Translations under genes and position numbers: made by a program
Virus record (IMG/VR): IMGVR_UViG_3300025765_000001
Strand: one strand, 5' to 3'
Source of the DNA: a virus
Taxonomy: Duplodnaviria; Heunggongvirae; Uroviricota; Caudoviricetes
DNA length: 64,000 bases
Part shown: positions 1 to 64,000 of the stretch, piece after piece
How the letters are laid out: the number at the start of each line of letters is the position of its first letter
How positions within the stretch are numbered: the stretch's first letter is position 1
Notes under the pieces: generated by a model
What the model was told of the DNA's origin: nothing
What the model saw: the letters and a program-made list of their open reading frames with translations, nothing else
Databases searched by the model: none

Positions 1-2
1 TC

Positions 3-698
3 CGGGCCAATTACGCCCACCGTGACAAGATGGTGGAATTGATTCTGGCGGACGTGCAAAAAACCGGTTCTCCGATCACCGATAATCAGGCCAAATCTTT
101 GGTGAACGGCATCTGGTGGAAAAATACACAAGAGAACTACGTTCACTTTGGTGTGGAAAAAGGAAAACTTCAGCACGTCGAAGACGCCATCTCCAACATC
201 ACCAAGGTGTTGCTGAAGACAGGAACTATCAGCAAAGACCCGACAAACGGACAACCAAACCTACTGTACTATCCACAGATTCTCCAACAGATGCAAGCCG
301 TTGGTTTCCATCCTGGCGTGGAGAAGGTGAGGGACGATACAACCACGTTGCCGGTTCTTACACAGAATCAATGGAAGAATTTGCAGCCTGTGGGCACACT
401 AGAGCTTCCACCACTCGTGTTTGCTCGTGGCACAGCCACGATGACCGAGCAGAGTCAGAGAGTGTTGGATGATCTAGTGAAAACATTTAACACATGGCCG
501 CAATACTACTTGGTCATTAAGGGCAACGCATCCCTAGAAGGCGACGTAGACGTAAATAAGGCTCTAGCTACTACCAGAGCCAGGGCTGCTGAGCAATACC
601 TTGTGGAACGGGGCATTAGTCAAAACCGAATCAATGCTACTGGAGAAGCGACCGGCAAAACGTCGGTTGATTTCATTCTCGGCCAACTGCCTTACTAG
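3..698 (+). CDS. C-terminal part of an ABC substrate-binding/OmpA-like peptidoglycan-binding fusion protein (runs off the window start)
   Basis: OmpA_C-like motifs: F-x-x-G...L, 'IKGNAS', 'NKALATTRARAAEQYLVERGISQNRI'. The frame is open from base 3. Confidence 0.7.
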   Translation, partial: RANYAHRDKMVELILADVQKTGSPITDNQAKSLVNGIWWKNTQENYVHFGVEKGKLQHVEDAISNITKVLLKTGTISKDPTNGQPNLLYYPQILQQMQAVGFHPGVEKVRDDTTTLPVLTQNQWKNLQPVGTLELPPLVFARGTATMTEQSQRVLDDLVKTFNTWPQYYLVIKGNASLEGDVDVNKALATTRARAAEQYLVERGISQNRINATGEATGKTSVDFILGQLPY

Positions 699-705
699 GT
701 ATATT

Positions 706-1134
706 ATGCCCAGCAAAACCCAACTAGAAATGATCAAGGAGTTTCAGTGCCCAGGGTGTTCTTGTGGTGTTTACCCCGATACCTGCAAGGCGTTCAAATT
801 CTATGACAACGGCTGTTTCTACTGTGAAGGCTGGCATCCGTCTACCTTTCAGGGTGGTGTAGGTTGGATTGCTCCGAGAGGATTTTGTCGCACCGGGATG
901 GTTGATTTCGGTGGTAAACCTTTTACCTACGTCCGTCTCTAAAAATCGGAGGACATGCCCACCTACGACAAGTTCAATGTTCCGATTTGGGCGATGGAGA
1001 TGGATGGTTATCTCTATGTTCGCTGCTACTTGCTCCGCAACAACTGGCTCTTTGTTGATGTCGTGAAAGGTGGTAAACTAGAACATGCTCCTGGTGCTAT
1101 CGACGCCGGGATGTTCTATAACGATATGGACTAA
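706..1134 (+). pseudogene. Cys-rich hypothetical phage protein interrupted by an in-frame TAA at 940-942
   Basis: MPSKTQ...FQCPGCSCG...YVRL*KSEDMPTYDKFNVPIWAME...; the same frame continues to TAA at 1132-1134. Two adjacent small genes cannot be excluded (GGAGG precedes ATG 955). Confidence 0.5.
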
Positions 1135-1148
1135 TCAACGAGGCTGAA

Positions 1149-1874
1149 GTGGACAAGGAAATCAGGAAGAAGGTACTGCTGGACATTTTCGGCGATCCTG
1201 TGACCCTGATTCCAGTCGTCGGGGGCCTGTCCGCTTTGCTGTTGTCTTGGGCAACTGGCGGTGGAGCGGTCTTGACGTTCTTGGGATTAGGAGGTATTTT
1301 AGGCGGCATTGGATGGCTCGCCACTCGGTTGATTTTCGGTATCGAACAATTAACCGAAGATGCCTATAAGGAGATGCAGCAGCAGAAGGAACAACGGCGA
1401 GAAAGAGAATTGGACGACCTGGATACCAGACTGGTGAATTCAGGCCGAGACCCAAGGGACCAAAATGCTTTGCGAAGCCTCCGTGCGATGGAGGCACAGC
1501 TTCGACAACATCAGAAAGATGGCACCGCTAATTCGATGATAGTTGAGAAGCTAGACGAACTGTTCAAAGGCTGTGTCACCCAACTAAAACACCGTGCCGA
1601 TCTTTACGATACATCGAGATCGCTCAGTGGAGAGCCAAAAAGGAAAGTGTTAGACGAGCGACAGCGGGTGCTAGAGGAGGTCGAGAAAAGTGTCGGTCTC
1701 TACGGCACCAGCATCGAGCAGATGAAAACGCTGAAGCTCAAATCAGACGTGGAAAACCTTTCAGAGAAGCGGGACGAATTGGAACGCTCTCTGGAGATTG
1801 CTAAACGAGTTGAACAGAGGATGTCCGGCATCGGGAGGCCCGACAAAATCTACGACGAATCGGAGTTCCAATAG
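1149..1874 (+). CDS. Membrane protein with two N-terminal TM helices and a coiled coil (partner of the PspA-like gene)
   Basis: Hydrophobic hairpin at ~aa 18-63, then a charged helical region; GAGG upstream. Confidence 0.7.
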   Translation: MDKEIRKKVLLDIFGDPVTLIPVVGGLSALLLSWATGGGAVLTFLGLGGILGGIGWLATRLIFGIEQLTEDAYKEMQQQKEQRRERELDDLDTRLVNSGRDPRDQNALRSLRAMEAQLRQHQKDGTANSMIVEKLDELFKGCVTQLKHRADLYDTSRSLSGEPKRKVLDERQRVLEEVEKSVGLYGTSIEQMKTLKLKSDVENLSEKRDELERSLEIAKRVEQRMSGIGRPDKIYDESEFQ

Positions 1875-1884
1875 GAGGTAACTC

Positions 1885-2721
1885 ATGTTCAGTGCCATCG
1901 GTCGCTATATCCGGGCGTTCTTCTACCTCATCACTGGCCGCATTGATAAGGCCAGGAAGTCTTTGATGAGCAACCCGACCGTCGTAGAGGCGACCTACGA
2001 CAACATCATTGAAGAAAAGGCCGCTCGTTGCCGCCAGTACAAAGATGCCCTTGGCAAAATGGTTGCCAAGGAAGAAGAGAAGAAGGACAAGCTTAGAGTC
2101 CTCGCTACCGGCGACCACAAGGACGCACCGGGCATTCCGTATTATACGAAACTCAAGGCTGGTGCTGCGGCCAAGGCCAGGGAGCTAGTTGCCAAGCACG
2201 GCGGCGATGCCGAGAAGGTCAAATCCGACCCTGAGTATATCAAGTGCCAAGCTGCGTTCCGTGACTTCACTTCCACACTGGAAGAGAAGGAGAAGGCGGC
2301 GAAGGAGCTTGAGGTTGATCTGGCCGAACTCGGCAAGAACATCGGCGGTCACAAGGCCAACATCCAAGGTCTGCTGCGTGATCTCGACAAGCTCAAGAGC
2401 GAGAAACACGAGGCGGTCGCTGACATCATCTCGGCGAAGGAAGAGAAAGAAATCGCCGACATGATTAACGGCATCGCCGAGGACCGCAGTGCCAAGGAAC
2501 TGCAAGAATTGCGTGAACTGCGTCGTGAGGCGAAGGGGCAGGCCAAGGTCAGCCGTGAATTGTCTGGCCTGGATAACAAGGTCGCTGAGGCCGATTTCCT
2601 GGCCTACGCAGAGTCTACGGCGTCTGACAACGAATTCGACAAGCTGATTGGCTTGACGAAGGAAACGCCAGCCGCTACAACACCTGCCTCCACAGAACGT
2701 ACTTCCCTGCCGGAAGCATAA
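1885..2721 (+). CDS. PspA/IM30 (ESCRT-III-like) family coiled-coil protein
   Basis: Amphipathic N-terminus (MFSAIGRYIRAFF), 'SNP..VEA.Y..II', long K/E/A coiled coil, acidic C-terminal 'DNEFDKL'; SD GGAGG. Confidence 0.6.
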   Translation: MFSAIGRYIRAFFYLITGRIDKARKSLMSNPTVVEATYDNIIEEKAARCRQYKDALGKMVAKEEEKKDKLRVLATGDHKDAPGIPYYTKLKAGAAAKARELVAKHGGDAEKVKSDPEYIKCQAAFRDFTSTLEEKEKAAKELEVDLAELGKNIGGHKANIQGLLRDLDKLKSEKHEAVADIISAKEEKEIADMINGIAEDRSAKELQELRELRREAKGQAKVSRELSGLDNKVAEADFLAYAESTASDNEFDKLIGLTKETPAATTPASTERTSLPEA

Positions 2722-2766
2722 CCGGCTGAACGTTGGCTTCTACCCTTTCTCCCAAGGAGTGAGATC

Positions 2767-3837
2767 ATGAAACGGCATCTGATGGTTCTCGGTTTGCTGG
2801 GGCTGTGTGCTGGTGCGTTTCTCTACACTGGTTGCAGCCGCAATGAAGACAAGGGCGGTGGTGACACGCCTTCCTTCACACTGGCGTGGAGCGAGTACCC
2901 TTCCTGGTCGGTGTTCGGCGTGGCCCATGAAAAGGGCCTCATCAACGGCAAGAAGGGCGAACTCGGCACCATTGAGAAGAAATACGGCGTCGATATTGTG
3001 TTGAAGCAGGCCGACTATGATACCTGTATCACGATGTACGGCAGCAACACCGTCGATGCGTCATGCCAGACCAACATGGACAGCCTCTCGCCCAGCTTGG
3101 GTAGACCGTCCGTGGTGATCCTGCCCACGTCTACTAGCGTGGGGGCGGACGCTTGTATCGCCGTCAACGCCAAGGGCGACAAGATCGACTGGCTCAAAAA
3201 CAAGACTGTGTACGGTCTGGAGAAGTCGGTGTCGCAGTATGCTTTCGAGCGATGCTTGGAAATCAACAAGAAGGACAAGTCAGCCTACACCTTCAAGAAC
3301 ATGGACCCCGCTGCCGCTGCTCAAGCGATGCAGACTGGACAGGCCAACATCGAAGCGATCATGGTCTGGAATCCATTCGTGTTACAGACCTTGAGAACTC
3401 GTGACGGTGCCGAGGTTGTCTTCGACAGCAGCATGATCCCAGAGGAGATCATCGACTGCGTTGTAGTCGCCAAGGAGTCGCTAGAGAAGCCGGGCGGTGA
3501 GAAATTCGCTCAGGCCATCTGCGAGACCTACTACGAGGTCTGCAAGATGCTCGAAGACCCAGCCCAGGCCGATGTTACCTACGTTGCTCTAGGGGCCAAG
3601 TTCTCGTCTCTCAACGCCAAGGACATGAAGCTGGTGTGCCAACAGACACGTTTCTACAGCACGCCAAGCAAGGGTCTGACGTTGCTACAAGACAAGAACT
3701 TCCAGAGCAAGACGATGCCGATGATCGTGGGTTTCTGCGAACGCAACGGCATGGTCAAGTCCAGACTGAGCGTGGGTTTCGATGATCCCACCGCCCAACT
3801 GAACTTCACCACGAAGTTCCTGAAATCGGCGAAGTAA
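2767..3837 (+). CDS. ABC transporter substrate-binding lipoprotein (NMT1/SsuA/TauA-like)
   Basis: Signal peptide with lipobox LYTG-C; 'AWSEYPSW', 'STSVGADA', 'VWNPF', 'IPEEIID'; SD AAGGAG. Confidence 0.8.
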   Translation: MKRHLMVLGLLGLCAGAFLYTGCSRNEDKGGGDTPSFTLAWSEYPSWSVFGVAHEKGLINGKKGELGTIEKKYGVDIVLKQADYDTCITMYGSNTVDASCQTNMDSLSPSLGRPSVVILPTSTSVGADACIAVNAKGDKIDWLKNKTVYGLEKSVSQYAFERCLEINKKDKSAYTFKNMDPAAAAQAMQTGQANIEAIMVWNPFVLQTLRTRDGAEVVFDSSMIPEEIIDCVVVAKESLEKPGGEKFAQAICETYYEVCKMLEDPAQADVTYVALGAKFSSLNAKDMKLVCQQTRFYSTPSKGLTLLQDKNFQSKTMPMIVGFCERNGMVKSRLSVGFDDPTAQLNFTTKFLKSAK

Positions 3838-3873
3838 GAAGTAAAGTGCGTCTAGGGGGGCCGCACTTTCTAC

Positions 3874-3908
3874 AAGGCCTGGCCCGAAAGGGCCGGGCCT
3901 TTTTCTTT
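3874..3908 (+). terminator. Intrinsic terminator
   Basis: AAGGCCTGGCCC-GAAA-GGGCCGGGCCTT followed by a T-run. Confidence 0.85.
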
Positions 3909-3953
3909 ACAGATAATTACAAGAAGTATAATGGGCACAAGGAGGTTTTCGAC

Positions 3954-4292
3954 GTGGAATTTGATGGTTTCTGGCGGATGCTATTTGCCGGGCGTCCTGA
4001 TCTGATGCCGCCCGGCGAGGAGAAAATCCGTCTTTCCAAAAAACAGTACGTGGCCGATCTAGAGCGGGCTTGGTATGCTGGCCGTGGTGTGTTTATCGGC
4101 TTCGTGGTGTATTACTACGAAGTGCTAGAAGAAGTCAACCCCGGCCTCAAGGATGCCGAGTATATCAAGTTCACTCAGGAGGCTTACAAGAAGGCGTTGC
4201 GGCGATGCTACGACGTGGGCCAGTCACAAATCCCCAAGGCCCGAAGAAAGACCACAGGTGAAGTGTTTCCGCTCCAAGAAAGAATTCATTGA
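3954..4292 (+). CDS. Hypothetical protein inserted within the ABC cluster
   Basis: TATAAT at 3927-3932 and SD AAGGAGG before GTG 3954. Confidence 0.55.
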   Translation: MEFDGFWRMLFAGRPDLMPPGEEKIRLSKKQYVADLERAWYAGRGVFIGFVVYYYEVLEEVNPGLKDAEYIKFTQEAYKKALRRCYDVGQSQIPKARRKTTGEVFPLQERIH

Positions 4293-4322
4293 GTTCCTCC
4301 GTGGAATGATGTTCAGAAAATA

Positions 4323-5132
4323 ATGGAGCAAGGCATGATCCGGAAACCAATCTCCAAAACCCGCTGGTGGGTTCTCTCGATCTCGGCCATTGCCTTACTC
4401 GTTGCCCTTTACTCATGGATGAGCTACAGACAGAAACAATTCAACGCCAAAGACACCACCATCCCAAACGCACAGCAGTTCGTGGACGGAATAAAAACAC
4501 TACTGAAGCCAGACAGCCAGGGCGACATGTGGTTGCTGATAGACCTGAAGGCGACTTACGGACGGCATTTGTCTGGCATGATGGTTGGTGTTCTCTTGTC
4601 GCTGATCGTTGGGTTACTGATGGGTTGCTTCTACTCATGGGAGGCTGTGTTCAAGTTTCCGCTCACCTGTTTATCCAAAATTCCGCCCACAGCCATGATA
4701 GCTGTGTACTTCGTCTTGTTTGGAACAGAGCTAGAAATGTACATTGCAATGATTGCTCTGGGTATCTTTTCGACTCTGGCTATGGCGGTTTATGGTGCTG
4801 TTCGTAAGGACGTATCAGACCACGCCATCTACAAGGCGTATACACTCGGCGGGTCGGATTCAGAAATCGTTTGGAACGTCGTCTTCAAGCAAATTCTTCC
4901 TAGGTTCATTGAGGCCATTCGTCTCACGGTAGGTCCGGCGATGGTGTTCTTGATTGCTGCGGAGTGGGCGACAGCCGATGTTGGATTTGGCTACCGGCTG
5001 CGTATCCAATCCCGGTTACTCAACATGAACATCGTTTACATCTATCTGGTGATTCTGGCGATCACGACGTACTTCATGGATTGGTCATTGTCTTACGCTC
5101 GTCGTAAACTGTGTCTTTGGTTCGGAGAGTAA
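4323..5132 (+). CDS. ABC transporter permease (SsuC/TauC type)
   Basis: Multiple TM helices, 'IPPTA', EAA-like loop 'KAYTLGGS', 'AAEW...GFGY'. Confidence 0.9.
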   Translation: MEQGMIRKPISKTRWWVLSISAIALLVALYSWMSYRQKQFNAKDTTIPNAQQFVDGIKTLLKPDSQGDMWLLIDLKATYGRHLSGMMVGVLLSLIVGLLMGCFYSWEAVFKFPLTCLSKIPPTAMIAVYFVLFGTELEMYIAMIALGIFSTLAMAVYGAVRKDVSDHAIYKAYTLGGSDSEIVWNVVFKQILPRFIEAIRLTVGPAMVFLIAAEWATADVGFGYRLRIQSRLLNMNIVYIYLVILAITTYFMDWSLSYARRKLCLWFGE

Positions 5133-5133
5133 C

Positions 5134-6060
5134 ATGCCGTTCGCACTCAAGATCGAGGATGTGAGTCATAATTTCGGCGACAACCAAGTTCTGAGCCATG
5201 TCAACCTCAAGATCGGACATGGGCAGTTCGTGGCACTTGTTGGTCCGAGTGGTTGTGGCAAGTCCACCCTGTTCAGGGCGATCCTGGGCACACATCCGCC
5301 ATGCCACGGCAAAATCTTCGCCAACGGTGAAGAGATTCTCCGTCCGAGCCGAGATGTTGGGATTGTGTACCAACACTACTCCTTGTATGATTTTATGACT
5401 GCCGAAGAGAATGTAGCTTTCGGCCCGATGCTTGACAAAACCAATCTGTGGTTTCGGATTTTCCAATTCTGGCAATTCTGGAAAATGTACCGGGGCTGGA
5501 TGCAGGAGGCTCGTGAGCTACTAGACAAGGTAGACCTGGGTACAGCGACCAAGAAATACCCAGCCGATTTGAGCGGCGGCATGAAGCAGAGGGTCGCCAT
5601 TGCCCAGGCCATCATCATGAAGCCGAAGATTCTGCTTCTGGATGAGCCATTCGGAGCATTGGACGAGGCCACACGAGAAGACTTGCAAAAGATGCTTCTA
5701 CAACTCTACCAGGAGAACGTGCGGGCTAGGGACCGAGGCGAGATGCCTCCCTATACCGTCATCCTGGTGACGCATGAGTTAAACGAGGCTTTCTACATTG
5801 CCGAGCGTGTGGTTGGCCTCTCGCAATATCACGGCAACGGATTTCCGGGTGCCACGATTGTTTTCGATCAAATGACTCATGTGTATGCTCCTAACGCCCC
5901 AAGGAATTTTGGCATTTTCTTCGAGCAGAAGGAGCTTCTTCGGAAGGTTGCTTTCGATGACAAGTATCTACCGAAGGGCGATGAGTTCGTGACGTTCTGG
6001 AAAGAGTATGAGAAGCTCCACGGTGTTCCCCACTACAACGGAAAAGGATGCGAAAGATGA
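5134..6060 (+). CDS. ABC transporter ATP-binding protein (NitT/TauT family)
   Basis: Walker A GPSGCGKS, signature LSGGM, Walker B LLLDEPFGALD, H-loop VTH. Confidence 0.95.
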   Translation: MPFALKIEDVSHNFGDNQVLSHVNLKIGHGQFVALVGPSGCGKSTLFRAILGTHPPCHGKIFANGEEILRPSRDVGIVYQHYSLYDFMTAEENVAFGPMLDKTNLWFRIFQFWQFWKMYRGWMQEARELLDKVDLGTATKKYPADLSGGMKQRVAIAQAIIMKPKILLLDEPFGALDEATREDLQKMLLQLYQENVRARDRGEMPPYTVILVTHELNEAFYIAERVVGLSQYHGNGFPGATIVFDQMTHVYAPNAPRNFGIFFEQKELLRKVAFDDKYLPKGDEFVTFWKEYEKLHGVPHYNGKGCER

Positions 6061-7019
6061 GTAACGAAGTCGTGATGCTCGTAGGGATGCAGGCGTCCGG
6101 CAAAGGAACCATAGCAAAGAACTACGCTGCGAGAGGTTATACGGTTCTCAACCGAGACGGCATAGCAAAGAATAATACCGTCGCCAGCCTACTCGGTCCT
6201 TTTGGTGTAGCACTAGAGAAGGGGCAGAGTGTAGTTCTTGATAACACCTTTCCCAAGGCGGCTGACCGCCGCCCGTTTATCCTAGCCGCACAGCAACACA
6301 AAGTTCCCATTCGCTGCGAAGTCATGGGCACTTCTTTTGCCGACTGCCAGTTCAATGCTCTGCTGAGAATGCACGAGCGATATGGAGCCTTCTTCTTCGA
6401 TGCTGAGTCGATCAAGACACACGCCGCAGCTAAGAAAGACCCAAACATCTTCCCGATGGCGGTTCTCTACAAGTACCGCAAGGAATATGAAGCCCCTCAT
6501 ATTTCCGAGGGTTTCTCGGCTCTTGTAGAAGTACCTTTCGTGAGGCAGCATTCCGGCACTAAGAAGGCACTAATCCTTGACTTCGATCAGAATTTGCGGG
6601 ACACGCCTGAAGGCAGCCCGTACAAGTACCCTACCAAGCCTGCTGAAGTGGCTCTGATCGATCATCCGAAACGTGCAAAGATCATCCAGAAGTATGTGGA
6701 CAACGGCTACATGCTGTTGGGTGCATCGAATCAATCTGGTATACACAAAGGCACAGTCACGCATGAGGACGTGCGACTGTGTTTCGATCATACCTGCACG
6801 CTGATCGGACACAAAATTCTGTATGCCTATTGTCCACACGTCTCAAGGCCTATCGTTTGCTACTGCCGTAAACCCAACGTGGGTTTGGGTGTAAAGCACA
6901 TCATCGAATACAACCTCGATCCACGAAAATCTATCTTCGTGGGCGATCAAACTAGCGACAAAAACATGGCCTTGGGCTGTGGTTTTCAATACATTCACAC
7001 AGAGGAATTCTTCAAGTGA
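6057..7019 (+). CDS. Polynucleotide kinase/3'-phosphatase-like protein (AAA_33 kinase + HAD IIIA phosphatase)
   Basis: P-loop GMQASGKGT, 'NRD', 'VLDNT'; HAD motif DFD, 'SNQSG', 'CYCRKP', 'VGD...D'. Confidence 0.8.
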   Translation: MSNEVVMLVGMQASGKGTIAKNYAARGYTVLNRDGIAKNNTVASLLGPFGVALEKGQSVVLDNTFPKAADRRPFILAAQQHKVPIRCEVMGTSFADCQFNALLRMHERYGAFFFDAESIKTHAAAKKDPNIFPMAVLYKYRKEYEAPHISEGFSALVEVPFVRQHSGTKKALILDFDQNLRDTPEGSPYKYPTKPAEVALIDHPKRAKIIQKYVDNGYMLLGASNQSGIHKGTVTHEDVRLCFDHTCTLIGHKILYAYCPHVSRPIVCYCRKPNVGLGVKHIIEYNLDPRKSIFVGDQTSDKNMALGCGFQYIHTEEFFK

Positions 7020-7035
7020 AAACCGGGGTGACGAC

Positions 7036-7311
7036 ATGCACTTGGCAGAGGAGCTTGCCAGTAGCCATGAGTTAAGCGGATTCGGAAATTCGCTTTTCAA
7101 AATCAAGAGGCCCGACACCGGGGAGGTCGTGGCCTTCATCGGCCAACAGGAGGGTCATGAGAAAGTATACTTTCCCAAAGTACAGCCGGTCGAGATCGTC
7201 GTTGCAGTCGGTGAGCTACTCGACAAAAAGAAGATGCGGCGTGCAATGGAGAAGCAGGACTACGAAAAGGCTCAGTGTTTCGCTGACAAGAAATTTGCAG
7301 GAGTTAGATAA
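7036..7311 (+). CDS. Hypothetical protein
   Basis: GGGG SD-like sequence; its stop overlaps the next start (TAATG). Confidence 0.5.
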   Translation: MHLAEELASSHELSGFGNSLFKIKRPDTGEVVAFIGQQEGHEKVYFPKVQPVEIVVAVGELLDKKKMRRAMEKQDYEKAQCFADKKFAGVR

Positions 7312-8766
7312 TGCAGGACTTCTTTCCTTCGCTCGCCAAGACGTTCAATTCTGGACAGACACGCAGTGTTATTCTCTGCGGAAACGTCTATGATCTCTTC
7401 GCTAGCAGCGATCAGTACGAGCCACTCATCCCCCATATGTGTAAACGGTCAGCCGTCCAGGGAGTCATTCAACTAGTCTACGAACTGAATGGCCCCATCC
7501 GTTTCACGGATGAAAAGCAAAAGGAAACTCTCAGGAATGCTTGGGTTGCCTGGAAGAGCGGTGTCGAAGATGTCAACAAGCTGATCATCGCTGAGATGAA
7601 GAAGTCTGGTCCGTCTCAGGTGAAAATGCTGTCGGATAAGTTCGACCAGCATATACTGGACGCAATTGGGAACCCAACTACTGCTCTAGAGTTTCTCAGG
7701 CAACTTACCATCTGCTCCAGAATTGCACTCAAAGGCAACCTGCTCATCATCATCGAGGCGGCTGATATGCTTCTGCCCGATGGCGAGTTATCCAAACTCA
7801 GCGATAGCCAACTACATCGCATCGCTGTTGTGCAGGACTGGTTCAGTGAACCGGCTTTCATGAAAGCGGGTGATTCGGTAATTCTTATTGCCGAATCCCG
7901 CAGTCTGATCCACTCCCGCATTAGCCATATGCCGCAGGTGGTTTCGATAGAAATCAAATCTCCTGACACCGAGCGGCGACAGCACTTCATTGAGTATGTT
8001 TGCAAAGAGATGGGTAAGGAGCCTACCTTCGACAAAGGCGACGGGCAGAAATGGACTGCTGTTGAGCTAGCAATGGTGACTGCCGGACTATCTCTACATG
8101 CAATTCGCCAGTTGTTGGCAATGGCGTTGCACAGCGGCCAGACCATCTCGCCCAGCGATGTAGTTGACAAGGTAGAAGAATTCATCAAGTCGCAAGTCGG
8201 CGAGGACGTGATTGAGTTCAGCAAACCGTCGCACAAGATGTCCGATGTAGTCGGATTCAAACAACTCAAGGGTTTCTGCAATAAGGAAGTGATCCCACGC
8301 ATCAGGTCAAAAGGCAAGGCAGCCCTGGCGGGGGCTGCTGTAGCCGGGGCAATTGGCGGCGGCAAAACATTCATTTTTGAGGCCGTGGCTGCGGAGTGTA
8401 GTATACCCGTCCTGGTTCTCAAGAACCTCCGCAGCATGTGGTATGGTCAAACAGACGTGATTTTCGAGCGGCTACGTCGTGTAATCGAGGCATTGGACAA
8501 GCTGCTCATTTTCCTAGACGAAGCCGACACACAGTTTGGCGGCGTCGGTGCAAATGCCCACGAGACAGAAAAGAGACTGACTGGCAAGGTTCAGGCTATG
8601 ATGTCAGACACACGGCTTGACCAGAGAATACCAGCGACTACAGGCGTTGGTGAACTGTACCAGGAAAAGTCTGTTGCCTAACGAATTTCAGAAGGAGGAC
8701 GTTGAGAAATTACGCCAAGGCTGGTTTGCCCGCATCCGAGAATTGGAAATGCAGGGGATCGAGTGA
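7311..8766 (+). pseudogene. Ycf46-like AAA+ ATPase with an internal deletion/frameshift near 8620
   Basis: Walker A GAIGGGKT and Walker B FLDEAD are present, but sensor-1/Arg finger are absent. A plausible C-terminus (EYQRLQALVNCTRKSLLP...GIE*) lies in another frame ending at 8766. Confidence 0.7.
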
Positions 8767-8775
8767 AAAGCTCGC

Positions 8776-8803
8776 TTGACACCCGATTTTGGGAGACTAC
8801 TAT
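8776..8803 (+). promoter_or_regulatory. sigma70-type promoter
   Basis: TTGACA-N16-TACTAT upstream of the AAA gene. Confidence 0.7.
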
Positions 8804-8874
8804 GTGCGTGTCGATTGGGCGTCTGAAACTGAATTGGTTAGGTGGCCGATCCACCGAATCTAGGAGATTGGTTC

Positions 8875-10383
8875 ATGACAGCAACCGCCAGTAGCAACAG
8901 TCAGAAGAAGGAACCGAACATGACGGAGAAGGATGTCGCCGTCATATTTGGCGGCAAGCAGATCATCCTGCCTGAAGGGATGAATTACGACGAAGGGATC
9001 GAGTGGATCAAGCGGAAGCAGAAGGAGGAGGAGACGGTTGTTTCCATTTCCGAGAAGGTTCACGCCTTCCCGCTCGACGGTGCCGTGGCCTTGACCAAGG
9101 TGTTGAAGGAGCGGTACGGCTGGACTCGTCTCGTCCCGACGCCCGGTTTCTTCGACAGCGAACCACCTGCCATGATCGGCGTCCAGGTCGGCCCGAACGA
9201 CACAATCCAGGTGCCGTGGGGCAACTTCAAGATTCCGGGCATCGACGGCACTCTACAAACCCACTGGACGAAGGACGAGGGGCGTCCGATCTTCCAACTC
9301 ATCGGCAACGTCAAGCGGAAGCACGAGAAGGAAGTCAAGAAGATCGCCGACGAAATCCGCCAGACGGTCAAGAAGGAATCCATCTACCGGGGCCAAGCCA
9401 TTCGGATCAACTTCCGTGACGGCCAGGGCGAACGCATGACCGAATTCCGTGCGGACTTCACGCCTCGCTTCATCGACACCAGCAAGGTCCGCCCCGACGA
9501 ACTGATCTACACCAAGGACACGGAAGACATGGTGCGGGTCACGCTCTTCAACCCGGTCGAACACACTCAGCGATGCCGCAAGAACGGCATCCCGCTCAAG
9601 CGTGGCGTTCTGCTCGAAGGTCCGTTTGGCACCGGTAAGACGCTCACCGCCCACGTCCTCTCCCTCAAGTGCGTGCAGAACGGGTGGACGTTCTTGTACC
9701 TGGAGGATGTGCGTGATCTCGATCTTGCCATGCTCTTCGCCCGGCTTTATCAGCCGTGCGTGATATTCGCCGAGGACGTGGACAGGGCGATGGGCGGCTC
9801 CCGCAACTCCAACGTGGATCGTCTTCTCAACACCCTGGATGGCGTGGACAGCAAGCACCATGATGTCATGGTGGTGTTGACGACGAACAACAAGGAGATC
9901 ATCAACCCGGCCTTCGTTCGTCCCGGTCGCATCGATGCCGTGATCCCGGTTCTGCCGCCAGACGCTCTGGTCACGGTCAAGCTGGTGCGGAATTACGGCA
10001 AGAATTCCAGCGGCGAGCCGATCATTCGAGCAACCGATGAGGAACTGGCCCTGGCTATCGAACCGCTGGTCGGTGCCAACGCCGCTTTCATCCGTGAGGC
10101 TGTGGAACGGGCCAAACTCGCTGCCGTGAGCAACGACTGTGGGGAAGATAACAGTCTGGTGATTGATTCTGCGGCGGTCGGCATCGCTGCAAAGAGCATG
10201 GCGGCTCACCTGAAGCTCCTCGACACGTCCAAAGACTTGCCGCCGATGAACGGCATGGAGTTCGCCGGTACTATCATGTGCGATCAGGTCGGCCAGAGCA
10301 TCCTCCGCACCCTGCTCAGCCCGCAGGCCATCAGTAAGGTCATGATCCCGCTCATGAAGCGGGAGACCGAGCAAGTCGGTTGA
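8875..10383 (+). CDS. AAA+ ATPase (classical clade, single AAA domain)
   Basis: 'GIPLKRGVLLEGPFGTGKT', 'IFAEDVD', 'LLNTLDG', 'TTN', Arg finger 'RPGRID'; SD AGGAG. Confidence 0.9.
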   Translation: MTATASSNSQKKEPNMTEKDVAVIFGGKQIILPEGMNYDEGIEWIKRKQKEEETVVSISEKVHAFPLDGAVALTKVLKERYGWTRLVPTPGFFDSEPPAMIGVQVGPNDTIQVPWGNFKIPGIDGTLQTHWTKDEGRPIFQLIGNVKRKHEKEVKKIADEIRQTVKKESIYRGQAIRINFRDGQGERMTEFRADFTPRFIDTSKVRPDELIYTKDTEDMVRVTLFNPVEHTQRCRKNGIPLKRGVLLEGPFGTGKTLTAHVLSLKCVQNGWTFLYLEDVRDLDLAMLFARLYQPCVIFAEDVDRAMGGSRNSNVDRLLNTLDGVDSKHHDVMVVLTTNNKEIINPAFVRPGRIDAVIPVLPPDALVTVKLVRNYGKNSSGEPIIRATDEELALAIEPLVGANAAFIREAVERAKLAAVSNDCGEDNSLVIDSAAVGIAAKSMAAHLKLLDTSKDLPPMNGMEFAGTIMCDQVGQSILRTLLSPQAISKVMIPLMKRETEQVG

Positions 10384-10493
10384 TTTTCGTTGTCCGCTGT
10401 CCGCCTCCCCCGACACCCGATCCGGCTGCCCACAGCCGGTTCGGATTTTTCTAGAATGAAAATGAAATTGCCACAGAAGGGGTTAAATAAAGC

Positions 10494-11072
10494 ATGGTAG
10501 CTTTGAACTTCAAAGATTGGTTTCTTCTGAAGGAGAGCCAGGGCAAAGGCTTTCAGGATTACATTAAGGGTGGAATGGTACATTTATTCCATTACACCCC
10601 GTATCGCAGCCCTGAAGTCGAACTGAAGCCGGAACGCTTTGGAGAGAATCCCTGGAGCCGCCGTGAGAAGCAATCTGCCTCAATGCAGCGAATCTACTTC
10701 TACCTCGATCTCAGGGACAAAGAGAGTTTCTTCAGCGGCAATACGCTCTATCAGGCGGTCGTGCCAGCCAGTCAGATTTACGACTTGGCAACCGATCCCG
10801 AAGAGCTAATAGGCAGGGTGCGGAGTGCTGGCTTTTTCGATATCGACCGGCTCCTTGAGGAAGTGAAGAAAGAAGGATACAAGGGCGTTTACTATAATAA
10901 TGGGATGCATCTGGTTGCATGGTTCAACCCAATCGCCGTCACCAGAGTAGAGGAGGATGATGTGCTTTCCAACCACTTCGGAACCTCCCGCCAGGGAATA
11001 GCTAATGAGAAAGCAGCCGAGCAAGAACGAAGGATGAAAGATTGGGAAACACAGGGCCTAAAGGTCCGCTAA
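10494..11072 (+). CDS. Putative virion-internal protein, possibly ADP-ribosyltransferase-like fold
   Basis: N-terminal 'FKDWFLLKE'; TAAATA 4 nt before the ATG; 'LFHYT...IYFY...LY...GYKGVYY' pattern. Confidence 0.45.
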   Translation: MVALNFKDWFLLKESQGKGFQDYIKGGMVHLFHYTPYRSPEVELKPERFGENPWSRREKQSASMQRIYFYLDLRDKESFFSGNTLYQAVVPASQIYDLATDPEELIGRVRSAGFFDIDRLLEEVKKEGYKGVYYNNGMHLVAWFNPIAVTRVEEDDVLSNHFGTSRQGIANEKAAEQERRMKDWETQGLKVR

Positions 11073-11086
11073 CCCCGGAGTAGTTT

Positions 11087-12238
11087 ATGTTCTTGTGGAC
11101 TAGCGAAGCTGTCTCCAAGGGGCATCCTGACAAGGTTGCCGATCAGATCGCCGATTCCATCTTGGACGCCTACCTGAGCGTCGATCCGCTTGAAAGGGTT
11201 GCTTGTGAAATCACTTGCTGCAAAGACTTCGTGCTGGTAACAGGCGAGGTTAGTAGCCGTAAGCCAGTTAATGTTGAGGCCATCGTTCGGGCGAAGTTGG
11301 TTCAGATTGGCTACGACAGCCAGGAGGCGTGCTACAACGGCTACGAGGTCGAAATTCTCAATCGTCTTAACACACAATCAGATCAGATCGCCGCAGCCGT
11401 CGCCAAGACAGACGGCGAAATCGGTGCTGGAGATCAAGGCATTATGTTCGGGTTCGCCTGTGACGAGACACCGGCCTTCATGCCCTTCACCCATCATCTG
11501 GCATTCAAGGTGATCGATGTTTTGGAACAGGATGAGGCGAAAGGCGGTCTGCTTCTTCCCGATGCCAAGTCACAAGTCACGATGGTCTATGAAAGAGACG
11601 GCCAGCCGTTGTATATTGACACAGTGCTTGTGTCTACACAACACCGTCAAGGCATTGTGACCAAGGCTGAACTGGAGAACTACCTGACCAATTTGGTGAA
11701 GCCAGTGTTGCTCGAAGGCTATGCCAAGTACATCAATCCCACCAAAACGAAATGGTTGTTCAACCCTTCGGGCCTCTGGACCTTTGGCGGTCCTGCTGCC
11801 GACACCGGCCTTAGTGGTCGTAAGATCGTGGTGGACAACTACGGTGCCGATTGCCCAATCGGGGGCGGTTCTTTCAGTGGCAAAGACCCGACCAAGGTTG
11901 ATCGCAGCGGGGCATACGCCGCTCGCCACGTTGCCAAGAACCTCGTAGCTGTTGGTGCGGCCAAGCGTTGCCAAGTCCAGTTGTCATACGCTATCGGCGT
12001 GGTCGAGCCTGTGTCGATCAGAATTCAGACGTTCGGGACCGGAGACTGGACGGATGAGGAGTTGACCAATCTGGTAAGGAAAAATGTTCGGCTCAGCCCG
12101 AAGGCCATCATCGACCGCTTCAATCTCCGACGCCCGATCTACGCTGCTACTGCGAGCGGCGGGCACTTTGGCCGAGATGGTTTCCCCTGGGAAGAACTGG
12201 ATTTAGTAGATGTTTTCAAGAAGAAAATCTACCAGTGA
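11087..12238 (+). CDS. metK: S-adenosylmethionine synthetase
   Basis: SEAVSKGHPDK, GAGDQG, DAKSQV, DTGLSGRK, GGGSFSGKDPTKVDRS, GHFGR. Confidence 0.97.
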   Translation: MFLWTSEAVSKGHPDKVADQIADSILDAYLSVDPLERVACEITCCKDFVLVTGEVSSRKPVNVEAIVRAKLVQIGYDSQEACYNGYEVEILNRLNTQSDQIAAAVAKTDGEIGAGDQGIMFGFACDETPAFMPFTHHLAFKVIDVLEQDEAKGGLLLPDAKSQVTMVYERDGQPLYIDTVLVSTQHRQGIVTKAELENYLTNLVKPVLLEGYAKYINPTKTKWLFNPSGLWTFGGPAADTGLSGRKIVVDNYGADCPIGGGSFSGKDPTKVDRSGAYAARHVAKNLVAVGAAKRCQVQLSYAIGVVEPVSIRIQTFGTGDWTDEELTNLVRKNVRLSPKAIIDRFNLRRPIYAATASGGHFGRDGFPWEELDLVDVFKKKIYQ

Positions 12239-12240
12239 GA

Positions 12241-12795
12241 TCAAGCGTTGCGATATCGTAGTACATCTTCTGGCTTGACAGAGAGGCATGATCCTTGGTC
12301 GCAAGGATCATGCCTCTCTCTGTTTTCTCTCCCTGTCTTACCAAGCTATCTTCCAGGCAATAGAACCGTTTTTGAAGTTCACGCTTTAGGTAGGCCAGGC
12401 CATTTGCCAGAAATTTGCGTGGTTGTATCGTGTGCCATGAGACATGTAAACTCACGAGCAAAGAGACATCGCATTTCATTCTTCATATACCATCGTTGGT
12501 GGTTGTTCGCTGGATTCTGTGAGCAGATCGACTGATTTACGCTGTTCGAGCTTGAATCGATCTTCGTGGCCGCTCTGTTCCACGAGGCCACGGAGCCTGT
12601 CAATGATATTTTGTCACAGAGCGTTGCCTTGAAATTGGCACCGCCATTTAGTGCTTCTACGAATGCAATGGTAGCTGCTCCGTACAGCGGACCTATTTCC
12701 AACACGTTCTAGACCCATAAGATATGTCTGAGGTCGGCTGACCAATCCGGGTGGAAAAGTTGTGGATCGTACTTTTTGTAGTCGAAGAGTTTCAT
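12241..12795 (-). pseudogene. Class I SAM methyltransferase (Methyltransf_24-like), degraded paralogue of 35791-36381
   Basis: 'VLEIGPLYGAATIAFVEALNGGANF..TLCD' and 'MAHDT'; in-frame TAG at 12709-12711 plus frameshifts. Confidence 0.65.
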
Positions 12796-13664
12796 TACCA
12801 ATCATGCCTCTCACTTGCTTGTGGACGGAAGACTTCGTGATAAGGCCAATAGAACCAGTATTTTTCACCAGTGAAAGCTGGCCCTAGCATATGGAGGATG
12901 AGGTTGTGTTTGGCGGCACCACGAACCCAGCCACTTTGCAGTATATCGTATGGTGAGGTCTTGTTTGTCAGTCTGTGATTGATGGAGACAAAGTTATTCC
13001 AGGTAGAGTCATGAACAACAAAGTCTTCGTTTCCCCAGCGTTGCATAGCCCAATGCAACGCACCTTCATCGTAGTAAGGAAGATTGTTGCGAACCTCTTC
13101 ATCCTGTTCCGCCTCCTTGATGATGAAGGTCCAGTGGTCCATAAGCTCCCGGTCTCGGTTCAGATCGATTCCAATGACTCCAGCATTGACCTTGTTATCT
13201 GGGTGAAATAACTTTGTTACAGGGTACTTGTTGATGATGAAGTTGGGATTGGCTATGACGAACTTCTCCCCGGTCCAGCACTTAAGTTCATACCTACGGG
13301 CCGACCGGTGCCTGACAGCGAAGGCTTGTTCTTTGAGTTTCGCAAACAATGGTACTATGGGGTTTTTGTAACTAGCAATGCAATCTCCGTCAAGCCATAG
13401 CGTTTTCTGGTAAGGTGACTGGAGAATAAACCAGGGCTTGCACCAAGTTTGCCAGAAATACATGGTGGTGGGGATTAGAATCTCAGGTGTCCTGATCTTG
13501 ATTTTATGTTCTTGGCACCATTCGATTTGTTTGTCTTCTAGGCCGAGGTCAAAAAGAGTAATGGGAGCCTGTCCTGCCACGGATAATGCAAGGGTAGCGA
13601 AGCCGCCAAAATAGCCGCTATCGCAGGCCGTGATAATTCCGTAGTGGGGTTGGATTCCTAGCAT
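12795..13664 (-). CDS. GT-A fold glycosyltransferase (GT8-like/nucleotide-diphospho-sugar transferase)
   Basis: 'ITACD..YF', 'DLGL', 'KP', DxD motif 'LWLDGD', 'NAGV', 'DEGAL', 'ILH..G'. Confidence 0.75.
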   Translation of the reverse strand: MLGIQPHYGIITACDSGYFGGFATLALSVAGQAPITLFDLGLEDKQIEWCQEHKIKIRTPEILIPTTMYFWQTWCKPWFILQSPYQKTLWLDGDCIASYKNPIVPLFAKLKEQAFAVRHRSARRYELKCWTGEKFVIANPNFIINKYPVTKLFHPDNKVNAGVIGIDLNRDRELMDHWTFIIKEAEQDEEVRNNLPYYDEGALHWAMQRWGNEDFVVHDSTWNNFVSINHRLTNKTSPYDILQSGWVRGAAKHNLILHMLGPAFTGEKYWFYWPYHEVFRPQASERHDW

Positions 13665-13677
13665 GGTATAATACAGT

Positions 13678-14004
13678 ATGAGCCAGAAAAAGAAACAAGT
13701 CCGATCTGCCTTCCGCAATGCCGTCTTCCAGCGTGACCGCTATCGGTGCGTGGGTTGCGGTTACCAGTCCACCCCAGAGAAAGCACTGGACACTCACTAC
13801 ATTACCGACAGAAACGAGATGCCCAATGGCGGCTATGCAGCCGAGAACGGGGTCTCTCTGTGCAAAGCGGAATGTTACGAGAAGGCGAAATCACATCATA
13901 AGGGCGAGCCGGTGCCGCCCGGATTCTCGCCAGCCGAACTATACGCCAAGATCGGTTCATCCTACCAGAAGGCCGTCAGAGCATCAAAAAAACTGTCTGC
14001 GTAA
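13678..14004 (+). CDS. HNH endonuclease-like protein, catalytic His residues apparently mutated
   Basis: 'VFQRDRYRCVGCG', 'HYI' (expected HHI), 'ENGVSLC..ECY' (expected CH). Confidence 0.65.
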   Translation: MSQKKKQVRSAFRNAVFQRDRYRCVGCGYQSTPEKALDTHYITDRNEMPNGGYAAENGVSLCKAECYEKAKSHHKGEPVPPGFSPAELYAKIGSSYQKAVRASKKLSA

Positions 14005-14041
14005 CCTATATACTTTGCTCTTTTACACGAGGAGGTAAAGT

Positions 14042-14155
14042 ATGTGGTATGCAGTAGCTTTCGTTGCAGGTCTAGTCGTTGGGTGGAACTTCTTCCCTCA
14101 GCCTGAGTTGGTGAAGAGCCTCTTCGACAAGATCAAGAACAAGATTGGCGGCTAA
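14042..14155 (+). CDS. 37-aa single-pass membrane protein (MWYAVAFVAGLVVGWNFFPQPELVKSLFDKIKNKIGG), not in the ORF track
   Basis: Strong SD GAGGAGGT; stop overlaps the next ATG. Confidence 0.7.
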   Translation: MWYAVAFVAGLVVGWNFFPQPELVKSLFDKIKNKIGG

Positions 14156-14789
14156 TGTGGGATTTCAAGCTCTGGCTAGAAGAGAACTCGGTTCACCCGA
14201 TGATTTATTGCGATCTTGGATGATACACTGGTTTCGACCTATAACAATGCCATCCTAACCCAATTACGCAGATCAATACGACCAGGACCAAGCCGATATT
14301 CGCCAAGCTGCTTCCCAAATACGAAGCCCAACTAACAATCTGTGAAAAGCTCCTCTGGTGAGATTTCCAGAGGAAAATAGAATTGTCATCGCACGGCCCG
14401 GTTGCGACGAGTTCGTTAAGGCTCTTTGCAATTTGGGTCGTCTCTATTTACTAAGTTCAGGACGGCAAGAATACATCGAACAAGTCATCGACGTTCTCGG
14501 CCTCACCAAGTTTTTCGACGGGCTGTACTCGGTCAAAAACGGTCCATTGCCTCCCCGCCCACCAGACGACAGGTAGGTGCTGGTCGATGATGTTGTTAAT
14601 CCAGATAAGTTCACCGCTCTGGGTCTCGACCTTAAATGCGATTGGCAAGGCGATCCAGATAAAGACACCATCGAGCTAATTTCTGACCAACATAGAGTAA
14701 AAATCCGACCTTTTGCCGGTGACGTAACTGAATCCCCAGGCGAGTTTTCGAGGATTTTGGAGGAGATAAAATCCAAGTTGAATGGATAA
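14155..14789 (+). pseudogene. HAD/NIF (FCP1-like) phosphatase with several lesions
   Basis: DL|DDTLV (DxDxT split by a frameshift), 'RPGCDEF', 'LSSG..EY', then in-frame TAG at 14574-14576 before 'VLVDD'. Confidence 0.7.
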
Positions 14790-14838
14790 ATTTTTCGCCG
14801 AGAGTCATAGATAAGGTGGACCTAGAAGGAGTAAAGAT

Positions 14839-15462
14839 ATGATTTGGCAAGAACAACTAAAAGAGGACGTGAAGAAAGTTCTAGAATCTAATTGCCCAAA
14901 AAAGAGGTCTAGTATGAGTTTTGCACCACACACCAACGTGGAAATGATGGCAACTCCACGAAAAATACGCCTAAACGAAGAGCAGAAGGACAACAACTTC
15001 GCACTGCCGCTCTTTCTGCTCGTTCTATTACTAGGAGTTGGTTTGGTCTTTGCATGGTACTCTAAGCGGGGCCAGTTTGTGTCGCCGCTAATAGCCTACC
15101 GGCAGCCGAGCAACCCATATACTCTGCCATACACGCCTCCGTCCTATACGCCCCCTGACTCGACTGTGCCGCTCTGGAGACCTGGGCCGACACAACCTGG
15201 GCCTGATGGAAGGCTGACCCAGGACGTACAGAACTTGAAGGAGGTTGTTCAACTGATGTGGGGCAAGCAGAAAGCTACTACGGAAAGACTCACCCTCTTG
15301 GGCATCATAGCGAATCAGAACTTCACTGTACTGGAAAGAGGTCTGCCAAAGAGTGAAATGATCTATCTGAACGCTGACTGGACCATAGACAGGATGCCTA
15401 GTCAGTTGAATCTAGACGAGGCCGATAAGGAGTTCCTGAGAAGATATCTCAAGCAAAGGTAG
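14839..15462 (+). CDS. Single-pass membrane protein with a Pro-rich linker
   Basis: SD AAGGAG, TM 'FALPLFLLVLLLGVGLVFAW'. Confidence 0.65.
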   Translation: MIWQEQLKEDVKKVLESNCPKKRSSMSFAPHTNVEMMATPRKIRLNEEQKDNNFALPLFLLVLLLGVGLVFAWYSKRGQFVSPLIAYRQPSNPYTLPYTPPSYTPPDSTVPLWRPGPTQPGPDGRLTQDVQNLKEVVQLMWGKQKATTERLTLLGIIANQNFTVLERGLPKSEMIYLNADWTIDRMPSQLNLDEADKEFLRRYLKQR

Positions 15463-15504
15463 TATTCGTTACCTCCTTCGACCCAAGATCAGTACCGTAA
15501 CGAA

Positions 15505-15533
15505 GAAAGCCCGCCGTAAGGCGGGCTTTTTTT
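15505..15533. terminator. Bidirectional terminator between convergent genes
   Basis: AAAGCCCGCC-GTAA-GGCGGGCTTTTTTT. Confidence 0.85.
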
Positions 15534-15534
15534 A

Positions 15535-16251
15535 TTAGATTTCATCTATTGCCGAGAGTATATCATGCCAATCTTTCGGCAAGTCCTCAGAGAAGTCCAT
15601 TTCAAAGAACCGGTTTACACACTCGGCCAAATGATCGGCGGTGAATTTGGTTGAATCGTTGTCATCACGCAAATCACGAACTACTTCCAATTGAATGCTG
15701 TGGACATTAGGTTTGTAGTACCACTTCCTGAATAGTTGGTTGAGGTTGTTTTTCGCACGACCTGCGTACTGTCCTCCAGCCGCCCCCTCGTATACGTAAA
15801 GCCCGCTCTTTCTCATGTGATAGCACATTGCGTCTTTTACTATAAGCTCACAGCTTAGCGAGTTAGGTTTTCCAGCACCGTAGCCCACAACTATGTCTAC
15901 AGGCTCGCCTTTGTTTCTTTTGACGATGAAGTTACTCATGCCGTGAATTATAAGCATGAGCATTGAGCTATAGTCATGCTCTAACCTGCTGATGAACCGT
16001 AGGATAGGTTGCAGGAACTCGTCGTTGACCACATCCTCGTGAAGATGGGTTATATCGTTGCAGTTGGCCTTGTCCTTGAAGTAGTCCACTTTCGGGGCAC
16101 GTTCCCAGCCACGATTGATGACCGCAAATGCATCCAGGTCTTCAGCCATACACTTGGTCAGCAGATCAGTATTGTGGTCGTTCGCACCGTGAGGTGCGAT
16201 CAATAGAATGGGGGTTTCCCCTTCTCGAATGCTAACTCGTTCCATATACAT
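15535..16251 (-). CDS. Zn-dependent amidohydrolase (N-formylglutamate amidohydrolase/poly-gamma-glutamate hydrolase-like)
   Basis: 'IAPHG', 'IIHG', 'YAG', 'SIQLE...R'. Confidence 0.6.
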   Translation of the reverse strand: MYMERVSIREGETPILLIAPHGANDHNTDLLTKCMAEDLDAFAVINRGWERAPKVDYFKDKANCNDITHLHEDVVNDEFLQPILRFISRLEHDYSSMLMLIIHGMSNFIVKRNKGEPVDIVVGYGAGKPNSLSCELIVKDAMCYHMRKSGLYVYEGAAGGQYAGRAKNNLNQLFRKWYYKPNVHSIQLEVVRDLRDDNDSTKFTADHLAECVNRFFEMDFSEDLPKDWHDILSAIDEI

Positions 16252-16310
16252 TCCCCTTCATCATTTATATATCATAGCAGGTGCCTAATCAAGCCAGGAT
16301 CGATCCCAGA

Positions 16311-17222
16311 CTAGAGATGGGACAGTACGGCCTCGAAGAGTGGTTGTTTCAGTCCTTTGTAGTAAACGTGGTTATGTTTGGACTCGAAGTAATCAATTAC
16401 CTCTTGGTATCTAGCCAGAGGCTTCAGGTGTCTCGGCACGAAATGTGTTGTATTCGGAGACGGGTCAAAGTTAAAAACCGGGTGTCTTTTTGTCCAGATA
16501 CCTATCGTCTTTGTATCCGTAGCACCAGCAAGATGCAGCGGCCCCTGGGAATCGATGCCTATGAAGAGCTTGCACTGGCGGATTAGTTCATTAGTTGTCA
16601 TTGCATCCCCGTAACTCCTGGTTTTTGCCCAGAGAGGGTGTACCTTCCTAACGGCAATGCTTTTGGTATCAACTAGCTCTGATTTACTATCCCATCTGAA
16701 GGTAATGGGGTTATAGCCTTTGGCTATGATGGTCTCGCAAAGCTCACGAATTACATCATCTGTCTCGTGAAAAAGATCGTGATCCGCTCTCTGGTAGTGG
16801 ATTCCCACCGATCCCTTTGTTTCAGGTAGCTTCGATAGGAACAGTTTAACTTTTGCCGCCACTCCTTTATTCACAAACAGTTCATATCTCGCTAGTTTTT
16901 CCGAGGTAGGGTAGGCAAGTTTTTCTCTCAAATACCAGTTGGTGAACGTCGGAGCGAGGCCATTCTTGGCAGGCCCTAGCCAGTAAAGCCCAGAGATGTC
17001 TTCAAGTTTCACATCTAGAAACTTCGAGTAATCATTGGGGTCCGCCTTGTCGTATGGCAGCGGCAGCGATTGATGGCAATACTTGTGAAATAAGGAGAAT
17101 TGGTCCGATTTGGATTGGCAGTCTAGTACCCAATCTGGTCTGTGTTCTCGTATGTGTTTCAGTATTATGGTAGACTGCACGGCTAGCTGCATGTCGCCGT
17201 TGATGCCGCAAAGAACTCTCAT
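16311..17222 (-). CDS. Glycosyltransferase family 9 (heptosyltransferase-like)
   Basis: N-terminal 'GINGD', C-terminal 'FIGIDS.GPLHLAGA...TIGIW'. Confidence 0.7.
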   Translation of the reverse strand: MRVLCGINGDMQLAVQSTIILKHIREHRPDWVLDCQSKSDQFSLFHKYCHQSLPLPYDKADPNDYSKFLDVKLEDISGLYWLGPAKNGLAPTFTNWYLREKLAYPTSEKLARYELFVNKGVAAKVKLFLSKLPETKGSVGIHYQRADHDLFHETDDVIRELCETIIAKGYNPITFRWDSKSELVDTKSIAVRKVHPLWAKTRSYGDAMTTNELIRQCKLFIGIDSQGPLHLAGATDTKTIGIWTKRHPVFNFDPSPNTTHFVPRHLKPLARYQEVIDYFESKHNHVYYKGLKQPLFEAVLSHL

Positions 17223-17545
17223 TGCATTCCTTCAAGAAGTATGGGGGGCGGGCAAAGCCCGCCCCCCATACCGTCAACCGAACGGGTTATTAGACTATCC
17301 AGGCCTTAGCCAATGTGTTTCTGAAAGCCCGTTCCAGAGGTTTTTCTAGCCTGTTCATGTGGTACACCACGAGGGCGTCGGCCAGTAGCTCTTTTTGCTT
17401 CTGCGATTTCGCCTCTTGGAACTGACAATCCTTTCGGTGTGTTGGGGTCGCAAAGTATCTCCCTCAAAGTTAGAAAATCTTACTTCTCAGGTTTGAGAAT
17501 GCAAGAAGCGTCACCATGCCATTATACGCACGATACCTTTTGTGT

Positions 17546-17870
17546 CTTACAACTACTGGCCTTGCGGCGAGGCTCCTATCCATTATCCCCGAAAGGACTT
17601 GCGGATTACTTATATAGACTATTGCATCACTCGTACCTGCTACTTGACCAAATCGTATAGGATGCTTCGTTGGTGGTTCGCTTTGGTAGTCATCGTGGCT
17701 TGTCCGTACTTGTTATAGCGTGTTTCCTTGGATTTTTACTTGAGAAAGTTCTCACTTGTACTAAGTTTTTCCAAGTTTGCCGCTAACTGTTCATCAACCC
17801 TTTGGACCCAGGTTCTTTTGCAGTTCGAGGACGAATTCTCGATTCCAGTACCTTGGGCATTCCATGTGGC
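17546..17870 (-). ncRNA. Group I intron-like structured RNA with no obvious host exons
   Basis: P4 CTTGGA/TCCAAG, P7 GACTA/TAGTC, J8/7 GATGCAA, P3 GTTAGC/GCGAAC, P8 CAC/GTG, in canonical order; UUCG and GCAA tetraloop hairpins near the 3' end. Confidence 0.5.
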
Positions 17871-17995
17871 TTACTATTATAGGAGTGAACTAGCAAAAGC
17901 TATTTCGTCCAAAACTATCCAGTCAGGAGACCAGCCCTGAGACGCCGACACAAGCACCCCGGAAGTTTTTCCTTCCGTCAGACTAGATAGGAACG

Positions 17996-18187
17996 ATGAT
18001 TTTGAAGAAGAAAATACTAATAATGGACCTGCGAGAAGCCTCAAATGAGGAGATCGCAGGACTATTGAATGTGTTATTGAAACTAGAAAGTGTCTTGTTG
18101 CCTTGTGGCTGTAAATTAGACGTTCGTGTGAAGCCAACAGCTATCAGAGAGGAGGATGAAGAGCAGGTACTATGTGACCAACTCTAA
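17996..18187 (+). CDS. Hypothetical protein
   Basis: AGGA before the ATG; protein-like composition. Confidence 0.4.
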   Translation: MILKKKILIMDLREASNEEIAGLLNVLLKLESVLLPCGCKLDVRVKPTAIREEDEEQVLCDQL

Positions 18188-18403
18188 TCCGCTAACTTAA
18201 AGTAGGAATGCCCTCGGCTACATGGTGTTCGGTCCTAGACACGGAGCGTTGTTTGCCGTCTTTGATTGCTCGGCATTTCACGCAATACCTATCACCAGAA
18301 TCCTTCAAGAGCACCACCCCAGGCACGGCAACATTTTGGGCCACTCGCTTTTCGGTTGTGCCTTAGCCATCATTAGCCCCTCTAAGGCTGAGGAGCTAAT
18401 GTA

Positions 18404-18694
18404 CTAAAGCTCGCACTTTTTGTCTACTTCGTTTTTGAAAGAGACGCCGATCTCAGATGTGACATCATCGCCATCTTTCCAGTATGGATTCCATGATGCA
18501 CTGGATTGGTAAACTTTGGTGCCCTCATGTAAGGTCCAGAACCTAGACCCGTAGAAAAGTCCTTGAGAGAAAACGCCGCCCCGCTCGTTTGCCTTCACTC
18601 GGTTCTTGTGTTTACCAGCCAATTTGCCTTTCTTCCGCCAATTTGTCCGACACCACCGCACCCTCTGGAATAAAAATGCCAAGGGTATTTTCAT
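18404..18694 (-). CDS. Hypothetical protein
   Basis: ORF track; directly abuts the Rieske pseudogene. Confidence 0.4.
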   Translation of the reverse strand: MKIPLAFLFQRVRWCRTNWRKKGKLAGKHKNRVKANERGGVFSQGLFYGSRFWTLHEGTKVYQSSASWNPYWKDGDDVTSEIGVSFKNEVDKKCEL

Positions 18695-19555
18695 CGTAAT
18701 GATCGCCCACGACGACCTGATGCCCTGCTACATCTGCAATTCTTAAATGTGGCAGGGTTGGGTGCGGGCGAAATATTGGTTAGTGGGGCAGGTACTCTTC
18801 GGTGTTCGAGGAGGCGATCTACCAGTGTTTCACATCCATCGTTGCCGTATAGATTCAAAAACAGGTTGGAAGGCGTAGATCACCTTGTCGCCTAGTCGCT
18901 TGTCCGTGCCGTTGGTTAGGCCCATCTGGACAGTTGAAGATTTTTGTTTCCAGTTTTGGTGACTTCAATCCATCGGCCAAGGAATCGCCGTGGATGTACT
19001 TGACATGATACCCGCCGTCGAGCGAGTTGTCGGCGAAGACCTTCCAGTTGCAGTTAAGATCATATGTCTTGGATAGTGACGGCTCACAGTGGAGTTTTTG
19101 TAGTCGCTCTCCTAAGAACTATGTAAGCTTACCAATATCTTGCTGGAGGTTCCTTGGATTGCCTTCGCCGCCAAAAGGCCCGTCCAGGTCCAGAAACACA
19201 ATCGGACCCCAGGTATCAACACAGGTCGGGCGAAGGCCGTAACGCTCTTTCTCAAAACACTTTTGCGGCCCCAGGGCTGGGCAGAAACGAAGCCTGCCGT
19301 CATGGTGATAAGTCCAGTAGTCGTGCGAGGAGCCGATCAAGTCCTGCCAACGATCTCGCCAGTGAAATGATCGCCGGGGTTTACACATTGATCGACTTGA
19401 CCGACTGGAATCCAACATTTCTGGAAAATGCGTGCTTGTTCTTGCTCAAAAAACGCCGGATCGCAATACCAAGTGTAGGGCGGTGTTCTAGAATCCTCTA
19501 GACCCCTGTACGGGTCAAAAGCGTCCAGCAGTTCATCAAACGTCTTGTGTGCCAT
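18691..19555 (-). pseudogene. Rieske non-heme iron oxygenase alpha subunit (choline monooxygenase-like), fragmented
   Basis: 'TPPYTWYCDPAFFEQEQARIFQKCW.PVG', 'WTYHHDGRL', 'DTWGPIVF', mononuclear Fe motif 'CNWKVFADNSLDGGYHVKYIH'. The CxH Rieske ligands are missing, and there are stops and frameshifts. Confidence 0.8.
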
Positions 19556-19571
19556 CTTTTAGCCTCTTGCT

Positions 19572-19739
19572 CTAGGATTTGAGGGATTCATTGTGGAAAT
19601 CAAGTACAACGCACGCCCCCTGTAGCATTGCGTTGGCAATGATGATGTGGTCGGTTGGCGTGGAGTTCATGAAGTTATTCTCCACGAATTCCGCCGCCTT
19701 CTCTACCAGTTTCTCTCTCAACTTTTCTACGTCAGACAT
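19572..19739 (-). CDS. Hypothetical protein
   Basis: Overlaps the stop of the upstream PK-like gene. Confidence 0.45.
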   Translation of the reverse strand: MSDVEKLREKLVEKAAEFVENNFMNSTPTDHIIIANAMLQGACVVLDFHNESLKS

Positions 19740-20721
19740 AGGTGTTCCTGAATGCATCAAAGACATTGACAGCCGTGCTGAGCAAGTCTTCCTTCAAACA
19801 CAACTCATCACACAGCAGCATGTTTCTGTAACCAATGTCGTAGAGCCACGCCAAGTCGCTGAAATCGTGGCACTCAGGCACCGGACTCTTGATGACCGAG
19901 AGCAGCAGCCTAGAACCGACGCAAGCTCTGGGGTCTTTGCCGATGATGAGTTTTAGAGTCTGGAGGATTTCATGTGGCTGGTCTACTTCGACGTAGAGAT
20001 CGCCACGAGCGGCTACCAATGTTGTGTTTTTGTTGGGCTTGAATTCATTGGCAACGTAACTCAAACCACGCTTATTCTCGATTTTCAAAAGTAGTTCAGC
20101 ATCCTTGCCAATGTAACCCCTGAATTCATCTACGTCTGGCTGGTTCTCGACGTAGCTTAGATAGAAGTGCTTGAAGCCTGCGTCAACCACCATCTCGATT
20201 TTCTGCAACTCGGTTTCGGTAAATTGAGGCCCCAACACCTTCAAACTCTTGTCACGAATGTGTATGCTTTCCCCAGCCCTGACTCTGAACGTAGGCCCGC
20301 CACGAAAGATCAGGTAGTTTTTGTCTTTCACGGTTTCGAGTAGGGCATGGTCGGCACCTGCTTTGAACAACACCATGCAGGGAGTCTCGACCTCAATGGG
20401 GTGATTGAGAGTGAATTCGAGGTTTTTGTCGTTTGGTATGACCTCTGTGATGCGTAGTTGTCTGCCTTTAATGTCGAAATAAAGAGGAACAGGAGCCTCA
20501 GTGGGATCGATGCCCTCTAGTTCCGCCTCTAGTTCCTTGGCATCAATCATTGCACTATTCAGACAAATGCCTTGGAGCCGCTTGTCTTTGGCGAAGCGTG
20601 GATAGTGCAGGAACGAAGGCCACAATGTAACCTGTAGGTTGACTGGTTCCATGACAGGCACCTTTGGAAGAAGCAAGCCGCTGGCTGACGCCAGCGGCTT
20701 GCTGGGTTTTCGGTTAGTCAT
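19732..20721 (-). CDS. Pyruvate kinase-like protein (barrel + B domain, no C-terminal regulatory domain)
   Basis: 'FDIKGRQLR', 'LSYV', 'KIEN..G', 'ARGDL.VE', 'MLL.DE'. The expected R-x-N reads C-L-N. Confidence 0.7.
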   Translation of the reverse strand: MTNRKPSKPLASASGLLLPKVPVMEPVNLQVTLWPSFLHYPRFAKDKRLQGICLNSAMIDAKELEAELEGIDPTEAPVPLYFDIKGRQLRITEVIPNDKNLEFTLNHPIEVETPCMVLFKAGADHALLETVKDKNYLIFRGGPTFRVRAGESIHIRDKSLKVLGPQFTETELQKIEMVVDAGFKHFYLSYVENQPDVDEFRGYIGKDAELLLKIENKRGLSYVANEFKPNKNTTLVAARGDLYVEVDQPHEILQTLKLIIGKDPRACVGSRLLLSVIKSPVPECHDFSDLAWLYDIGYRNMLLCDELCLKEDLLSTAVNVFDAFRNTYV

Positions 20722-21710
20722 CAAGGAGAGAAGAAATGCTCTTAGTGCCCGAATCATCGTCGCTCCCCTTCTTGCTGCGTCTAGTAATCGAGCGACCGGC
20801 AGCCGGGCCAGGGAGCTTCTTCAGGCTTTTGGGATCATGGATGGTATGAAGAGACTTCATGACCACCTTGACCTGTTCTGGCTTCTGTCGGTCTTCGATT
20901 TCCTTTTTGAAGTAGTTCAGCCGTCCCGTCTCTCTGGCGAGGATGCCAAAGATAACGTCAACGACTCGTGCCGCATCGGGCAGGATGGCGATGTGATCTG
21001 CACCCAGATGGGTTTCCCACTGAGCGTAGATGTCCTTATCGCTTTCGCTCCACGTATCTCCGCTGCTGCCATATGGCTTGCGAATCAGGTAGACCGAGTA
21101 GCGAGCTTTGAGTTCATCGAATATCTGTTTGATGTCCATCCGACTTTGAGCATCGTCACCGGTCCACTCTTTGATGTCGTCTTTGTTGAGGTTCTCGTAG
21201 AGACCTTCATCGCCGATGAAAATCAGGATGGGACGAATGGCCTTTGGCATACTGACCTTGTGTGCGTAGTAGTAGGCAGCAAGGTCGTAACCCTCCTTCA
21301 TTCCACCACCCCCGCCGCTCTCGATGATGAGCTTCTGTAGCAAGGGCCTTGCCAGTGACGAACTCTCGAACTTGAAGAGGGTAATGATCTCCAGCCCGAT
21401 TGTCACCCACTGCGGCAAAGCTGATCGCCATGTCCTCGCCCAGATACTCTTTCCCTTCCAGATCGAGGTATGGCAATTTGCTGAAGATGACAGCGGGCCA
21501 CTCGCCCATGCTTCCGGTGACATCGCAAGCGATGACGAGTGGCGATTCACTGTTGGTTTTCAGAGAGGCAGGAACACAGTCCTCCCTCTTGATGCTTTTG
21601 GCAACGGCGTCTTTGTAGCTGCGGCCTACATGGTCATCGTACTTCTTGCGAAGCGATGTGAAATCGTAGCCGGTCCACGGACCCGGATCATAGTCGGCTG
21701 ATTCAGACAT
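20714..21710 (-). pseudogene. vWA (MIDAS) domain protein, frameshifted near 21340
   Basis: 'DVTGSMG' and 'FAAVGD' in ORF 21207-21710; 'GGGG..EGY', 'FIGDE' in the frame of ORF 20714-21550. Confidence 0.8.
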
Positions 21711-21915
21711 AGTACACCCCTTCTATTGTTGTCCGTTGATGTGTCTAGAATTCCAAGAACAGCATCCCAATCTTCCGATCTTGGCACTCCAGAGCGAGAA
21801 ACAAAAATGTTCCTCACATTGGATCGTTCCTGTTGAGGATCGATTTCTAGACCCAACGATTTGAGTTTCCTGTTGAGCCTAGTAATGACCTTGTGCGTCC
21901 TTTCCATAATGTCTC

Positions 21916-22888
21916 CTACATTGACGGTAGAGGCTTCATTCCAGATGCAGCCCTACCGAAACTCCTTTGTCGAACTTCCCTGATACCATCACAAAGGTCT
22001 ACTTTTCGCCAGTGCGGTCTACCAGATACCTCGTAGGTGATTAGCGATTTGATGAATTTGCACATTGGTTCTGGCGTATCGCTTGGTACACGTTTCATCT
22101 CTACATCGCCGCCTAAAGCATATATCATTGTGATGCCCAGGCTATAGAAGTCGGACTCTGGTAGCAGAGGCTCGCCACGAATGGCCTCTGGTGCGGCGAA
22201 GACCGGTGTGTACCCTTTACTGGCCGATTTCTTGTTGGGGCGGATGAGCGACAGGCCATAGTCTACCACAACTACTTGATGGCTGTCGCCTTGAATGATG
22301 ATGTTTTGCGGTTTTACGTCGCCGTGGACGATGCCGTGGAAGTGAATGTACTTCAGAGCGTGTAAACAGCGTTCGGTGATCCAGCCGACGTGTTCGGGGT
22401 CCAGGCGTTCGTGCTTGTCGATTATCTGAGTCAGAGTTGGTCCTGGGATATAGGACATGACAAGCACCATGCTTCCGTCATCCATGCGAACGATTTCACG
22501 GATGTTGGGAATGCTATAATGCCTCAAGTCCCACATGGACTTGGCTTCCTCGAACAGAAGTAGCTCATCTTGCGGCGAGACGTAGTGGGTATGTTTGAGA
22601 CATACTGGCGTGCCCAGCATGTCGTGTTCGCCGAGATAGGTGGTCCCGAAGCCGCCTTCGGCAATTTGTTCGGTAGTTGCCGATGATTTTGCCTTTTTTG
22701 ATTGTGCGGTTGTTGTCGTACTCGGCTCGTTTGTCTTTGTCGAATATGACTTCCTTGGCCTCGTTTAAGGCCCGCATCTTGGCACCGTCATCGGAATATA
22801 GTTTTGCCAACGCACGGTAGGCGGCGTGAGCTACTTCTTCAGTGGCATTTGGGGAGATTTCTAGAATTGAATAATAATCTGCTTTCAT
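21916..22888 (-). pseudogene. DnaJ-domain + Hanks-type Ser/Thr kinase fusion, frameshifted near 22670
   Basis: J-domain 'DYYSILEISPNAT...AYRALAK...LNEA'; kinase 'IAEGGFGTTY', 'HGDVKPQN', 'DYG', 'APE', 'SDFYSLG'. Confidence 0.85.
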
Positions 22889-23127
22889 CGCTGTTTCCCT
22901 TACCCTATGAGAACAGCGATTATACTCGAAATGATTATTCTAGCCAACCGTAATCTTCGAGGACTTGGCACTCAACGAAGAGCTTTGGACGTATGATGTA
23001 GGTTTCTGGAACGGTAATGGTTTCGCCGCAGGCCGAACAGTCGAAGTACATGAGACTTCCGGCGTACAGCTTGCTATTGTTGATTGGTGTTTTCCCTGAT
23101 TCTTTGCCTGCCGCTGTTTCAATTGCC

Positions 23128-23571
23128 CTAGGGCGTACTTTTTACCTTTAGTTTTTGCCGCCATCGTTGGAACTCCTCGTATTCTTCTGGAGGTACGACT
23201 ATCGCTGACGTCGATCTATTGACCCACCCTGGAGCATAATAAAGCACCTGGGGTCTGGGCGAGAGAACTAACCCGATGAAGTTGCCTTCAGCACAGTAAT
23301 CGGGCCGATCATCTACCATTATGTCAATTTCGTGTTCTTCACACAACACGGTTTTGCACCGATCCCCGCATTTCGACCAATCGCCAGACAGGATGCGTTC
23401 TGGAGGAATGAAATCCAGGTTGTTCTCTCGGCAGGCAGTAAGTGCGTCCTGTTGGTTCATGTCGGTGATGATATAGACCTCAACGCCTCCAGCGATGAGG
23501 GCACGCATCATCGTGGTCATCTGTTCCGGGTAGCGTGAGATTAGACCGCCTATGTCGAATGCAATCTTCAT
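23128..23571 (-). CDS. HAD-superfamily-like protein
   Basis: 'KIAFDIGG', 'IIT', 'K', 'MVDD'. Confidence 0.55.
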   Translation of the reverse strand: MKIAFDIGGLISRYPEQMTTMMRALIAGGVEVYIITDMNQQDALTACRENNLDFIPPERILSGDWSKCGDRCKTVLCEEHEIDIMVDDRPDYCAEGNFIGLVLSPRPQVLYYAPGWVNRSTSAIVVPPEEYEEFQRWRQKLKVKSTP

Positions 23572-23934
23572 CGTTTTCCAATTGGTAAAAGTGGCAACCA
23601 CAGGTACATGCAAACCACGTCGTCTACACAACGCTTGAAGCCGTGATGCTCGTAAATCTTGGTTGCCGCTATGTTGGCAGCCTCCACCCACAAGAAGATG
23701 GATTTCTTCTTTTTTCTTTTTGCGAGCTTGAGGACCGCCTGCATGAGTTTATCGCCGCACCCCATGCGACGATATCGTTTATAGATCATGAAGTCGGCCG
23801 CCCTTGCCAGCCGGGACTAACCGCACTTTACCCATCCTTATGTTGCCGTAGTAAAATTCGTATATGTCCTTGGTAACACGAGGCGGGTAAGGTGAAGCGG
23901 AGGCGGGAATCAACTTGGGACGCACCAGGGTCAT
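23568..23934 (-). pseudogene. GNAT acetyltransferase with a frameshifted N-terminus
   Basis: 'YRRMGCGDKLM', 'LWVEAANIAATKIYEHHGF'. Confidence 0.65.
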
Positions 23935-24458
23935 TACACCTCCGGTTTGAGATATTCGACAACATCAAAGTCATCGAATTGACAAAGAACAGACCTGGGC
24001 CAGTTCACAACAGGGAACGTGGCCGGGCCGTCTACATCCGTGTATCCCCTTAGTTCACTCGCCAGGATGCGGTCAACACAATTCATTCGCAAGGCCAGCG
24101 TGTAAATACTGGTCCCGCCAATGATGTAGATGCATTCCTTTGGTAAGTGAGCGGACATCTCACAGCAGTCATCGATTGCGTCTTCCATGCTGCTGACGTA
24201 GTGGTGCCCCATCTTTCCGGCCAGCAAGTCCTCAGCACGAGCCTTGGCCGGGTTTCTGGTCACAATCACGTTGAAGCGGCCAGGGAGAGGGCGGAACTTT
24301 TCTGGCAGCGAGAGCCATGTTTTGCGTCCCATGATAACAGGGTACCCAGAAGTTGTTTCTTTGAAATGTTGCAAATCCTCTAGCAAGTGCCAGGGAATCT
24401 TGCCGTCGTGATCGCCGATCACACGCTTTGCATTGTAGGAGACGATGATCGAGATCAT
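23934..24458 (-). CDS. folA: Dihydrofolate reductase
   Basis: 'VIG..GKIPWHL.EDLQHFK', 'IMGRKTW.SLP...RPLPGR.N..VTR', 'IIGG..IY'. Confidence 0.93.
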   Translation of the reverse strand: MISIIVSYNAKRVIGDHDGKIPWHLLEDLQHFKETTSGYPVIMGRKTWLSLPEKFRPLPGRFNVIVTRNPAKARAEDLLAGKMGHHYVSSMEDAIDDCCEMSAHLPKECIYIIGGTSIYTLALRMNCVDRILASELRGYTDVDGPATFPVVNWPRSVLCQFDDFDVVEYLKPEV

Positions 24459-24868
24459 TCTGGTCCCTTTCGGCGGTAGCCCCAAAGAGCCGCCGGAGCG
24501 TTTGGTAGTTCTACTTTGTCAGGCAACGCCAGGATGTCAGTTAGTTTCTGTTTGTAGAGCCAAACAAGAAAAGGTTCGTAGAGTGGACAAACCCAAATCT
24601 TGTGTTTTTCCAAATCCGCAGCAGCGAATCCGCCAGGACGGAAAAACGCACCTTCTCCTGTTTGCAGATCAAGAACCCACAGATGGTCGGGAGACCAGCC
24701 AAGCGTATGTAGAAGGGGTCGGCCTTCGCTAAACTGGCCCTGCATTTTCCATTCGGCTTCACCGAAGCGGATGAGCAGGAACTTCCCCCAATTAGTTCCG
24801 TTTGTAGCTTCGATGAATTTGATAATCATACTTTGTCCGTCAATTGCGGCGACTTTTTCCCAGACCAT
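24455..24868 (-). CDS. Hypothetical protein
   Basis: SD AGGAG before ATG 24868; coupled to folA. Confidence 0.6.
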   Translation of the reverse strand: MVWEKVAAIDGQSMIIKFIEATNGTNWGKFLLIRFGEAEWKMQGQFSEGRPLLHTLGWSPDHLWVLDLQTGEGAFFRPGGFAAADLEKHKIWVCPLYEPFLVWLYKQKLTDILALPDKVELPNAPAALWGYRRKGPE

Positions 24869-24928
24869 TTTAGTCTCCTGCACGCTTAATGTATAGCAGG
24901 AAAAGAACATGGGTATTCTCTTCCTTCA

Positions 24929-25369
24929 CTACGGTCCTCCTTCGCCTCCGATGTCGATGTAGGGATCGTCATGCGGCCAAATCGACTCATCCTTTGCTTC
25001 TTCGACATCTAGCTCAGTGTCTACTTCAAGTGGTGCGAATCTGTGCTTCCGCTCCTCAACATAGCCAAGGAAGCAGATATTATCGTCCGCACGCAGCGAC
25101 TTCTGAAAGACGAAGACGTAGTAATCTATGGCTGTGGCGTGACCAAAAGGGAATTCGTTGGGGCCGAATGTCTGCAACAACCTCTTGTCCATACCCCTAG
25201 ACGAATCGAATAGATCAACCGTCGTTTCTCTGAGAACGAAAACGAAGTTCTTGTGGTCCGTGCAGTCTTCGACCTCAAAGGCGTCCCGCAAGGGCTTCTC
25301 ACCGCTGACATCCTGGGCCTGAAGCTCATTGAAAAGCTCCTGCCTGAACTTGTCGAGTGGACTGGTCAT
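24929..25369 (-). CDS. Hypothetical protein
   Basis: ATGA overlap with the smpB stop. Confidence 0.6.
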   Translation of the reverse strand: MTSPLDKFRQELFNELQAQDVSGEKPLRDAFEVEDCTDHKNFVFVLRETTVDLFDSSRGMDKRLLQTFGPNEFPFGHATAIDYYVFVFQKSLRADDNICFLGYVEERKHRFAPLEVDTELDVEEAKDESIWPHDDPYIDIGGEGGP

Positions 25370-25818
25370 TCTCGCATCTCTCTTTTGGTGTCACGCTCCT
25401 TCATGGCTTGGCGTTTATCATGAAGTTGCTTTCCTTTGCAGACGGCCAACTCGATTTTAGCCTTGCCTTTGCTCAAGTAAAGTTTGAGCGGAACAAGGGT
25501 ATGACCGATCTGCTCGGCTTTCTCCGCAAATTTGCGAATTTCGTTTTTGTGAAGCAGTAGCTTCCTCCTGCGTTTGTGTTCATGGTTGTCGTGGCTGCCG
25601 TGACTGTATTCTTCGATGCTACAGCCTATCAGCCATACTTCCCCGTTCTCCATTTTAGCGTATGAGCCGTCGAGGGATACCTTGTGATCCCGTATGCTTT
25701 TTATTTCGGTGCCCTTCAGAACGATTCCCGTCTCGATGGTATCTAGCACGTAATACTCGTGCCATGCCTTTCGATTTTGGCATATCGTTTTCTCGCTGGG
25801 TTCCTTCCATTGAGTCAT
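25366..25818 (-). CDS. smpB: SsrA-binding protein SmpB
   Basis: 'NRKAWHEY', 'ETGIVLKGTEIKSIR', 'RRRKLLLHKNEI', 'TLVPLKLY', 'KGKQLHDKR'. Confidence 0.96.
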   Translation of the reverse strand: MTQWKEPSEKTICQNRKAWHEYYVLDTIETGIVLKGTEIKSIRDHKVSLDGSYAKMENGEVWLIGCSIEEYSHGSHDNHEHKRRRKLLLHKNEIRKFAEKAEQIGHTLVPLKLYLSKGKAKIELAVCKGKQLHDKRQAMKERDTKREMRE

Positions 25819-27257
25819 GGTTCGGTCTTAATATGCATGATGTACCTTGTCGTCCTCTTTCGTGAAGCTGTAGACCCTCTTTTCTTCCTCGGCCCGCTGG
25901 CTCTACTTCAGTCGAATTCTACTTTCAGATCACCTTCTAGTTTTTTTTTGACTAGGTGATCCTGAAAGCAAAGATCGCCCTGGTGTTCCACCGAGAAGGC
26001 TTCCTCAATTTTCTTGCGAAGATCATCTTGACCAATGACGGCAAATTTACGGCTCATACATCTAGTTCCTCTTCGGCCCAGACCTTGATGATGCGGGTGA
26101 AAGATTCAACGTGGTCCTGGGGCAGAGCAACGTACTGGCCGTTGACGACGGCACACTGCACCATGCAGCCGCCCATGTCGAACTGTACCTCGTGCCAAGT
26201 ATCCTCGTCTTTTCATACTCGAAGTCTACGTCGAAAGGCTCGATTGCCTTGGTGACTTCTTCAGTTTCTTTGTTTAGCCAATCGCTCATAGCATAGCGAC
26301 CCCGATGATGAATATCAATACAGCTTCAAGAAACAGTCTCGCCCCCGGCGTCGGATCGAACCGCATCGGCACGCTCCTTCTTCACTCTCTTTATCCAGAC
26401 GATGATGTAGATATTCCAAATTACCGGAGTAGCAACAATCATGCCTGGAAGGTGGACCGAAGGATCATCGAGTACAGGAATGGTGTAGTCGGCGAGTGGC
26501 AATGTGACCAACGCCTTTGGGATGCAGTATAAGAACAGGCTTGCCCAAATGACCCTACGAAATTAAGTCAGGCTCGTCGCCTCTCGAAATTAGAAGCCGC
26601 CATTGAAGAATACACGATGTTGTGGGCGTCCATCTCAGTAATACCGTGTTCGGCGTTCTGTTGTTTGCAAGTCTCCTCGTCCCAATATCAAGGAGCCTTA
26701 TGCGGGTCCGACTCGCCGCCTCCGGTGGGATAGTACCCGGATACATTCTCGAACACCACACTCACTCGGAATACTTTGGGAGGGCGGCTTGTGTCGCTGG
26801 GATCGGAATGGCACTTGGTCGTACAAAGAGATCACAGACGCAGCATCGGACAGCTTGCATGTCTTACCAGTCATCCTCCAACGCTTGTTTCTCCCAGCGA
26901 GCAATGCCATCGTCATCGGTCTGTTCGCCAGGAGGCGTATAGTTTTCGGCTCAGATCGGTGGTACGCCGTCAATGTAGATGCGTACCACAATCGGTGCAT
27001 CGGGCGTGGTTTTTGGGGTTTGATTGACCACGTTATTCTCCATGCCTCACGCCCGCTAGCCTTTTCTCGATTTCGGCCTTGGCGTATGCTTCTGGATCGG
27101 GCTGCTTGTTGCATTCTTCGTACAATGCGACGGCGGTGCCTTTGGTTTACTCCTCGCCGTCATCTGTTTCGTAGTGAGTGTAGTTGTGAACAGCATATAG
27201 AAGCCGTTCTAGGGTTTCACGGCTCAGGGTCTTCTTCTCTTTCGCCATGATGTTCTC

Positions 27258-28505
27258 TTAGTCTACACGTCCGGTTAGGCCGCTCCACGAGGCCAGTTCG
27301 GTGTTCTTGTGGACTTCGTGCCACACGTCCAAGCTGACAGTGCGATGCTGGCCGGTGCCCCTGCCCCAATCCGGGGCCGGTTCCCCACCCTCTGTCTGCT
27401 GAGAGCTTCGGAAGGAGGGGAACCGGTGGAATACTCGACCCTTCGCATACGTCTTGTCGCCAATCTTTAACAGCTTGGCGACGTGGCGGTTGTTGTTGTC
27501 AGATACGAGAGGCAGAAAACCCATTTCAGCCTGCTCGTTCAGGGCCTTGATCGTGATGCCTAGCTCGTCGGCCAGTTCACGGTCGGTCTTGTATGGGATG
27601 AAGAACCACTCCCCCTGCCGCTTGACATCCTTTCCCTCTTGCTCGGCGAGAACGACCGGCTGAGGCTTCAGACACTCGAATGCGTGCTGGATGCTGGTTG
27701 GCTGCACCGGCAGTTTGGCGACGAAGTAACTCCCCTCATCGAGTGAGCAGAGATAGTAGCTGATCTCCTTCGGGTGTGTCTTGACCCGGTAGCCTCGCTT
27801 CACACGTCGGTCGTTGATGTATTCACGGCGGATGGTGTGGTTTTCCAGTATCACGGCACCCAAGATATGCCAGTGGCCCTCGACATACTGCTCGTGGTGT
27901 TCGGTGCGGTTCTTGATGAACATGCCCTGGCTGGGCGGCGTAAACTTGCTGGACCGCTTGATGCGGTAGCCGACCACCGTGTAGTCACGCTGGCTATGAT
28001 CTTTGTTTGTGGTGTCACGGTAGCGACGGTCGAATTCGGTGTAGTACGCCTGCTCTTCACGGTCGTAGATCAGGTCCGTGCGGCTGTCTTCCTGCCAGAA
28101 CAGGACGTAGGTGAGGCTGTCGGCCCACGATTCCTCGATATTGACACCTTCCAGTTCTTCCGGCAGCGTGCGGTCGTCGGCGGGCTTGAGAATGATTTGG
28201 TCGAACTTGACGCCCGCCGCCTCGACGGAGGCACGAGAGACAGTCGGCCCCTTGCAACAACTTTGTGTGTGGGAGAGATGGCCTGCCGTGGAAACGGAGT
28301 AGCGATCACCGTTTTTGATGAAAGTCGGGACGCCATTGATCCGCCCGATGTAGACAGCGAGCGGCCAATGCGAGCCGTAGCTGTACAAGGTCCGGTTAGA
28401 GCAGTACACGTTGCCCCGTCCGTTGTTGTATTCAACTCGCCCGTCCCGGCGTTTGTTCCCATGACGAGTTGCGAATCGGCTGATGACTTGATCGGTTGTT
28501 GCCAT
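27258..28505 (-). CDS. Hypothetical phage protein (RQGEW motif)
   Basis: 415-codon ORF directly downstream of a promoter; 'YSYGSHWPLA', 'KRQGEWFFIP'. Confidence 0.7.
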   Translation of the reverse strand: MATTDQVISRFATRHGNKRRDGRVEYNNGRGNVYCSNRTLYSYGSHWPLAVYIGRINGVPTFIKNGDRYSVSTAGHLSHTQSCCKGPTVSRASVEAAGVKFDQIILKPADDRTLPEELEGVNIEESWADSLTYVLFWQEDSRTDLIYDREEQAYYTEFDRRYRDTTNKDHSQRDYTVVGYRIKRSSKFTPPSQGMFIKNRTEHHEQYVEGHWHILGAVILENHTIRREYINDRRVKRGYRVKTHPKEISYYLCSLDEGSYFVAKLPVQPTSIQHAFECLKPQPVVLAEQEGKDVKRQGEWFFIPYKTDRELADELGITIKALNEQAEMGFLPLVSDNNNRHVAKLLKIGDKTYAKGRVFHRFPSFRSSQQTEGGEPAPDWGRGTGQHRTVSLDVWHEVHKNTELASWSGLTGRVD

Positions 28506-28550
28506 CGGTTGTTCCCTCGGAATAAGTTTGCGATTTCCCTCAACAGGCCC

Positions 28551-28578
28551 ATTATAGTGCTTGCGAGGCAAATGTAAA
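28551..28578 (-). promoter_or_regulatory. sigma70-type promoter
   Basis: TTTACA-N16-TATAAT. Confidence 0.7.
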
Positions 28579-28791
28579 GTGGCTTTATTTTGGGAGAAAC
28601 TTGATGCCAGGAACGCTGAATTGCTTGGTAAGCTACTTGCCGAACCGACGCAGAGCCGGTGCCATTTGGAAAGCCTTGACAGTCTCAGCGTCTAGCTCGG
28701 CACACATGCCGCCGCCCAAACCAAACTGAAAAGCATCTTTCTCGCCTTTTAACTTGCCGTAGATTTCTGTGTGTTCCATGATTTCGCTCCT

Positions 28792-28836
28792 AAAAAGGAA
28801 GTCACCCCGGCCTTGGGCCGGGGTGACTTTTTTATT
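28792..28836. terminator. Terminator hairpin
   Basis: AAGTCACCCCGGCC-TTG-GGCCGGGGTGACTT flanked by A and T runs. Confidence 0.75.
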
Positions 28837-29678
28837 TCAGATAGTGGAGCGATGACGGCGAGCAGTTGAGTGGCGAGGTTGTTGTGAACGCACGTCATGC
28901 CCAGGTATTTCGTGGGGATCATCATGCCCTGGCCGAAGTTGCGGGTCTTGCCCAGGAGTAATAACCCACGCACTTGATACATGCCCAAAACATATAGCCG
29001 GATCGCCCGCTTTGGGCGGGCGATGGTAGTGGATTTGGAAGTTACTCAGACGCCTCTTCGTTGCTGCCGCCGTTCTCACCACATTGCTTCTTGCCGATAC
29101 TGGCGATGCGTCGGCTGCGGCTGATGATCTCTTTCAGCTTCGGGGAAGCCTACCCGATCAGGTAAATCAGTAGATCGGGATCAAACACACCATCTGCCAG
29201 ACCGTTTCTCATCACAATCTCTACAGACTGCAACTCGTGACGCCAGCGGTTGGGTAAGCCAAACCTCGGAGTCTGGCGAAACTCCTCGCTTTTAGCTATC
29301 AGGATGTTCAGGTCGGGGTTCGGATGAAGATACCACAAGATCGATTGGAAGCGTGGATCGGCCCAGGATGCGACGATCCACGCACCACGACATGCGGAGC
29401 GGAAACGGGTCAAACCCGTTAATCAACCGGAAAAATGTCACGGAGTCCATTTTTTAGCTCCTCTTCGGCCTCGTCGTCCAGAGTCTCTAGTCTACGAGCA
29501 GCGACTTTCTGCTCACGACGGACACGAAAGAACCCGATCTCCCAGGCTCGCATGATGTAGATGTGCCAACCACGAATCCAGCCAACTACAAGGGCGATGG
29601 CTGTTATAACCGCTGCCTCCCATGAGTAAAGGCCAACGATGCAGACCGCACACAACAGGAGGTAGGCAACAACCCATC

Positions 29679-30029
29679 TCACTCAAGTTTCTCCCTGGCC
29701 GTGGCCTCGTCAGTGGAGTAGGTGATGCCATCAGCTACCGCTACTCCCAGCCCAGCGTCTAGCGTCTCCTGCACAAAGGCGGGCAATTTGGCTGCCTCTT
29801 CCGCCGTGACAGGCTCAACAACCAGCTTGTTATCGACCCAGCGTGCTTTGACCATAGCCGCAGTATAGTCACCTTGCCTCTGGTGTAAAGCAGAATTTTT
29901 CTGGTTGTCATCCAAGGCCGGAAAAGTTGGCCTGGATAAATCATGGATGGCTACAAGCTGGCCGAAAACTCCTTCTCGGCTGGCGGTGCGTGGATCAAAC
30001 AGAGCAGCGTGTCGATATTGCAAGACCAC
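29679..30029 (-). CDS. Hypothetical protein
   Basis: Coupled (ATGA-type overlap) to the membrane-protein ORF 29419-29682. Confidence 0.5.
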   Translation of the reverse strand: MVLQYRHAALFDPRTASREGVFGQLVAIHDLSRPTFPALDDNQKNSALHQRQGDYTAAMVKARWVDNKLVVEPVTAEEAAKLPAFVQETLDAGLGVAVADGITYSTDEATAREKLE

Positions 30030-30218
30030 TACAACTTATGGGGCGTAATAATTACTGACTTGTTAATGAATAATTCCCAAGCAACCATCAACACGGACAT
30101 CGCCCTGCCTTACAGCGGAGCGGAGTTAGAGGCTCAGCTAGGATTCCCACTCACTTAACAGTGACAGGGACGTTGGGCTACAATGGATTTGGACAAATCT
30201 TAACCAAGGAGCAAACCC

Positions 30219-30740
30219 ATGAGTAGCCCCGTTCTGCACGTCCCGAACCTGGAGTACCGTCTGGGCGATCTGTTCGCCAATCTGCCCGCCGAAGGCAACG
30301 TCTTCATCCCACACGTCTGCAACGATGTGTATGTCATGGGGTCCGGCTTCGTTGTGCCCCTCAAGCGGCGTTGGCCGGTGGTCGGGCAAATGTACCTGAC
30401 CGATCAACCGAAGTTGGGCCAAGTGCAATTCGTCCAGGTCCACAAGGACGACTACGGCAAGATCGTTGTGGCAAACATGGTCGCCCAGCGAGCCGTTGTC
30501 GCTCCCAACAACCTCAAACCGATCAAGTATCTCGCCCTGGCGAAGTGCATGGATGAAGTAGGGGAGTTGGTCCGGCTCGAAGGAGGCGAGATTCACTGCC
30601 CGCTTTTCGGGGCGGGCCTCGCCGGGGGCAATTGGGATTTCATCGAAGAACTGATCTGCGAACTCTGGGCCTGTCGTGATTTGAAAGTCGTGGTGCATCA
30701 GCTTCCGGGCGAAGCCCTGCGTGAAGCCACCAAAGAATGA
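30219..30740 (+). CDS. Macrodomain protein (Poa1p/TARG1-like ADP-ribose hydrolase)
   Basis: 'GDLF', 'IPHVCN...MGSGF', 'VANMVAQ', 'PLFGAGLAGGNW'; SD AAGGAG. Confidence 0.85.
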   Translation: MSSPVLHVPNLEYRLGDLFANLPAEGNVFIPHVCNDVYVMGSGFVVPLKRRWPVVGQMYLTDQPKLGQVQFVQVHKDDYGKIVVANMVAQRAVVAPNNLKPIKYLALAKCMDEVGELVRLEGGEIHCPLFGAGLAGGNWDFIEELICELWACRDLKVVVHQLPGEALREATKE

Positions 30741-30759
30741 GCTACGATGGTCCAGACAC

Positions 30760-30793
30760 AAACGGCCCGCCGAAAGGCGGGCCGTTTGCTTTT
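30760..30793 (+). terminator. Intrinsic terminator
   Basis: AAACGGCCCGCC-GAAA-GGCGGGCCGTTT. Confidence 0.85.
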
Positions 30794-30946
30794 GGTTAGC
30801 GGACCATCATCATTGACAGACAGAACGAAGGCATACTGCCCTCGCTCCTGTATAGACGAATGCGGACGGTGTAGTTCCCGCTGGTGGTCGGGCGGAAGTT
30901 GACGATAGCTTCTGGTGCCACTGCGGTATCGCTGGCCGCTTCTTCC

Positions 30947-32476
30947 TTACAGTGCCAGGGCCTTAGTGCCCCGCTCCGCACTAGCACGTTTCTCTCTTTC
31001 TTCTTCTAGTTCTGCCATCTTCTGGGCAATTTCATCCGCAGAGTATTGCTGCCCGAACAAACCTCTGTTGGCGTCCAGCATGTCTTCTATTTGTTTGAGT
31101 AGATCGGCCTCTTTCCGACTATGTACACCCATTTCGTAGTCGGCTATTCTACGTCTGATGATATTTTGTACCCTATCCAAGTCCACTTCGCCACTCGGTA
31201 ACAAAGCCGGGCCGAAGTATCGCAACATGGCTGGAGTTGCGTGCATGATCTTGTTGTACGGCATGTTGGTACGTGGATCAATGTCTCGCTTGATAGCCTT
31301 CGCCCAATTTGGTACGTCTTCGCCACGCCTCTGCCTCTTGAACATTCTCAAAGCATCTAGCGGGTCTTTAGCCGCTATAGTGTGGGTAGCTCCAGCACCA
31401 CCACCAGAACCGTGCCCTGTGATTGTAGGCACTGGCACAATACCATGCAACTTCTTGCCAATGGCCGTAATCTTCATTTTGTTGATGTCGGTTTTCAATT
31501 GCTGATAGTTAGGATCGTTTGGATTCAACGCAGGTTCAAGATCAGCATATAGACCATGACCTCCATCAATGATGGATTTGTACATGTAGCCAACGAAATC
31601 AACCCATACATCCCACAACTCCTTTGTCCCAATACCACGCTGCTTAAATTTCTCAATGGTAGCAGTGTATTTCTTGAGACCTTCGATAGTTTTCTTGTTA
31701 AGTGGCCCGGCTTTACCCCCACTTTTGCCCCAATTGTCAGGATTCAAGTCTTTAGCTAGATCGGGCCATACTTTGCTGTAGATGTCTATGTTATGAGTAT
31801 CCAGGCAACCACTCCGACCAAATATAAGCTGGGCCATGAAACCCGCTTTAACAGGAGCAACACCCGGAATCTGGATCAGAGCCGAAAGCAAGTCTACGTC
31901 ATCCCCACCAGCGGCAGCCTGCCGAACCTTCTGCCACAGGTCTTCCTTGTTGTTCCAGACGTGTAGAATTGTGTCGTATTTCCATCCTGAGACCGTAGCA
32001 CCGATTGTAGAATACTTTTCATTGAATGCGGCAATTACCTTTTTCAAATCTTCTGGATTCTTGACGCCATTGGGGAAGAAGTGCCGCAATATAGTCATAA
32101 CAACAGGGAAGTTGTCCCAATGCTTAGCAAAACTCACATTGGCAGAGAGCGGCGAGAAGAGCATGACCTGGGCGAAGTTGGCAGGGCTGCTCATCGCATA
32201 TTGTTGGATGACTTTGATTTCTTTGTCGTAAGAACTAAGAGGCGTGATGGGGCAGCCTTGAAACTCAGGACGTGCGTACTTGGCTTTTGGGTCTTCGTTT
32301 GGATCATCGAAGAGTCCCAATTGATTTGAGATTGTGGCGTTACGGAACTTATTGGGGTCTTTTCTCTCTACAAGAGCTAGTTGCCGGTCATGTTCCAGGT
32401 ACAGGGCGGTTTCTATGTACGCTGCAAGAGCCTCACCCAACGCCAGCCATTGTCCGAATTTATCCGTGCAGTTCAT
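30947..32476 (-). CDS. 509-aa protein with a helix-hairpin-helix (HhH-GPD glycosylase-like) core; candidate virion-internal protein
   Basis: 'IPGVAPVKAGF..QL..G..GCLDTHN' resembles HhH + catalytic K/D; N-terminal 'FGQWLALGE'; TACATA 5 nt before the ATG. Confidence 0.5.
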   Translation of the reverse strand: MNCTDKFGQWLALGEALAAYIETALYLEHDRQLALVERKDPNKFRNATISNQLGLFDDPNEDPKAKYARPEFQGCPITPLSSYDKEIKVIQQYAMSSPANFAQVMLFSPLSANVSFAKHWDNFPVVMTILRHFFPNGVKNPEDLKKVIAAFNEKYSTIGATVSGWKYDTILHVWNNKEDLWQKVRQAAAGGDDVDLLSALIQIPGVAPVKAGFMAQLIFGRSGCLDTHNIDIYSKVWPDLAKDLNPDNWGKSGGKAGPLNKKTIEGLKKYTATIEKFKQRGIGTKELWDVWVDFVGYMYKSIIDGGHGLYADLEPALNPNDPNYQQLKTDINKMKITAIGKKLHGIVPVPTITGHGSGGGAGATHTIAAKDPLDALRMFKRQRRGEDVPNWAKAIKRDIDPRTNMPYNKIMHATPAMLRYFGPALLPSGEVDLDRVQNIIRRRIADYEMGVHSRKEADLLKQIEDMLDANRGLFGQQYSADEIAQKMAELEEEREKRASAERGTKALAL

Positions 32477-32929
32477 GAAGTTATGTAGAACTGCAAAGGA
32501 ATAATTTTGCTAGCACAGAAAGGTTGGCAGGTGTTATTCGCAGAAAACCTCGCTGAATTCGAGGGCGTTGGCGTCCAGGGCGATGTCCTCGTTGACCGAG
32601 TTGACTTCTTCCTCGATTTTCTCGGTCTTTTTCTTGAGGGTCGGAAACAGTTCTGTGCCGTCGAGCTTCTGGCCCTTGACGACAACGGCATCCCGCCGAT
32701 TGAGCAAGTGTTTGTAGTCCTTGCTCTTCTTGAATTCGGCGACACGCTCTTCGTGACCTTCGCTCTTGACCTCGGTGATGCGTTGTGCAACCTGCCCTAG
32801 CTCATCCAGCGAAAGCTGGCTCAGATCGACGGACATAGTTCACCCCTTCCGTGTAAGCAGAAACGGCTAGTGCGTAGTAAACGAGGCTATACACTGCCGT
32901 TTTTCGCTTGATCTGTCAATACAGAGTTT

Positions 32930-33481
32930 TTAGTAGTCATCTTTGTCACGCCCACTGGCCTTCGAGGGACGCCAAGTAGTGACATACTTGATGATCTCGG
33001 CCAGCAAGATTGTCTTCTGCGGCCCCACCAGCTTGCAGTACGCTTCGCAGAGCGGTTCAAGTGTCTCCATGTCGATCCGTCGCTTGTTATCCTTGCGTTC
33101 CTTCGCCTTCATGTCGATGCCGTAGTCAATGGCACGGCTCTTAGCCTGCCACTTGGCAACATCTTCCTTATTCTTCCATTGGCCTTGATAGCTGGCAGAA
33201 TGGGGATAAATGCTGCCACGATCATTGGTAGACGGGTCTTCCTGCTCGAATTTGTAGATGGAGCCGGGCGAGGCACCAGCGGCGACGTTGTTGTACTTCT
33301 TTTTCTTCGCTCCATAGATTCGTGTTTTCACGTCCTTGGGGAGCGGGCTGCCGTCGTTCGGAATACCCTCGATCTCAGCCCACTTGTGGACCTTGAGAGC
33401 ATCTTGGCCCGCACGGACACCCAGATAGAGGAGGGTGATGAAGAACTTGGGCTTGTTCTCGGTTTTTGTATCTTCACTCAT
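32930..33481 (-). CDS. Hypothetical protein
   Basis: SD GGAGG; 183 aa. Confidence 0.6.
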   Translation of the reverse strand: MSEDTKTENKPKFFITLLYLGVRAGQDALKVHKWAEIEGIPNDGSPLPKDVKTRIYGAKKKKYNNVAAGASPGSIYKFEQEDPSTNDRGSIYPHSASYQGQWKNKEDVAKWQAKSRAIDYGIDMKAKERKDNKRRIDMETLEPLCEAYCKLVGPQKTILLAEIIKYVTTWRPSKASGRDKDDY

Positions 33482-34441
33482 CTTTTACCTCCCAGGCAAT
33501 GAGGGGCTTTAGTTCGTAGACTTCCACTTTCGTCAGACCGTAAATAGGTTCACAGGAATCACTCAACTCAGCATACAATCTACTGTCGTAGCCGACGTAA
33601 TGTTTCGGCCTGAACACAGGAGTGTAGATATGCCGAGTGATACAGATGACCACCGAGATACACGAGGCGTTGATTGGTTCGATGTTGTAACACTGACGGC
33701 AGAAGTCCTTCGGCACGCCCAGCATGTCGAGGATTCAGTCCTTGCTATACGCATCGCCAACCACATCTTTTAGCGTGACCTTCATGCTTAGTTCTCGCTC
33801 GGTTGTAGTTCGTTTCTTGATCTCAGCACCACCCTCGCACCCGGAGGCGGTTCCTGGCCCTGAATGCAAACAATGGCCCATTTGCCAAATGGTTGCTCGA
33901 TCTCCCTATCGTTGAACCCCATTGCGATGCTCCTGGCATTCCATATGCCGATATAGTCGCTGATCGGCATGAACGCCAAGCCGCTCTCTGGGTTGTCCTG
34001 CCAGTGCGTCGGACGGAACGCCGCCATGTCGTAGGTAATCAACCACACTTTGAACATGGTATGCCTTCCTATGCTGTAACAGGGAACGACGCCATTCCTT
34101 GAACGTCGAGATGGTCAGATCGCCGTTCTCATCAACGTGGTAAACGACATCCACGTTCTTCGAGCCGGGAACGACCATGCCGTAGACGATCACGAAAAGG
34201 TAGATTTCGTGCAGGCCCATCTCGCTGACGATCTGGGCGAGGCGGGCACCCATCTCCTCGACGATCCAGTTGACCTTGCGGGGCTTGACGGTGATCTCGT
34301 CCTTCTGGATGAAGTCGTTCCACTCGTCGCATCGGGCGATTCCCGGCCTTCGTAGGCCCCATCTAGGGCCTTCCGCACCATCTTGCGAACGTCATTGTAT
34401 GTTATTGGTCCCTCTTGCCGTTGGGTTTCGTCAACAGGCCC

Positions 34442-34469
34442 ATTGTAGTGCTTCCTGGGCCGATGTCAA
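34442..34469 (-). promoter_or_regulatory. sigma70-type promoter
   Basis: TTGACA-N16-TACAAT with upstream ATAATGTCGC element. Confidence 0.75.
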
Positions 34470-34949
34470 GCGACATTATTAGGGACATTTTTTCGGAAAA
34501 CTTTTCAGAAAAAAGCCGGACGAATCGCTTTCCCGCCGTTATTGAGCTTTTGAAAGGAGGGCACAATGATCCCACAAGCGATTCGAGAGGCGGTTGTCGA
34601 GCTTCGCAAGGGCCTGGATTACATCAACACCGTCCTGTTTATCTCGATCACGCCGGATGAGATTATCGACCTGTATCCCTCGGACCATGAAATTGCCGAG
34701 AGCATCGAATACACCCTGGGCGATGCTTGGCAAGCTCTACGTCCAGGTGACTTATGCCGATTGGCCTCACACCAGGACGCCTCGCACTGTCAACGACGTG
34801 CTGTGGAATGTGCTGGTCCATTGCTGGTACGAATTGAGCCGGGCAGTGGATTGCAACACGGATCGACGTATCTCGCTGATGTTGGAAATATGCTAGCAGC
34901 TAGAAGACTGACTCAATTCCATTTACCCAGAGGAGGATTAGCTATTCTC

Positions 34950-35790
34950 TACCAAGTGAAATTCCTGCGTCTCGAATGTGTAGCTACCGATAGCTGGATT
35001 ACGTTTGAGCTATCCTACGCTATGGACTTCGGCAATGAGGTAGACAAATTCCTGGCCCATATGATGCCGGGCTAGGAACTGGTGTCGGGTTGCATTGCCG
35101 TAAGCAAATGGCTCACGATGATGCCAATCTAGCCGTGCGTAGGGTAGAGAAAGCCGCTCAGAAAGGTCTAAAGATCGATGTAACAGGCAATCATATTGCC
35201 GGTAGTCTTGATGAATTCAAGAGACTATTGAATGAGAATGTAAAAAAGAATGCCTCTCCTGGCGATACACTGGTTATTCACACGATAGGTCATGGTTTTG
35301 GAGATGGCAGTTTGGCGATGCTAGGCCAAAGAAGTGGGATCACAGATGCTATAGCACAAGCAGCCGAAACTAATAGCCAGTAAATACTATGGTGGCAGTT
35401 GAGTTGTCACGCCGCAGCTAGACTACCTCCTATAAACTCACTCAATGATGTGCGGCAAAGGCTATTAAGCATGATAGCCAGTTCTCATGCCAGCCAGACC
35501 AGTCCGGCAGGCGTTGAGGGCCGTATTATGGAGCGGGTATTTGTAGCCATTGCCGATGACGATAGAGGCATAGACCCAAACCAAGACGGCATTATTACAG
35601 TCGAGGAGTTGAAGGGCTTCTTAAACACAGGTCAATACAAGCGAGGAGACCTATTGTTTGCTCGCTCGCTCCAAGACCCTATATTTGGAATCTACAGACC
35701 AGCATAGGACTTGTCTATTAGAGACCCGCAAAACCCCGGACAAGTGCATCCAAGGAATTTCATACCATATCCAGATCGGCCATTATCATT
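34950..35790 (+). pseudogene. Caspase/hemoglobinase-fold cysteine peptidase with EF-hand, broken
   Basis: Dyad motifs 'HTIGHG' and 'LSCHA' in one frame, separated by TAA at 35381-35383; EF-hand 'DPNQDGIITVEE'; further TAGs at 35073 and 35705. Confidence 0.6.
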
Positions 35791-36381
35791 TCAGAGGGTC
35801 TTGAACATAGGTTCGACCACCTGGAAGAGCCGTTCGTTCTTAGTCATGTAGGATAGGCCGCAACCTTTGTAGTAATCACAGCTTCGTACTTTGTTGTCGT
35901 CTGTGTAATAGAAGCCACGGTGATTTGAGAAGATAAATCTGTAGAGCCACGGTCCTTGGAATCGCTCTATGTCAATCCAAGTATCGTGTGCAAGAATTGT
36001 TTCAGTGCCCGCCTTCAACAGCATCCGAATCTCGGCAAAGCACCCGTAGAGACTGTGATCCCCGTCTACGAAAATGAAATCAAACTCCGGGGAGATGATT
36101 TCGAGTGAGGGCTTCTGGATTAGCTGAACCTTATCGAGCCTCGTGCAGTGGGCGAGGACGTTGGCGTGAATCTTCCTTGAAGGTTTTGGATCGCATGTGG
36201 TGAAATGAAAGTCGGCACCCTGATTCAGTGCCTCAAGAAAAGCTGAAGTTGAGTAGCCATTGCAACAACCAATTTCGAGGCATCTCTTAGGCTTGGTAGC
36301 CATGAGAATGTCGTAGATCAATTGGCGGTATACAGGGCCGATAGATGACTTGATGCCGACACGGTACTTGGTGAAGTCCAT
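35791..36381 (-). CDS. Class I SAM methyltransferase (Methyltransf_24-like)
   Basis: 'LEIGCCNGYST', 'FDFIFVDGDHS', 'AHD'. Confidence 0.85.
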   Translation of the reverse strand: MDFTKYRVGIKSSIGPVYRQLIYDILMATKPKRCLEIGCCNGYSTSAFLEALNQGADFHFTTCDPKPSRKIHANVLAHCTRLDKVQLIQKPSLEIISPEFDFIFVDGDHSLYGCFAEIRMLLKAGTETILAHDTWIDIERFQGPWLYRFIFSNHRGFYYTDDNKVRSCDYYKGCGLSYMTKNERLFQVVEPMFKTL

Positions 36382-36388
36382 ACCGTAT

Positions 36389-36946
36389 CTAGGATTCTTT
36401 TGGCGGTTTCGGCGGCTCTGGTAGCGAGATGACTGTGACCTGGACATGAGGCATTACTTGCCTCAGTTCATCGGCCATTACCAAGGCGAATTCCGTACTC
36501 CCCAGCACCATGTTGAAGAAATAATTGAGGCCACGTTCCGCTACACGGATGCCGCCCATCTCGAAGCTTGTATCTAGCTCATTCAAGATGAACCTCTCCA
36601 TGTGAATGTCAACGAACGGATGCATTTCCCGCCGTCGTGCCTTCTCCAGCAACATTTGCTTCCAATGCCTGTAGTAAGGCCGCTGCATGTAGATAGGAAG
36701 CCGCCGCACGAGGCCAACGTAGCCGAAAATAAAAATGCCAGCCCCAACTACGCCGCCAAGGAAGGCTCCGTGGTAGGCCCACAGGCTGTTGTATTCGTGT
36801 TGGACGCTGAGATGGTCGATGACCAGCCAGACAGGGACCGCCACGACCCAGAACACGATGAACAGTGCGTACTGTAGACCGTCATTGAACAACACCGTCG
36901 CTCCATCCTGCCCACCACCAGTCCCATTCTTTGGTTCCGACGACAT
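36389..36946 (-). CDS. Two-TM membrane protein
   Basis: SD GAGGAG; two hydrophobic segments. Confidence 0.55.
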   Translation of the reverse strand: MSSEPKNGTGGGQDGATVLFNDGLQYALFIVFWVVAVPVWLVIDHLSVQHEYNSLWAYHGAFLGGVVGAGIFIFGYVGLVRRLPIYMQRPYYRHWKQMLLEKARRREMHPFVDIHMERFILNELDTSFEMGGIRVAERGLNYFFNMVLGSTEFALVMADELRQVMPHVQVTVISLPEPPKPPKES

Positions 36947-37400
36947 ATGGACACTCCTCGTCGCTGTGGGTGCCAGCCCTCCAGCCCAGATGATAGGCTT
37001 GATGAAGGTAGTGCTTCGAGTTTCTGTATACGGGGCAGATCATCGTTTGCATCCGTGCATTGGACAGGTTTTCACGGTGTCGTCATCGCAACGACACACG
37101 ACGCCAGGGGCGATGTTGGGCTGTCGTTCCTCAGCCAACACATCAGCACGTTCACGCAACGCTTGGGCCACGGCCCTACCGTAAGCCTGGGACTGGAAGC
37201 CTCGGCCTCGTGCTACAGAACCGGGATGCTTCTCGCCGCCTGTGATTTTCTCATACAGGAAGACGCAGAAGCTCTCCCACCCGGCCTCGATGTTCACCCG
37301 GCCATAGTGTTTGCTTTGAAACGTCTTCTGCATTTTGATACCCAGGATGTTGAGATCATCCTGAGTAATGGTGGCGTCTTCGTGCCCGTAGGCGGCTTTC

Positions 37401-37907
37401 TCAACCTTGTCCGCTAGGGCTAGAATCGCCTGCTTCTTGTCCGTTGCTGTCGCTGACATCTTCGGGTTCCTCCTTCGGAGCCGGGGGCGGTTCCACCTGA
37501 TCGAGCCAGTGATAGTTGGGTAGTTCGTCGGCGGTGCAGTGTGCCCAATCATAGGGTTGAACAGGACCGCCATCCGATGAGCCGTTGTCGTAGTCGGTGC
37601 GGCAGTTGAGCCAGCCCTTGCGAGGCCCATCCTCGATTTCTTGACCGCCGTGAGCGGGGAACCACTCACCACCAGACAAGATGAAGTACATGATCGGTTT
37701 CTTTGCCACACCGTCTGTGTTGATGGGCAGTGCCTCGATCTTATCTTGCAAAACCTGCCGCAGCGGGTTGAGAACTGAGCTATGAATCCCCGCCAGTTGT
37801 AGCGATTGCTCTAACTGCACCAGTTGTCGGACTGCCGACTTCAGGACATACTTGGTGCGAGGCATTTCGGGCTTGGGCTTGGGCTTGGCTGGCAATGCAC
37901 GCTTCAT
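37401..37907 (-). CDS. Hypothetical protein
   Basis: Part of a coupled minus-strand run of small ORFs (37040-38224). Confidence 0.5.
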   Translation of the reverse strand: MKRALPAKPKPKPEMPRTKYVLKSAVRQLVQLEQSLQLAGIHSSVLNPLRQVLQDKIEALPINTDGVAKKPIMYFILSGGEWFPAHGGQEIEDGPRKGWLNCRTDYDNGSSDGGPVQPYDWAHCTADELPNYHWLDQVEPPPAPKEEPEDVSDSNGQEAGDSSPSGQG

Positions 37908-39107
37908 TTCGCTGCCTTCTCTTTCTTTTTTCTCTGCTGCGATTTATGGATGCGTTCTAGTGCATCCTTCGCATCCACAACCTCGAAGCCAGAGGTATTA
38001 CCAAGAGACTCTACCTGCTCCTTCAAGTCCGGCGTGGTTTTTATATTGTGGTTGGCGTCGTAGATCGCATCCTCACGAGTCTGGCCTTCGCCAAGCAACC
38101 CGCCAGTCTTTAGTTCGTGAACCCGCCACTTTTTGGAGAATGGGCACCGGAACATGAAGCCCTTGAATCCCCTTAGCAGCTTCGGCGTCGATCTCAAACC
38201 GCTTCCATACCCAGGGCGGGCCAAACCTCATGAATTCGTAGAACTGACAGATCGCCCAGCGTTTCACAGTCATGTGTTCCTCCACCAGCATGATATTGTA
38301 AAACGCTGCGATGTAAAGTCAGTTGTCAGTCCTCGAAGATGGATTCCCTGTCACGATCTAGCTCAAGGCGGGCCGGAATCTGAGAGATGATTAGCTCGTG
38401 TGCCGTGTCGCCGATGATACCCATACTCTCCAGAGCTTCCCTCACAACAGTCTCCCAGAAATGGCGAGTCTTGGCCGACCGATCATCCCAAGGGATCACA
38501 AGGCCCATAGGGTTCATTGCCTTGTCACGCTGAGGGTCTTGAGACTTCCGAATGCGAGCGTAGATCATCCGTGCCAACGTGCAGTACAATGTTTCCGGGT
38601 CGGAAAAGTCTGCGGGGTGCATGTTGGCCTCCTCAACGTCGCATCTCGTGCTGGCACACTGCATTGTAGCCTCTTCGGGCATCGAAGTAAAGCGGGTTAA
38701 TGATTGTGGGGCGTCACAAGTCCTTGCAGGCCGGTAATTACGGTTTGAAGCACCGGCGTATGAACGGACATGAATTGCTGGAAAGGGTTTGCGAATTCTT
38801 CTAAGTCCTGATTCACGAACTGCTGAATGCGGCGAAAAACACCATCGCAGTGACGCAGTTGCAGGATCGTGGCCTTCCAGCCAGCAAAGTTCCTCGGAGG
38901 ATTTGGCGGCGGTGCGGGGCCTTCATCAGCCTCGTCAACGACTCGCCCGACCTGAATCATTATCCGACGCACCAGCATCTTGAAGTTGACCCACTCACGC
39001 ACTGCTCTCGCCATCTCTTGCCTGGGCAGCGTTGGAGCGTAACGAGCGGCATGGGTCATGGCCTCTTGGTATTGGTCAAGCACTGTGCGAGGTTGTGCGA
39101 ACCTCTC

Positions 39108-39488
39108 CTAGCCGGGCGATGGCGAAGCTGCGGCACCGATCTCTGGGGCCATATAGTCAATCATGCCGTCTGCACCCGTAGCTGCTAAGCCAGCGTTGTT
39201 CCGGTCGTCCAAGTGCCCATCTACCATATGCATCAATTGCCACAAGCGAAGCAGTGGGTGACGCTCAGTAAGTTGTTCTGGCCTGGGTGGTCTAGGTCCG
39301 TTGCTGAATATATCTTCCTCATCCTCTGGATCGGGAGGCGGATTAGGGCCGTGGTCAGCCCAGCCATCAGTAGGAAGTGTAGACACGCCTGTTAGAGTTC
39401 TTCGAGGCGGCGGCAAAGAAACAGTATCCCCGATGTCGCCCTCGGATTCTCTGGCTAGAACCCACTCCTTGTACGATTTAATAGCCAT
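39108..39488 (-). CDS. Putative virion-internal protein
   Basis: N-terminal 'MAIKSYKEWVLARE'; TAAATA 4 nt before the ATG. Confidence 0.5.
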   Translation of the reverse strand: MAIKSYKEWVLARESEGDIGDTVSLPPPRRTLTGVSTLPTDGWADHGPNPPPDPEDEEDIFSNGPRPPRPEQLTERHPLLRLWQLMHMVDGHLDDRNNAGLAATGADGMIDYMAPEIGAAASPSPG

Positions 39489-39539
39489 GCCGTATTTAAG
39501 CCGACGTGACTACATTATTTCATGGAGTTGTTAGTTCTA

Positions 39540-40046
39540 TTAGCGTGCGTTGCCTTGTGGTATTGGACCAAAGATGATGATGTGCAGTACAATTAAATAG
39601 GAACGGCCCGCCTTCGGCGGGCCGTTCTGCGAATCGGGCGGGTGTTGCAGCTTTGGTTTCGGTAGAACAGGCACGTAGAATTCGCAGCGGTAGACCTCGA
39701 TTTCGGGGCCGTCGCCGTGTTTTTCAGATATGCCTAATCCACCACCTGGGCCTTCCTTCTTCTTGTAGATTTTGGCCTTGTCGTAGGGCGTCTTGTCTTT
39801 GTAGGTGAAGCCGATGTCGGTCTCGCCTGTGTTGCTGGTACTGACTTTGATCTCAGACGGCATATAGCCGTTGATGATCGGGACTCGAACGGCAAACCCC
39901 TCGTACTTGACGTACTCGATGGTCTTGATCTCGAAGTCCAGATTCACGAACATGATCTTGGGTTCTTGTTTTTTCGCTGGCTCCTGGGCTTGAGTCAGTA
40001 GTGCGGTTGCTACGATCATGGTAGCGATAGCGGTCAAGCGAAACAT
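39540..40046 (-). CDS. Secreted protein with a Sec signal peptide; ORF runs through a terminator hairpin at ~39601-39627
   Basis: 'MFRLTAIATMIVATALLTQA-QE'; SD AAGGAG. Confidence 0.55.
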   Translation of the reverse strand: MFRLTAIATMIVATALLTQAQEPAKKQEPKIMFVNLDFEIKTIEYVKYEGFAVRVPIINGYMPSEIKVSTSNTGETDIGFTYKDKTPYDKAKIYKKKEGPGGGLGISEKHGDGPEIEVYRCEFYVPVLPKPKLQHPPDSQNGPPKAGRSYLIVLHIIIFGPIPQGNAR

Positions 40047-40157
40047 CTCTTCTCCTTACTTGTTCGACCGCAACTTAGCAAGGAGTCGGAGTAGTACCCA
40101 ATGTTGGCATTCGTGCCCTTGTTGCTAATCCGCACACGATATTGTGGTTGCGACATC

Positions 40158-41372
40158 TTAGATCAACCAAATACTATTCCGGCCCGCCTCGGTAGAGAGG
40201 AACTTGGGATCAGGGACAATGCCAACCCTGGACAGATCAAGTCGGTCGGCATCCCAGCACACGCCCACTGTGGGGTCGTCGCTCACTTGCCCGTCGTTGT
40301 GTAGACGGCAAGCATGTAGCAGCTTTTCCAGCCGGTCTCCCTTCAGTTCCTTGAGCATCCAGTTCTCACGGTTCTTGAGGATGAATTCGGCTGCACGATA
40401 ACCGTGCCGTGGATCGTCCATCTCATTCTCACGCTGGCAGTCATGCGTGATTGCAAAGAGGCGACATACTAGCTCATCGGCCCCCTTGGTCTTCTTGGCG
40501 AGGGCGATAGCATTTCGCTCTACCTTCTCCCAATGGTGAGGGCCATGATCGCTCCAGCCCTTGTCCAGAGGGAAAGCCTTCTTGCAGTCATCCAGAATGA
40601 TCTCTAGGATACCTGGACGACTCAACTTCCGCAGGGTTTTGAATTCGATATTGGCCGGGTCTACCACGATCTCTAATTCGTTACGCCCGCCCAGGTAGGC
40701 GATAACATGCTCCTTGCGAACGCTGGCAATGGCGACGTGGCCCGCTCGCTGGAATCGGTGTGCGAACCACTTGGCCTTGTTATAGCTGAGGGTCCAGCTA
40801 TAGCCCCGGCGATTGACGGTGTGGTGCCCTCGGTAGATCATGAACTGGTCGGGTAGTTTGGCTAGAAACGCACGCTCCTTCTCGTCCATCATGCGTTCAC
40901 GAGAGCCACGAGGACTCCTAAGCAGTCTGGAGATGAAGTAGATTTGCCAGAGGTTCTCGGTGTCCGACCACACTTTGCCCAGCAACTCCCAATACTCTTC
41001 GTCGGTGAGCATGTAGGCAATCTCATCGAATGCCTCAAAGCGGTGGGGCCGCTCGTGCAGGAAGATGAAACTACCCCACTTGCCTTTTTCCCTGGCCTCC
41101 TCGACGGCTTTTTGCTTGTACCTGTACTGTTCGTTATAGAGAGCGTTTTGCATCTCCATGTACGGCACTGCGAATAGAAGCGGATGTTTGAGCATTGGCC
41201 AGCCAAGCGATGAACCACGGCCCGGCTTGGTGAGACAGGCGGCGAGATCAGGATGCAGAGCCTCTTTGCGTTCGAGCAGCTTGGTGAATTCATTCATAGC
41301 TGTCTCGGCTTGTTCCTTATTCATTAACCCCGCAGGGAGTTTTGGAGCGGCGTTGGACATTCTCTCCTCCAT
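40158..41372 (-). CDS. ADP-ribosyltransferase-like domain fused to an HD phosphohydrolase
   Basis: R-S-E-type motifs 'IYRG', 'SWT', 'NELE'; HD motifs 'HG..HW', 'THD', 'H', 'WDADRLD'. Confidence 0.65.
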   Translation of the reverse strand: MEERMSNAAPKLPAGLMNKEQAETAMNEFTKLLERKEALHPDLAACLTKPGRGSSLGWPMLKHPLLFAVPYMEMQNALYNEQYRYKQKAVEEAREKGKWGSFIFLHERPHRFEAFDEIAYMLTDEEYWELLGKVWSDTENLWQIYFISRLLRSPRGSRERMMDEKERAFLAKLPDQFMIYRGHHTVNRRGYSWTLSYNKAKWFAHRFQRAGHVAIASVRKEHVIAYLGGRNELEIVVDPANIEFKTLRKLSRPGILEIILDDCKKAFPLDKGWSDHGPHHWEKVERNAIALAKKTKGADELVCRLFAITHDCQRENEMDDPRHGYRAAEFILKNRENWMLKELKGDRLEKLLHACRLHNDGQVSDDPTVGVCWDADRLDLSRVGIVPDPKFLSTEAGRNSIWLI

Positions 41373-41671
41373 CGAACTTCAGTGCTAGTTCTAACATCGC
41401 TTTCTCCTTGTGTAGTTGGAGATAGCGATTACCCATTGTGTCAACGGCTGCGATCTTCGCAATTGCACGAGGGTAGTCCATGAAGCGGGCCTCGGTCTCT
41501 CGCTCTTGCAACAGGGATTCCGGCGAGATTACCGTGAATCCTAAAGACCGGGCTTGAGCGTCAGTCATCCCCCGTATGCGTGCAACCGCCGTCAACATGA
41601 TTCCATTATACTCCTGAAAGGCCTCCTGTCTATTTACGGTGTCAGAGATTAAGTACCTTCCCTCTATTTTG

Positions 41672-42295
41672 TCAGAGTTTCAAAATCTGACCCCGATGGA
41701 CTCTCCGCATGTATTCGATGATCGTCTCGGTGGGTTTCTTGACCCCAGGAAGATGAAATTCGTTGGCCTCGTGCTGGCCGAAGACTTCGGCGTAGCCACA
41801 CAGAGAGTAGCCCATCTGCATGTAGAACTTCATCCACTCTTCCATCGAGAACATGCCGTTGTACAGATCGTAGATCAGCGTGTCAAGGTTGAGACTGGCC
41901 CTGGTTTCCGTGCAGTGGCTTCCGTAACCCTGCTCGCCGTCAGCGTGGTTCTCGACGGACGCCGGGATGTAGACGCCGCTATATTCATACAACCAGTTGA
42001 TGAAACTGTTTTCTTTCCACCGCCATGTCCGGCCTCGCCGTGGGTCTGCGGGCTGCGGGGTTTCCACGATATCGTGGTTGAAGATAACAGCAAGATCGGC
42101 CATGTCCTCGTATTCGGAGTCTCGCACTTCTTCAAGCGGGATCACCCGCTTGATCTCGCAGGGTGTGACTTCGACCTTGTTGCCCTTCTCGGTGACATAA
42201 CGCTCGATGTTACGTCGGGGCGGAAAAGAAAGTTGATAACCCTTCATCGGATCGTCCTTTCGATTGGAGATTTTGTGGGGTCCATTGGCTGTCAT
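41672..42295 (-). CDS. Hypothetical phage protein
   Basis: 207-aa ORF with protein-like composition ('FYMQMGYSLCGYAEVF'). Confidence 0.55.
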   Translation of the reverse strand: MTANGPHKISNRKDDPMKGYQLSFPPRRNIERYVTEKGNKVEVTPCEIKRVIPLEEVRDSEYEDMADLAVIFNHDIVETPQPADPRRGRTWRWKENSFINWLYEYSGVYIPASVENHADGEQGYGSHCTETRASLNLDTLIYDLYNGMFSMEEWMKFYMQMGYSLCGYAEVFGQHEANEFHLPGVKKPTETIIEYMRRVHRGQILKL

Positions 42296-42904
42296 TGTGC
42301 CTTTACAGTCTGGTCTTCTATTTTGGCACTAGTCGGGGTCGTAGTCTCGCTCGATGGGCACGCCCTCGCATTCCTCGACCCAATAGGTAATGCGGTTGCC
42401 ATTGATGGCACGGTCTTTTTTGTTTTTGTATGGCATGGCTACAGTATAAACCGTAGCCGATCTTTGGTTTAACTGTTCTCCGTGACGAACCTTGTGATTT
42501 CGCCGCCGCTGTGCAGTGATTCAAGTTGTTCGATAGTCTTGTCCATATCGAGGCCGATGTCGGCCAAGTTTCGAGCTACCTGCAAGAGATAATCTCGCCC
42601 ACTCATGGGAATGTATTGTAGTCGGTCTTCTTGGAATCCTCATCGACACGGTATCTGTCGGCCTGGAACTCGTTGTAGCGAACGATCTCAGAGCCGCAGA
42701 ACGTAGAACTCGGTCCCTGGGCGGCGACAATGACGCAAAGATACGACATCTCGCTGGGGCAAACGAATTCGTCATTTGGAAACCGCTCTTTGATCCAGGC
42801 TGCGAACTCGTCCCTGTTGTGCAAGATTGGTGACTTCAGTAGCGTTACCGCAAACTGGCTTGTGGACTGTTGGAACATTGCTTTCTCGCTTCACTACATA
42901 CCGT

Positions 42905-43153
42905 ATGAGAAACACCATCATGTTCATCATAGGCATGTCTATAATTGTGTTCCTCGGATGGTTTGTTTGTTACGACTACTATCTCTCAATGACTGGCAGT
43001 AGGACGTTCAGTACCGTGGTCTACGACTGGACGCAAGCAAATCTCAAGAAACCCCACGTCCTAATTAGTACCGCCGTCACCATTGGGCTTACAATCGGCT
43101 TCGTGCTTGGCTTCATCCTTGGACACCTTTTCTGGCCGCACAATCCATCTTAG
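42905..43153 (+). CDS. Small two-TM membrane protein (late class, holin-like size)
   Basis: TACATA 4 nt before the ATG; two TM helices; terminator hairpin at 43178-43209. Confidence 0.5.
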   Translation: MRNTIMFIIGMSIIVFLGWFVCYDYYLSMTGSRTFSTVVYDWTQANLKKPHVLISTAVTIGLTIGFVLGFILGHLFWPHNPS

Positions 43154-45381
43154 TGCAAAATGGCCTTTGGTAAATCAAAAAGCCCAGGCCCGCAAGGGCC
43201 TGGGCTTTGTTGATACAACGCCTTGGCAAGCACTTGTTCAAGGTGCTGCACCGCACCAGCCTCGTCCAAGAACAAGCCATCAAGCTGTGCTTCGTAGCAT
43301 TCGCCGATGACCTGTCCAAACAGCGGCCCCGGCTTGAAACCACGGTCGATCAGGTGTTGTCCGCCAATGATCGGCCTTGGTTTTGCAGCCTCAATAGCCA
43401 ATCGCTCTGCGATAGCAGCGATCTCCTTGGCTGGTTCTGGTAGACCACCGGCAAGCGGGGGGCGTCCTGAATGGTCGGCTTCGAGAATGAGCAATAATTC
43501 TTTCATTGTTGCTTTCCCAAGCCGAACAGATAGACGCCGTACCACTCGATCCGTGATCTCGCTGGTGGTCATGCAAATCATATGCTCTGCAACCAGCGGC
43601 AGAACCTTATCTACAATCCTTTGTAGACACCCAATCCTTTCCAAGAATCGGCGAGCTAAAGGTACTCCTACCTCTGCGTGACCCGGCGATCTCCACCTGT
43701 ACGTTGATGAGTGGATTCCTTGTTCTGGCAATGTCTTGCCAAGGTCTTGACAACTTCTATTTTGTCCATTCTCATCAACGTACACGGTGGTCCCGCCGTT
43801 TTGTGGTAGGGCTTTCCCTAAATCGTGGCAGAGAGCCGCAAGTATGATCGTAGCACGATCCTCGCCTTGCAAGCCTTCTCTATCACAGATACGGGCAGCG
43901 GCATCGCATACATGGAGCGTGTGTGTCCAGGCACAACCGATTCTGACTTCAAAACTAGATTTTTCTTCTAGTTTTTGAAGTAGTTCTACTCCATTATAGG
44001 GTGAAGGCAGGTACACAGGAGTAGAACCATGACAGTCAATGCTTCCATTCACTCGAAGGTCGAAGTGAACGAGTACATCACCATCAATGGTAGAACCAGT
44101 CGCATCCACTACAACAAGGGATACGCTTACACCAGTTGGCCTGGGCATAACGGAACCATTGGTGTCCATCGAATCTTGATGGAATTGCACTTGGGGCGAG
44201 AACTCTTTTCCAGTGAGCATGTTCATCACAAAGATGGCAACCGACTCAACAATAGCCTCGATAACCTCGAAATCATTGATGGCTCGATTCACAACCGACA
44301 GCATACAACTCTCAGGAATCTTAAACATGATCCTGATAATTTTACCTGCCTCGATTGCGGATCGACCGAACGACCACACAAGGCTTTCGGGATTTGCGAA
44401 AGTTGTTGGTTCAAACGTCGCCGAAAAACCATCGCCAAGAGACCCTGTGCTATTTGCAGCAGAGAGACCGTCAACGGCACCGTCTATGCCGGGCTTTGCG
44501 GGCGATGTGCCTGCAACAACTGGCATTGCTGCCGACTTTGCAGAAGAACTAGAAAAGAACTTCCGCAAAGTAAAACTCCGATCAACCCTGATGGTTTGTG
44601 TAGAGCTTGCCAAGCGAGAGTTAAACGGAAACTCCAAGAACTTTCGTTCAAGTAGCTCCCATCCTTCCGGGTGCCATTCAGGGTCTTGTGGAACGTCGAT
44701 CAGATTCAATAGCTCTGGGTAGAGCCGAATCCAGCCGCTCTCTACAAGGAATCGAAGGCCCAGAGAAGGAAGTACGCCTTTCAAAGCCCACTTCTCCCAC
44801 TCGCCCCAGATACGCTCAATAGCTAAGGTATCGGCCTCGCAGATTAGCTTCTGGCACATATCAAGCGTTCTAGCATCGGCGATCAGCTTAAACCGGCTTG
44901 CGAACTGGAAGCCCCTCAGCACCCGTAGTGGGTCTTCAGAGAAGTGTTCGCTGATAGCTCGCAATACGCCGTTGAGCAAATCCTGCTTGCCGCCATATGG
45001 GTCTACCAATTGCCCGTCTAACCTCTTGCCGATGGCATTGATGGTGAAGTCACGCCGCAGTGCGGCCTCAGCCGGGGTCATCGTGTGATCGACTTCGACC
45101 TGAAAGCCTCTGTGCCCTCGCCCGGTCTTGTTGTCACGGCGAGGTAGAGAGAAATCGAAGTCTTCATCCTCGGTAGTCAGCTTGATAACACCAAAGGACT
45201 CGCCGACTATGCTCACCTTGCCGAAACGACGCAGTACGATGCACAGAGCCTCGGCACTAAGGCCAAAGACTTCAACATCTACGTCTTTGCTTTCCAGGCC
45301 GAGTAGCTCGTCACGAATACAGCCACCGACCTTGATGGGGTCGCCGCCTGCCGCAACGATGGCTTGTAGGATATGGTTCAT
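43150..45381 (-). CDS. cca: CCA-adding tRNA nucleotidyltransferase with HD domain, carrying a 242-codon in-frame insertion
   Basis: 'VGGCIRD', DxD 'DVDVE', 'RRDFTINA', 'EDPLRVLR', 'PQDPEWHPEG|...|CAWTHT', 'HDLGK', 'EAD', 'PGP.FG'. Confidence 0.92.
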   Translation of the reverse strand: MNHILQAIVAAGGDPIKVGGCIRDELLGLESKDVDVEVFGLSAEALCIVLRRFGKVSIVGESFGVIKLTTEDEDFDFSLPRRDNKTGRGHRGFQVEVDHTMTPAEAALRRDFTINAIGKRLDGQLVDPYGGKQDLLNGVLRAISEHFSEDPLRVLRGFQFASRFKLIADARTLDMCQKLICEADTLAIERIWGEWEKWALKGVLPSLGLRFLVESGWIRLYPELLNLIDVPQDPEWHPEGWELLERKFLEFPFNSRLASSTQTIRVDRSFTLRKFFSSSSAKSAAMPVVAGTSPAKPGIDGAVDGLSAANSTGSLGDGFSATFEPTTFANPESLVWSFGRSAIEAGKIIRIMFKIPESCMLSVVNRAINDFEVIEAIVESVAIFVMNMLTGKEFSPQVQFHQDSMDTNGSVMPRPTGVSVSLVVVDATGSTIDGDVLVHFDLRVNGSIDCHGSTPVYLPSPYNGVELLQKLEEKSSFEVRIGCAWTHTLHVCDAAARICDREGLQGEDRATIILAALCHDLGKALPQNGGTTVYVDENGQNRSCQDLGKTLPEQGIHSSTYRWRSPGHAEVGVPLARRFLERIGCLQRIVDKVLPLVAEHMICMTTSEITDRVVRRLSVRLGKATMKELLLILEADHSGRPPLAGGLPEPAKEIAAIAERLAIEAAKPRPIIGGQHLIDRGFKPGPLFGQVIGECYEAQLDGLFLDEAGAVQHLEQVLAKALYQQSPGPCGPGLFDLPKAILH
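43936..44661 (+). mobile_element. 726-bp homing-endonuclease element inserted in inverted orientation in cca
   Basis: Removing it restores HPEG-CAWTHT; it contains an HNH ORF and terminal hairpins. Confidence 0.8.
44029..44655 (+). CDS. HNH homing endonuclease (HNH_3/I-HmuI-like) with C-terminal Cys-rich Zn-finger repeats
   Basis: 'VHRILMELHLGREL..SEHVHHKDGNRLNNSLDNLEI..H..H'; several CxxC pairs; SD AGGAG within a 10-bp stem. Confidence 0.9.
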   Translation: MTVNASIHSKVEVNEYITINGRTSRIHYNKGYAYTSWPGHNGTIGVHRILMELHLGRELFSSEHVHHKDGNRLNNSLDNLEIIDGSIHNRQHTTLRNLKHDPDNFTCLDCGSTERPHKAFGICESCWFKRRRKTIAKRPCAICSRETVNGTVYAGLCGRCACNNWHCCRLCRRTRKELPQSKTPINPDGLCRACQARVKRKLQELSFK

Positions 45382-46451
45382 CTCGGCCTCCTATTTTTAT
45401 CCTTCCTCTTGACACGCCTGCGGTCTTCTGGGTTCGGGTCATCTAAATAACCCCTTCTTCTGTGAAAGAAAAGGGCCTGCGGCCCCGTAGGGCCAACCAA
45501 AGTTTGTCGGCTAGTTCAGGGTGTTTGGCAACAACAAGATCGCTTCCGTTGATCGTCCAACGCCTGTAATCACCATCGGCTTCATCGAAGTCTTGTTCTT
45601 CGTAAGCCTTCGCCATCCTCTTCTGCCGTTTGGTTAATGCCAACTTCCAACCTCCAACCTCCGATCAATGTTCGGCCTGTAGGCCACGCCGACGCAGGAA
45701 TTCACGAATCAACTGGTCAGGGGTTTCGATACCGTGTAGCGTTCCGCCTTGCTCGACAATCGTGGTCGCCATCGAGCTTACGGAGTAGGTACAAGGGTTG
45801 TCGCCCTCGTGATCCTGCACCACGATGAGGAAGCACCGCTTGCCCAGCTTTTTTACTAACGTCTGGACTGGCGAGAACAGTTGCTTGAAGCCCACGGCAT
45901 CGCACATGTAGTAGTCACCGGTATCGGCCTTTTTCTTGTACGAAGCCGTTGGCCTCTCCGTGTGGAGACCAGTTCTCACCCTGCATCTTGGCGAAAGCAT
46001 CATTGATGTCGTTGGCCTTGATGTGCGTGCGTTCGGGCCTGTCGATATCAGGCAGGGCATTCTGTTCTTCCAGAAAGGCATACCCCATGATGCCGTCACG
46101 GAAAAAACCGGGCGACATATACCAGACATGGTATTCGGTTGTGCCGTGGTTCAGGCCAGGAAATTCGCTCAGCTTCACGATTGGTCCTCCTCTGTTCACA
46201 GCCATCTAGTAATGACCAGATAAGCAAAGATAGCGATGCCGATGAACGGCAGGGCGATCAGCAGGATCAGAAGTCACAAGCGTAGCGTAGTCGTCCTCGG
46301 CCCCGCCGCTCATCGTGAATCCTTGGCCCGCATCTTCTTCAGTTCCGTCACTCCCGCTTACCTTCGATCAGGTCATCGATGCTCTTGGCATCGAGAGTGA
46401 GAAACTCAGCCATGTCAGACCCTCGTGTGGTTGAGGCATGGAGCGTGCCGG

Positions 46452-46733
46452 TTAGTCGTCCTCATCATCGTCCGGATCGTCATCATCATCTAAGTCGTCA
46501 TCGTCCGAATCGTCATCATCGAAGTCGTCATCGTCCAGATCGTCGTCATCATCCAGATCGTCGTTATCGAATTCTTCGTCCTCGAAGTCGTCGTCGTCTG
46601 GCTCATCGAATTCCGGGTCATCATCAAAATCGTCTTCGTCCTCGTCGGGACCGGCGACGACGACATCCGCACCGTGAGCGAAAATGACGGTCTCGACATC
46701 GGGCAACTGAACTTCAAACGTTTGGGTTGTCAT
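46452..46733 (-). CDS. Extremely acidic (Asp-rich) small protein
   Basis: SD AAGGAG; the C-terminal ~65 aa are mostly D/E; lies directly downstream of the mini-tmRNA. Confidence 0.7.
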   Translation of the reverse strand: MTTQTFEVQLPDVETVIFAHGADVVVAGPDEDEDDFDDDPEFDEPDDDDFEDEEFDNDDLDDDDDLDDDDFDDDDSDDDDLDDDDDPDDDEDD

Positions 46734-46773
46734 GGGTATTACTCCTTTTTGCGAGAACAACCTAGTTCAGGAG

Positions 46774-46913
46774 TGGAGGCGAGGGGAGTCGAACTCCTGT
46801 CTAACTGAGTTGCTAGGTTGCCGCCGAGTTTTCGTTGTACGCATTTGTCTCGGCTTGGGCTACCACGCCCCAGGTATCTACTTGGCTCAGCTATCGAAAC
46901 CGTGAACGCCCCC
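46774..46913 (-). ncRNA. ssrA: Miniature tmRNA (140 nt; 3' CCA not encoded)
   Basis: Acceptor stem GGGGGCG/CGCCTCC-A (G3:U70, A73); stemless D-loop TTCACGGTTTCGA; helix 2 TAGCTGAG/CTCAGTTA; GAC + T-arm AGGAG-TTCGACT-CCCCT; tag frame at 46813-46842. Confidence 0.85.
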
Positions 46914-46980
46914 TTTAGCCACACTTGCGAAGGTGTGGCTTTGTACGACAGTCGCATATAGTTCTTCTATTTTGATCCTC

Positions 46981-47352
46981 CTATACAAGAATTTTACGAT
47001 CAACCGCCTGCTGGAACGCCCGTTCGTATAGTTCCAGTAAACGAGCCATTGGGTCCGTTGTCTTTTTGGGGATGTATTGCACGACAACCCAGGAAGGCAC
47101 ATTCTGTTCGTTGTACCTGTCCACGCCACGCATAATGCAGGTGATCTTCTCGCCGTAGCCAAACTTCACAAAAAGGCGATTTGCGAGTTTGCGACCCTCA
47201 TCCGTCCAGGGCAGAACCACGAAGCGAATCCGATTATTGCCACGGCAAGCTGAGTAGCTGCCGCTCAGAGCCTTGACCGCCTTCGTGAACTTGATGAAGG
47301 ACGGGTTGGCATGTAGATGCAACTCGACGTGCTTGGGTACTGGTGCTGTCAT
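46981..47352 (-). CDS. Hypothetical protein
   Basis: SD AAGGAGG; downstream of promoter TTTACA-N16-TACAAT (47376-47403). Confidence 0.6.
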   Translation of the reverse strand: MTAPVPKHVELHLHANPSFIKFTKAVKALSGSYSACRGNNRIRFVVLPWTDEGRKLANRLFVKFGYGEKITCIMRGVDRYNEQNVPSWVVVQYIPKKTTDPMARLLELYERAFQQAVDRKILV

Positions 47353-47651
47353 TGGTCCTCCTTAATTCAGGCCCCATTGTATTGCCAAAGCACTTTCTGT
47401 AAAGCCGGGTTTAGCGGCTTTTCTTCGCCTGTTGTTTGGCTTTATAGCGTTCCAGAGCGACCTGCCTCGGTCATGTTAAGCAAGGCCCAGCCGGAAAAAC
47501 CACTCCACGCTGCCCAGCCAGCATCTACAATAGATTTAACAGTGCGGGCGTGTCGTTGCCGTTCATGGTTTTAACTTCCCGATCCTGCAACGGCAAGGCC
47601 CGCAACTACCGGCCCGCAACTACCGGACTTGTTGTTTCGATGGCGTCCGCA

Positions 47652-48107
47652 TCACTTTTCCTTCATGCGTGGAGCGTTGGGGAAGTCACGGTCGAAGCCG
47701 TCTAGCTCGTACTTGGCCTGATTCCTGGCGATGCGAAGGCTCTCACGGCAGTAGGCCATGATACGCAGATCGTTTTCACTCTCGCCACGCCCGCACATGC
47801 GAGCTAAACGAGCGAAATGTACGGGTGGATAGAGACCTAGGTTGATATAGCTTTCGCAAATCTCCCAGGACAGATTCATCCCGCCGCCCGTCAACACTAG
47901 TGCCAGCTTGTCATCCGCCTCGAAGCGAACGATGGTGGTACAAACCAACAACTCCTGCACATTGTCTGGGATATCGAATCCATCAGGCAACGGGTAGTAG
48001 TTCATCATGGGGAACCAGCCGTCATTGTTCTCGGTGTCCCTCATGCCGCTGCCATTGCAATCCTCGCAATCAACTTCGCCGTCGCCCCCACATTCGGGGT
48101 ATTCCAA
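47652..48107 (-). CDS. Hypothetical protein with a DnaJ-like CxxCxGxG motif
   Basis: SD GAGGAGG before TTG 48107; 'CEDCNGSG', 'LTGGGMNLSWEIC..YI.LG'. Confidence 0.55.
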   Translation of the reverse strand: MEYPECGGDGEVDCEDCNGSGMRDTENNDGWFPMMNYYPLPDGFDIPDNVQELLVCTTIVRFEADDKLALVLTGGGMNLSWEICESYINLGLYPPVHFARLARMCGRGESENDLRIMAYCRESLRIARNQAKYELDGFDRDFPNAPRMKEK

Positions 48108-48118
48108 TGATTCCTCCT

Positions 48119-48409
48119 CACTTACAAAGACGCTGTTGGATAGCCTCGGCCTTCGTGTAGGTCGAAGCACGATTTAGTTCCTTGCCCTTGCCGTCCTTGA
48201 CGATCAGGATGCCCACTTACAAAGACACTATTGAATAGCCTCGGCCTTCGTGTAGGTCGAAGCACGATTTAGTTCCTTGCCCTTGCCGTTCTTGACGATC
48301 AGGATGCCCACTTACAAAGACACTATTGGATAGCCTCGGCCTTCGTGTAGGTCGAAGCACGATTTAGTTCCTTGCCCTTGCCCTTGCCATCCTTGACGAT
48401 CAGGATGCC
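48119..48409. repeat. Tandem triplication of a 95-bp unit (3' end of a gene)
   Basis: Copies start at 48119, 48214 and 48309; they differ only by transitions plus one 6-bp duplication. Confidence 0.9.
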
Positions 48410-49036
48410 ATTCTCCATCACGGCATTGACATTACCACCACTGCCGAAGAAGTTGATGTCTTCAGCGATCTTTTCGGCTTCGTCCAGCGTGAGAGCATCA
48501 GCAGGGACGCCACAGGTGCAGACCGGTTCGTCCCGACCTTTCTTCACTGGCTTCTTGACTCCGGCCTTCGGCTCTTCCTTCGTTCGTTCTTCGGGCGGCT
48601 TGCAGCCGCCGACGCAGTAGCCGTAGTCTGATGTATAGTCCTCACGGACCATCTCTCCGCAGTAACCACAGCGGCGGGTTGTTAGGCCATAACCCTTCGG
48701 CCACGCCTTGCGGCCATGCACGTTCCGCAAGGCCCACAGCAGGGTCTTGAAGGGCATCGAATCTTCTTCCCAGCGAGACTTCGTGGTGATCCGATATAGC
48801 CGTACTCCCTCTCCAGAGCCGGGTGATTGGTGCGTACTAGCGAGGCGAAGAACCGGCGAGTCTTGCCGGTGCCATTGCAGTTCATGTAGTGCGTGTTGCC
48901 AATTGCGATGCAATCAAGCTCGGCCAACGTGATCTTGTAGACGAATTCGTGATCGTTGGCGTTGTGTACATGGAAGATGGCGTTGCCGCTGAACAACCAC
49001 TCCCAGCATGGTACGGTAGTGCTAGTTGCCACGGTC

Positions 49037-49525
49037 TCAGTCCTCTTTCTGGATGTTCCTCGTGTACCGGCAGTTGGGGTAGTTGCTGCACCCCAGGAAT
49101 CGCCGCTTGTCGTCTCTGGTCTGCTTCGGAATGATCGGATGATCGCATTCCGGGCACCGCTCCTTCGGCATGTAGTCGAGCCAGGAGTCCAGGCGATTTT
49201 GCAGGTTCTTCTTCCAGGTCTGAATGCGGAGAACCTTCTTGCTGCCGCCGACTTCGACGGGGTAGCCATCGGACGGACGACGCATCCAGAGAGCGACCCG
49301 AATGGCGTCTTCTCCAGACGCACGGCTCTCGCCTGTCGGATTGATGCCGGTGTAGATGCGGAGCGACAGCACCAAACCGTCCTGATCGACCCGCTTGGCG
49401 TACACGACTTCGATGGTGCGGTCTTCGGGTCGGAACTTCTTGGAATCGACACGCTTGAAGCCCTGGGGAGCCAGGAAAGCGTCGATCTCATCCAGTGTGA
49501 CGTTGTGATAAGCCTTCTTGGTCAT
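49037..49525 (-). CDS. Hypothetical protein with a C-terminal topoisomerase-type C4 zinc ribbon
   Basis: 'CPECDHP...FLGCSNYPNCRYT'; promoter TTGACA-N16-TACAAT at 49566-49593. Confidence 0.7.
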   Translation of the reverse strand: MTKKAYHNVTLDEIDAFLAPQGFKRVDSKKFRPEDRTIEVVYAKRVDQDGLVLSLRIYTGINPTGESRASGEDAIRVALWMRRPSDGYPVEVGGSKKVLRIQTWKKNLQNRLDSWLDYMPKERCPECDHPIIPKQTRDDKRRFLGCSNYPNCRYTRNIQKED

Positions 49526-50124
49526 GGGTCAGGCCCTCGTGCGATGGTGAACCTCAACTACACCCATTGTAGTCGTGGCGGGGCCGATGTCAAGTTGCTT
49601 TAGCTCAGTAAGGCGTTTTTCTTCAGAATCTCGATGATCTCGGCTAGGGTTACCCTATCCTGGTTGTGAAACACCAGTTCTAGCTTGTAGGCCCCGTTCG
49701 TGGTCGTGTAGCCGGTGAAGTAGCGGCCATTTTCTAGTTTCTACCCCATGCTTCTAGGATCGAGACCCAGGCTGAGAACGAATTGATCCATCACCAGTTT
49801 TGCGGCGGCATCGTTGAGGTCACGTTGACGGCTGGCCCTGATACCGTCTACCTCGGCCAGCAACCACTTCACGGCCAGTTCGATCTTGTCGTCTGGCATC
49901 GTGCCGCCTTCGTCGCTGTAGATGCGTTGTTGGTGCTTACCGTATCTGGCCTTCTTGATGACAATTCTATTTTCGCCATATAGCCGGTAATCCACATGGA
50001 TTCGCTCGCCGTAGACGGTGAAGACAGATGCCTCCTTGCTGGCTGCGGGATCGTGTACTTTCACACGCTCTAGCAGCTTGTTTGAAATAACCTCGGTCAG
50101 TGTTTAGAAGTCCATTGGCCCTCC

Positions 50125-50616
50125 TTATTTTGTTGCTTGCTTTGCCAGCCATTCCGTCATCGTGATCCTGGCATCCTCGACCATGATGACGCAGTTCTTC
50201 CCCTGGGGGTTGAATTCGGTTGCTCCATAGTCGAATTCGTACCAAGCGTCCTTGCCTGTTTCTTCCTTGGCCTTGGCTACCTCTTTACGAATGCGGCGGC
50301 TGCCGCTATCCGTAACCTTGAGACTGAGGCCCTGGTCGCCCATGCGAACGGCGACATGGAACCGCTTGTATTCTTTTGCCGTGGTCACGTCTACATCGGC
50401 GATGTCGGTGATATGACGCTTCGGTTCGTTGGCCGACTGCCAATTCGGTTTCGTGGCCGGGCTGTTGTCCTCGTGAGTCGCCGGTGTTGTCCAGCTTGCA
50501 TCATTGGACAGATTGATACTCTGCCAAATCATGATGCCGCCACGAGTACGAATCCATTCTGCGATCTTCGCAGCGTTGGCCTCGTCACACGTATATCGTT
50601 CCATTGTTTCTGGCAT
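50125..50616 (-). CDS. Hypothetical phage protein
   Basis: SD AAGGA; 163 aa. Confidence 0.55.
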   Translation of the reverse strand: MPETMERYTCDEANAAKIAEWIRTRGGIMIWQSINLSNDASWTTPATHEDNSPATKPNWQSANEPKRHITDIADVDVTTAKEYKRFHVAVRMGDQGLSLKVTDSGSRRIRKEVAKAKEETGKDAWYEFDYGATEFNPQGKNCVIMVEDARITMTEWLAKQATK

Positions 50617-51187
50617 TGCGTGTTCCTTTCTTTCGGTGTTTCCAGGTCCAGACCACCTTCACCCTCGCCCATTGCTCGGTGTCGGTCTTGTCGGTCAAAT
50701 CGTGATATCGGCGATCTCCTGTTTGAAATGATTGGTCATTGTTGAGACCATTCACTCCTGAATGGCAATGGTAAACGAGCGGTTGAAGTTGTGATATACA
50801 CGACAGCGAACCATGCCACGACCCGCCCAGGCCATCCCACCCCATCCTTCGGGCTTGTCGTTCGGGTCGTCCTCATCGTGAACGACATCAGGAGTCAATT
50901 GCACTGTAATCTTCTGGTGTTCCGGCACCTTGTTGTGGCGAGCGAACACCACGACGCAGGCAAGCCATATCGACCGAATCTCTTCAGCCGAATTGGGTAG
51001 ACGGCATGACTTCTTATTGCCGTAACCGTCTGTTTTCAGGAACACCAATTCGGGTAGAAAAGTTATTTTCTTCATCGGTTTTCCCAATCCTCTTCTTCGG
51101 CGATACGATCCACGCAACCGTAACAGAAGCCGGTGATCTCAGGACTCTTGACCGCTGTGTCTTGCCACTCATCGTCATGCGGCCCTC

Positions 51188-51712
51188 CTAGAACGGAATC
51201 TCGTCATCGCTGTAATCACGAGGAGGCGGATTCCTGGCTTCATTGACTACCTCGGCAGCGTAGTCTGGTTGATCGGGAACGTCTTCGGGTTTCTGGCCCT
51301 GCACCAGCCGGTACTGTTCTTCGGTCATCTGGTTATCGGGCACCAGTGTATCGAGGACGGCAGCGTAAACATACGGGTCTAGTTTCCGCAGTTCTCGCTC
51401 CAGTCGGATTTCATGATCTGCACACCGATGCTCGGTGTAGGTGCGAATGTCGAGCGTATTTTCGGCGGCACAAAACGCACAATCCTCTCCATCGGGGTTC
51501 TGATCCCGCAGCGTGCGTTCACGTTCCACGGCGGCATTGGCGAGGGTGCCAACCAGGGCCATGAACCGATCTTCCTGCCACTGCTCTTCGGTAATGAACC
51601 CTTCGGTGCCACAGTGATAGCAGGCATCCCAGATCGGCTCGCCGTACTCTGGGTCTTCATCGCTGATTTGACGGCCATCACCATCGCACTTCGGGCACAC
51701 TCGTCTCGGCAT
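51188..51712 (-). CDS. Zn-ribbon protein with an SSB-like acidic tail (DDEIPF)
   Basis: 'CPKCDGDG...CYHCGTEG'; C-terminal DDEIPF; SD GAGG. Confidence 0.6.
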   Translation of the reverse strand: MPRRVCPKCDGDGRQISDEDPEYGEPIWDACYHCGTEGFITEEQWQEDRFMALVGTLANAAVERERTLRDQNPDGEDCAFCAAENTLDIRTYTEHRCADHEIRLERELRKLDPYVYAAVLDTLVPDNQMTEEQYRLVQGQKPEDVPDQPDYAAEVVNEARNPPPRDYSDDEIPF

Positions 51713-53834
51713 GATTTGGTCCTCGTGCGTTAGTGCCAGATCATACGCTTCGGCAGGTTGGCAAGTATGCCAACAAACATCTCGTCATTGTGCGTACACT
51801 GGCTACAGGTCGGGGCTTTGGGCTTCAAGCTAGAATCTTCGGGATGAAACACGGCGTACATCAGACTGCGTGATTTCTTGCAGGTCTTGCAGCGACCGAC
51901 CTTCTTCATGCAAAGGCCGATTTTGCCGATAACCACACCATTCTGAGTGACGTTCATGGGTTCCTCCAACTCAGCCCATTGTAGTGCTGGTCTTATCTAT
52001 GTCAAGCGACCTTACATGCCAAGGCAAAAAAGCCAGAGTCTTTGAAACCCCGGCTTGCTTGAGACTGGTTGTTGTCTAGGCTATGCCCGACTGAAGAAAA
52101 ACGGGTCCAGCCGGTTCGACAGTTCCATCCATTCGGCTTTCACATAGCCCGCTTGATGGGTTGCTCTAGTCCATAGGATCAAAAAGAGGTCTCTGGTCGA
52201 AATCTCTTCGAGCCTCGGAATCTTCGTGTTGTCGTCTGCGTGAGTCACAACATCGGGAACGGGAAGGGGGTCGGGGTGCGTGTCCGTCACATATAGTTCC
52301 CCGACCATATATGAATTACCCACCGAGATCGTGACGGACTGGTGTTTGTGACCATCATTGCCAAAGACGTGGGTACGCCCCGGCTTGCAGGCGAGCATGA
52401 GATGCGAGTCACGCATTTGCTCGGCCTCCTTGCTAGGTGTAACGAATACGGACGTTTACCTAGTTGCAAGCAATCCGTGCTAAACGTACCCGCCGCTCCA
52501 ATGCGACGGGTCATCTCCCCCAAAACATCAGAGGGTGGGCGGTGATAGCTGACTGCCACCACGGAGGATTTCGTCCATTTCCTCCAGTTCTGGCAAACCA
52601 TCTACTCGCTCTGTTACAAGCTGACCAGCCAGGGGTAGGCTAGAAGGGCCAACGTGTCGTTTGGACGGGGGAACATAGGGGTTTCCAATGCGGATTTAGA
52701 CACCATTCACAATCGGTCCTCCTGGTAAGGGGATCACGGCAACCGCCACTCGCCCTGTACCGCCAGGAAGGTTGACAGATCAACCGTGATCGGTTGGTCT
52801 GGATGCATGTACGCCGCTTCGATCTTGTGGGAATCAGACTCGGTACACGGCATCCCACGGTTGGCGTGCATCATACGCACCACGTCATCAATTGTCCCGG
52901 TATAGCTACGCAGGTCTACCCGGAATTTCAGCTTGGGCTTGGGCCAGAATAGCGTCAGGTCTGATTCTAGTTCATACAACCGAGAGACATCCATGATCTC
53001 TTCTAGCCGCTGACCAGAACAGAGCCTTGCGTGCGTCCACTTTGCTTTACGGGGCGGATTCCAGTCGTACATTCCTAGCAAGACTGGTTCCGGTAGCGAA
53101 CGCCAATGCTCCGTGTGGATGTGTTGAATGATCTTGTCCACGTCACGCTTGCGAGCAAGGAAGGCCCGGTCGTAACGCAGTAGATCGAAGAAGTTGTAGA
53201 GGCTGCCGGTGAACAGAGCAAAATTATATTGGGTGTATCCCTCAATCTTGCTCACGTCGAGTTTTTGTAAGTCCATCATTGCATCCTCTTTTCCACACGA
53301 ACGAGTATACTGCAAGAAACATCGGGTGTAAAGCTGATAAGGGAAAGAAACACGGGTTTTGCCGTTATTTCGACAAAGGCCGACCGAAAAAGACCGGGGC
53401 ACGCAAGTTGGGGGGAGCTAACAAGGCTTCGCAACATGGTTTCTACACGGCCACGGTCAGCAAATAGCTGCTGTACTATTTCCAGCCGTTTGCGTACCTT
53501 GTCCCTGTACTTCTTCTTCGGGATCATCGAACCCGACCTCTTTTGCAGCTTGAAAAATGGTCAGGCCCGCCTTACGATTGCGTGGAAATGGCCGATACCA
53601 CAGGCCCATACGACTGTAAGACCACCCTAGTTCCCACAATCGAGCCTTCGCTCGCTTCAGCCAGTCCAACGATGTCATTTTTATTCCTCTTGAGTGATGA
53701 CCGTGAAAACACCGTGGGCGAGAGTTGTTTTGCCTGATTTGCTTCGCATCGCCCGTTCTACCAAGAACGCAAGTAGCTTCGTGTGCCGTCACACAGAATC
53801 AGTATGTTGCAGAAGCCGCACCGGATGGCCTTCG

Positions 53835-54548
53835 TCATTTTTGCACCCTGTTCTTGTTGATGGTTCTCTCGTTCCACAATTGTCCTTGTTTGAATGTGAC
53901 CCGCACCATCTTGAAACGATGCGTTAGCCAGCGTCCATCGCCGACCTTGATGTACAAGCCCTCTCGCTTGGCTTTGGTGGAGTATGGTGATTCACTATTG
54001 CTCCATTCCTCAACCTCGACGTAGTTTGTCAGCGGACCTTGGTGAACCAGAGGCACGACTGCAAACCCGGCCTCGGTCAGCGATGCTCGTGCGATACCAG
54101 GATCAATATAGTGCAGGGCCTCGTAGTCGTAAAGGTCGTAGGCGATAAAAAGCGAAGGCAGTTTGTCGTACTCCATGCCGTGTTGGGCAAGCATCCACTC
54201 GCCGTAGACAGACACAGGCCCAGCCAGATCAAAGAGCTTCTTGAAGCACTTCTGATTCTGGTAGTACCAATTCCACAATGGAGCAAACTGCATTTTGGCA
54301 GCGGACGTTTTCTTGGCATTGAAGCCCTTGTGGAGAATATAACTCCGGTTTCGCACGATAGGATGGCCGTTGACTAGAGCGATACCACAGTTGGCCCCAT
54401 CTACCTTCTCTTCTACAAAGACACGAGGAGCGGTGAATAGAATCTCCGCATCGGCCTTATCAGAGATAGGGTCATCGTCCGTGGCATTCGGGTTCCACGG
54501 CAAGTGCCTTGTCCGTGGAAACTCTGGTAGATAATCGCTCTCAATCAT
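53835..54548 (-). CDS. RNA ligase (Rnl2-like nucleotidyltransferase domain)
   Basis: Motif I 'EEKVDGAN', 'YGEW', 'FIAYD', motif IV 'EGLYIK', motif V 'RFKMV'. Confidence 0.85.
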   Translation of the reverse strand: MIESDYLPEFPRTRHLPWNPNATDDDPISDKADAEILFTAPRVFVEEKVDGANCGIALVNGHPIVRNRSYILHKGFNAKKTSAAKMQFAPLWNWYYQNQKCFKKLFDLAGPVSVYGEWMLAQHGMEYDKLPSLFIAYDLYDYEALHYIDPGIARASLTEAGFAVVPLVHQGPLTNYVEVEEWSNSESPYSTKAKREGLYIKVGDGRWLTHRFKMVRVTFKQGQLWNERTINKNRVQK

Positions 54549-54792
54549 TTTTGGCTTTAGCTATATCTTGTTAGCTGCCGTAGCGTAGGAGTTTTTTCTA
54601 CTGTGTCAGTAAACGTCGATCTCAACCTCGGTGTGGGCACGGATGTACCGCTTGTAGGTCTTGCCCTTGTGGGTGCGGGTGATGCACACATTGCGGCGGT
54701 CGCCGTTCATGTGGGCACCAGTCCAAAGCACCTTGCTCCCTTGACGTGGAAGCTCTTGAACTTGGTTTCGGGCCTGAGTAATTCGTGAGCCT

Positions 54793-55395
54793 TCATGGTT
54801 TCCTCTTAGTGAATGTAGACAGTAGGCCATGCTGCGGATTCTTCTTCTTGCCCTCGATGATGCCCTTGCACACCACACCTTCTAGCGTGACCGGATACCG
54901 GCTTTCCTTGATGTCATCTACAAACTGCGGGCCAAAGCGTCCTTCATAGATCACCTTCGGTATCTTCAGGTGCCTGAAGTTGTTTAGAAACTCTCTGGGC
55001 AACACGAAGCCACGTTTGTGTATGTTGACATCGAATAGCACCAGTTCTTTTGGCTCTGGTGTCACGCAGTTGGGATCGAAGAAGTCATGCCAACCAGCGA
55101 AAGAGGATGGTCCGAAGAATTCACAAAATGCAATGCATTCGGTTACTCCCCGGTAGTCCTTGTTATCTCGGATGACCTTTTCGATGCCTTCGGCATAGGT
55201 CTGTTTGAATAGCTCGATGGCACAGCCGTACTCCGGGTTTGAGGCATCGAACAATCTAGTCCTGGTGCCGAATATGTGCCAGCCTTTCTTTCTCTGCCAG
55301 CCGAACCGTAGATTGCTTCCATCTAGCTTGTCGAAAGCGATCATCGGTAGGCGAGGGGCCTTGCTAGGCCCTGGTATCTACCAATACGTTTTCAT
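54793..55395 (-). pseudogene. Second RNA-ligase-family gene, disrupted
   Basis: 'FDKLDGSN', 'FCEFFG', 'LFDV', 'EGVVCK'; in-frame TAG at 55378-55380 after ATG 55395; motif V and C-terminus missing. Confidence 0.7.
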
Positions 55396-56445
55396 TCAAT
55401 CCTCAATCATATCCAATCGAGGACTTGAGGCCACGTCGCCGTACCTCATTCTTGATCTGTTCGTCACTGGCCCGCTTGAGAGCAGTGGCGATCAAAGTGC
55501 GTTCCTTGTCCGCCGTCAGTCTCTCGGCCTCGGCTCGGACCCCTTGCACGTTCAGCTTGGCGACGATCCGTTGTGGGGCTTTGCCTGCCGTCCAATTGAA
55601 CAAGGCCGACCGAGTACACCGTGATTCATGCTCAGGGTGACGGCATCGCCAGTCGCCGGTCCTGAGAGTCAGCGTATAAGTGCGATACCGCACACTATCG
55701 TATTCGGGAACGAGAGCCGTGATCTCCCGAACTGTTTGTTTGTTCTCGCTGAGATAAAATTCCCCGATGGTAACTTCCCGACGCCTGCTCATTGTGCTCT
55801 CCGTATCGAAGTTCGATGGATGTAGTAAGTGGCGTTTCTTGACCCTCGATTCTCCAATCTTTATGCACCCTGAACACCACGACGCTTTGGCAGCCACACA
55901 AGCCGAACGTCAGAGCCAACAAAATCCTTTTCATGGTACCACCGTTTTAAGAATCAGGCCCACCGTAGGCCATACAGTCAGAGTATCGGTTCCATCACTA
56001 CTCCGACTTGACTCATTTTCCCTTCACTTTCAAGTCCCAATAGATTTGGGTTGAGATATTTACATCCTCGAACCCCTTGGGACGCTTCTTTCTGTAGTTG
56101 AGCCGGAACACGGAGGCATCGGCCATGAACTGAGCCAGGGCCTCGATCTCCTCATGGGTGAGCGGCTTGTCACGGTTGAGATGGACTTTGACCGTCGCTT
56201 CAAGCTCGATCACTTTAGTCTTCAATTTGAACTGGAGCCGCTTCCACTCTTCTCTCACCACAGAGAGAGAAGCATACAATGTAGCTTCTCCCGCATGATG
56301 AGTCCAGACCTTTGTATGGTCGTTCCACCACGTTCCATTCTCGCACTTGATGGCGTAGCGTGGAAAGTCGGGATTGCCAATTTGCTTGACGTAGAGTTTC
56401 ATGTTACAATCCCTTTCTGTTGGTGGTTGTGATTCTGACAATTGA

Positions 56446-57489
56446 TTAGGCGATCATCCTTTCGACTTCCTTGCCGTCGCCCTCCTCCTCGCCTTCTTCG
56501 CCGACCTTGGCCGGTGTTACCTTGTCGCCACGTCCGCTGAAGTTCAGCAGGAAATCGGTAGCCGTACTTGCTAGCGTCGATGCCTTGAAGATGAAGGCGT
56601 TGTCGTTACTCATCTTCGACAACCACTCGGCCAGATACCGAGTGTGGTTGTCCAGGTTCTCAGACTGCGGCAGATGAAGCTCGGCTGCCATGTAGCAGGC
56701 CGTAATCTCGGCCACTAACTCGCACATTGCATAGCCCAGCGTCTCACGGTCAATCGAGATACGAACCTCGCTCCAGTGGGCAAGCTCATGAAACTCGGTG
56801 TCATAGAATTCGCCTTCATCGGCGAAGTTGCCCTTGGGCGGCATCTGGATATAGTCGCCGCCCTTATGCTTCGGCCACTTGCCGCCAGTCGGCAACTTGT
56901 AGCACGCCCGGTCGCCGCCGAACACGATCTTGGCACCAGTAGCCTCCACGACTTTCTGAGCAACCGAGAAGTCAGGGCTGACCTTGATCTTGGTGTCCGC
57001 CATTGGACCGGGGCGGAACTTGTCTAGATTCTCGCCCTCGACCTGATCCAGATTGAACACCGTGTACGTCCGCATCAGCGGAATCTTTTTGACCTTCGGT
57101 TTGCCGTCCTTGGTCTTGGCATCCTTGTCAACGACTTCTAAGAACTTCCAGTAAACGATATGTGTTCCCCACTGGCCCGAAGACACGTCGGCAGGCCGCT
57201 TCTTGACCTGACCGTCCAGGGCTTCCCACTGGCGGTAGGTTGCCCACCACTGGCTGCGGAAGCCGTAGAATTCAGATGCTAGTTCCAGAAGCAGCGGGTT
57301 GATGCCCCTGTACTTTTTCTTGCTCACGATGTTGCGAGGCAAACCACAGTTGGGGTCTGACCGCCAGGGCCGCACCCAGGGCCGCTTACCTTCCTTCAAG
57401 GCGTCGTTGATCTTCTTGGTGATGGCGGTGCGGATTTCCTCGGTCCACTGCCGACTATTGCCCCCGCCGCTCTTCTTGGCTTTCGCCAT
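56446..57489 (-). CDS. ardC: ArdC-family antirestriction/ssDNA-binding protein with zincin-like domain
   Basis: 'PWVRPW', 'YRGIN..LL', 'WATYRQW', 'VFNLDQ', 'HELAHW', 'YA..ELVAE', 'YL..W'. Confidence 0.88.
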   Translation of the reverse strand: MAKAKKSGGGNSRQWTEEIRTAITKKINDALKEGKRPWVRPWRSDPNCGLPRNIVSKKKYRGINPLLLELASEFYGFRSQWWATYRQWEALDGQVKKRPADVSSGQWGTHIVYWKFLEVVDKDAKTKDGKPKVKKIPLMRTYTVFNLDQVEGENLDKFRPGPMADTKIKVSPDFSVAQKVVEATGAKIVFGGDRACYKLPTGGKWPKHKGGDYIQMPPKGNFADEGEFYDTEFHELAHWSEVRISIDRETLGYAMCELVAEITACYMAAELHLPQSENLDNHTRYLAEWLSKMSNDNAFIFKASTLASTATDFLLNFSGRGDKVTPAKVGEEGEEEGDGKEVERMIA

Positions 57490-57502
57490 GATGGTTCTCC
57501 TT

Positions 57503-58708
57503 TCAGGCAACGAGGGCCGCATCGCTATAGCGAATACCACGCTTTTGTAGCTCTGCGGCACCGGACATAGTTAGAGTATAGCCCTTGCCAGCCTTGATCT
57601 TCACCAATGGCTCAAGCTGGTCAGGCAGCTTCATCACCAGAGGCGACATGACCTCTAGCAATTCGTTCTCATCTTCACAGCCAGTAACATCGATCATGCG
57701 GGCCTTGCTCACCGGCCCCAGGGCCAGTGCCTTCAGCACGTTAACTCGCTGGAGGGTCATGCCGTGTTCGTCAATCTCCCATTCCCGCCGAATCGTTTCG
57801 CAAGCCGTCTCCCAAGAGACCTGGGACTGTTCAACTTCATCAGAAACGTCCTCGGCGAAGTCCACAACCTCACGAGGAATGCGACCGGCGATTTCGGCGA
57901 TACGCTCGCAGATGTCATCCGGCACCAAAGGCAGGTGGACCTTAATGATGTCGGCAATCTCATCTGCGGAATACGGGTGCAGGCTGATCTTGGTGAATCG
58001 AGTCTTGAACGGGCCGAACAGCCTGCTACGGTGCGTAGTGGCAATCATCCAACACACGTTCGAGCAATCCACCGTCCAACCAGCTTCCGTTACCAGCGTG
58101 CGGTCCTTCTTCTCGGTCGCCTTTAGCAAAGCGTTCACGATGCCGTCACGCAGGGCGTGAACCTCATCCAGCAGCACGATGCACGGCGGCAGAATGACAT
58201 GCCCCGGTTTCGGCGGAATGATGCCCAGGGTCACAGTCTGGTCGCCAACCTTGACCTCGAATTCATCAAGGACTCGCCCAATATACACCAACAGGTCGTT
58301 GCACGACTCGATGGAGCGAGGGTGAACCTCGATGAAAGGCAGACCCAGGCCCTTTGCACGAGCCTTGCCAACGCTGGTCTTGCCAACGCTAGACGGACCA
58401 AGCAATGCCACGTTCTTGAACGCAGCAGAATGATTGCGGTTCTTCAAAGCCCGGCGATCTAGCCGCTGGAGCCGCCGCTTTGCATTCTCATTGCCAATGA
58501 TCCATGAATACATGCGGCGGGCATGGACAGTACGCTCTTCCAGGCTCGGCGACTCGCCGATAAAGAAGATGCGTTCACGCTGCTTGATCTCACCGACATG
58601 GTAAGCCGGTTCCTGCTCCATCAGCTTCTTGGCCTTCTCTACTGCCTTGAGCGGAGTCTGGTCCAAGTAGTGCTTCAGGTACAGCAGAATAGTTTTGGCA
58701 TTGATCAC
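57503..58708 (-). CDS. ruvB: RuvB-like Holliday junction branch-migration ATPase
   Basis: 'LLGPSSVGKT', 'LLDEVH', 'ATT', 'RF', 'YS..E', 'GRIPR', C-terminal winged helix 'E..L...G..LT'. Confidence 0.75.
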   Translation of the reverse strand: MINAKTILLYLKHYLDQTPLKAVEKAKKLMEQEPAYHVGEIKQRERIFFIGESPSLEERTVHARRMYSWIIGNENAKRRLQRLDRRALKNRNHSAAFKNVALLGPSSVGKTSVGKARAKGLGLPFIEVHPRSIESCNDLLVYIGRVLDEFEVKVGDQTVTLGIIPPKPGHVILPPCIVLLDEVHALRDGIVNALLKATEKKDRTLVTEAGWTVDCSNVCWMIATTHRSRLFGPFKTRFTKISLHPYSADEIADIIKVHLPLVPDDICERIAEIAGRIPREVVDFAEDVSDEVEQSQVSWETACETIRREWEIDEHGMTLQRVNVLKALALGPVSKARMIDVTGCEDENELLEVMSPLVMKLPDQLEPLVKIKAGKGYTLTMSGAAELQKRGIRYSDAALVA

Positions 58709-58808
58709 TGTTGGTTCTCCTGCTCGCTCTCAAAGTAGCCTACCCCCCCCCCATGTACTACCTAACTCTTTAGGTTTTTCAAAATAATTTTCACATTGTT
58801 GATAATGA

Positions 58809-58841
58809 TATGGACCGGTCCATACTATGGACCGGTCCATA
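58809..58841. promoter_or_regulatory. Two tandem perfect 16-bp palindromes TATGGACCGGTCCATA (operator or parS-like)
   Basis: Copies at 58809-58824 and 58826-58841; promoter TTGACA-N16-TATAAT at 58864-58891 on the minus strand. Confidence 0.7.
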
Positions 58842-58913
58842 TCACACAAGCCCAGTAACCAGTATTATAGGCCGCTGGGCATAGATGTCAAGTCAGTTTA
58901 CCTCGGTCCAGGG

Positions 58914-59879
58914 TTACACCAGCACCAATTCCGGGTCGTAGGCAGCCTTCAGCCGCTCACGAATCCGCACGGCGATCTGGTGGGCACGCTGGCGGGTGAC
59001 GCCGTGACTGTTGGCAACCTCGGTCAGATTGCCGTCATTGAGCAGGCAGTTGTAGATGTCGATCTCGAACTGTGTTTTGAGACCACGGCGAACGGTCTTC
59101 AGAGCGTTCTGCAAGTCCAGGTCGGGCATGTAGCTGTCCTCGGACACCAGCGAGGCCAGGGCCAGTTCATCGCCGTCGTCGTTGCCGGACTCCAGGGCAG
59201 ATTCATTGAGGACACGAACCATCAGGTCGTTGAGGATGGACGCCTGCTGAGGCGAGAGGCCCATCTTGGCGACAACCTGCTCGAACGTCACCGGCCCGTT
59301 GAACTGGTTCTTGGCTGCTTCGTAGGCCATGACCATCTTGCGGGCACGAGTAGACCAGTGCGACAGCGGCTTGCCCTTGTTAGCGGCAAGGGTCAACTCA
59401 CGGTAGATGACCCACTGGCTGTAGGTGGAGAACTGCTTGTCAGGCTCGGTGTAGTAGTAGATGGCGTTGGTCAGAGCCACGATGCCTTCATTGTAGAAGT
59501 CGCCGAATTCCATCTTGGTGCTGGACCGCTCATGCCGCCATATGGAATTGGCAATCTTGGCGATGATGCCGGTGTAGCCGCAGAGCAGCTTGTACTCGAT
59601 GTCACGGATGGCCTGGATGCTCGCCAAGTCACGCTTGGGCACCAGGAAGCCGAAGATGTTGACGGACTGCCCTGGGGTCTCGTCCATCTTGGCGAAGAGG
59701 GCGATGCGAAAGTCACGCCGACTGTACTCGGCACCCTTGACGAGCTTGGCTTTCTCGTGATGCCGGGCCAGAATGTTGTTGCCAGCCGCCATGATAGCCT
59801 GGGTCTCGGCTTTCTCCTTGGCGGACAACTCGATGAAGGGCAGCTTTACGATGTCATCAATCACGGTTTGGTCCTCCAA
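58914..59879 (-). CDS. sigma70-family RNA polymerase sigma factor
   Basis: Region 2 'DFYNEGIVAL..AI..Y...FSTY..W.I'; region 4 HTH 'LTEVANSHGVTRQRAHQI..R'. Confidence 0.85.
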   Translation of the reverse strand: MEDQTVIDDIVKLPFIELSAKEKAETQAIMAAGNNILARHHEKAKLVKGAEYSRRDFRIALFAKMDETPGQSVNIFGFLVPKRDLASIQAIRDIEYKLLCGYTGIIAKIANSIWRHERSSTKMEFGDFYNEGIVALTNAIYYYTEPDKQFSTYSQWVIYRELTLAANKGKPLSHWSTRARKMVMAYEAAKNQFNGPVTFEQVVAKMGLSPQQASILNDLMVRVLNESALESGNDDGDELALASLVSEDSYMPDLDLQNALKTVRRGLKTQFEIDIYNCLLNDGNLTEVANSHGVTRQRAHQIAVRIRERLKAAYDPELVLV

Positions 59880-59952
59880 AAACCTTAGTGTTCGGTGGTG
59901 TCGGCCTTTCCTGTACCGGGCAACTTCTCGTCTGAAACTGCTCAGTTTCAGG

Positions 59953-59992
59953 AAGGCCCACCGGCCCGCTAGGGCCGGTGGGCCGCTCTTCC
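59953..59992. terminator. GC-rich hairpin between the parB-like and sigma genes
   Basis: GGCCCACCGGCCC-GCTA-GGGCCGGTGGGCC. Confidence 0.55.
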
Positions 59993-60024
59993 TCTGTATG
60001 CCACAACTCCGTTCATGAAACTGC

Positions 60025-61089
60025 TCAGCTTGCGTGGGCGTGACGAAAGCCCTTGTCGGCCTTTGCAGCCTCGGCCACTTCCTTCGCAGCCACGGCTTCC
60101 AATCGGACCTTCGACTCCTTCTCTGCCAACTCCAGACTGATCCCCATGACTTCCGCCAGTGTCCGACGACGCTCGTAGGCGGACTTCGGCGTGGTGTCGA
60201 ATAGGGTCTCGACTTCCTTAAGGGTCATGACACGACGCCGGTTCTTCTTCCGACGCTTGACAGCCTTCTTCTGTTCCTCGCCGTCGTCCTCACCCAGCCC
60301 CTTGCGGTTCTTGATCCGCAAGCCCTTGTGCCACGCATCGGTCAGGTTGGTTTCCTTGCGGTCAACCTGCCGCTGCTCTTCGACCGTCAGATACGTTAGA
60401 GCCTCACGAGTCCGAACGTACTGGTAGTCGTAGCCGAGATCGGCAGCCAAGTCTTTGAGGGTATAGGGCTTCTTGTCGTCCTTCGTCAAGGTTTCGCCTG
60501 CCTCGGCCCGCTGCTTCCGACGCTCATGCTTGCGGCGGAAGAAATGACCCACTTCCGTCTCGGTCATTTCCTTCCGCTGATCGTTCTCGGCGAAAGCGTA
60601 ATCCTCGGCCTCTTCCACAATGCATTTGATGGACACAGCACCGATGTTGGCCGGGTCGCCATACTTAGCGTGATTGTAGCAGGCGGCGATGACACGACGC
60701 TCGCCGCAGATCACGCCCTGGCGGGTGATATACTCGCCGTCGTCGGTGCCCCTGGCCTTGACCCGGAAATTGCGGAGCAGAATCGGCTCGATCTCACGGA
60801 CACGGCGGGACGCCGCCAGTTCCACGATGCCCTTCTCGTAGCTCTCGAACTGTTCGACCAGTTCACAGAACGTGGCCTTGGCGGTGTCGTCGCCCAAGGC
60901 GTACTCGTAGCAAAACTCCAGCAACGTCATCCCGCCCATGTTGGCGGCGAGATGGTCCTGCAAGTCGGGGCACGGTCGGCGAGGGTTGTGTGACGTGGTA
61001 ATGTCACCCAACTCGATGCGGGCGATCACCTGCTCGCCCTTGTTGAACTGCACGATCCTGGGGTCACGCTTCGAGGTAGCAGTCGTCAT
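60025..61089 (-). CDS. ParB/Spo0J-like protein (ParB-N + HTH)
   Basis: 'NPR', 'IEPILL', Arg patch 'GERR', 'AEN.QRKEMTETE', HTH 'LKDLAADLGYDYQYVR'. Confidence 0.75.
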   Translation of the reverse strand: MTTATSKRDPRIVQFNKGEQVIARIELGDITTSHNPRRPCPDLQDHLAANMGGMTLLEFCYEYALGDDTAKATFCELVEQFESYEKGIVELAASRRVREIEPILLRNFRVKARGTDDGEYITRQGVICGERRVIAACYNHAKYGDPANIGAVSIKCIVEEAEDYAFAENDQRKEMTETEVGHFFRRKHERRKQRAEAGETLTKDDKKPYTLKDLAADLGYDYQYVRTREALTYLTVEEQRQVDRKETNLTDAWHKGLRIKNRKGLGEDDGEEQKKAVKRRKKNRRRVMTLKEVETLFDTTPKSAYERRRTLAEVMGISLELAEKESKVRLEAVAAKEVAEAAKADKGFRHAHAS

Positions 61090-61184
61090 GGGTTTAAGCT
61101 CCTTTCCACAGAGTCATCGGTTTCGGGACCAGCCCAGGGGCCGTGCGAATGACCCCTGGGCATCGTTGTATGACACAGCACCCC

Positions 61185-62474
61185 TTAAAAGGGTTCGCCA
61201 TCATCGGGGAACTGCCAGCCCGCATTGGGCTTCTCGACTTCCTTCTCAACAGGGGGCCGCTCGACGGCTGGCGACTGAATGGCAACTTTCAACTTCTCAA
61301 CGGCATCCTGCCGGGCAACCTCACACCGAAGCGTCGGCTCGCCCGCAGGCTTGTCTTGCGGCACGCTGTAGTTCGGCACCGCAACCGGCGATAGAGCCTT
61401 GTCCGTCGCCACGCCCAGCAGTTCTGCCACACTCGGCGGCGGGTCGAAGGGCAGGCACATCGACGGGCGAGGGCCGAACGGCCAAGTGTTGATGTAGTAG
61501 AACCGGTTCTGGGGCCGGGTGTCGGCAACGTAGGCGATATTATGCTCCTGCTTCATCTCCTTCTCATTCTTGGCGGCAGGGTGCGGGATCAGGTCGGGCC
61601 GCAAAATAAAAACGACACTCCACTCCTTCCCCTTCGCACGGTGAACCGTGCTGAGGGTGATGACGCCGGGCTTCGGCTTGTCGCTGAACAGGGCCTCGAT
61701 CTCACGGTAGATCGACGTGACCATATCATCCTTGACCTTGCCAGCGATGATCTCCAGGCAGTCCACGTCCTGCTGGAGCTTCTCCAGCTTGGCCTTGTCC
61801 TTCTCGCTGGTCAACTTCGAGGACTTGACACGAAACCAGTGAGCGAGCCGGGTCAGAAAGCCATCTTCGATGATCTCTTCCTTCTCATCCTTGAGATCGG
61901 TGATATGGTTGGTGTGGCCTTTCTCGCCCGGCTCCTTGCAGAGATCACGGACGATATGCTTCAGGCCCATGCCCAAGCTAGAATAGCCCAGGATGCACAC
62001 CCGCTTGCCCAGGCTCATCAGGTGATAAGCCGTCACCACCAGAGGCGTGTTGATGCGGCACAGAAAGCAGAAAGTGCATTCCTTGCCAGTGTACTCCGGG
62101 CCGGTGCCTTCGCCCAGCACTCGCACTGCACCGTTGACGCCATCAGGCAGAGCGATGTCCTTGCGGTCGTTGTTGGCCCGCTCACAAGCCTGAGCGAGCG
62201 ACAACACGCCAATGTCGCCGTAAGCCTGTGAATGGCCCTCGAACTTGGGCTGATGCTTGCGACGGGTCAACTCGGCGATGGAACGATCACAGCGGTAGTT
62301 GCGGGGCAGCAGAAGCTCTCGCACGTTGCGGGTCTGCTGAAGACGGGAGAGGATGCTGGAGAAGGTCTCGTCGCCATCGCCAGCCCCACGGAAGCGATAG
62401 ATAGCTTGCGACGGGTCGCCAACGACGATGATGCGGGCACCCTTGCGAGCCGGGGTCAAAACAGCGGTCGTCAT
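61185..62474 (-). pseudogene. UvrD/Rep SF1 helicase lacking motifs I and II (deletion right after the start)
   Basis: 'VGDPSQAIYRFRGA', 'NYRC', 'STVHRAKGKEW', 'YVADTR'; only 12 residues precede the motif III strand; promoter at 62520-62547. Confidence 0.75.
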
Positions 62475-63104
62475 GAGAAAGCCCCTCGTGCGAAAAACGG
62501 GAAACCTCAACTACCCAACATTATAAAAATCTCGTCGCCTGTGTCAAGCGACATTATCTCGGTTTCTTCGATTTTCCCTAAGTCGTTTTCTGGTCGAGCT
62601 TTGGCAAAGTTATTTTTGGTGCTTTTTCAGGGCTTCGGCAACCTGGGCATCTAGCTCGTTCTCCAAACGCTCGGCCTCGGCTCGGTCGATGCCCTGTTGT
62701 TTCATTCAGCACAGAATTCGCTGTTCTCGCAGGTAGGCTCGACATTCCGGGCAGAAACCGTGGCTGCCAGCAACTCCATAAGCTGCGAACAACCAGTCCT
62801 AGAGATCGTTTGCAGTCTCGCAATCTGATCGAGCAGGCTTTCTATGATCGGCGTTCATGGTAGTCCTTGCAACATGGTTTGCTTGGTCGCCCTGCTCTGT
62901 ACTACTCAACACAGTCGGTCAACTGAGGCCCGCCCCGTAGGGGCGGGCCTCTAGGTGTTAGCTGAACAACTCCTGTAGTTCTTCGATGACCTAGCTCCCG
63001 CTCGATCAGACGCCGATCTCCGTAATCTAGCCGCATGAATCGTTTGGTAGGTAGTTCACTAACGGCCTTGCGGAGCGACTTCATCAGTCTTGGAATTCGT
63101 TCAT

Positions 63105-63458
63105 TCATTTCAGTGGTGCGAAGTATTCGGCGATCACCCGTTCGGGAATGTCACACTCAACGCCGCCTTCTTCGGGGTCGTGCCGGATGCCAACGAACAC
63201 CGCTACGCCCTTGATGTAGTCACCAGTGACGGCAAACCGCCGCTTCATTGCAGCCAGCATTGTCTCTGTCACTCTCGTGGCCTCCTCGTTGTACGGCAGG
63301 CCCTTCGCAATGCCGTCCTCATCGACGTAGAGGGTGAAATCCTCGCCGACCGGCACAGCCTCCAAATAGCCGCCGCCTAGAGCAGCCTTGATGCCATTCC
63401 AGCCATCTACTTCCTGTAACACAGCCCGTTCGCCGGGTCGAATGACGATTGCCTTCAT
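63105..63458 (-). CDS. DUF3846-like phage protein
   Basis: 'GGYLEAV', 'YVDEDG', 'LPYNEEAT', 'I.G.AVF'. Confidence 0.7.
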   Translation of the reverse strand: MKAIVIRPGERAVLQEVDGWNGIKAALGGGYLEAVPVGEDFTLYVDEDGIAKGLPYNEEATRVTETMLAAMKRRFAVTGDYIKGVAVFVGIRHDPEEGGVECDIPERVIAEYFAPLK

Positions 63459-63827
63459 TGCTTTCTCCGCTTGGGGTTGGGGTCGAAGACCTGAAAGAGC
63501 GAGGGATCGACAGGCCCCTCTTGCTCAGTAATGACCATCGGAAGATGCCATTCTTGTGAACTAGCTCATCACGGTCGCCCTGGCTGTCATAGTAGAACAG
63601 CCGCCGCCCGTTAGCCAGATGACCGTTTACGTTCATGACAAACCAACTCGGCTGCGTTGGTGACAGTTTTATATTGGTCCCAGGGACCAAGATCACGAAT
63701 CACCAGCACTTCGGGCGTGCTTTCCTCGGCCACGATTTCATTTCTTCCTCCTACAGTTCCAGGGCAGACTGGACGTTGCCACGCACTTCTTCACGCCATT
63801 CGTTCTTCCGCTCTTCCTTGGCTTCGT

Positions 63828-63896
63828 CGTCCTCGTTCTCCTCCCCGCCGTCCTCGTTCTCCTCCCCGCCGTCCTCGTTCTCCTCCCCGCCGTCCT
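63828..63896. repeat. 21-bp tandem repeat x3 encoding GGEENED in acidic ORF 63751-63987
   Basis: CGTCCTCGTTCTCCTCCCCGC repeated three times. Confidence 0.85.
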
Positions 63897-64000
63897 TCTC
63901 GAAGTCGTCAACATCGACGCCCTCTAACTCGTCAGCCCAAGACTCACACTGCTGACAAAGCTGGTAGCATTGCGTTTTAGCAGCCAAGCAAAGGCCCGCC

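Follow-up and report, generated by a model that had tools for sequence, protein, structure and literature searches.

The cca gene of a jumbo phage with a 436-kb genome carries an insert of 726 bp that is probably a frame-preserving, hidden HNH homing element. The endonuclease gene lies on the opposite strand, the cca frame runs through it without a stop, and the CCA-adding enzyme, Cca, would be made with a tolerated loop of 242 residues, with no need for an intron, an intein or ribosomal bypassing. Judged from sequence comparisons, the finding is an antisense variant of the ShiLan-type insertion in a new host gene, cca. To our knowledge, homing endonuclease genes have been thought to persist in essential genes only by means of introns, inteins or gene splitting. 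The cca case provides strong comparative evidence for a third route, in which the selfish gene sits on the opposite strand, purged of the three codons that mirror stops, and the host protein would carry the loop.

The window analysed here is the whole stretch of 64,000 nucleotides from this phage. The features that bear on the argument are as follows, with the basis for each given in brackets.

43150–45381, minus strand: cca open reading frame, 743 aa, without a stop in the insert; encodes an HD-domain CCA-adding enzyme of class II (open reading frame list, Pfam, AlphaFold2 model)
44662–45381, minus strand: N-terminal part of cca, residues 1–240, head and neck, ending in WHPEG (alignments A1 and A3; pLDDT >90)
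43936–44661, no strand assigned: mobile insert, 726 bp, 242 codons in the cca frame, absent from the closest homologues (empty site in L157; patchy on the Cca tree)
44029–44655, plus strand: gene for an HNH homing endonuclease of 208 aa, antisense to cca and in codon register with it, free of TTA, CTA and TCA codons (Pfam HNH_3, alignment A2, codon test)
43936–44028, plus strand: leader of the HNH gene, 93 nt, open in the cca frame; AGGAG box at 44017–44021 (sequence)
43946–43953, plus strand: 8-mer ACTT[C/G/T]AAA near the leader edge, read as F-E/Q-V in the cca frame (shared by 8 of 14 lineages)
43946–43981, no strand assigned: leader hairpin, lineage-specific (fold of the leader; z-scores)
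43150–43935, minus strand: C-terminal part of cca, comprising HD, body and tail, beginning with CAWTHT at a junction without its own start codon (invariant HD residues; pLDDT >90)

The host protein has the PolyA_pol head (residues 18–141), the HD domain (residues 485–607; both by Pfam) and the overall fold of class II CCA-adding enzymes with an HD domain. The insert separates HPEG from CAWTHT. Alignment with the closest insert-free allele (locus L157, protein 86% identical) gives it a size of exactly 726 nt, or 242 codons, confirming the claim of the first-pass annotation that an insert of this length splits cca and leaves its frame open. The empty site reads GAA GGT TGT GCC and the window reads GAA GG[A TGG GAG ... 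ATC GG]T TGT GCC, with a boundary that is ambiguous by 2 nt (GG). GC content is 47% in the insert versus 54% in the cca exons. There is no second copy of the HNH gene or of the insert in the 436-kb genome, and a blastn search of a phage collection returned no match to the cca region. The same annotation had drawn attention to a Cys as the first residue downstream of the insert. This residue is present, but the empty allele has it as well (HPEGCAWTHT), and it is therefore a host residue rather than a feature of the insert. Most other lineages have Asp at this position.

On the other strand, the insert is occupied almost entirely by the HNH gene, whose AGGAG box lies 7 nt upstream of the ATG and whose stop codon falls 6 nt short of the insert edge. 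The open reading frame list and Pfam bear out an intact 208-aa HNH in antisense codon register: its match to HNH_3 (PF13392) scores 38.6 bits against a Pfam cut-off of 24.8 (E 8e-10). Alignment A2 reveals H64, H66, H67, N74, N75, N79, H88, N89 and H92 as invariant, together with a CxxC motif. The protein is 32–39% identical to ShiLan-type and phiKZ HNHs, and a sequence search of the PDB with the HNH profile found no match. Among its 16 Leu and 13 Ser codons there is no TTA, CTA or TCA, as originally noted, and CTA makes up 16% of Leu codons genome-wide. For the window alone, the chance of encountering no antisense stop is P ~0.002 given local codon usage. In every call list examined, gene callers reported only the long host open reading frame and missed the HNH gene.

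The insert is not peculiar to this phage. Its peptide occurs in 43 clusters at 50% identity among 1.84 billion representatives, and it is found at the identical site in at least 24 Cca clusters (675–715 aa), with host identity down to 40%. In the window and about 33 clusters it is in frame with both cca halves. Insert length ranges from 221 to 248 codons across lineages and is always a multiple of three. Loci were also retrieved by way of the HNH, so that the state of the cca frame played no part in their selection. The 16 full-length relatives of the HNH that lie in cca (14 distinct HNH open reading frames, or lineages) are all antisense, in register and fully open in the cca frame, at GC contents of 0.33–0.62, and a bacterial copy, L158, is likewise open. 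None of these homologous inserts contains a stop or falls out of frame.

The codon signature is equally uniform. TTA, CTA and TCA are absent from every one of the 16 cca-inserted HNH genes, versus 2.2–13.4 expected per gene. The two loci richest in AT give P = 6e-9 and 7e-9, and the summed log10 P is about -52, far beyond chance, although this figure is uncorrected for relatedness among the loci. This avoidance is statistically very strong. As controls, L005, a free-standing relative, has 3 such codons versus 3.1 expected, and 104 HNH_3 relatives found elsewhere average 7.8. The codon test and the searches for introns and inteins described below bear out the original view of the insert as neither intein nor recognisable intron but another means of neutralising an insertion, with its open frame under selection.

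Selection appears to act very differently on the two frames. Pairwise identity is 0.56 in the HNH frame versus 0.33 in the cca frame, which suggests that the HNH frame is conserved as protein and that the absence of stops is the only constraint on the peptide in the cca frame. Identity in the cca frame was 0.316 observed versus 0.268 simulated by reshuffling synonymous codons. Extra selection on the peptide was considered as a source of this small excess and rejected, because common ancestry remains among the sequences and accounts for it; four-fold sites are still 40% identical. On the Cca tree, the presence of the insert requires at least six changes (gains or losses), and insert-bearing P0002 is sister to empty P0004. 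Against the loop reading, cca is apparently split inside the insert in one contig, P0141, the sole apparently broken form. P0149 was also considered as a truncated form and was rejected, as the frame in L193 and L194 is open to the contig edge.

Several observations suggest that the interrupted gene still yields a working enzyme. The HD residues H487, H519, D520, H568, H600 and D636 show no variation among the 62 aligned Cca proteins, 24 of which have the insert. Since these catalytic residues are retained and the junction has no start codon of its own, the downstream half of insert-bearing cca is, on sequence evidence, still under selection, which speaks against a 743-aa product that simply has a dead HD domain. 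In the AlphaFold2 model of the 743-aa chain (pTM 0.74), both Cca halves have a pLDDT above 90 and most of the insert lies between 24 and 50; the insert is accordingly predicted to be mostly disordered between two confident halves. The model matches the CCA-adding enzymes 3wfq, 6qxn and 1miv over residues 1–723, with Z of about 26. Two points count against this reading. The insert peptide is rather hydrophobic and has two islands with pLDDT 50–75 in the model, so that it may be something other than an inert loop. Further, the phage genome contains a second open reading frame of the PolyA_pol family, and cca might therefore be dispensable in this phage.

The insert also occurs in a bacterial chromosome. 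In the Blastocatellia metagenome-assembled genome JAXLQP01, an insert-bearing cca is flanked by sucD and by ordinary chromosomal genes and is the only PF01743 match in 8.2 Mb, in an assembly that may be incomplete or mixed. The encoded CCA is absent from 16 of its 30 non-array tRNA genes. With a sole cca and so many tRNA genes lacking CCA, the read-through protein has to work, which argues that this Cca is functional if the assembly is complete and unmixed.

We propose the following course of events. An HNH gene would have entered the conserved site of cca encoding HPEG-D(C)VWTHT in inverted orientation, most likely by homing, because its distribution is patchy. Each HNH codon would then lie opposite one cca codon, with selection purging TTA, CTA and TCA and keeping insertions and deletions in threes. 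Ribosomes on the cca mRNA would traverse the insert and produce Cca as a single 743-aa chain, in which the native halves would fold as a normal CCA-adding/HD enzyme and the 242 extra residues would remain mostly unstructured at the neck/HD boundary. The HNH itself would be expressed from a separate antisense transcript with its own Shine-Dalgarno box. By analogy with the known behaviour of homing endonucleases, the insert would split the target site of the enzyme, sparing the genome that carries it.

The leader offers some clues to this expression. Its 93 nt are stop-free in the cca frame, as the sequence confirms and the first-pass annotation had stated, and in other lineages its length is 24–108 nt. 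The Phe codon of the ACTT[C/G/T]AAA 8-mer is always TTT, GC-rich loci included. A sigma-70 scan of the HNH leader found no promoter, and the 8-mer is therefore given only as a candidate -35-like signal for the antisense HNH transcript. The leader of L004 reads TTGAAA-N17-TATAAT-N7-ATG. As for secondary structure, the hairpins originally described at the two junctions do exist in the window (z about -3.3 versus shuffles), and the whole leader, including the second of them at 43946–43981, folds at -29.5 kcal/mol. As a family feature, they were rejected. The hairpin at the first junction, where take-off would occur in a bypass, is significant in two of the 14 lineages, the window and its close relative L085; the leader (3′) hairpin is significant in these two and in L089 and L004 only; and neither junction has a significant hairpin in the remaining 10.

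Four mechanisms had been suggested for the insert, of which only the tolerated antisense-encoded loop has evidence behind it; bypass, RNA excision and protein splicing are not supported. The arrangement in L191 and L192 nevertheless counts against fusion. In this lineage the N half, the mirror open reading frame (233 codons, with no stop across the HNH coding sequence) and the C half occupy three different frames, overlapping by 4 nt and 13 nt, with an ATG exactly at the C-half junction. Given a mirror frame that is open and overlaps both halves, the open frame may serve ribosome transit rather than fusion: ribosomes would cross the antisense cassette and reach the downstream half, so that the cca mRNA would escape polarity of the Rho type, decay or pairing with the HNH transcript, and the halves could act separately, with fusion incidental. 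As a general account we consider this unlikely. In the window and the roughly 33 in-frame clusters the C half has no start of its own, so that a fusion must arise in these cases; insert length never departs from a multiple of three; and the three-frame layout, known from one lineage only, could be a recent frameshifted derivative. The same split suggests that chain connectivity is dispensable at the insert site, which would also suit a precursor processed by atypical protein splicing or proteolytic clipping into a Cca of normal length or of two fragments, and any processing at the protein level needs an open frame. Such removal is decidedly improbable, however. Intein nucleophiles are absent: the insert begins with W in 12 of 14 lineages, with S or C in single ones, and it always ends in G. 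Directly after it most lineages have Asp, and Cys occurs only where it is present in the empty allele too. There is no Pfam HINT or intein domain and no such fold in the AlphaFold2 model of the whole chain, and a peptide barely constrained beyond the demands of the HNH frame is hard to reconcile with a catalytic role.

Excision at the RNA level, by an unrecognised intron or through cutting and rejoining by phage-encoded RNA repair enzymes, would leave the open frame with some other cause. RNA ligase genes lie near cca in the related contigs L003 and L005, and the ambiguous GG at the boundary would allow the insert a terminal G. Yet the upstream exon ends in GAAGG, with no U before the insert at that boundary and no GUGYG, as ends of group I or II introns would have. 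An Rfam search of 43000–45600 at E up to 10 gave no match in the insert, with only weak sRNA-like hits on the downstream terminator hairpin, and within the scope of Rfam families a gathering-score scan of 12 related loci yielded tRNAs only. No more than about 30–115 nt of the insert is non-coding, the junction hairpins are not conserved, and splicing would remove the need for a stop-free frame, yet this frame is strongly selected. We regard RNA excision as very improbable. Taken together, further processing of the read-through precursor, whether by excising the loop from the protein or by cutting and rejoining the RNA to restore normal Cca, is improbable; if true, inverted homing endonuclease genes would be using a new kind of splicing system, with the open mirror frame as one of its components. 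Long-range bypassing of the T4 gene 60 type has a negligible probability. In the window Gly codons do flank the insert, with a hairpin after the first, but the two codons are identical in only four of 14 lineages, the hairpin is significant in two, the take-off codon is not followed by a stop, the distance to be bridged is 726 nt versus 50 nt in gene 60, and bypassing does not require an open frame. That the open frame is an accident and the 743-aa product a dead enzyme is scarcely credible. Empirically, two of 112 similar-length open reading frames in the same genome are wholly open antisense; against this stand the open frames of all 16 cca-inserted loci and L158, down to 33% GC, the invariant HD residues, and the sole cca of a bacterium that needs CCA addition.

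The tolerated loop that we favour would have consequences beyond cca. The absence of TTA, CTA and TCA, even at 33% GC, provides a signature for a simple genome-wide screen, and long 'unknown' inserts in annotated proteins may be antisense HNH elements. The sole cca of JAXLQP01 argues that the enzyme tolerates about 230 arbitrary residues at the neck/HD boundary, which is of use in protein engineering. The locus would also be a natural case of two genes that overlap completely on opposite strands, with selection acting on the protein encoded by one and, in the other, only against stops.

Among known systems, the T4 gene 60 bypass resembles the cca locus in the Gly codons and hairpin at the edges of the interruption, in the window only, and differs in that its defining signals are absent or not conserved here. 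Introns normally carry early stops. The HNH endonucleases encoded in phage group I introns, such as I-HmuI and I-PfoP3I (PMC3428280), likewise interrupt a conserved phage gene at a conserved site, whereas the cca insert lacks a ribozyme, has non-coding parts too short for one, encodes its HNH antisense and leaves the host frame open. Genes split by free-standing homing endonucleases, including nrdA with mobE in Aeromonas phage Aeh1 (PMC3045599) and targets of the T4 mob and seg genes (PMC2988022), share an endonuclease gene inside a host gene without intron or intein, and L191 and L192 have just such a split cca; in the window, however, cca is unsplit and read as one frame, and the endonuclease gene is inverted. 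Inteins with homing endonucleases are also in frame at a conserved site, co-translated with their host and mobile by homing, but here the endonuclease is not in the translated insert, there are no splicing nucleophiles, terminal HN or HINT fold, and the insert apparently stays in the protein. In this last respect it recalls the Rickettsia palindromic elements that Ogata et al. reportedly described in 2000 as in-frame insertions in protein genes, where selfish DNA is likewise tolerated and adds a translated segment to the protein. Those elements are about 100–150 bp long and non-coding, and are not homing endonuclease genes.

The closest parallel is the ShiLan domain, a 'hidden out-of-frame HNH' insertion in mycobacteriophage DNA methylases (Gosselin et al. 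2023, PMC9957025; Arsenault, Gosselin & Gogarten 2025, PMC11855218). Its publication as a same-strand insertion in 2023 and 2025, with a homologous HNH, lowers the novelty that had been assumed for the cca element. The published description contains no statistics on codon avoidance and no antisense example. In both elements a conserved host-gene site is occupied by an HNH gene that has flanking zinc fingers, and the host frame lacks stops; both lack an intron or intein signature, are predicted to give a poorly structured loop in the in-frame product, and are patchy among close relatives. The HNHs are homologous, with 32–35% identity over about 125 residues (residues 20–146), and tblastn of the window HNH against the ShiLan, Starcevich and Mantra methylase genes gives E values of 4e-7 to 4e-8. 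The differences lie in the host, which is cca with its HD motif rather than a methylase, in the occurrence of the cca element in a bacterial chromosome as well, and in orientation. A ShiLan-type HNH is complete in another frame of the same strand, whereas the cca HNH lies on the opposite strand in codon register, and the element is therefore classed as a variant of the ShiLan type rather than a member of it.

We consider it likely that the insert in the tRNA CCA-adding enzyme gene (cca), at 43936-44661, is an inverted homing element that preserves its host's reading frame and is tolerated by the enzyme, Cca, as a translated loop. The window forms part of a virus record of 435,946 bp (50% GC), and the two open reading frames (ORFs) concerned are:

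43150..45381, minus strand: cca ORF, 743 aa, with a PolyA_pol head (residues 18-141) and an HD domain (residues 485-607) according to Pfam
44029..44655, plus strand: HNH ORF, 208 aa, Pfam HNH_3 (E 8e-10)

The nearest insert-free homologue (P0004, on locus L157; 86% identical) has the empty site CAC CCA GAA GGT TGT GCC TGG, and the occupied site in the window reads GAA GG[A TGG GAG ... AGA ATC GG]T TGT GCC. Because the two sites can be compared directly, the insert is fixed at exactly 242 codons (726 nt), its boundary being ambiguous by 2 nt. The first-pass annotation had called for such an alignment with insertion-free homologues, and this empty allele, together with the ORFs and Pfam matches, bears out its description of a 726-bp insert with an open cca frame and an antisense HNH gene in codon-to-codon register. 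The HNH stop codon comes 6 nt short of one insert edge, and the other edge is occupied by a leader of 93 nt, in which an AGGAG box precedes the HNH ATG by 7 nt. GC content is 47% in the insert versus 54% in the exons.

The window cca has two further peculiarities. A second in-frame insertion of 24 residues (72 nt; 43698-43784), missing from all relatives, is flanked by the arms (TGTACGTTGATGAG / CTCATCAACGTACA, 59 nt apart) of a perfect 14-bp inverted repeat that occurs nowhere else in the genome. It resembles a small palindromic element that the HD domain tolerates. The final ~20 codons (43150-43210), also missing from relatives, cross a strong terminator-like GC hairpin (43179-43208, 13 bp) ahead of the stop codon, from which weak Rfam sRNA matches around this region stem.

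The codons TTA, CTA and TCA in the HNH gene would each place a stop in the cca frame. They make up 2.7% of codons genome-wide. The probability of finding none in the window HNH is ~0.002, and the antisense frame is wholly open in 2 of 112 similar-sized ORFs of the phage genome. It is comparative evidence, not the window alone, that is decisive on the question of chance. To escape gene-caller bias, an HNH protein alignment was built and loci were then retrieved from the HNH side. All 16 full-length HNH relatives in cca, from loci with GC contents of 0.33 to 0.62, are antisense, in register and open across the whole insert, and the copy in a Blastocatellia chromosome (L158) shares this arrangement. 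Insert length ranges from 221 to 248 codons across lineages and is invariably a multiple of three. These HNH genes all lack TTA, CTA and TCA codons, where the codon usage of the respective locus predicts 2.2-13.4 per gene (P = 6.5e-9 for L094 and 7.4e-9 for L098), and the log10 P values over cca-inserted loci sum to -52, relatedness being ignored. The avoidance of these codons proposed at first pass thus holds against a free-standing control, a 48%-identical relative (on L005) that carries three with 3.1 expected; 104 other HNH_3 relatives from elsewhere average 7.8. The stop-free cca frame is certainly under selection.

The free-standing relative is placed as follows:

L005:2483-3190, same strand as its neighbours: HNH gene, with an RNA ligase gene on one side and an HD plus kinase gene on the other

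An N-terminal H(A)EG..HT motif in the HD plus kinase gene resembles the cca target site, and this locus may represent an intron-less homing arrangement adjoining its target.

Conservation differs between the two frames of the insert. HNH proteins average 56% identity across lineages, with invariant catalytic H/N/H and CxxC zinc-finger residues, versus 33% for the cca-frame peptides. When synonymous HNH codons were reshuffled with mirror stops kept excluded, the predicted identity of the cca-frame peptide was 27%, compared with 32% observed, a small excess attributable to leftover ancestry, since four-fold sites remain 40% identical. As its identity mirrors HNH-frame constraint plus this ancestry, the cca-frame peptide appears to be a passenger whose sole constraint is the absence of stops. 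Downstream of the insert, H487, H519, D520, H568, H600 and D636 are invariant in 62 of 62 aligned Cca proteins, including 24 with the insert, so this part of cca is still selected. Comparison with L157 revealed no start codon at the junction between the insert and the C half of the window cca; therefore, the HD/body/tail half can be made by read-through alone.

Read-through proteins recur widely. Many insert-free Cca proteins of ~455 aa were recovered when the 743-aa ORF served as the protein query, and 24 clusters of 675-715 aa, among the 120 matches listed, align across the whole insert. Among 1.84 billion library representatives, the cca-frame insert peptide is present in 43 clusters, about 33 of which are full-length read-through proteins; a possible exception is the contig of P0141, where cca is apparently split within the insert. 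On a Cca tree built with the insert columns left out, insert presence requires at least six changes, and strongly supported branches force at least three of these. The sister of insert-bearing P0002 is the empty P0004, and P0017 and P0018 are nested within an empty clade. Nor does HNH identity to the window copy follow host identity (67% for HNH versus 47% and 37% for the two exons in L158; 62% versus 37% and 31% in L094). The 14 distinct HNH ORFs carried in cca are intact without exception, and the pattern as a whole is consistent with repeated homing, with loss, or with both.

An AlphaFold2 model using a 62-sequence alignment (pTM 0.74) gives pLDDT >90 in both Cca halves and 24-50 over most of residues 241-482, with two islands at 50-75 facing the best-conserved stretches of the HNH. 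The Cca halves are predicted to assemble normally, with the insert looping out at the neck/HD boundary, because the model superposes on the class II CCA-adding enzyme structures 3wfq, 6qxn and 1miv (residues 1..723, Z ~26). Transfer RNAs without an encoded CCA end require a CCA-adding enzyme. On L158, a 1.93-Mb contig of a Blastocatellia metagenome-assembled genome (MAG), an insert-bearing cca of 695 aa is flanked by sucD and ordinary chromosomal genes, and the 8.2-Mb genome has no other PF01743 match. Outside a tRNA array, 16 of 30 tRNA genes in this MAG, including tRNA-Phe, Lys, Glu and Pro, lack the CCA end. From this sole cca and these tRNA genes we infer that the insert-bearing enzyme is active, with the proviso that the MAG may be incomplete or mixed. 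The array itself (L184; G001:C1:746-749 kb) is dense, with at least 27 tRNA genes, 24 without encoded CCA. The phage genome encodes a second PolyA_pol-family ORF of 504 aa outside the window (G000:C1:397051-397533) and may thus have two tRNA nucleotidyltransferase-like enzymes, which weakens the necessity argument for the window's own genome.

Several other routes could neutralise such an insertion. An intron is disfavoured by the lack of Rfam matches in the insert region and related loci, by non-coding parts totalling only about 30-115 nt, and by the open frame, which an intron does not need. An intein is disfavoured by the junction residues, and neither Pfam nor the AlphaFold2 model of the cca product shows a HINT domain; the downstream Cys singled out at first pass also occurs in the empty allele and is not special to the insert. 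Ribosomal bypass had been suggested by Gly codons and junction hairpins. The hairpins are indeed significant in the window and a close relative, the 3′ one also in L089 and L004, but they are not kept across lineages; the two flanking Gly codons agree in just 4 of the 14 lineages, and the first is not followed by a stop codon. Of the unusual routes first envisaged, the tolerated antisense loop is favoured, and bypass, RNA excision and protein splicing find no support in Rfam, Pfam, AlphaFold2 or the junctions.

A real rival is ribosome transit: the stop-free mirror frame may also help ribosomes to cross the cassette. It is suggested by L191 and L192, where the N half, a 233-codon mirror ORF and the C half each occupy a different frame, with overlapping ORF ends and an ATG exactly at the C-half junction. 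This layout suggests that the site tolerates even a chain break. The split cca (L191:699-5651 and L192) is apparently on an actinophage contig, with a WhiB gene upstream. Its N half has an additional insertion of the LAGLIDADG type. The mirror frame of the HNH is called as an ORF in its own right (216 aa), sharing 4 nt with the gene upstream and 13 nt with the one downstream, and the HD half, from the junction ATG, runs on into a protein of >800 aa. For the translated loop that we prefer, we infer both its fate after translation and the transcription of the HNH gene.

Related arrangements occur in other host ORFs. Two giant phage ORFs remain open across HNH_3 genes that lie antisense and in register within them, and the 'VAIFVMNM'-like strings anticipated in sense translations were found there as the mirror string ...VDMMNML...; others hide a same-strand HNH in another frame, as in ShiLan:

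L057:2369-2836, plus strand: antisense HNH_3 inside host ORF L057:2-5194 (minus strand, >1731 aa, GGDEF-like match, HEAGH motif)
L018:2-5146, minus strand: giant host ORF with antisense HNH_3, >1715 aa, ddrB-ParB domain
L007:181-5259: 1693-aa host ORF, no Pfam match, same-strand hidden HNH
L103:1-5277: 1759-aa host ORF, His_Phos_1 domain, same-strand hidden HNH
L143:892-2190: C5 cytosine DNA methylase, same-strand hidden HNH

The ShiLan domain is an insertion in the mycobacteriophage DNA methylase gp65, with a host frame free of stops, no intron or intein features, a poorly structured in-frame product and a hidden HNH that uses another reading frame on the same strand (PMC9957025, 2023; PMC11855218, 2025). 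We confirmed this same-strand arrangement, and the window HNH matches these methylase genes by tblastn at 32-35% identity. No antisense case is mentioned in the ShiLan paper (PMC11855218), and our literature search yielded no publication describing an HNH inside cca. The two systems share a homologous HNH, an open host frame, the lack of intron or intein features and a poorly structured in-frame product. They differ in that the HNH studied here lies on the opposite strand in codon register, its host gene is cca rather than a methylase, the element also occurs in a cellular chromosome, and selection is demonstrated quantitatively. What is new here is an antisense, codon-register form, in cca, of the recently described ShiLan-type insertion.

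Follow-up and report, generated by a model that had tools for sequence, protein, structure and literature searches.

Comparative analysis indicates that a 140-nt element on the minus strand of the window, as we call the whole 64,000-nt stretch of phage DNA analysed here, is a real tmRNA-derived RNA gene. The family of miniature RNAs to which it belongs and the fold common to that family are both well supported by sequence comparison. The RNA appears tmRNA-like in the first steps of the pathway, and it fails both the tests for the standard class (pseudoknots, tag) and those for "TLD-only" RNAs (size, interior). Quite possibly, it is an accessory tmRNA derivative that depends on SmpB and carries trans-translation only through its first half.

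The miniature gene and its parts

The initial annotation had described a mini-tmRNA with a tag frame, and each of the features it listed for this RNA is present in the window at its position. The acceptor stem has 7 bp with G3.U70 and A73, a D-loop analogue is present, and the helix-2 strands are 76 nt apart. In the suggested Infernal search the element scored 55.2 bits on the Rfam tmRNA model RF00023 (gathering score 47; E 6e-19); the match runs end to end, with 290 model positions replaced by 59 nt in the alignment. The order of the gene is standard, the 5' part preceding the 3' part of the tRNA-like domain, and the permuted two-piece tmRNA model RF04321 scored 10.7 bits against a cut-off of 47. 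ARAGORN, also suggested as a check, did not call the gene in the window with either default or relaxed settings, and because this program misses it, the RNA is possibly missing from most annotations. The family model R1, by comparison, assigns it 104.8 bits. The features discussed below are as follows.

46774-46913, minus: mini-tmRNA gene, spanning 140 nt as far as the discriminator base and lacking an encoded CCA
46894-46913, minus: 5' half of the tRNA-like domain, with the G3-bearing acceptor strand and D-loop analogue (from sequence)
46873-46893, minus: 5' strand of helix 2, comprising outer stem, internal loop and inner stem (from covariation)
46857-46870, minus: hairpin A, with a 4-bp covarying stem and a near-invariant GUGGUA loop, at the pk1 position
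46823-46854, minus: stem B, whose 6 bp covary and enclose the 20-nt resume loop (46829-46848)
46846, minus: A equivalent to A86 of E. coli
46840-46842, minus: resume codon
46813-46842, minus: nine-codon frame and stop, private to this copy
46774-46822, minus: 3' strand of helix 2, followed by the T arm and the acceptor strand that carries U70 and A73
46917-46940, minus: upstream hairpin, 8 bp, unconserved (absent in L380, different in L378 and L381)
46981-47352, minus: 123-aa gene of unassigned function, 5' of the mini RNA, used as synteny marker
47376-47403, minus: sigma-70-like site, a 10/12 match in a promoter scan, not above the chance count
25366-25818, minus: smpB, 150 aa, with a short tail of 17 residues from the DKR motif
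43150-45381, minus: cca-type nucleotidyltransferase-HD gene containing an in-frame insert of 242 codons (43936-44661)

The region at 46981-47403, with the 123-aa gene and the sigma-70-like site, is a possible source of the mini RNA transcript. Upstream of the mini RNA in two relatives, L378:730-780 and L381:1910-1960 hold a common sequence with two interleaved complementary pairs that could form an H-type pseudoknot; a plain hairpin stands there instead in this genome, and nothing in L380. Directly 3' of the mini RNA, a gene at 46452-46760 (minus) encodes a 102-aa protein composed mostly of Asp and Glu and without a Pfam match. When an antisense partner RNA was sought in the 220-nt flanks of the mini RNAs, the best antisense matches were 7-10 nt long, which is the chance level.

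Orthologues at the same locus

The 123-aa upstream gene has three homologues of 67-72% identity, and each is followed by a mini RNA. These three orthologues (L378, L380 and L381) are 138-139 nt long and score 92-102 bits on a model built without them, and the locus carries a full-length tmRNA in none of the three. The conserved length of about 140 nt that the initial annotation had looked for is thus borne out both here and in the family at large (132-140 nt), and the full-length tmRNA in relatives that would have made this copy a relic was not found. Relative to the copy in the window, the orthologues show compensatory changes, and they lack its two mismatches, an A.C pair in the T stem at 46795 and a mismatch in inner helix 2 at 46875 (A, where the orthologues have G). 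Both are private G-to-A changes of this copy, which may be weakened by them.

The mini RNAs of this phage group (this copy, L378, L380 and L381) share 26-28 of the 28 nt at their 3' ends with the phage's full-length tmRNA, and the first 20 nt of the L380 RNA match it exactly, with an interior that is family-like. Such sharing of the 3' end is seen neither in G303 nor in Patescibacteria. Gene conversion between the mini RNA and full-length tmRNA genes is possible in this phage group.

Distribution of the family

Pattern scans across collections of viruses, metagenomes and genomes, together with model searches, yielded at least about 30 distinct sequences of 132-140 nt in phages, metagenomes and nine Patescibacteria genomes. 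The viral carriers are eight records of 22-436 kb, and in the metagenomes several mini RNAs reside within tRNA arrays. In the Patescibacteria genomes, one of which is titled Berkelbacteria, CCA is encoded and the gene neighbours are chromosomal. The mini RNA was detected in 9/151 genomes of the carriers' class and in 1/151 of the phylum, and in Planctomycetota chromosomes it was found in 0/151 and 0/5 genomes, with 22 candidates per genome scored in the set of 151. The loose pattern returned mostly noise from genome contigs, only three of 120 matches being real members. An exact 20-mer scan of IMG/VR for the mini RNA gave no match, nor did IMG/VR when queried with the SmpB, and blastn of two family members against GenBank phages returned one 31-nt match at the 3' end and nothing else.

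All nine Patescibacteria carriers have a separate full-length tmRNA gene, as do two of the viral records, this phage and G303. Among the eight viral carriers smpB was found in this phage only, and in three near-complete viral carriers neither a full-length tmRNA nor smpB was found.

Four of the Patescibacteria copies (L177, L306, L310 and L312) have their own 3' end repeated in direct orientation within about 60 nt downstream, and in L177 and L306 an antisense copy of the 3' end lies ahead of this direct repeat. The repeats look like small insertions targeting the mini gene.

A conserved fold

The fold consists of the tRNA-like domain, a helix 2 split in two by an internal loop, and a three-way junction from which hairpin A and stem B extend. 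In a sequence-only alignment of 18 members, standard pairs occupy 89.5% of cells, against 61.6% in shuffles and 35-53% when the partners are slid, and 27 of the 31 base pairs show changes on both sides; G3.U70 is present in all 18. In an anchor-based comparison of 25 members, pairing with a sequence's own partner exceeded pairing with another member's strand for every stem, and in 20,000 permutations the observed value was not reached once for any of the six stems. Hairpin A, for example, forms 3.6 Watson-Crick pairs with its own strand versus 2.1 across sequences. The outer and inner stems of helix 2 both covary, this helix is of near-normal length, and stem B has 5-7 bp in most members, with a loop of 19-20 nt in 17 of 25. 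As the interiors average 57% identity versus 49% in shuffles, structure is conserved far better than sequence, and the pattern of substitutions points to selection on the structure of the mini RNA.

The RF00023 alignment and the fold contain neither H5 nor pseudoknots 2-4. Hairpin A had been taken for a possible remnant of pk1; it lies at the pk1 position but, by pairing, is no pseudoknot. A kissing or pseudoknot interaction between loop A and the resume loop was sought and scored 3.56 against 3.62 in shuffles, and no partner for the GUGGUA loop was found within the mini RNA. A mini-stem of 2-3 bp within the resume loop was borderline (P = 0.056).

Resume signal

Every one of the 25 members carries, 15-18 nt after loop A, an A-purine-N-N-G followed by C or GC, a motif met by chance in 6.8% of shuffled arms for the 15-18-nt window and in 19% for the wider window searched; as the rule itself fixes the A and the G, the evidence lies in the match rate and spacing only. 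The resume position given by the initial annotation is correct, with A at -4, purine at -3 and G at +1. The signal lies 11-14 nt from hairpin A; in E. coli, 12 nt separate pk1 from the resume codon, and A86 is the main determinant of frame (PMC2481249). A86 is read by SmpB Tyr55, which stacks on it, and Tyr24 (PMC8363625), and the phage SmpB has, by eye, the equivalents of both tyrosines.

The resume loop provides about 6 nt before the codon and, in 20/25 members, 13-14 nt after it. The 14 nt 3' of the codon are the counterpart of E. coli G90-A103, which takes in a segment that binds uS3 (PMC13692277). Immediately 3' of the resume codon, all members have a pyrimidine and nine full-length tmRNAs with a cleanly read resume codon have a purine, so that the motif may serve something other than decoding. 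An A at -5, which blurs the frame in E. coli (PMC2481249), is present in 13/22 members.

No conserved tag frame

The initial annotation had read a nine-residue tag from this copy and asked whether its frame is conserved. It is not, as the orthologues differ and stops across the family occur at the chance rate. From the shared resume codon, the frame reaches a stop at codon 10 in this copy, at codon 14 in L380 and at codon 2 in L381, and has none in L378. Across the 25 members, which are not all independent and of which the closest relatives already disagree on the frame, 12 have an in-frame stop before the 3' end, compared to 12.1 +/- 2.5 in shuffles, and 13 have none. The stops fall at codons 2 (four times), 4, 5, 10 (three times), 12, 13 and 14. 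A search for a conserved alternative frame did no better, with stops in 7/25 at +1 and 12/25 at +2. The stop in this copy comes from a compensatory swap of C-G to A-U in helix 2, which supplies its U. In each of the four members from this phage group, codons 7-8 specify Ala-Ala, and these codons also form paired strands of stem B and helix 2. The family gives no sign of selection for a stop.

Genome context

The window belongs to a 436-kb viral record that is about 85% complete, and the same genome encodes a full-length 361-nt tmRNA (C1:100789-101152) with the canonical-looking tag GETPAYRMAA. A ClpX homologue (252099-253316) and two ClpP-family genes (91166-91669 and 390221-390736) lie outside the window, so that full-length tmRNA, ClpX and ClpP constitute, as predicted from their genes, a complete tagging and degradation set in the phage. 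Of the 63 tRNAs called in the genome, 61 lack CCA.

The smpB gene proposed for 25366-25818 is confirmed by PF01668 (191 bits) and by an NCBIfam match above cut-off, and it is the only smpB of the genome. The proposed cca gene at 43150-45381 encodes a class II nucleotidyltransferase with an HD domain; its best NCBIfam matches are CCA-adding families, but all fall below their cut-offs. The two genes lie 21 kb and 1.4 kb from the mini RNA, respectively. The suggestion that mini RNA, SmpB and CCA-adding enzyme form a dedicated system is not supported, given the full-length tmRNA, ClpX, two ClpP-family genes and 61/63 CCA-less tRNAs of this genome and the failure to find smpB in the seven other viral carriers; with the full-length tmRNA and the CCA-less tRNAs, smpB and cca have ordinary explanations.

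The phage SmpB ends at the equivalent of E. coli residue 153. Tail lengths counted from the DKR motif are bimodal among 120 homologues (14-20 versus 22-27 residues). Among homologues P0002-P0066, the short ones of 141-153 aa have tails of 14-21 residues and the longer ones 22-27, and the three short ones checked are all on phage-like contigs. E. coli SmpB without residues 154-155 has severely reduced tagging, with binding unaffected. Since short tails may be functional in other species and the phage keeps a normal tmRNA, the short tail is a lead only as regards tagging. Gemmataceae, Pirellula and Fuerstiella are among the named sources of homologues of the SmpB and the CCA enzyme, which hints at a Planctomycetota host but does not prove one.

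Proposed mechanism

In the scheme that we tentatively favour, the mini RNA would be processed, given CCA, charged with alanine and brought with SmpB into a non-stop ribosome, where it would accept the nascent chain, undergo translocation and cause the broken mRNA to be ejected. SmpB would grip the A at -4 and present the Ala/Gly resume codon, and reading would then end within a few codons. An early end is expected on two counts: a stem closes the loop, and the ring would be too small to go round the 30S beak, the second point being based on published dimensions. The ring of a normal tmRNA measures 81 x 97 Å around the 30S beak (PMC8363625), and for full loading the message has to pass the 30S latch within a ring of that size or larger. 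Calculated for the mini RNAs, opening stem B costs 10-16 kcal/mol (11-22 in all with the inner helix), and at most about 35 unpaired nt become available once stem B opens, with more only if the inner helix opens as well. If reading does end early, no coding selection would act downstream of the resume codon. Release could occur through a release factor where codon 2 is a stop (4/25 members) and otherwise through drop-off, another rescue factor or the full-length tmRNA, and the product would carry one or a few extra residues and no dedicated degron. Mitochondrial tmRNAs without a tag are thought to be helpful, and an altered tag does not abolish rescue (PMC11915505, PMC8012679). The accessory role is supported by the full-length tmRNA in 9/9 bacterial carriers and two phages.

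Alternative explanations

The main rival of this half-pathway scheme, rather unlikely in our estimate, is a decoy or inhibitor that would titrate SmpB (with EF-Tu and AlaRS) or park on non-stop ribosomes, with the resume loop as a second contact for SmpB and normal tagging damped. Such an RNA would have precedent in the similar molecule of mycobacteriophage DS6A, which inhibits tmRNA, perhaps via SmpB titration (PMC4131195, PMC11915505); it would need no tag, which fits the chance-level stops, and it would suit both the three near-complete viral carriers with neither smpB nor full tmRNA found and the common occurrence of 68-87-nt tag-less forms in the same searches. Yet the RNA is chromosomal in nine Patescibacteria genomes alongside their own tmRNA, this phage itself encodes tmRNA, SmpB, ClpX and ClpP, and a pure sponge would have no need of an Ala/Gly codon at +1 or of a fixed 13-14 nt after it. 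The opposite possibility, complete trans-translation in which the stems melt and the ribosome reads to the stop of a non-degradable nine-residue tag, as the initial annotation had it, we regard as improbable. This copy does combine a perfect resume context with an in-frame stop, each of pk1-4 is replaceable in E. coli (PMC2481249), the Ala-Ala at codons 7-8 is kept throughout the phage group, and four members have a two-residue Ala-Ala frame comparable to known ones (PMC11915505). Against these points, 13/25 members lack a stop and each of the three orthologues differs from this copy, whose own stop is the product of a compensatory base-pair swap; the Ala-Ala codons double as stem B and helix 2 strands; and the phage SmpB ends where truncation severely cuts tagging in E. 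coli.

A role away from the ribosome is very unlikely, whether as a tRNA mimic serving as bait for nucleases or tRNA-sensing defences, as an integration target, or through binding of NCCA ends by the GUGGUA loop. The hairpin A loop is near-invariant, partnerless within the RNA and complementary to ACCA, and is presumably comparable to T-box antiterminators, which bind NCCA ends; four Patescibacteria copies are, moreover, followed by a repeat of their own 3' end. Such a role leaves the tmRNA-specific D-loop analogue, helix 2 and pk1-spaced resume consensus unexplained. We give least credence of all to a functionless leftover, either of a deletion in a full-length tmRNA or of an attachment site, which would account for the identity of 26/28 nt at the 3' end of the mini RNA (46774-46801) to the phage's full-length tmRNA and for the two private mismatches. 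The deletion reading fails since no orthologue is full-length: three relatives keep the length and fold at this locus with compensatory changes. The interior, too, resembles distant family members and bears only a weak similarity to the phage's own full-length tmRNA (local score 50 versus 42 +/- 4 in shuffles), and both ends of the gene are present and covary. At the level of the family, comparison of the sequences largely refutes the relic. An att remnant, in which only one end would be duplicated and the interior unconserved, does not fit, as both ends and the interior are conserved with compensatory changes.

Relation to known tmRNAs

With the standard tmRNA (SsrA, RF00023), the mini RNA shares the tRNA-like domain with G3.U70 and A73, the D-loop analogue, a long helix 2 and the resume consensus about 12 nt past the pk1 position. 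It differs in length (140 versus about 360 nt), in having a hairpin for pk1 and no H5 or pk2-4, in holding the resume codon in a closed 20-nt loop, in lacking any conserved tag, stop or hydrophobic degron, and in accompanying a full-length tmRNA in every bacterial genome that could be checked. Like the "TLD only" tmRNA of DS6A (Hudson et al. 2014, PMC4131195; the "Standard, no CDS" class of PMC11915505), it is phage-borne, has an intact tRNA-like domain and no functional tag, and is extra to a normal tmRNA; whereas the DS6A type has little beyond the tRNA-like domain (68-87 nt), the mini RNA has in addition a 76-nt domain that is built on a three-way junction and carries a conserved resume signal. 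The CDS-less tmRNAs of mitochondria and plastids (jakobids, Mallomonadaceae; PMC11915505) are likewise SmpB-dependent tRNA mimics without a tag frame, thought to aid with incomplete mRNAs, but they are the sole tmRNA of their compartment and have no resume loop. The tmRNAs with a two-residue Ala-Ala tag (25 sequences, mostly Fermentibacterota; PMC11915505) resemble the 4/25 members with a stop right after the resume codon, although neither this copy nor most members have this immediate stop.

Huge phages encode tmRNA, SmpB and CCA-adding enzymes, and the part of that report drawn on here relies for its tmRNAs on ARAGORN, which misses the mini RNA, and contains no miniature form (Al-Shayeb et al. 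2020, PMC7162821). The 2025 tmRNA database, built mainly from ARAGORN and BLAST hits with some genes discarded for large internal deletions, holds nine "standard, no CDS" sequences and 25 with two-residue tags (PMC11915505). As its phylum table lists three no-CDS entries for Patescibacteria, a few family members may already be filed there. A literature search on mini, minimal and phage tmRNAs, with most subscription papers outside its scope, returned only the DS6A, organellar and two-residue-tag forms, the resume-loop architecture being undescribed in the papers covered.

If the half-pathway scheme is right, the family might stand as a third class of natural tmRNAs, intermediate between full-length and TLD-only forms, with tagging and non-tagging rescue side by side in phages and Patescibacteria. 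It is similarly conceivable, on the same reading, that the 135-nt RNA has been pared to those parts that contact SmpB and the mRNA path of the 30S subunit (6 nt ahead of the resume codon and 14 nt beyond it). Engineered mutants have so far been the main means of asking how much of tmRNA is required beyond its tRNA-like domain, what purpose the pseudoknot ring serves, and whether release is separable from tagging; in this family, a natural 135-nt form that lacks a tag retains its resume signal, in a loop of constant size, across divergent lineages. Its size suits direct biochemical and cryo-EM tests of message loading. Were it a decoy, it would represent a second phage design for interference with trans-translation.

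Other elements observed

The same scans yielded TLD-only RNAs of 68-87 nt, which are common and occur in phages and several Patescibacteria genomes (L021, L023, L032, L033, L118, L313-L317, L324, L327, L331, L333, L353 and L387). Other tmRNA-like elements of 126-134 nt have different interiors (L009, L010, L013, L014, L076, L090, L098, L130, L145 and L370); three of these (L076, L130 and L370) keep a resume-like loop and place the second hairpin 3' of it, and L010 combines a resume-like site with a frame of 10 codons and a stop. Large viral contigs were also found to carry shortened tmRNAs of 296-308 nt with normal tags (L359:125-420, L340:5888-6194 and L369:3491-3798).

The insert in the cca-type gene sits exactly between the WHPEG motif and the next Cys, and homologues of about 690 aa are many. 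An HNH endonuclease gene (44029-44655, plus; PF13392, E 8e-10) lies on its opposite strand, an arrangement that recurs, with a very similar HNH, in the relative L437. Searches of the insert for intein ends and for an Rfam intron match (group I) found neither; possibly, it is a homing element that survives by way of an open host frame on its antisense strand. Elsewhere in the window, a 20-nt hairpin occurs three times with 95-nt spacing at 48153-48362, and an RNA ligase gene (PF09414) and an ArdC-type anti-restriction gene are located at 53835-54548 and 56446-57561, respectively.
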